A stretch of DNA of 32,000 nucleotides, taken from positions 1 to 32,000 of the forward strand of contig NW_008806296.1 in NCBI RefSeq assembly GCF_000400465.1. The letters run 5' to 3'. Every line of letters starts with the position of its first letter. Positions within the stretch are counted from its first letter, which is position 1. The DNA comes from Wallemia ichthyophaga EXF-994. Taxonomy: Eukaryota; Fungi; Basidiomycota. This document shows, in pieces, positions 1-32,000 of the stretch. The notes beneath the pieces were generated by a model, which saw only the letters and a program-made list of their open reading frames with translations, was not told where the DNA came from and searched no databases. The translations under genes were made by a program, and so were the position numbers.

Positions 1-20
1 CCTAACCTAACCTAACCTAA
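1..20 (+). repeat. Telomeric repeat (CCTAA)4 = TTAGG on the minus strand; left chromosome end
   Basis: Four perfect CCTAA copies from base 1, C-rich strand 5'-terminal as expected for a left telomere, abrupt junction to unique sequence at 21. Confidence 0.85.
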
Positions 21-164
21 TTTTCTACTTTACTACTATGTAGTAAGCGTAAAGTTTTGAAGCAAGCCAAATGACATCATTAATATGACGCAATCTACGC
101 CAGTCTACACTGTGAATACGTTCTCTGCACCAAATACCCAACATAACAAAGCCGGCATACTAAA

Positions 165-1231
165 ATGGGGATCAAATTCAAAGCGTTTAGAGGACAACAC
201 GATGGTACGATCAGAGAGTCCGTTGGTTGTGTAGATGACGTTGGAGACAAGGATGTGCTCATCAAAATGACCCACGCAGGTCTCTGCTTCACAGACACTC
301 ACTACATCGAGACAGGATGCGTATTAAGTCATGAGAATTGCGGAAAGATCGTTGAGACTGGCAGAAAAGTCAGTCATCTGCGAGTTGGAGACACTGTGGG
401 GTTCGGTTTTGTGCACAATGCGTGCGGGAAGACATCGTGCGATGCCTGTTTGCAGGGCAACGACACTCTCTGCAGTGAGGCAAGAGTATACGGTGAAGCT
501 GATCTTGATTGGGGTGGTTTTGGTGAGTATGCCAAGCTAGATGGTGATTTCGTACACAAAATTCCAGATGGCATAGCACCAGAACATGCAGCACCACTAC
601 AATGCGCCGGCGCTACTGTTTTTGCCCCGTTTCTCAAATTCGACATCAAGCCGATTCATCGCGTGGGCGTTATCGGCATTGGTGGTCTCGGACACTTGGC
701 ACTGCAGGTTGCACATAAATGGGGCTGCTCAGTCGCTGCTTTCACTCTGTCAGATAGCAGAAGCGAGGAGTACAAGGCGCTCGGCGCTCACGAGGTCATT
801 GTCACACAGCGCGCGGATGGCAGCTCTTTCGTTCCTCAGGACGAGGAAGACAAGTTCGATTTCATTCTTTCCTCAGCCAGCTCGCACGTGCCGTGGGATG
901 ACTACTTGGACTGTCTCAAACCACGCGGACAGATCATCCCACTCGCCAATTTTTTGGGAAAATTCGAGACGAACAGATACCCGGCCTTGCTCGCTAGAGA
1001 GAATAAAGTGGGCGGTAGTTTGTGTGCAACGAGGTGCGTGTGTTGTACTGATCCTTTCTTCTACTTACCCGCCCAAGATATGAACAAAAGAAGATGCTCC
1101 AATTCTGCGCGAGACATGACATTAAGCCAGCTGTAGAGGTACTTGATCTCACACAGGATAATCTCAACCATGCATTGGAAAGACTGAAAAAGGGCCAAGT
1201 GCGGTATAGATTTGTGCTGAGGCATGTGTAG
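165..1231 (+). CDS. Zinc-binding medium-chain alcohol dehydrogenase (NADP-dependent, cinnamyl-ADH/Adh6-like)
   Basis: Catalytic Zn ligands (CFTD, SHE, LQCAG), four-Cys structural Zn loop, GIGGLG Rossmann motif. Intron 1034-1077 (GTGCGT..AAG) restores C-terminus ...RYEQKKMLQFCARHDIKPAVE...GQVRYRFVLRHV*. Confidence 0.93.
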
Positions 1232-1705
1232 ACGCTTTTGTTACTCAACTGATTAACCCCTCGTTGAACATAGGAGCCAAATACTCCGAATCATATCATG
1301 AATGTTGAGCGAAAGTTAACCATGTCAATACGAAATTCTTACTGTGTTTATCATTAAAGCCGAACTCCACTACAGCGCTTAATGTTAATGGTTATTGTGC
1401 TAAAGACTTTGCTTGGAGTTGCAGACAGCGATGAACTTTACTTCGTGCCAACACAAAGGGCAAAAAGTATCAAATTGTAAACTCTAATAATATGGATGAC
1501 TTCAATTGGCACGTTGGACATGTTTGAATTGCGCCATTTCATATAGTGGTGGTTGAGAATCAAAGCTAGCTTTTCTTAGCAATTGACAAGTTGGATTTGA
1601 TAGAGAGCTTAGAGAAAACCAGCTTAATTTTAATTTATAATGTACTTTATATACCTCTATATCTCTTTATCCCGGGCAGGCAGGTTAGCTTTGAACCAAC
1701 AAACA

Positions 1706-2469
1706 ATGTCACGGGTTAATTTATCGCAAATAACCAGTTTGAATTTCGAAGCAGACGAGTACACGACAGGGCGGCGTCTGGCACCAGTAGCGCAACTGCA
1801 GTGTGACAAGAAGGAGGGAAGGAGTGCATGCGAGCAATACACGCCGGAGAGCATACACTGCGAGAACAGGGGATGGGATGCCTACACGCACGCCGTGCAA
1901 TGGAGCTGCTCTACCACGCTCCCTTCTAATCTCAAGCTGGGGAAGGTGAGGGTGAATTGTGAGCGGTGGGAGGAGAGTGGGCCGGCAAACGAGGTGCTTA
2001 ATGGTGAGTAAGGAGTTGCTTTTCTTATATACTTTCTCACACGGGTGCACAAGGATCATGCGCACTTAAATACACTCTAGTTGATGTGAGCAACAGGAGT
2101 GACGATAAAGGTAGCACATTCTTTGCCGTCATCTTCTTTGCTATCCTCGCCATCATACTCTACAACCTCTTTTGCGGACACAGGAGGGATTCGGCGGGAT
2201 ATTCTACCAGCGGTGATCAACCACCACCCCCTTACACGCCTTATAATTCAAAACAGCCAGATCAGCAAGCTGGACAAAATTGGAGACCGGGCTTCTGGAC
2301 GGGTTTGGGTGTCGGTGGAGCTGGTGCACATCTCTATGACCAGTGGCAGAACCGCGATTCGCATTCACACTCAGAAGACAGCTTCGGACGCCATCATGGA
2401 TCGTCGTCTGCCGGACCTTCCAATACTTACGAGAGCACCACATCTTATGGGGGTACAGACACGCGCTGA
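1706..2469 (+). CDS. SARAF: SARAF/TMEM66-like store-operated calcium entry regulator
   Basis: YTTGRRLAPVAQLQC...CENRG...QWSC...LGKVRVNCE pattern; intron 2004-2053 (GTGAGT..AAG) joins to GSCALKYTL; one TM segment (FFAVIFFAILAIILY), PPPPY and GFWTGLGVGG motifs. Confidence 0.85.
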
Positions 2470-2551
2470 TGAAGGCGTAGATGTTTACGAAATGCTATTA
2501 ATTTGTTGTATATAATGTGATAATGTGATACTTATTGTAATGAATGCTGTT

Positions 2552-4437
2552 TTATGCGCTTGAATCTGTTTGCGCAGTGTTAGTAAGTCCGACAAGCCAT
2601 CACTTAACCTACAATATACGAGAGTACGTTTAATGTATAGGAGCATGTATCCCTGGCTATCAAGGACCGATTGGATAGAAGTTGGTGAGACATCTGCATC
2701 CTCGCACCTGAACCACTTGATTATTTAACGTTAGCAAAAACACCATACTTGGCAACGCTTTACTCACCTGCTCACCGAACCGCGACGCACACAGATAGTG
2801 TCCCGTCTCCATCTCACCGAGGTGGTTGATAACACAGAAAAGGTCATAGAGGTACATCTCGTCTGGCTCGCTACTGTCGTCACTGGTGTATGGACGCATG
2901 TTAAGAGTGAGCGGGAAGCGTACGGGAGCGTCCAACTTTTGCGCCCAGAGACCATGTTCATAGCGTTTAATCTGGAACGCGAGGACAGTTGGGAGTTTTC
3001 TGAATGAGAGCTGCTTAGTGGACGCCTGAGCTGAGCAGCTAGTGCACTTCCAGTCACTGGGTTCTGGGTATGTATAGCGTCTCAGACAATTGTCCAGATT
3101 CTGAGGTGAGATGGAAGGGGGAGTGTGGTTTGCGCTATTTTTACCACTGTTGGTGGTGCCATTTTTGCCATTCTTTGGTCCGTTCGTGGTGCTGCCACTG
3201 CCACCACCTCCATTCGTATCCCTGCTGCTGCCAACATCCAAACTGACATCGAGGAAAGGATCGCTAGTGACGCTGGCGTACCCACACACTCTGCACTTAA
3301 GCTCTGATTGCAGCGTGCCTTGGAAAGTGGTGTGGATGATGCATGAGCAATCGTATGAGTGCGATGTGGAGGAAGTACAGCTGGAATGGATGAGATTGAG
3401 TACTGAAGGGGTGTGTGAGTTGGAAGCATGTAGTCAACGTCATCGAAATTCAACGCACAGGAGATATACGCCTCGTGAGCATCCTGCTGCGCGTAACCAG
3501 CCAGATCACTCGCTCCGGGAGCTGTCCATAGATTGTGCAGAAGCGAGGTTGGGCCTAGGGGAGCTGTATCTGGTTGGTGAACCTGTGAATTGTGTTAGTG
3601 GAGCACATGTCAGACACCGTACACACCTGCGTGAAAAGTTTATCAAATTCGCAGGCAGTGCATTTGTCCCGCGTGCAGAGAAGATGATTATGTTTCTCGC
3701 TAAGGAAGTACGAGCGTAGGAGGGGTGTAGCTATAAACGCCTGTAGAATCACATTGAGGAAGCAAGTTTTGCCAAGATTTCTGAATCCGCGGGGACCTAA
3801 GGAAGGTGAGTGTGTGTCCATCCCTGATAAATCCATACACACGGAGTGATATTGGATTTCCGTAGCGTCCGGGGGCGATAGTAGATACGTCATTTTGGGG
3901 AAGAGGTTTAAACGCGGATCTGGAGTGGCCATTTGCGGCTGTGTGGGGGTTAGAAGGGATTAGTTGGGATAAACCCACGCACCCTTCCGCTTTGTGGATT
4001 TCTCTTCTCGCCTCAGCTTGAGCAATTTGATAACTTTATCGAGGCGTGGGCTGTAGATGTAATCGCAGCAGACGGAGCAAAATACGGAAGCAGAGAGAGT
4101 ATCTATGGCTATAGAGAGTGAGTAAATCAGCGAAAAGGACAGATTACACACCAAAACAGATATTATGATGCTGGTTTGAATGGTTGGACAGTGCAGCGTA
4201 ATGGAAGCAATTTGCGCAAGTGAGGCAGAGTTGCGGTCGTGTCAAGGGGAGGTTAGAAACCTGGCAGAGATTTGACTTTTACGCGGAATCAGCAATCAAG
4301 GTTACAAACACGGAAGACATAGTCCAAACCTTGCTGGAAATGCTACTAGCGTACAAACCCCAATTAACACCAATGGTAAGCTTATGTAGGAAATCTTTGT
4401 TTGGAAGGTGTGCGTCTATATGTTCGCACAGAGCCAT
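2552..4437 (-). CDS. UBP8: Ubiquitin C-terminal hydrolase Ubp8/USP22 (SAGA deubiquitination module), multi-exon
   Basis: N-terminal ZnF-UBP (LCLTC...FCSVCCDYIY), Cys box GFRNLGKTCFLNVILQ, GYAQQDAHE, His box VINHLGEMETGHY, WFRCED; GT-AG introns join the ORF fragments. Last short exon (YSSA*) is less certain. Confidence 0.9.
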
Positions 4438-4510
4438 TTGAATGAAGTAGACCAGCCAAAGCCAAGCAGAAGAGTAAGTTGAATAAAAAGTACAAAATTG
4501 AACATAAAGG

Positions 4511-5139
4511 TTAGATGAGCAGCGCTCCAGCTAGAACACCTAAACAAGCCAATAAAAGGGGTAATGTGTGCTTGGTTGCAGCGCTGTCATTGTCCCGTAA
4601 GTAGTCGTCCCTGTAAAATAGAATTTAGTGGGGGGAATAATTGAGTAGAATACAACTCACATGCTCAAAACTGTTGGATTAGCAGGTGCATTTGAGTGTG
4701 TAGAATGGATTCTAACCGATGTGTCTGAATTTGTTAGCCTGTTTCAGCCAATCAAATAAAACGTACCCTGTGAGGGGAATGAGTGGGTGTGAATAGATAC
4801 AGCAGCCACCTACCAATGAACGCGATGGTGAAGAACTACTAGAAGTTGCAGCTGCAGTTGCTGATGCCTGTGTTGACGTTGGACTCAAAGTTGCCCTATA
4901 AAATGAATAAGAGGTGCCTATAATTTCAATTCGACACGCACATAATACTTGTCCTGAAAACCACGTCATCCGCATTGTATCTGTTCACCTTCTTAGTTTG
5001 GTAGCCGTGTGGCACAGAGCACAACCCACGCCTGAGAGACTGCAAGTGTCTGCGATTCGCCTGGTGGCGCAGTTGTGATAATTTCAGCGCATACGCATCC
5101 GATTACCGCTGCCAATATTAGCGCTATTGAGATTTTCAT
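4511..5139 (-). CDS. Small secreted Ser/Thr-rich, probably GPI-anchored cell-surface protein (131 aa, 6 exons), absent from the ORF track
   Basis: Exons 5139-5030, 4980-4942, 4895-4814, 4767, 4724-4661, 4610-4511 splice in frame to MKISIALILAAVIGCVCA-EIITTAPPGESQTLAVSQAYNADDVVFRTSIMATLSPTSTQASATAAATSSSSSPSRSLDTSVRIHSTHSNAPANPTVLSMDDYLRDNDSAATKHTLPLLLACLGVLAGALLI*: signal peptide, S/T-rich body, small residues then a hydrophobic tail. Confidence 0.78.
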
Positions 5140-5313
5140 CGTTTGGGTTGAAAAGGGTAATCACTGCCAATTTAGGGCTATTCGCCGCACGGTCTGAACG
5201 AGACGGACGTAATTAAAAATGTGTTGTAAACACGATAGATGGCTGTCGTTGGTGTTTCATGCGCTGCTCATATCCTTCTTATCCTCCGCCACCTCTCTTC
5301 CTCAAGCACAATC

Positions 5314-6344
5314 ATGGCCAGCCGCTGGGATCAACCTGACAGAGCATCAGCAGCAGGTTAGTTGTATATTCCCGCTTTAAATCACATTTAACTCAAAATT
5401 CAGCTGCTGCTGCTGCTAAACTTTCCTCCCAATACCACGGCCCTAGAGAGACTGACGCGCCTTTCTACACACGCATTGAAGTGAATGACCTCAAGAACAG
5501 ATACACTCTCACTAAATCAGCTGCCCAGCAATCCATCTACAATGAGACTGGTGCGCAGGTTTCCACTAAAGGCCAATGGTACCCTGACAGATCCAAGGCT
5601 ACTCCCGCAGAACCTCCTCTGTACCTCCTCATCGAAGCCCAAACTCAGGACTCGTTTGATATGGCTGTGAATAAAGTCCATGAGCTCAAAGATATGGACA
5701 TGCAGCCACTCGTTGAAGATCGGAATCGCAGGTTCGAGGAGAGAGCCGCGTCGAGGCGTAAATGGGATGAATTCAAGGTCTTCATTAATATGGAACCTCT
5801 ACGTAATTTCAATCTTAGAGCTAAAATTGTCGGTCCAGGTGGTATGTTTGTCAAGTACATACAACAAGAAACCAATACAAAGGTACAAATTAAAGGACTT
5901 GGTAGTGGGTTTTTAGAACAGGACACTGGTCAAGAGAGTAACGACGCGATGCACATCAATGTAACAGGTCCGGATGTACAGCAATTCAGCTACGCCAGGG
6001 AGTTATCTGAGGATCTTATATCTGCTGTCAAAGTGGAATGGGAGAGAGCGCAAGGGATTGTACCGCAAGTCGAGCAGATGGGTTACGATCAGTCGCAGTA
6101 TAGTGATATGCCAGCGATACCTGATCCAAATGACAAAGAGGGAGTTGACAAGTATAACAAGTACTGGACTGATCAGGGCTACGATCTCAATGATGCTGCT
6201 TTCAGGGAGTGGCTGACGGAGTATGAGAAGTCGCAGAAGGAGTATTATGCACAGTACTATGCACAGTATCAGCAGCAGCAGCCAGAGCAGAATCCGCAAG
6301 CAAAGCAGGAATACCACGCAGTGCCACCACCAAATAATTTATGA
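5314..6344 (+). CDS. KHDC4: KH-domain RNA-binding protein, KHDC4/BLOM7-like
   Basis: IEVNDLKNRYTLTK...GAQVSTKGQWYPD...PLYLLI, then FNLRAKIVGPGGMFVKYIQQETNTKVQIKGLGSGFLE; Q/Y-rich tail; intron 5357-5403. Confidence 0.85.
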
Positions 6345-6623
6345 TCTGATTTAATTAATGGGTTTTACATAGACAGAAGACTGCCAGTGTGATTGTGTGA
6401 GGTGTGACTTGGGGAGTTGAAAGGAGAATAAAACCCAGGCAATTAGTACACGCTATAGACATCAGCCAAACACCCTCCCACCTCCCGTAATAAAGCGGCT
6501 GCAAAATTTAAATTTTCGAGGTTCACGAAATCCTTCAATCGATCTTCCTTTCAACTCAGCAGCTGTTAGTCAAAAAATCTAAATCGTAAGAAAAAAACAT
6601 TCTAACGGTTGAATGCAGGCAAA

Positions 6624-7139
6624 ATGGTCAACGTACGCGACGTCTCCGCTCCAAGTTTCATTGAGGCCTACTCTCAACACTTGAAGAGATCAGGAAAGAT
6701 TGAGATTCCAAACTGGGTTGACATTGTCAAGACTGGCTCCCACAAGGAGCTTGCACCATACAACCCAGATTGGTGGGTAGTTTCTTGGTAAAATCTGCTC
6801 AAAACTCATCCTTCACGCTACAGGTACTTCGTCCGCGCTGCTGCAGTCGCCCGCCACATCTACCTCCGTAAATCCGTCGGTGTTGGCTCACTCGTAAAGT
6901 TCCACGGTGGTGCCGTCAACAGAGGCCACCGCCCATACCACCACAGAGACGCTTCTAGAGGCGTTGACCGTAGAGTCGTGCAATCCTTGGAGAAGATTGG
7001 TGTCCTCGAGAAGGCCGTTGACGGTGGCAGAAGAATCTCTCAAGACGGTATGCGTGATCTCGATCGTATCGCCGCTTCTGTCGTCGAAACCGGCAATGAA
7101 GAGGAGTCTGAAGAGGAGGAAGATGACGACGATGAGTAG
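6624..7139 (+). CDS. RPS19: 40S ribosomal protein eS19
   Basis: VRDV...[30 protein letters not shown]...[16 protein letters not shown]...[16 protein letters not shown]; one coding intron (GTGGGT..CAG); acidic tail; probable 5'UTR intron ending at 6618. Confidence 0.97.
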
Positions 7140-7293
7140 ATGCGCTACATACACTCGCTGCTTTTACTTGGGGAGTTGAAAAGTTGAATTTGGTTTTTGT
7201 ACGCTTCTAATTCCTTTAATTTAACTTTTTGATTCTTTAAATAGTTGTTTGTAGTGATTGATAGTGGTTTGTACATCTTTCTACTTGTCTTTC

Positions 7294-8239
7294 ATGCTGC
7301 TGCCTGCATTGGCTAGTGGTGTTCAGGCAACTCGCTCGCTAAGCCGCGAGGATGGGATCAGCGAGGAGCTTGAGCAGGCCTTGAGAATAAGAGGCGCTGG
7401 TCTAATACAGCGAGCTGGTGTTCTCTGTGCTGTGTGAGTTTACACGCCAAATATCATCACATATGCTTAACCCGCCGCTACAGTCCACAAGCAACTATAT
7501 GCACAGCCCAGGTTATCTTCCAACGCTTCTACTACGTCTCATCTCTCTATAACTTCTCCATTGGTGTGAGTTGTACGCCTAGTGTACAAGACTCACTCAC
7601 ACCACCCAGGACATCGCAATGGGCGCTTTATACCTCTCAACGAAGCTTGAAGAAACTCCACTGGGTCTAAGAGACGTCATCAATGTCTTTCATCGCCTCA
7701 TTTCCACAGACGCAGACGCAGAGTACTCGTCTATGTCATACTATGGTCCTACATACTACGAGTGGAAAGATAGCATCGTTGTGGCTGAGATGCAGATCTT
7801 AAAGCGACTCGGCTTCGATGTGTATGTGGGTGTAATGTTTGCGGTGAAAATTATCCCTGAACATGCTCATTAGGTGCAGCAACCATACGCGCTACTGATC
7901 AACTACATAAAAATGATAGATATGTTAAACACCGCTAACATCCCACAGCGAGCGTGGTCTTATCTCAACGACAGCCTCCTCACACCGACACACGTCCTAT
8001 TCAGTTCAACAACTATAGCCTGTGCATGTTTAGATCTAGCATGCAGAGACGCGGGTGTACAGCTGCCAACTACATCAGATGGTAAAGTGCAATGGTATCA
8101 GCTGCTAGACTGCCCTCTTGAGGAGATGGAGTGTGTCCAGCTGTGGTTACTTCGCACATACACTGCTATCGACAGCAAACTCTTCGCAGACACACGCAAC
8201 TTAACTAACAAGTATAAATTAAGAGATTATGTACATTAG
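7294..8239 (+). CDS. CCNL1: Cyclin L-like protein (CDK11 partner), 4 exons
   Basis: LIQRAGVL..PQATICTAQVIFQRFYYVSS, IAMGALYLSTKLEETP..LRDVINVF, AEMQILKRLGFDV, AWSYLNDSL; three GT-AG introns keep the frame. Confidence 0.88.
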
Positions 8240-8274
8240 TGTTCAACTCCGGTTTTCTACTTTAACTTTGTTTA

Positions 8275-9229
8275 CTACTTTTTGTGTTTCATTTTCTTTG
8301 CTTCAACAGCCGCAGAAGAAGGCTGCTGAGCATCATCGTTGGAGCTAGACGAGGATGATTCGTTTGATGAAGACTCTGTACGCTCGTCGGAAGAATTTGC
8401 AGTCCGTATAGGGATCTTTTGCTTCTTGGATGCTTTCTTTGGCTCATTTGATTGATTAGCTTGGTCGTCCTTGGTGGAGCTGCTAGTACCACTCTTCCTC
8501 CGCTTCTTCGTATCCTTCACGCCATCTTTTAGATGACTGTTAAGTATGCTGCCTGTGAGTGTGAGCATCCCATTCGTAGTATTACGCTCAATCACGCTGA
8601 AATCGACATCACGACCCTGTTCAGCAAGTACCTGTGTAGAAGAAGTGTGCAACCACCTCCCACCACCGCTATTCTCAGTAGCAGAGTCGTTTGCGTATTT
8701 GAATGTCTGACAATCGATGAACTCGCGCGGGATGGTAACGTTGAAAGTGTGGTGAACGAGCAAACTGATGTGGTCTGGTGAACACAGGGTGACTTTGCCG
8801 CCTTGAAAGAGTTGTGAGTTAATATCCCATCAAATCCACACACAACCTACGCATTCGCTGTCCAATCGTAGGCGACCACACTAGAGCTGTGAATTGAACA
8901 TCTGTGACGCTGAAGGGGGATTCATCAATGATCAACCCCGCCGACTGCTTGAATTGAGTGTTTATATGCGTCAATAAAACTGCTCGCAGCGCCGGTACGT
9001 ATCTGGTTAGGAAATTAGGCGGATAAAACAACAAGCACATCGCCCACCTCATCACTAAACTGTCTAGCATTTCTAAAGCACCGCTCTTGGGATCATTCGC
9101 GAATATCGGCGGGATGGACAGTCTGAGGGAGGTTTCTACAATTTTGTATGCGCTGGAAGGTGCGTTGGGTGAGTCATTGGTTTTTACAGGAATCCTCCAG
9201 CCATCATCATCTATCCTGTAGTCTGTCAT
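8275..9229 (-). CDS. RPA43: RNA polymerase I subunit A43
   Basis: RLSIPPIFANDP...LDSLVMRYVPALRAVLLTH...DESPF...LVWSPTIGQRM, SPDHISLLVHHTFNVTIPR; K-rich tail; two introns. Confidence 0.85.
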
Positions 9230-9306
9230 TTTTTATCGTCGTTGTGATGAGCTGAGAAGGCAGCAACGCCTTTGGTCGGTACAACCAAGACGTTGAAATT
9301 GATAAA

Positions 9307-9948
9307 ATGCTTAGACTTACTGGATTCAGAAGGTGCTTGAGTGGCCAATTTGCTGCCACCAGAGTCGCCACTAGAGGTTACGCTGATAAACCAAAGTCAG
9401 AAGGCGAACAACAGCCACAAGACAGCACAGCCAGCCCAGATAGCGCCCTCGACGCAGCTAAAAAGGCCACAGAAGAAGCTGTCGAGTTGCAGAAACAGCT
9501 CAAGAAGGATCTCCAATATGCAGCAGCTGATTTCACCAATTTGCAGAGAATTTCAGACAGAGAGAAGGTAGCGTCAATGGAGAAAGGTGTTATGAAGTTC
9601 GCAAAGAGCATCCTCCCTACCCTTGATATTCTCCCGTTGGCATTGAAGAGCGTACCAGCAGAGGCTTTGTCGGCTGGAGAAGGCGAAGACCGCAAGAACC
9701 TCCTCACACTTCACGAGGGTTTGGTTCTGCTCCAGAGTAACCTCCTCAAGGCACTCAAAGAAAACGATATCGAAGCTGTTGACCCAACCGGCGAACAATT
9801 CAGCCCAGACTACCACGAGGCGCTGTATATGGCACCTGTGCCAGGTAAAGATCCAAACTCCATCCTCGAATGCTCGAAACTTGGTTACAGCTATAAGGGT
9901 AGAGTGTTGCGTGCTGCTCAAGTTGGAGTTGTGCAGGATGTCAACTAA
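9307..9948 (+). CDS. MGE1: Mitochondrial GrpE nucleotide exchange factor
   Basis: Arg-rich presequence; YAAADFTNL..., KFAKSILPTLD, GEQFSPDYHEAL, GYSYKGRVLRAAQVGV; intronless. Confidence 0.95.
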   Translation: MLRLTGFRRCLSGQFAATRVATRGYADKPKSEGEQQPQDSTASPDSALDAAKKATEEAVELQKQLKKDLQYAAADFTNLQRISDREKVASMEKGVMKFAKSILPTLDILPLALKSVPAEALSAGEGEDRKNLLTLHEGLVLLQSNLLKALKENDIEAVDPTGEQFSPDYHEALYMAPVPGKDPNSILECSKLGYSYKGRVLRAAQVGVVQDVN

Positions 9949-10074
9949 ATTCAAATTCAAATAGAAACACCAAACCACCACTTAATTTCAACGATTTCGT
10001 TTATTATGAATGATATGCATATGTTTTCATCTAATCTTACATGATTGTGTGCTAATTGTGTACGTGTACGTGTG

Positions 10075-10900
10075 CTAAACTGTATCATCGTGGAACTGAA
10101 TGGGGTGAGTGGGCCGTGGGGTAAAGTATAACCAAACGTACCTCCCATCGTGTCTAAATGATGGGTAAGTGAGTACATAAGTAAAAGCCAAAGTAGAAAC
10201 CACTACGACCGACCTTCTTTGGATTCTCAGGTGCGCGTGCAACATACCTATCATTGTCCGGCGGAAGTTGCTTAGATTTGCACGAAGTGAGCACTGAATG
10301 AGATGATAAGGAGGGTTGAGTGAATTCGTGGGACATACTCGATTGGATAGTGAGACACACTGCTGACACGCTTTTTTCGTGTGTTAGATACCGACAAGAG
10401 TGCAAGAGCGTATACCCACTTGAGTACAGGACTCCAGCCGTCTGAGAGAATGGATGCACATATCTGAGAATGTGTGTGTAAGCATAAATCAACTCGGATA
10501 ACTCCCCTCGCACATGACCATTTGAGTAGACGTGTGGATGAACAGGTGCCTTGTATGTAGCCCCTTCAAGCTCGCCAACTACGAATTGTACAGCAGGTGA
10601 ATCTATCGGATACTGCCCAGAGAATCTAAACATAAGCGCCAGTTTGTCGTCCTGTAGTGTGATGATAAAGAGTGTAAGAGTGATCGTGCTTCCATCGGAC
10701 CACTACGCACGCTATAAATGCTGTCATAAGCTTCTAGCTCAAATATCCATTTATGAAGGTCATCTGATTGGAGGAGCTGGATGCCTGAAGCTGGTGTTAT
10801 GGGTGCACACCACCAGCAAATCCAACCAACCAGTAGGACAGCCCTTATCATTAAGATCCTTCAATTCCTTTGAAAGTCGTTTCGTTGCTAGGAAGCTCAT
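10075..10900 (-). CDS. UBE2W: Ubiquitin-conjugating enzyme E2, UBE2W-like (8 exons)
   Basis: MSFLATKRLSKELKDL, FRFSGQYPIDSPAVQF, HPHVYSNGHICASIL (catalytic Cys), LPPDNDRYV, PKKTRWEFHDDTV*; seven GT-AG introns. Confidence 0.9.
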
Positions 10901-10944
10901 CGTGGTTGATAGCCAACGTTGGAAAACTCAAACTCAAACTGGCA

Positions 10945-12176
10945 ATGGATTCAGATGAAGATCGCAAATATGATTCTAGTGAGTTTGGTGGATTCCAGGG
11001 TTTTTATTATATTCATATCGCATTGCACAGCACACACGCGCCATACACACAACTCAAACGACTCAGACGCTTCTATGGACGAGCAGGGAGACACTATCAA
11101 CAGGCTGCGCAACAAACAGGATTACTACGACCCCGACCAGGACAAAAACCTCAAACGCTCAATCCGCAAAGGATATCGCAGTCTAATTGATAAAGCTGAA
11201 GAACAGAGTGTGGACGTGTCCAACGTTACAGCCAAGCAGCTCACAGCTGAGATGATGAAAGCAAACAGTTTATACGACAACGTACGCGCTCCTCAGGAAG
11301 CCACACTCGATTCACGTTTCCTTATCGTCCAGTCAGAGATGTCAGCTGCGAAGGCACGAGCTATGAAGATTGACGCAGATTCTTTCGATTTGGATGAGTT
11401 CCTAAATCGTTTCAAGAGCGTTGCTGGTGGTTTTAACATTGATGATCATCTCGATCAAGATGTCAATGAGGAAGATGAGCATAATGTCACCATCGATTGG
11501 GGGATCATTAGCAACGTGGCTCTTAAACACACGCGAAGAATTCCTGTCAGTGATTTCATGTACGTGTAGTGTTTATGTAGTGTGTCGGTTATTTTTAACA
11601 CTCATCAAGGCTCGGCACTATCCCAGAAGAGGCGAAAAAGAGGACAAAAAGGGCTACACAGCGTATTAATAAGAATAACGAAGAGAAGACGGCACCAACT
11701 GAGGTTAGTCGGCGTGTTTTGAACAATTTGGCTTGTTTAAAGTGATCACATTCTAACACCCCACATAGATCACAGAAAATGACATACAGAGAGCAGAAAA
11801 TGAAACAACCACGAACGTAAAAAAGATATCTGAGCTACTTGAGCTCGTTGGTGGCGACGATGGGATCAATTTGTTCAAGTTTTTCATCAATCCTGATAAT
11901 TTTGCGCAGTCGGTCGAAAACTTATTTTACGTATCCTTCTTGATAAGAGATGGTCATGCGAGTCTTAGTCAAGATGAGGAGACAAAGGAGATGATACTGT
12001 TGGCGTGTCTCGGACCAACACAGGAAGATTACAAACAAGGACTGAGCAAACAGCAGGTGGTGTTTGAGCTCGACATGGAAACGTGGGAGACAGCTAAGGA
12101 AATGTACAGCATAACGACCACGATTATACCGACGCGTGATACAGAGAGTGATAGTATTAGATTTCTTGTAAGATGA
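10945..12176 (+). CDS. NSE4: SMC5/6 complex kleisin subunit Nse4/EID3
   Basis: YYDPDQD...IRKGYRSLI, VRAPQEATLDSRFL, FDLDEF, ENETTTNVKKI, LFKFFINPDNFAQSVENLFYVSFLIRDG, QVVFELDMETW; three introns. Start could also be the Met of MDEQGDT. Confidence 0.9.
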
Positions 12177-12979
12177 CGATCATGTCGATAGTAACTGCAT
12201 TTGTGATATTAATCATGGCGCTGGGGATGACAAAGCCGAAATTTGAACAATTTGAGTGCAAGTGGGTGAACGATACGCAAAAAGGTGTTTATCGAGGTGA
12301 ACGGAAGGGAATGAGGATAGTGAGCAAGACTTTGCACAAGAGCAGCTATGATTTAGGATTGTTTATTGTCGTAGTGGTTGAGCGAAGTGCGGTATTTATC
12401 GGTATATTCCGCCAATTCTTCAGATTATACGGCAAATTGGATATCGCAGTGGATGTACAAGTCGACGAGGACGAGGAGAGTAATGAGGAGAAAGCGCTGA
12501 TACGGGAGCTGGAACATAAGCTAGCACATGATAACAGTAATAAAGAGGGTTCGCAGGTCGAGCTCGATCAACTCCGGCAGAGGAAGAAGACGGTCGACGA
12601 GAGCAACGTTGAGCTTAAGAATGAGATTAAGCAGCTAAGCGATGAGCTTTACAGGATAGATAAACACAACAAGCAATCCACAGATACACAAATACGACTT
12701 GAGAATGAGATTAAGACGTACACGGAGCAAATGGATCGATATAGCAGCGATATAGCAGCGAATGAAGCATATATAGCCACAGTAAGCGTGGAAGATGTAG
12801 ACAAAGAGCTGCTTTCCACTACAAACACGGTCAATCAGCTGCACGCCGACATATCGTCATTATCGAGTCAGTACAATCAGCTGAACGAGCAGCTCAACGC
12901 GAATAGCGCGCCAAACTCTCCGCCGCTTGAATATAACTTATTACCATCTCAATTGTTAGACGACTACGACTATGAATAG
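12173..12979 (+). CDS. Hypothetical coiled-coil protein with hydrophobic N-terminal segments; start uncertain
   Basis: 268-codon ORF; C-terminal two-thirds is E/K/Q/L-rich with heptad-like periodicity; no family recognised. Confidence 0.65.
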   Translation: MTIMSIVTAFVILIMALGMTKPKFEQFECKWVNDTQKGVYRGERKGMRIVSKTLHKSSYDLGLFIVVVVERSAVFIGIFRQFFRLYGKLDIAVDVQVDEDEESNEEKALIRELEHKLAHDNSNKEGSQVELDQLRQRKKTVDESNVELKNEIKQLSDELYRIDKHNKQSTDTQIRLENEIKTYTEQMDRYSSDIAANEAYIATVSVEDVDKELLSTTNTVNQLHADISSLSSQYNQLNEQLNANSAPNSPPLEYNLLPSQLLDDYDYE

Positions 12980-13154
12980 AATTCATGATGACATCTCTCA
13001 CTTTCCTTGTATATCACCACGCAATCACAGTAAGGTAACGTTCGCGCGGTTTGTTAGGGAGCCAGTCGAACTTCTTGCGGGTGTCACTGCGCCTGACTTT
13101 TAAGCGTGTTCAGCGTGACGTATGATGCATGATACCTAACCGAGATTAAATAAC

Positions 13155-15041
13155 ATGAATGAGTTTGGAGGTGGTAAGGTTATCTTAAACCAGAACATCC
13201 ATGACTAAGACAAACAAACCAGATCCTATTACTCTCTCGCTGTTCTCCAACAGATTCGTCAGCTGCGCTGAGGCAATGAGCAAGTCCCTTCAACAAACGT
13301 CCATCTCTACGAATATCAAAGAACGACTAGACTTCTCGTGGGTTTTTGGCAATTCTGGTCGCATATAGCTAATTACAGCCACACAGATGCGCCGTCTTCT
13401 CTCCTACAGGCGATCTCATCGCCAATTTTCCGAATGTCCCCGTACATCTGGGAGCAATGTCGTATGCGATCAAATACCAAATGAAGTTGCACGAGGGTAA
13501 CATCAATCCGGGTGATGTTCTCATGTCCAACTCCCCAACCGCGGGCGGCTCCCACCTCCCGTGAGTCCGGTGATGATGTCATAGGTTACAAACTCATATA
13601 TCACAGCGACATAACGATAATGACTCCCTGCTTCGATAAGACGACGAATGAGATCATCTTCTTTACTGCCTCCCGTGGCCATCACAGCGACATTGGCGGA
13701 ATTCTGCCTGGGTCGATGCCCCCCAACTCTACCGCGTTGACGGAAGAAGGTGCTGAGATAATCACGTTCAAGATTGTCGAGGGCGGCAAGTGGAATGGCG
13801 CGACACTCTACGACCTGCTCGTCACCCAGCCTGGCAAGGTGGAGGGTAGCAGTGGGTGTCGCAACTACAAGGACGTTGAATCAGATCTCAAAGCGCAGGT
13901 AGCAGCGAACCACAAGGGCATTCAGCTGCTCCACCTGTTGTGCCACGAATTCGGTCTATCACTAGTACAGGAGTACATGTTCCACATCCGCGACAACGCT
14001 GAGTATGCAGTACGCAACCTCCTGCGCACGGTATCTCGCACTACGGGGCAGACTGAGCTATCTGCGGTGGACTATCTCGACGACGGCTCGCCGATAGCTC
14101 TGCACATAACCATCGACAGCGCGTCCGGGAGTGCCACATTCGATTTCAGTGGCACAGGGCCGGAGTTGCGCGGGAACCTGAATGCACCAATCAGCGTAGT
14201 GCACTCAGCGGTAATCTATTGTGCACGCGCAATGCTGGGCGTCGATATACCCCTCAACAGCGGCTGTCTCGCGCCCATCACTATCCACATCCCAGACGGC
14301 TCCCTCCTCTCGCCGTCCCCTGCTGCTGCTGTGTGTGGGGGGAATGTAATGACGTCGCAACGTGTCGTGGATGTCGTGCTGCGCGCATTCGGAGCGGCGG
14401 CGGCGTCGCAGGGCTGCTGCAACAACGTTACCTTTGGTGCGGGTGGGAAGGATCCCCTCACCGGTCACGTCACGCCTGGATGGGGGTACTACGAGACTGT
14501 CGCTGGTGGCTCCGGCGCAACGGAGGAGCAAGATGGCGTTAGTGGCGTGCACGTTCACATGACTAACACACGTATAACCGATCCGGAAATCCTCGAACGC
14601 CGCTATCCTATCCTTCTCCGTCGTTTCGAATTCAGAGAGGGCAGTGGAGGTGTGGGATTGAGGAGAGGAGGTGATGGTGTTGTGCGCGAATATCAACTGT
14701 TGCAGGACCTTCAACTCTCCATCCTTTCGGAAAGAAGAGCGATCAGACCATACGGTTTGCATGGCGGCGGAGACGGCCAGACGGGTCTCAATCTGTGGCT
14801 TAAGAGAGGCGCAGCTGGGGAGAAGGACAGAGTGATAAATCTCGGTGGTAAGGCGACAGCCAAGATGAGTAAGAATGACGTCTTCATCCTCCTCACACCG
14901 GGTGGTGGTGCGTGGGGGGCTGCTGAGGCGACAGAGAAGGTTGCTCGTTCTCAACCTCGAACAGCTAATCGCGGCCTCACCAGTGACTTCGCTCCGAGGG
15001 GCAGTGTATACGATCGACACAGCATGGCTGAGAGTGCCTAA
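13155..15041 (+). CDS. 5-oxoprolinase C-terminal half only (Hydantoinase_B/oxoprolinase domain)
   Basis: Spliced start MNEFGG|[12 protein letters not shown]...[14 protein letters not shown]|CAVF, PVHLGAM, GGSHLP|[71 protein letters not shown]. Intron 1 is 13174-13222; introns 2 and 3 start GTGGGT and GTGAGT. Confidence 0.92.
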
Positions 15042-15100
15042 AGGGCTTTGTACAAATTACAAGAATTAACGTTAAATTGATTGAAGTGAAATATGCCTGC

Positions 15101-16147
15101 TCATCCAGACACACTGCTCTCGTCATCCTCCTCGAGCCTCACTCTATGCAGCTCGTCGCGCCTCTCGAGGAACTTCTTAGCCGCTGAGTGACCGACGAGG
15201 CAGAGGGGGAGAAGGATCCATCCAGCGACGCAGACGCCGTTTACCGCGAAAGGTTTTGGATGGCGGAGGAATAGAGCGAGGAGGACCCTAAGACGTGAGT
15301 GAGTGGTAAGTTGCAAGTTAAGCGAGTAGCAGTATGAAACGCACCACATATGCGCACCCATCCAGATATGGTCTCCTTTAATCAGCACCACTGCGCATCC
15401 AATGACGAGTGGCAGCGCGAGTGCGCAAACAGCCGCAACTTGATGCCTACCGAACCGCCACGTCGGTGTGCTGAGGTAATCGGCAGCGATAAAGACGGAC
15501 TGGCTGACGTCGACGGCGAGAGTTACGACTGTCCACATACGTATAGGCAGATGCACGAATATGTAGTCAAGTGGACGTGATTTGGTGGGTGCATACTCGA
15601 CGCGACATAGCTGCACATAGAGCAGGGCGAGGTTGATGGATTGAATACCCATAAGCAGAGCAGCGAGTGAGAATGAGCGGAGTATCTAAGTATTTTGGTG
15701 TTTCCTTAGCTCAATTCGGAGTAATTTGCTCACAACTCACCCAACATATCGCCCAGAGCGCATGAACAGCATGGGAGAGGACATATTGGTAGCCGAGGAC
15801 ATTCATAGTATGCTGCGTGGGTTCCTTCTGTGAGGCTACGAAAAGATAGCAGGTTCCTGCTTGTAGTCCGTACAGCAACATCCAGTATATACCTACCATC
15901 GATGCCTGTGAGGGAATTGAGTAAATTGCCGTGAAAACACCCCATTCATACCCACCTTGGGTGTAAGATGCGTATAGAAATCGTCATTTATGTCGCTCAG
16001 ACTGGGTGATATACCGACAGCTGTAATCAGGGAAATTGCTAGCGAAGTGAATGCGCTGAGTGGTGCTATGCCTCGCAATACAAATAGCTTGCGCTGCGTG
16101 CGTGATTCGTTATAAGTATGTTCAGTGGCGCTGCTGTAGCTCTCCAT
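15101..16147 (-). CDS. Multi-pass fungal membrane protein of unknown function (possibly DUF1774-like)
   Basis: Four ORF fragments linked by introns give about 7 hydrophobic segments; THLTPK..MVGIYW.LLYGLQ and RPLDYIFVHLPIRMW motifs resemble a family I recall from basidiomycetes; family assignment not verified. Confidence 0.65.
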
Positions 16148-16351
16148 TTGGTGGATGTGGTTAAAGAGTGTGATTGTTGTGAGTGAGTTATGTGGTCTTC
16201 GCAGGCTTTCAAAGGACTTTCAAAGCGTATCGTGATATATTCCTCTGCAATCTTCCAAGCCTACGTATGACGTCACTAAGAGAAAACTTTCACGTTCACA
16301 TATAGGGGTAACAACAATACAAACTAGTGATACAAAGTAGCAGTAAACGTA

Positions 16352-17191
16352 TTAAAGATATTCCTTTACCAGGGGATGATTGAGTGCTAGTACTAGATAA
16401 CCACCTAGAGCGAATATCAGGCGTGCTGGGAGTATTGGAAGGAGAATCAAAGTGGCTAACAGCGATACAACTGTATACTTGAGAATACCGTTGCTCTGCT
16501 CAATATCGCTCCAATTAAGCTTGCGATAGATGGGCATGACATAATCAATGCCATCATTTGTCGTTCCCATTAGATTCTGTATCGATTGAAGGTTGAGGTA
16601 GTAGTCAGGGCTAGATGAGTCAGGGAGCTGTGGTTCAGGGGGTGGTTGAGTGGGTTGAGTGGGAGAAGCGGGAAAAGTCGGAGACGTGGGAGACGTGGGT
16701 GAACTAGGTGCTGATGGGTGCTTTGCGGGTGCGTCATCATTATCAACCACTTTTATGTCCTCTTTAGGAAATCTAACAGAGTGATTGTATAAAATGACGC
16801 AAATAAGTGAAAATTGAGGTAGAATAAGGACAAGAGCAGGGTGGAGACAGAGAACAGTCCAAAGGAGGACAACGAGAATGGTAATTGAAGTAGATTTCCA
16901 CAAGATAACGCCCTCCACGGCGTCTAAAATGGCAAACAAAGGACCAGTATTCTGAACAAAGTTACGAAAGTTGAGACTCATAGTTTGTAGATTAAGTGGA
17001 TGCTTGTGGGTTGTTGTGTTTGGTGGTGGCTGCGTGAATGAAACTGAGTTCAGGAGCGAGGAAGTCAAGAAGTTTGCCAGGTATGAATTCGCTTTAGATG
17101 ATTTGTTATCAGATGATTGATTATCAAATCCATCAGAATATTCATTTATTCTCCTTGCGTTTGAAGGCAAGTGGATATCATCACAAGACAT
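16352..17191 (-). CDS. Pex24/Pex28/Pex29-family peroxin-like protein (reticulon-homology part only)
   Basis: PLNLQTMSLNFRNFVQNTGPLF...ILWKSTSITILVVLLWTVLCLHP, DYYLNLQSIQNLMG, LNWSD; hairpin-type TM segments; no DysF domain. Confidence 0.75.
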   Translation of the reverse strand: MSCDDIHLPSNARRINEYSDGFDNQSSDNKSSKANSYLANFLTSSLLNSVSFTQPPPNTTTHKHPLNLQTMSLNFRNFVQNTGPLFAILDAVEGVILWKSTSITILVVLLWTVLCLHPALVLILPQFSLICVILYNHSVRFPKEDIKVVDNDDAPAKHPSAPSSPTSPTSPTFPASPTQPTQPPPEPQLPDSSSPDYYLNLQSIQNLMGTTNDGIDYVMPIYRKLNWSDIEQSNGILKYTVVSLLATLILLPILPARLIFALGGYLVLALNHPLVKEYL

Positions 17192-17324
17192 GACCGTGGT
17201 GGATTAAGAGAGGAGAAGAAGCCTAAGAATATCTACTATTCACACTAGATACACAAGGTACACCAAGTAAACAAAGTATAGGACAACGAGTACTCATTCA
17301 TGGGATAAAATTTGTTTCTACAGT

Positions 17325-17769
17325 TTACTCCTCTGAACGAAGACGTGCAGCTGCGTTTGTGACCTTGACGTTGAGTGCCTTGGCGCTGTTTGAAACGTTA
17401 GTATGCCTTAAAAAATATCCCCAAACAACAAACCCACCGAGCTAAAATTTCGACACGCTTCTTTGAGGAGACGTTGTGAGCAATCTCAGCGGTGAACTTG
17501 CTTGTGTGCATAAGCAAAAGATCAACGTCCTTTACGTTGTTCACAACCACAGTTTTTAAGCCATTTGGACGGAGGTGACGGGTGACCTTGTTTGAACCGA
17601 ATCCAATCTTTGGCATGGTTGGCTGACCCTTGAATCTTCTTCTCATAGCGTTATCGATACCCTTTGGTCTTCTCCATGATGGAGCAACTCTATGGAAGCG
17701 ATCAGACTGGAATCTATTGAAAGAGCCCTTTGTCTTCTTGACAATCTTTGGCTTAATTTGGCTGACCAT
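17325..17769 (-). CDS. RPL32: 60S ribosomal protein eL32
   Basis: KIVKK...FNRFQSDRF.RV..SWRRPKGIDN.MRRRFKGQ..MPKIGFGS, EIAHNVSSKKR; one coding intron, last exon AKALNVKVTNAAARLRSEE*. Confidence 0.97.
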
Positions 17770-18298
17770 TTTGCCCTGTTGATGTGTGTTAGTGCTGTAT
17801 ACCTTCTTCTCCGTATTTCCCACCCTTCGTTGTCGCTGGGAGTGGAAGAGGCGCTCTTCTCAAATTTGGGTGTCCGCTCTGAGCAATTTTTTCAATCGTC
17901 CATCAAAATTATCTGGGTATAGTGGGTGTTCATGCGTGTATCTTAATTGGCTGTTGTCTCTGCATTTCTTTCCTCTTCAAAATTTTCAACCTTCTCTTGA
18001 AATTCAAACCACCCGCAATGATGTCCTAATGACTCAATTGACTAGCCACTGTTCATGAAAACGTTTCACTAGTCTTCGTGCGGTTTCACGAGCTTTTTCT
18101 GTGCTCACGGCGTATCTGGCTTATCCGTATCAGCACACATTTTGCAATTGTTATTTGTACACGATGAGTGACTAATGCTGCTCCACTGAATACATAAACA
18201 ATATTTAATTGTTTATATTAATAATTTTTGGTAACTATAATCTCATCAGACAGCACTTTGAATCAAGTCATTCATCTGCTCATCTGCTTATTATAAAA

Positions 18299-20899
18299 AG
18301 TGAGATTACCACGAGATAAACGCTATATTCGGATTTCTGACATCTTGTTTAGTGGTCGACGACTCACTCATCTCTCAATTTGAGTCATTTGGCCTGTCAC
18401 CTGCCAAATCAACGGAATACGCCAAATCAAAGTATTCAACAGTGTTATTGGATAATCTACACCAATTGAACCTAATTGAAACTCATTTGGATGAAAAATT
18501 GGCAACTCTCATCACATCCACAATCACAACAAACAAAGCGTACAACTCTCTCAGCCGCGATAAGAAGCTTTACTTGATTGATAAGATTAGAATTTCTCAC
18601 TTAAAGGAGTCTAATCAGGTTAACGAGGCTGTCGACTATCTCACCCGCAACGACTCTATCAATGAAACTGATTTCAACGCTCACACTGGCGTTGGCGTTG
18701 TTGTCCCAAAGCATCTCATCGAGCAGATCGCTCAAAAGTCGTTAGATCCTGCCTCTGCTACCCTCCCTAACCCTTGGTCCACTCACGGTCTTCTCATCAA
18801 ATCCTTAAAACAAAACAGTCAATTGAAATGGTCTAATCCTCTCGAATTGAAGGGCGTCGTCGATTCCTTGTACACCTCCACATACGGCACCAGAGATGAA
18901 TGCAACAAGCGCCAAAAGGACGCAGCTAAAAACACCCAAAAGACCCCCAACAAACCGTCTCAACCTGTCTCAGAACCCTCTTCAAACATTTTTGAACAGG
19001 GTTTCCTCGGCGCTCTCCATAAACCAGGCGAAAACCCTCAAGTAAAGCCTGAGTTACGCGAGCAGCACTTGAAGGCTACAGGTGGTAAAGTTATCACTCG
19101 TTTCCCTCCAGAACCTAACGGTTTCTTACACATCGGTCACTCTAAAGCTATCACCATCAACTTTGGCTACGCTGATCACTTTAATGGCCACACTTACCTC
19201 CGCTACGACGACACAAACCCTGAAGCCGAAGAGCAAGTCTACTTTGAGTCCATCTTGGAGACTGTCAGGTGGGTCAGCAGTGTGTTTTGCTTCCTCTCAC
19301 TAAAACAAAACATCCAGATGGCTAGGCTTTGAGCCATGGAAAATCACCTACTCGAGTGACTACTTCCCAAAGCTGTATGAGCTTGCAATTGAGCTCATCA
19401 AACGTGGTAAGGCGTATGTCGACCATTCGACGGGTGAGCAAATGCAACAGCAACGTGGCGGTGAAGAGCGTGGTCCCCGTGTGCCTTCCCCATGGCGTGA
19501 GCGTCCTATTAGCGAATCGCTAGACGCTTTCGAGCAAATGCGTCTCGGTGTGTTCCAACCAGGCGAAGCTACACTGCGCATGAAGCAGGATTACACGGAT
19601 GGTAATCCGCAGATGTGGGATCTAGTTGCATACCGTGTACTCAAAGCGCCTCATCACCGCACCGCCGATGCGTGGAAGATTTATCCTACGTACGATTTCA
19701 CTCACTGTCTTGTCGATTCGTTCGAACAAATCAGTCACTCGCTCTGTACAACTGAGTTCGTTCTCAGCAGGGTATCGTATGAGTGGCTCTGTGATGCGCT
19801 CGAGGTGTACAAACCTCGCCAGAGTGAGTACGGGAGGCTGAACATGCAGGGCACGGTCATGTCCAAGCGCAAGATAATGAAGTTGGTCAAAGATGGTCAT
19901 GTCAGAGGATGGGATGATGCTCGTCTCTACACCCTCATTGGACTCAGACGTCGTGGTGTACCGCCATCCGCCATACTATCTTTCGTCAAGTCGCTCGGCG
20001 TCTCTACTGCTGTTTCGTCCATCCAGACAAGCAGGTTCGAGCAGAGTGTTCGCTCCGATCTCGAATCAAAAGCGCCGCGTCTGATGGCTGTTGTCGATCC
20101 ACTAAAACTCGTCATCGACAATGTAGACGAGGATTACTACTTGCAAGTGAAAAAACCATTCCATCCGAAAATATCCTCCTTCGGTGACGCTGCTATCCCC
20201 TTCACTAAGCATGTGTATATGGACAGGAGTGATTTCAGGGTAGATGCCGACGCCAACTACTTCCGTATGGCGCCTGGACGCGTAGTGGGGCTAATGAACG
20301 CGCCTTATCCTGTCAAATGCACTTCGTGGCGTGAGGAGAATGGCAGAGTGACTGAAGTGCATGCCGAGTTGCTCACACCACGCGATGGCGAGAAAGTACC
20401 TAAACCCAAGGCTTATATTCAGTGGGTCGCTCAGCACGCGCCCTCTCACTCGCCAGTGCGCGTCGACGAACTGCGTATCTTCAACCAGCTATTCAAGAGC
20501 GATAATCCTGCAGCAGCACCCGATTTGGTTGCTGATCTTAACCCACACTCTGAGGAGATTGTCCGTGGCGCTCTCGTCGATATCAGTATCTACCAACTAG
20601 CTAAGAATGAACTCAACCATGCTCGTAAATACGCTCAAGATAGAACTGCTACTGCTAAAAAAGACGTTCAGGATAGAGAAATGAGCGCAGAGGAGAAACG
20701 CTCTCCTACGCCTAAACTCACCCCTGATCAACTCATCGGTATGGAGTGCGTTCGCTTCCAGGCTCTCAGAGCTGGTTTCTTTGCACTTGATAAAGACACT
20801 GTATTGAATGCGGCAAATGAAGGCACTGATATTGCTCCACACACCAATGACCGCATCGTCCTTAACAGAATCGTTTCACTCAAGGCTGCAACATCCTAA
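18299..20899 (+). CDS. GLN4: Cytosolic glutaminyl-tRNA synthetase; start codon split A|TG by an intron
   Basis: [18 protein letters not shown] (HIGH), [41 protein letters not shown]; eukaryotic N-terminal extension; introns 18300-18352 and near 19270-19320. Confidence 0.96.
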
Positions 20900-21026
20900 A
20901 CACTTTTTTTAAACACCAACACCCACACATCTATAAAGAACAAAAGTATATTTATTCATCTAATAACATTACTACTTTACTTTATTAAGATTGGTCTACC
21001 TTGATAAACCTAAAACCAAAACCCGC

Positions 21027-22545
21027 TTACTTGTTCAACATCTTCTTGAGGTGTGCAGTAGAGAAGGACTTTGGACGCTCGAGTGGCATACCCAAAGCTC
21101 TATCCCAGATGAGTTGAGAAGCAACACCAAGTGCTCTAGAAACACCGAAAAGAACTGTGTAAAAGTTCTGTTGGGTGAATCCGTAGTGAGTAAGGAGCAC
21201 ACCAGAGTGTGCATCGACATTTGGCCATGGGTTCTTAGCTTTACCAGCCTCGAGGAGAACACCTGGAACGATGTTGTAAATTTGGTCAACAAGCTTAAAG
21301 TTCTTGTCGCCTTGGAGATGCTTCAATGCAAATTCTCTTTGTGCTTGGTAACGTGGGTCAGTCTTTCTAAGGACAGCGTGACCGTAACCTGGTACAACTT
21401 GACCACCCTTGAGAGTAGACCAGACGTATTCCTTAACCTTCTCATCAGAAGCATCCTCACCGATTTGTGACTTCATCTTGAGGATCCATGAGAGAACTTC
21501 TTGGTTTGCGAGACCGTGGAGTGGACCAGCGAGACCGTTCAATGCAGCTGAGTATGAAAGGAATGGATCGCTCAATGCTGAGCCAACCAAGTGACCAGTG
21601 TGTGCTGAAACATTACCACCTTCGTGATCAGAGTGGATAGTCAAGTAGAGACGCATCAACTCAACGAATTGGTCGTTGTTGCCGTATCCGAGGAGGGTAG
21701 CAAGGTTCTGAGAGTAGTCCTTCTTCAAGTCAATTTGTGCGTGCTTGCCTTCACCGTACACGTTTTGGTAGATACGGCCAGCGATAGTTGGGAGCTTGGC
21801 GATCAAGTCCATAGAGTCCTCGAAGGTGGTGTCCCAGTATTCCTTCTTATTGACACCTTGAGCGTATGCCTTAGCGAAGGCAGAGTCGTGGTTCAAAGCG
21901 GTCACTGCGAGTGAGAATTGTGACATTGGGTGGAGTGACTTTGGACATCTGTCGATAAGTTCTTCGATAAACTTTGGAATTTGAGCTCTAGCTGCCCAGT
22001 CTTCTGAGAGAGCGTTGACTTGCTCTTGGGTTGGGACTTCACCGGTGACCTGGCAAGTGAGTGAGATTGAATTTCTCTAAAGCACTCTTAACTCACAAGC
22101 AAGTGGAATAAAGCTTCTGGTAATGGCTCGTTTCCACCTGGTGCCTTTGGAAGTTGTTCTTGACAGTCTGGGATTGTCAAGCCGCGGAATCTGATACCTG
22201 GGAGAGTGTAAGGATGGATAATGAGCGTGTACGTCATACGAACCCTCTTCAGCATCCAAAACGGATGGTTCCCAAACGAGAGCTTTGATACCGCGCATAC
22301 CACCGTACCTAAAGACATATTAGAACGTATTCGTAGCGCTTCAAATGCTTTTCTTACATTTGGTCGATTGTGTTGTCACCGAATGAGTGCTTCTTCTCCT
22401 CTGCAAGAGCCTTGACCTCTAAAGCTTCCTTTTGGCGCTCTGGGATCAATTCTTGTACTCTTTGCTTAAGAGTGGTCAAACCACGGGCTTGCAAGCCCAA
22501 TCTTTGGTTCAATTGTACATTTCTCGTTGCAAGACGGAAACTCAT
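21027..22545 (-). CDS. CIT1: Mitochondrial citrate synthase
   Basis: Presequence MSFRLATRN; [81 protein letters not shown]; three introns. Confidence 0.97.
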
Positions 22546-22973
22546 GATGGTTTTGGTGAGAGATTGCGATTTCATTCGTCGACGAAAAAAGTACGTGTGA
22601 TAAACATTTGTACGAGATGTTTGCAGATTTATACAGCAATAAGGCTATTAGAATGCGCCATTCGACACTCTGCACTACTCCCACACTGAAAATATGCATT
22701 ACATCAAGCAATACACTCTTCGGGATACTCTTCCACCTCACGGAGTAAGTTACAGCTCTGTCCAGCTCCCAATTTATCCTCCTCATCGTCAAATGCTTAT
22801 CACCGATTTTCTCCATTCTATAGCTTGGTGCCTGAACGCACGTAACTTTCCGCAATCTTGAGCAAGAATAGCCGGTTACCGTGTTTATGTGATTTGAGTT
22901 AAAGTGCTATAGATATATTTCAGTGTCTCCCTCTGCGTTTAGTTTGCTTTGTTTGCTTGTTTTGTTTGCTAGT

Positions 22974-22999
22974 ACACGCACGCACACGCACACGCACAC
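22974..22999 (+). repeat. Short (CACGCA)n-type microsatellite downstream of the metacaspase stop
   Basis: acacgcacgcacacgcacacgcacac read directly; GT-rich on the metacaspase strand. Confidence 0.6.
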
Positions 23000-23057
23000 C
23001 AACTAATGAAATGCAATAAATAAATTTCTTATAAGCAAACACAAACTTTGATCTCTC

Positions 23058-24420
23058 TCAAACAACAAATTTCAAGTTGAGATCAATTGGATGAGCTGAG
23101 CTGAGTTGAGGCAGCTGCTGGTAGCGGCTAATCTCATCACGTATAGCGTTGAGGAGATCGAGGTATGATAGATTTGAGTATTTGGAGACCACTGAACAGA
23201 AGGCGTGGGACATTGCACCACCATTCATGTTACCAAAGCTGGTATCGGCTGATGTCTGATTATCTTTGCATCCTGAAAGGGAGATTACATCTGCAGGATG
23301 CGTCTTCTGCATACTAAGCTTCTGCGCCTTGTTGCCCCTGATGGCACTCTTGCCCAGGCCGAAGAGTGTCTTCACTGCACTACCTGTATTGCCCCTCATA
23401 TAGCTCATACCAGCATTAAGTAGATTGGTGCCTGCGCCCTCCAAGCCATTTTGTTCCTTAACGGAGCCTTTAGTTGAATAGAGATAGGGCAGATCTAAAG
23501 CCGTAGCACTGTGACAAGAGTCGAAAATTGCTGTAAGTCGGACACCAGGCTGAAGAGGGCGTACCATACGATCGTAAAGTTCATCGTCAATAATCTGGCC
23601 GGCCATCTTGTAGTCCACAGGCAGGATTGTTTCATCGTACCCATCTGCCTCGTCGCCTACCCTATCCTTAGCCTGGCCACCATGCCCCGAGTAATGCCAG
23701 AAAAGACTGTCATTTGGTTGGGCGTTGCTGACGAGCCAGCCAATAGCTCGCGTTATATTCGCGCGGGTGGGATGAGACATTGGATTACGCTGATCGTCTG
23801 TCAAAATAACCATATCCTCTGGCTTGTATCCCCGATGTAAAAGGAAGCGCTGCATGTTCTGTACGTCGTTGATGCAGCCTCGCAGTTCCGACTTTGTGTT
23901 GAAGTAATTGATACCGATCAACAATGCCTTACGTTTCCCGGTAGCTTGCGAGTACCTGAATTCTACGTTACCACCTCCAGGCGTGGATACGTGCTGCATG
24001 CCGGACGGAGGCTGGGCTGATTAATCTTAGTCTTTTCTGTTACATCAAAACTCTCGATACGCACGAGGACCATGAAAGCCATGAGCAGGATGTGGTCGTG
24101 GGCTGTATGAGATTAGTTGAGCCTTGATTAATACAGTCATGCTAACCTTGGATATCCATGCGGTGGTGGAAGTGGTGGACCTCTGAGGAGAGTGAGTAAG
24201 GAGTAGGCGACGCGTACGTGTACCGCACCCTCCATAATTTCCTGGTGGTGGCGGTCTGTGGAAACCGTAACTTTGAATATTGCATCAGATAACCAACCAA
24301 TTGTTATCGCGATTCTACTCACGGAGGTATAGCCGGTGGACTGGATGAATGTGAGCGGGACCGTTGAAATACACGGGTTACTCACGGATGGCTGTTTTGG
24401 TATTGCTGGCCAGGGTACAT
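23058..24420 (-). CDS. MCA1: Type I metacaspase (6 exons)
   Basis: KRKALLIGINY, LRGCINDV, HYSGHG (His), DSCHS (Cys), QTSADT, QLPQLSSAHPID; P/G/H-rich prodomain built from exons of 35, 18, 42, 36 and 38 nt. Confidence 0.95.
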
Positions 24421-24709
24421 TTCTTGAAAGTCACTGTTAAAGAAGAAACTTCGTAAATGCCAAGCTGTGCCCAGCTATTTACGAACAGCTATTTTCGGAA
24501 GTAAATACGATCATGTGCCAGCTGTCATTTACTCAATTCAGCAGATTCATTGCGCGCTAGCCTGGCACACGAACCTAGCACCCAAATACCTGGCGCTGAG
24601 ATCAACTTAACACAATCAGCAAGCTTCATCCTCAGAATGAAATGAATTAAAGTAATTAAATGCTTATATACTTCTAGTTATCCCTTGCTTATCATAATCT
24701 AACCTCTAC

Positions 24710-25539
24710 CTACTTACGTCCGCCCTTCTTTCCCTTTTTGGCCTTCTTACCAGCTTCATCACCACTCGTTTCTTCAGCTGAGGAAGCACTCTTATTCTTA
24801 CGCTGCTTCAGCTTTGCGAGCTCTGGCATCCAATCGTTGTCGCCTTCTTTGACATCCTCAACGTTGACTGGGCGTATTGGTGCTGAGATGTTCTCCTTGG
24901 CCTTGCTCTTCCTCTTTTTCTCAGCTGGAGAGAGAGGGTTGATGTAGGTCTCGTAGACAAATTTAGCCGCCAAATAAGCTATTCCAGCCAACAAGGCGTA
25001 AATAGACAACATTTCAAGATCGAATGTCTGCTTAGGCTCGACGACTGTGAGCACGCCATCGAAAGCGTCGAGCAAATGACTGATGCCCTCGTTGTCGCTT
25101 ACTGTGAGACTAACTTCGAGCTTCAAATCACCAGTCTTGAACTCGGAAGGGAAGTTGTAGGCGTATGGCGTTGTATTAGAGTCACCTTGGATAGTTTTAC
25201 CGATATTTGAGACTTTAGGAGCATCTTTGACCTTCTTGTCATTCTTGACGTTCTTAAATACTCCAGAAATGCTTTGTAAAGTGTAATTGGCTGATTCTGC
25301 GTTTATAGAGTTTATAAGCAGCGTGTTGGTCTCTCCATTGATAACGATATTCCCATCGATTGCCAATCCATTGATTGCATTTATTATATTTGACTTTACC
25401 TCTATCTGTGGTGCTTTCACTGAGCTGGTCACAGATGCTGGGAAGGGCGAGAAGCGTGAGATTGCGCAGGAAGTACAGTGATACACTCACCGATAGCAAC
25501 ACCAGCCGCGCTAAGCAGAGAAAGCAGCGATATTTTCAT
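24710..25539 (-). CDS. Translocon-associated protein alpha (TRAP-alpha/Irc22-like)
   Basis: Signal peptide MKISLLSLLSAAGVAI, one intron, luminal beta domain (VINGETN...YNFPSEF...LTVVEP), one TM (LSIYALLAGIAYLAA), basic/acidic cytosolic tail with DWMP. Confidence 0.82.
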
Positions 25540-25658
25540 TTTAATTCTTTGGTGGGACCGGGCCGTCTAATTCAACAATGAAGAAGTCTCATTAATTTGG
25601 TGTGATAAAACGATACGAAAATTATATGAAAATTACTTGAAAATTGCTTGGAATCTGC

Positions 25659-26547
25659 TTAGAAATCAATATGCCATTCTGGTGTTGCTGGGCGCACTAC
25701 TATCTCTGGTCTGGATGCCGCGTTAGCTTCCTCAGTGTGCATAACAACCAACTCACTTGTATTTGGGGTCAGATTCAAGGAGACGCAGCGCATACCACCT
25801 ATGAGCAAGTACATTTCCTAGAAGGAGTAGCGGCAAGAACGCAAAGATCTATTCCATCTGTTAGCCCGCGTTTTACTTCTTGATGTGGTCTTACTATTCC
25901 ACGAATATTACGTTCATCATCCCATTCTTTCTGGCATTCTCCATAGATGTCAGCTTGATACTCTTGTGTATCAAGAACTCACTGCCGCGTAACTCCTCGT
26001 CAACACTAACATCATCTTGATATTCTTGCATGCAACGAGTTATTATCCCATCCTAAACCTTCTATAAACCTTGCTGCAACCTTTATATTTTAACGTACGT
26101 GGTATTCAGCTACTATCAGCAAGTCCGTATATACGGTAGCGAGTAGAGTGAAAGCGGTATATCTATGAATGCGTTGCGAATGCCACAACGCTAATCGGCC
26201 ACCCTGTACATCTGTAAGACGTGAAAGCCTAATTATACCATCAAACTCACAAACCATGAGTACATAAATGCGAACACTTCAAATATGATTACGACCAGGT
26301 AGCAGATACTGAGTACTGTTGCATAATATGTCAAGTCCTCTGAGTATCCTATATACAGATGTCTTTTTTCTAAACACATTCGCGTACTTGCTTGAGCATA
26401 AACGATGATCATGCACTTTGCAATTATGCATATAATTGGGTACATTGTTTCTCCCATAGTATCAGTGGAGGGGTATCTCCCTGGATAATGCGCTGCGTAA
26501 GGCACCTTGTAGAGGGATTCGTATAAGTAGTTGAAGATTTTGTTCAT
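25659..26547 (-). CDS. Orphan four-TM membrane protein, at least 6 exons; 5' end unresolved
   Basis: Five consecutive GT-AG introns (26250-26204, 26098-26053, 25982-25927, 25894-25849, 25756-25711; 46-56 nt) keep one frame: ...FAFMYSWF|GGRLALWHSQRIHRYTAFTLLATVYTDLLIVAEYH|DGIITRCMQEYQDDVSVDEELRG|KWDDERNIRGI|IFAFLPLLLLGNVLAHRWYALRLLESDPKY|KPEIVVRPATPEWHIDF*. Confidence 0.72.
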
Positions 26548-27358
26548 TGATGTTGTGTTAAGAGGTGCTTTCTGCTCAAATTCAACCAACTATGCTGTCC
26601 TTTGGCATGGACGCTAGCAAAGTGTTTCTCGATTCGCAATTTACTGCATCATTTATTGGAATGTGGCTATTTTCCTAATCAGGCTTGATTTCATTATTGA
26701 GCTAATGCTGAATCACATTCCTGACTAAGTTTGCAACAATTGTGCTTCACGGTGCAGAAAATAGTTCTGGATTGCACAAGCTTGGAGATCGACTGGAAGC
26801 TATTGTTGATTGACTCTGCGATATGAGCTTGATAAGTGAGTAATCGAGTCCGAGTATGGTAAATGCATACTAAAGTAAAAGTATGAATCCTGCTTCTCTC
26901 TTTTAAAATGATTCTAACCTTACTCAAGATTGAGACTGTAAGCTAATGTCACGTACATACAAAGATGCAGATTTTCAGATCCTGAAAGCAGAGTGTGTTC
27001 TTTTTGACAAATATTAACAGATCAAACTCAATTTTATCGTTCCTATGTATTTGGTTTCTGCTCGCAAAAAAAAAAGACTGCCGATATCTAGAACTTCAGT
27101 GACTCTGTAGTATATTAAAGCTGAGTATACCCATCGTCAATCACCCATCAAGATCAAAAGCCAAGAATATCCGTCAGCTGCTGCTCAAATGCAAAACACA
27201 ACAAACAATCTAAAACATTACCTGGTTACCTTCAAGACAACAATAAATTGAATAATTAAAGAACAAAATATTTCTGGGCGATTAGCACATTACATAGTCT
27301 AGTATCTGTCACTTTAAAGATCAAATGAGCAAATACACGTTCTATAGTTCGTTCATAC

Positions 27359-28813
27359 TTACTCATCGGCTGGAGGTGGAGGTGATCTCTGAAAATTATG
27401 TGAGTCGCTTTAATTATATTAAGCTAAATACCCACCTCACGCTCATAACGATCAAAGCCAGCATCCTCACGTCTTGGTGGAGGTGGTCTTGAATCGTAGT
27501 CATCGTAGCGTGATGATCTTCTTGGTGGTGAACGCTCTCTAGCGCCTCCCCATCCGCCGCCAGAGGCAGGAGGTTCAGCAGCCTGCAGTGCTGTGAGATG
27601 GCGATTCTTTTCAACAATCCGGACTTACATCAGCTACGACTTGAACTGGGACACCCTTAAGTTCAGTGTTGTCGAGCTTGGCAACAGCATCTTCAGCATC
27701 GTACTTGGAAGCAAACTCAATGACACTGGAGCTTTTCAGCAATTGAAACGTTACAGCGCTAAGACCTACCCTTGTCCTGGAATACTACGGTCAACGTCTG
27801 CACGAGTGACTGCACCACCGTCACGACCGAAGTCCTTGAGATCCTATACCAAGCGAAACCGCCAATTTAGCCAAAATCCTCACGAAAGCTACACACGCGA
27901 AAAAAAGGAATAGCACTTTGTGAACGCCACGACAACGACCTAAATCGAGCCTGCTCCAATCCAAGGAAAGTCACCAAGTACCACATCCCATCCCTATTTT
28001 CACGCGATAGCAAATAAAAGACGAACCTGCCAGCTAGTTTCCTCAGAAATACCTTGGACAAAGACCTTGAAGCCAGTGTTTGGTCTAGGACCGCGCTTTT
28101 CACGAGGTGGGCCGTAGTCGTCCCTTGGGTAACGATCGTAGCGATCACCACCGCCGTATCTGTCGCCACCGTATCTGTCACCGCCATATCTGTCACCGCC
28201 ATATCTATCACCACCGTATCTGTCACCGCCGCCGTATCTGTCGTAGTCACGGCCACCTCTGTCCGAATATCTGTCGTATCTATCATAGCGATCATAGTGA
28301 TCGTAGCGGTCGTACCTATCATAGCGGTCGCCGCGATCACGATAATCTCTTGGAGGTGGTGGGCCGCCGAAGCGGTCATCACGGTCACGTCTTTGCTCTT
28401 TTGCAAAGTCGATGACAAGGCGTTCACCCATGAAGTCACGGCCTCTGTAGCTGTTTAAGTGCTTAGATGAGCTCAATGACTGCAGGGTGTACCTACGAGT
28501 CAATGACGTCTTCGGCGTCCTAAATCGGTCAATTAAAGCCACGAGCAATGTGCAATCGCACTCACTCTGAGACTCTCGAATTCGACAAAGCCGAATCCCT
28601 TGTGCTGAAGATGATTTGAGCAATTGTGCATTTCCAGAGGAATTCTACGCACAGAGATGATACGAATGTCGACTAAAGGACGTGGGCTAAAGAACTGTTC
28701 ACTGAGCGTTGATTGAGATAAGAAAAGAGAATATTGAACACAACCCACAGATCTTCCTTTTGGCAATCTGGGTTTAATCCACCGAGATAAAGACGTTTCG
28801 TTGGTGCTGCCAT
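27359..28813 (-). CDS. srp2: Two-RRM SR-like splicing factor (SRSF4/5/6, Srp2 family), 9 exons
   Basis: RRM1 (RLYLGGL, GFGFVEF, FMGERLVIDFAK); pseudo-RRM2 with SWQ|DLKDF; R/D/Y/G-rich linker and tail; eight GT-AG introns. Confidence 0.9.
28130..28340 (-). repeat. Coding tandem repeats: 15-nt units (GGDRY x5-6) and 9-nt units (DRY x7)
   Basis: ccgccgtatctgtca-type units on the + strand; translation RYDRYDRYDHYDRYDRYDRY...GGDRYGGDRYGGDRYGGDRYGGDRY. Confidence 0.85.
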
Positions 28814-29610
28814 AGTGTTGGTAGTTGTGAAGGAAGCGGCGAAAGTGGAATTCGGTGGGAAAAGTTGAATGAACATTAATTTATTTGTGAACACAATCTG
28901 CGTGGCATAAATATAGATTGCTCACAGCTACACTGGCTCTTTTCCCCTCTATTCACGTGCTCGCAGATACTTTCGGAATCTTAAAGTCGAAGCGAGCTGC
29001 TTCTGTGATGGAATGATAATGAAGCGAGCATTCACATAGCAGCGCTTGTTCACGCTTGTAGTATCTGAGTGTCCAGTGTGTCTACCTGAAGAGGCCTGCT
29101 CATGCGACTCAATGCAGCCGCTAGTATTGAGCTTGAGGCTTGAAGCTTAGAGGAGCATCATAGGTATACTGATGCCGGTGGCGTCATTCATCAATCACGT
29201 GAAGGTGTCAAATTCTTTACAGAGATATTTGCGCTTCTTGTATGACTGGATCTATCAACGTAAAGCACTTGAGTACAAAGCAGAACTATCAGCTAAATAT
29301 GCACTTTCGGTTACACCACATGACTAGGGCATCGGAGTTCCAATGAACGTTTGAACCCTGAGCCGAGGTACGCAGGATATCAAACTGAACTCCGAGGAAT
29401 AGGGAATCCAGATCGGCTTTTTACCAATGGTAATACTAGGCCTTATCTATCTACCACAACAACTATCCCTGATTAGATTGATTTTGAAGAGCTTAATTTA
29501 TGACGTTCGAAGATATTGGTTCCTCGAGGGGACGGAGCGTCAGCAGACTAATTGAGCAATATAAATGAGCACATTTACTTCTTGGCATCCCACTTCGAAG
29601 AACTTTTGCC

Positions 29611-31291
29611 ATGAAAATCCCGTACTCTACACTAACATCAGCATCAATGCTAGCAAGCAGGGCAGCAGACTTACAGTGTCTAGGTAGCTCTACTGGTATG
29701 CCACTATCTCCGGGAACTTATAGTGAGCCATTGAGACCTCAAGTCCACTACACTCGTGCGCACATCTGTCTGACTTTTGTGATACACAGTAACAACTCAC
29801 TACAGCATCTGAGAACTTCTCTAACGACCCCAATGGCTTAATCTACGCTAACAATCTTTACCACATCTACCACCAGTGGAATGCCAAGGCTAATTTGCCA
29901 GGGTATCAGAACTGGGGCCACGCTACGAGTGAGGACTTGGTACATTGGACCCTGCATCCAGCTGCTATCACGCCTGATAGCGAAGATGGACCATTTATTT
30001 TCTCAGGAAGCGCTATCATAGACTTTGATAATGATTCCGGTATTTTTAATGATACCACTGCATCAGATAACAGATTGCTTGCCTTCTATACCAGCGCTAG
30101 TGATGATAAGCAAACGCAAAATATTGCGTACTCAACGGATGGAGGTTATTCATATACAAAACGACCAGAGCCAGTCATCGACATTGACAACAGCCAGTTC
30201 AGAGGTTTGTCTGGCGTAATTCTAAAACATGCCACTAACACCTCCAAGATCCCAAAGTTTTCTGGTACGAGCCAGACTCGAAATGGGTGATGATCGTGTC
30301 ATTAGCTTCGCAGCACGAAATGATCATTTACGACTCAAACAACTTATTGGACTGGACTGAGACATCTCGTTTCGGCAATGTCGGTCAACTGGGCTATCAA
30401 TATGAATGTCCTGATCTATTTCCGCTTAAAATCGAAGGCAGTGACGAAGAAAAATGGGTATTGATCACATCTGTTAACCCAGGCGCAATCAATGGCGGTG
30501 GTTCGGCCACCAGCTACTTTATCGGTGATTTCGACGGTAAAAAGTTCACACCAGTGGATCTAGCAGTGCACGAAATGGACTTTGGGTACGATAATTACGC
30601 GGGAGTCACTTTCAACAATATCCCTGATGGACGTAGATTGTGGTTGGGCTGGTCTAGCAACTGGCTTTACGCTGCAGAAGTCCCCACTGCGCCGTGGAGA
30701 TCATCGCTGTCACTCGTACACGAGTTGTCTCTCGCTAGAGTCAACCTCACCGATCAGGAGGAGTCGCTTATGCTGAGACATAAGCCGGTTGACTTATCAA
30801 CCCTCATCACCGACACTGTCAAGGAGACTAGCACATCAACGAACTCAGATTCTGTAGAATTTCCAACTGATGGCGCGGTAGACTTTACTGCTCATTTGTC
30901 TTTTAACTCTTTAAATTCTAACTCTTCATCAAAATCTGCATCGAGGATCACTATAGAATCTGAAGATGCTCAGAACTCAATTGAAATTGGTTTGCAGTTC
31001 TCTGATCACATCGCATACATCAATAGAGCTAACTCTGGATGGTCTAATGCTATATTCGAAAGTGTTTCAGCGACTTCTATCCATATTCCAGACGATCAAA
31101 AAGTCAGTTTGAGAGCCATTGTTGACCACTCACAGTTGGAGCTATTTATACAAGATGGTATACATCTAGGATCGATGGTTTTCTTTTTTGAGGATGGTCG
31201 TGTTCCTGCGCGCCTTCACTACTCAAACGATAAAGGTGTCCAAACAGATTACTTCCGTCTCGATGCTTTGAAGAGCATTTGGCAATGCTAA
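29611..31291 (+). CDS. Glycoside hydrolase family 32 beta-fructofuranosidase (invertase/inulinase)
   Basis: NDPNG nucleophile motif (as FSNDPNG), WGHATS, FSGS, FR|DP split by an intron, YECPDLF, DFGYDNYA, C-terminal beta-sandwich (IVDHSQLELF); two introns; weak signal-like N-terminus. Confidence 0.93.
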
Positions 31292-31480
31292 TGCAGCTGC
31301 AAAAATATGTATATAGAATGTAATCATGGATTGAAAATTTGCGATAAAAATTATACGCATAATAAAACAAACTGTTAATAAAAGCAGAAATAGTCCCAAT
31401 GACGTAGTAATATAGCTAATCTGAAAAAAATTCAGTTGGTGAAAGCTGCGAGAAATTCTTCACTTACCCAAGCATTAAAC

Positions 31481-32000
31481 TCAAACAAACTTGCTAAAGG
31501 TTCGTTTATAATTATTCTTAGCCCTCTTCATCTGCCTGTATGTCTTGTCATTGAAATGTGAGTATCCACCACTGATTGTGCTCTCCCATTGCTCAGACGT
31601 CTGACGAGCTCGCTTGTTTAAAGAACTGTGGTCTCGCTTTGACCCTCTTAACAGTCTATTTGCATTTCTTGATGCGCGCATCATTATTCCGCGGCTAACG
31701 CTACTAATTTGCTGAAATGTTTGCATGAATTGTTCACCGATATCTTGACTCTGTTTTTGAATGAATGACGGCGCATATCTCATTAGGTTTTCGTAAAGCT
31801 CTTGTACATTCTCGTAGCCAATTTCAGCTACTATCCATGTGAGTTCCAGTATCGTTTCAGCTATCGCAACAACTTGACGTATGTGATCGCCAACATAATA
31901 CAGCGACATGAAGTACGCGTTATTCAGAACATTTCCAGTCATCTTCATCCAGTCTTCATTATTGAACGAGTCTTTCTCTGAAGCATCTGTACTTCTCAGT
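31481..32000 (-). CDS. 3' part of a hypothetical protein that starts beyond the window edge
   Basis: Frame is open from base 32000 to the stop at 31481; helical with a basic C-terminus; no family recognised. Confidence 0.6.
   Translation of the reverse strand, partial: LRSTDASEKDSFNNEDWMKMTGNVLNNAYFMSLYYVGDHIRQVVAIAETILELTWIVAEIGYENVQELYENLMRYAPSFIQKQSQDIGEQFMQTFQQISSVSRGIMMRASRNANRLLRGSKRDHSSLNKRARQTSEQWESTISGGYSHFNDKTYRQMKRAKNNYKRTFSKFV

Follow-up and report, generated by a model that had tools for sequence, protein, structure and literature searches.

The locus analysed here raises the question of whether a single nucleotide can make up a complete internal exon in Wallemia ichthyophaga EXF-994. 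The window, i.e. the whole stretch of DNA that was analysed, comprises 32,000 nucleotides of contig NW_008806296.1. On its minus strand, the original prediction placed two short introns on either side of one base, the G at position 4767. The minus-strand bases and coordinates of TTG, GTAGGT, CACAG, G4767, GTACGT, GCTAAC and TTCAG were each reproduced exactly in the sequence. We conclude that G4767 is very probably a spliced one-base exon in W. ichthyophaga. This reading is the best-supported model, with the arrangement AG/N/GT (slashes mark splice boundaries) kept in seven Wallemia lineages and with an orthologous transcript that carries exactly one G at the corresponding junction.

The base lies within a small gene for a putative surface protein of 131 amino acids that is located between a UCH (ubiquitin-hydrolase) gene and a KH-domain gene, and that has a Ser/Thr-rich middle and a GPI-signal-like tail, as judged by eye (Table 1). 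The termini, also assigned by eye, consist of a signal-peptide-like start (MKISIALILAAVIGCVCA) and an end that reads ...NDSAATKHTLP-LLLACLGVLAGALLI; both are kept in the orthologues. The exon 3 segment has a single open frame that can be read directly off the sequence. Between exons 3 and 5, the window contains two full canonical GT-AG introns of normal length, each with a donor, a branch motif and a YAG acceptor, and exactly one base separates them. The expectation of two normal-sized introns with good donors around the G was confirmed, with the first donor scoring 7.73 bits on the matrix described below. The branch-like CTCAT of the upstream mini-intron is at 4783–4779, where the A at 4780 is 12 nt from the 3′ end of the intron. 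The sequence directly after the acceptor at 4725, at the start of exon 5, is ACACATCG.

Table 1. Features of the gene carrying the one-nucleotide exon, in window coordinates.
Feature	Positions	Strand	Description
Exon 1	5030..5139	(-)	ATG 5139-5137; signal-peptide-like MKISIALILAAVIGCVCA and E(I/V)(I/V)TTAP motif
Intron 1, 49 nt	4981..5029	(-)	GTGGGT...ACTAAG...AACAG
Exon 2, 39 nt	4942..4980	(-)	Encodes YNADDVVF...
Intron 2, 46 nt	4896..4941	(-)	GTGCGT...TTATAG
Exon 3, 82 nt	4814..4895	(-)	Ser/Thr/Ala-rich; last codons TCA TTG; phase 0
Upstream mini-intron, 46 nt	4768..4813	(-)	Donor GTAGGT 4813-4808; acceptor CACAG to 4768
One-nucleotide exon G (very probable)	4767..4767	(-)	First base of codon GAC (Asp)
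Downstream mini-intron, 42 nt	4725..4766	(-)	Donor GTACGT 4766-4761; branch point GCTAAC 4738-4733; acceptor TTCAG to 4725
Exon 5, 64 nt	4661..4724	(-)	Begins AC ACA TCG; last residues ...TVLSM
Last intron, 50 nt	4611..4660	(-)	GTGAGT...ACTAAA...TTACAG
Exon 6	4511..4610	(-)	DDYLRDNDSAATKHTLP, then hydrophobic tail LLLACLGVLAGALLI; stop TAA 4513-4511
Rival donor GTGGCT	4804..4809	(-)	Overlaps +5 to +10 of the real donor GTAGGT; 4.2 bits

The whole gene was assembled from the ATG at 5139 to the TAA at 4513–4511, and every splice variant was translated. Inclusion of G4767 results in a 131-residue ORF (...SRSLDTSV...) that stays open to the hydrophobic C-terminal tail. Skipping of the G, which leaves one 89-nt intron, leads to an early stop, as does retention of either mini-intron. 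Translation of the variants thus bears out two earlier claims, namely that the G is needed to form GAC and to hold the frame to the GPI-like tail, and that early stops follow when it is skipped or when either intron is kept. The frame requirement for the one base also holds in the orthologues; if even one of the four splice sites were lost, the frame would shift and the anchor signal would disappear.

The donor GTGGCT at 4809, which is displaced by 4 nt from the proposed donor (the +4 donor), combined with an 85-nt intron gives a 132-residue ORF (...SRSLVDTSV...). The competing 85-nt model named in the original prediction therefore does exist in frame, but it is not the only competitor: exhaustive enumeration adds a canonical read-through model, an in-frame option with 46 nt of coding sequence followed by a 55-nt intron from 4766 to a second AG, at TTAG (4712). 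The predicted mRNA junction is TCATTG-G-ACACATCG for the one-nucleotide exon and TCATTG-ACACATCG, i.e. TCATTGACACATCG, if the G is skipped. For the +4 donor, it is TCATTGGTAG-ACACATCG, also written TCATTGGTAGACACATCG, with marker reads TCATTGGTAGACAC.

Conservation was assessed in syntenic regions from six further lineages, which were anchored on the KH protein and its cluster members. The seven lineages compared are the window, W. ichthyophaga E3P78 (L016; assembly GCA_004918065.1), L001, W. hederae (L009), W. mellicola (L022) and the AT-rich L010 and L017. An orthologue with the shared N-terminus, MDDY...hydrophobic tail and intron positions is present in 6/6 of the further lineages. The start codon and the E(I/V)(I/V)TTAP motif are common to all orthologues, the position of intron 1 is common to all lineages, and the MDDY...DSAAT...hydrophobic tail encoded by exon 6 is likewise kept. 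The arrangement AG/N/GT with two complete introns, each with its own strong donor, is found in 7/7 Wallemia lineages (Table 2). Conservation of AG/G/GT in sister species, which had been put forward as a check, was thus found in the more general form AG/N/GT: the exon base is G in six lineages and A in E3P78. The completed codon varies between GAC, AAC, GAT, GCT and GCC, which encode Asp, Asn or Ala. Judged from these sequences, the splice structure is conserved and the amino acid is not.

Table 2. Splice junctions around the one-nucleotide exon in seven Wallemia lineages (slashes, splice boundaries; numbers in brackets, mini-intron lengths in nt).
Lineage	Arrangement
Window	TTG/GTAGGT(46)CACAG/G/GTACGT(42)TTCAG/AC
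W. ichthyophaga E3P78 (L016)	As window except ...TTACAG/A/GTACGT
L001	ACG/GTGGGT(50)GACAG/G/GTGCGT(46)CATAG/AC
W. hederae (L009)	ACG/GTGGGT(50)GTTCAG/G/GTGCGT(45)ACGCAG/AT
W. mellicola CBS 633.66 (L022)	ACG/GTGAGT(44)CTACAG/G/GTGTGT(47)TAGCAG/AT
AT-rich Wallemia L010, L017	GCT/GTGAGT or GTAAGT(72/71)TTTAG/G/GTAAGC(67/68)AACAG/CT or CC

The mini-intron halves are 42–50 nt long (67–72 nt in the AT-rich clade), similar to the other introns of the same gene. In the AT-rich clade (L010 5145–5774 and L017 2170–2801, both on the minus strand), intron 2 is absent and all introns are longer (55–72 nt). The intron pair around the single G is kept in this clade, so intron gain or loss spared the one-base exon.

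The persistence of the internal AG/N/GTRNG is not leftover similarity, because the intron interiors of the deep lineages are identical only at the level of shuffled sequence (e.g. 35% versus 36%, and 51% versus 50%). The interior of the downstream mini-intron of the window shares 63–70% identity with those of L001, W. hederae and W. mellicola, compared to 52–54% when shuffled. The bare motif YAGNGTRNGT, with 7 matches in the window versus 3.55 expected, is unremarkable by itself. When the interiors of the composite introns were shuffled, an internal AGNGTRNG with both halves of at least 38 nt arose with p = 5e-5 to 1.2e-2 per lineage. The full two-intron configuration is non-random.

Among the six other YAGNGTRNGT matches in the window, only TAGCGTGCGT at 10705–10714 was decoded; as a candidate micro-exon it was rejected, since it is an ordinary exon end. 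The ubiquitin-conjugating-enzyme gene at window 10080–10900 (minus strand) has several short introns, four of which (46, 59, 50 and 56 nt) were decoded by eye and placed from the conserved HPHVYSNGH/ICASIL core.

The transcript evidence consists of one assembled contig, which derives from a relative of W. mellicola and not from W. ichthyophaga. The protein P0134 (122 residues), from the Logan assembly of run SRR23314750, falls in the same 90% cluster as WALSEDRAFT_70885 of W. mellicola and is encoded on the Logan contig L023 (3,632 nt). The KH, target and UCH genes are all unbroken ORFs on this contig. L023 most likely represents cDNA, since all 15 intron positions of the W. mellicola locus are missing from it. 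Its coding sequence shares 96% identity with W. mellicola CBS 633.66. Spliced alignment of L023 with the W. mellicola genome produced 15 gaps, 14 of which are canonical GT-AG introns of 42–50 nt (mean 45.4 nt, sd 2.65). The fifteenth gap is 91 nt, which is 17 sd off the mean, and consists of 44 and 47 nt around a single G; no GT-AG solution for the 91-nt gap was found at any equivalent shift.

Aligned to the one-nucleotide-exon CDS of W. mellicola, L023 matches without gaps over 369/369 nt, with 15 mismatches. The junction reads ACAAACACG-G-ATACAGCA (ACG-G-ATACAG), encoding ...NTDTAS..., and the +4-donor product ACGGTGAATACA is not what the contig reads. In the mRNA of this W. mellicola-type orthologue, the flanking exons are thus separated by one additional base and no more. 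Minor isoforms spliced at the +4 donor, or lacking the G, may occur. A low-stringency spliced alignment of L023 with the window gave gaps of 36–56 nt in the UCH gene, with ragged boundaries, and is a loose indication.

Over positions 1–3632, the single contig L023 covers three genes in full and in spliced form, together with a portion of a fourth, with genes lying on both strands, and only 55 nt separate the target stop codon from the UCH start codon. Neighbouring transcripts appear to overlap or abut in this compact genome.

In the proposed mechanism, G4767 would be bordered directly on each side by an ordinary GT-AG intron of the U2 type (46 nt and 42 nt, respectively), and removal of both would leave the G to open the Asp codon G/AC. 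Each mini-intron would be recognised by intron definition, the usual mode for short (~45-nt) fungal introns, as suggested by the size range of the local Wallemia introns (42–59 nt). The upstream branch A at 4780 and the acceptor at 4768 lie 14 and 2 nt, respectively, from the second donor at 4766. The introns would be excised one after the other, since complexes assembled on 3′ and 5′ splice sites 1 nt apart would probably clash; either order would fit the sequence, each with normal substrates. Sequential splicing had already been proposed and remains likely on these steric grounds, but the reason originally given, that the context of the second donor is formed by ligation, is weak: positions -3 to -1 read AGG before ligation and TGG after it, which are equally good.

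The arrangement probably persists as a frozen accident. It is unlikely that the one-base exon is instead a splicing switch, in which donor 4813 is joined to acceptor 4725, the G is left out and the reading frame changes. If it were, the GPI signal would be replaced by a short out-of-frame tail (...SLTHRLESILHTQMHLLIQQF, followed by a stop), and an anchored wall protein could alternate, depending on salinity for instance, with a form that is released or degraded. Such a role could explain the genus-wide retention.

Splicing of the weak donor GTGGCT (4809) to TTCAG (4725), with removal of one 85-nt intron, would insert an extra Val (...SLVDTS...) and would make AG-G-GTACGT coincidental; we consider this quite improbable. 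The intron is canonical GT-AG and in frame, and an equivalent in-frame GT exists in every lineage. The presence of this GT is uninformative, because a phase-0 GTNNGT donor followed by a one-nucleotide exon automatically gives an in-frame GT 4 nt downstream, the GT in question being positions +5/+6 of the strong donor. Donor strengths were compared on a matrix built from the 14 introns of the W. mellicola locus that are defined by the transcript contig, a small training set whose RNA-supported donors score 5.6–9.0 bits. Both proposed donors match GTRNG(T/C) in all lineages and also score 5.6–9.0 bits. The +4 hexamers (GTGGCT, GTGGCC, GTTATG, GTGAAG, GTATGC and GTTTTG) are not conserved and score from -6.7 to 4.2 bits, which is below every training donor and, lineage by lineage, below both proposed donors. 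Across the lineages, the 85-nt model also requires an intron of 85–136 nt, about twice the local norm, and a chance origin of the conserved internal AG/N/GTRNG (p ≤ 1e-2 per lineage). The +4 donor is, moreover, unused in the W. mellicola-type transcript.

The W. ichthyophaga locus could also be decaying or unexpressed, or the G could be mostly skipped, such that the exon has no productive role in that species. Neither an annotation nor a W. ichthyophaga transcript-derived protein was found in the collections searched, and 13 of the 14 exonic differences between two strains are nonsynonymous. These differences were obtained by comparing window 4511–5139 (minus strand) with L007 5096–5724, from strains that are 99.35% identical overall. 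The exons contain 14 differences in 396 nt (13 nonsynonymous and 1 synonymous), compared to 1 in 233 nt of introns and 0 in 222 nt of flanks (exons versus the 455 nt of introns and flanks, Fisher p = 2.4e-4). Clustering of substitutions in exons is the opposite of neutral decay. In addition, the ORF and all splice sites are intact in four W. ichthyophaga-type sequences, and the window and L016 encode the same protein sequence in the C-terminal exon (100% identity). This reading as a whole is very unlikely. To judge from the pattern of substitutions, diversifying selection appears to act on the N-terminal half of a protein that is secreted or exposed at the surface.

It is extremely unlikely that the composite is one 88-nt non-canonical intron with a boundary that is off by one base, either TA...AG from 4812 or GT...CA ending at 4726 (TG...AG or GT...CA in W. 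mellicola). The G in the mRNA would in that case be either the first G of the donor or the last G of the acceptor. Where the exon base is G, both models predict the same mRNA, and a naive spliced alignment of L023 with L022 does yield exactly one 91-nt gap. However, this would be both the sole non-canonical and the sole double-length intron among the 15 in the W. mellicola locus, and the genus-wide conservation of an internal acceptor, an internal donor and an upstream branch motif would be left unexplained.

The read-through model, with the 46-nt segment coding (...SLVGGCCIYSHPLIPLTG...) ahead of one intron from GTACGT, is scarcely credible: although it is canonical, keeps the frame open as far as the GPI-like tail of the window product, and is free of in-frame stops over the 46 nt in the window, L016 and W. 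hederae, it is interrupted by stops in four lineages (L001, W. mellicola, L010 and L017), passes over the first AG after the GCTAAC branch point, adds a Cys-rich hydrophobic stretch that has no counterpart in any orthologue, and retains a segment that is removed in the orthologous transcript. As an aside on annotation, this spurious but canonical model (window 4712–4813, minus strand) is one that a gene predictor could wrongly choose.

The one-nucleotide exon, which remains the preferred model, coincides with gaps and errors in existing gene models. Over 17 kb, the window shares 99.3% identity with W. ichthyophaga assembly GCA_004918755.1, and the product of the adjoining KH-domain gene shares 99% identity with a W. 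ichthyophaga protein. The interval that separates UCH from KH is without an annotated gene in W. hederae and in both of the W. ichthyophaga assemblies inspected. The W. mellicola model WALSEDRAFT_70885 (L022 3001–3293) is a 68-residue "partial" model that ends in ...NTV; it reads into the first donor and is truncated exactly at the one-nucleotide-exon junction, and the true product has 122 residues.

This W. mellicola model was the single match when a profile of the seven products was used for a database search. The window product as a protein query returned nothing at E ≤ 0.01 in a protein database of 5.8 billion clusters, and no homologues outside Wallemia were found by protein or profile search of that database. 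No Pfam family was matched by the product, and similarity searches for the W. ichthyophaga product found none. The exact proteins of both W. ichthyophaga models are absent from a collection of 15 billion proteins, and exact look-up of the proteins of both models for six lineages returned entries only for the W. mellicola cluster. A codon-degenerate pattern of exon 1 gave zero matches in JGI metagenome contigs, and a scan of these contigs anchored on the KH protein gave one locus, at 49% identity, that was rejected as unrelated. Three ENA contigs (L004–L006) carry the KH gene and are too short to reach the target gene.

Reconstruction of introns from annotated gene ranges and product lengths gave ambiguous solutions and exposed dubious annotated models, and unsupervised intron calling by ORF continuity proved too noisy to yield an unbiased donor matrix, whether or not a branch site was demanded. 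Among the neighbouring annotations, the NCBI models of W. ichthyophaga (544 residues) and W. hederae (546 residues) merge the KH-domain gene with the downstream gene for ribosomal protein S19e (window about 5240–7200, plus strand; L007 5824–7724; L009 6001–8031), such that one product bears both Pfam domains. The annotations of L016 and W. mellicola have KH and S19e as separate genes, and a distinct S19e ORF was called in several unannotated contigs.

The Wallemia exon joins a known rare class that is represented by Arabidopsis APC11, Fusarium CYP621A and Coprinopsis. Single-nucleotide exons are indeed rare, as the original prediction held, but those in fungi already have precedents (PMC12940212, PMC12230235). 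No earlier report of a one-nucleotide exon in Wallemia was found in the literature. The single-nucleotide internal exon of APC11 in Arabidopsis thaliana was proven by mutagenesis and cDNA sequencing (Guo & Liu 2015; PMC4674806). Its base is an A between introns of 332 and about 89 nt; its authors favour intron definition with successive removal, and their mutants showed the identity of the base to be immaterial (PMC4674806). The two cases share GT-AG flanks, a frame requirement and a miss by annotation, and the G/A variation in Wallemia parallels the APC11 base mutants. In contrast, APC11 is a plant gene with much longer introns, and the Wallemia case is based on comparative evidence and one orthologous transcript contig.

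Closer to the present case, the P450 genes of the CYP621A family in Fusarium contain a one-nucleotide exon that is conserved among orthologues and seen in SRA reads (Nelson & Syed 2026; PMC12940212). Both cases are fungal, with an AGGGT core, a composite of about twice the normal intron length and incorrect automated gene models. The Fusarium exon is from an ascomycete and its base is part of PKG, a motif of the catalytic fold that is strictly conserved, whereas in Wallemia, a basidiomycete of the Wallemiomycetes, the base lies in a fast-evolving Ser/Thr-rich linker and its codon changes. Preservation of a protein motif cannot explain retention in Wallemia, because the completed codon changes in the linker. 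In another class of Basidiomycota, the available text of the long-read annotation of Coprinopsis cinerea describes thirteen 1-nt exons, whose omission leads to premature stops (PMC12230235). These exons were revealed by transcripts, as in Wallemia, and are presented in that text as annotation statistics of one species, without individual conservation analysis (PMC12230235).

Two related arrangements were considered and rejected. Stwintrons, such as those of type [D1,2], consist of two short, touching fungal U2 introns that are removed by consecutive splicing reactions; the internal intron splits a splice signal of the external intron, and the mRNA keeps nothing (PMC5587772, PMC9024468). Here, neither mini-intron splits the signals of the other and one base stays in the mRNA. 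Zero-nucleotide recursive splice sites, for which PMC4674806 cites the established work, have the form AG/GT, retain no base, and subdivide very long introns of Drosophila and vertebrates. Like such ratchet points, the Wallemia site juxtaposes a 3′ and a 5′ splice site that act in successive steps; unlike them, AG/N/GT keeps a coding base, present between AG and GT in all lineages, between two introns of minimal length.

Three features of the Wallemia exon have not previously been reported together: it is conserved throughout a deeply diverged genus whose intron interiors are otherwise saturated with substitutions, its base varies naturally between G and A, and it lies in a linker of low complexity that evolves fast. 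Its abutting introns of minimal length (42–46 nt) offer a compact natural substrate for studying the smallest workable distance from a 3′ to a 5′ splice site and the order of intron removal. The exon has defeated gene prediction: three Wallemia annotations lack the gene, and a fourth has it in truncated form. In Wallemia, a salt-loving extremophile, small secreted and cell-wall proteins may thus be under-counted.
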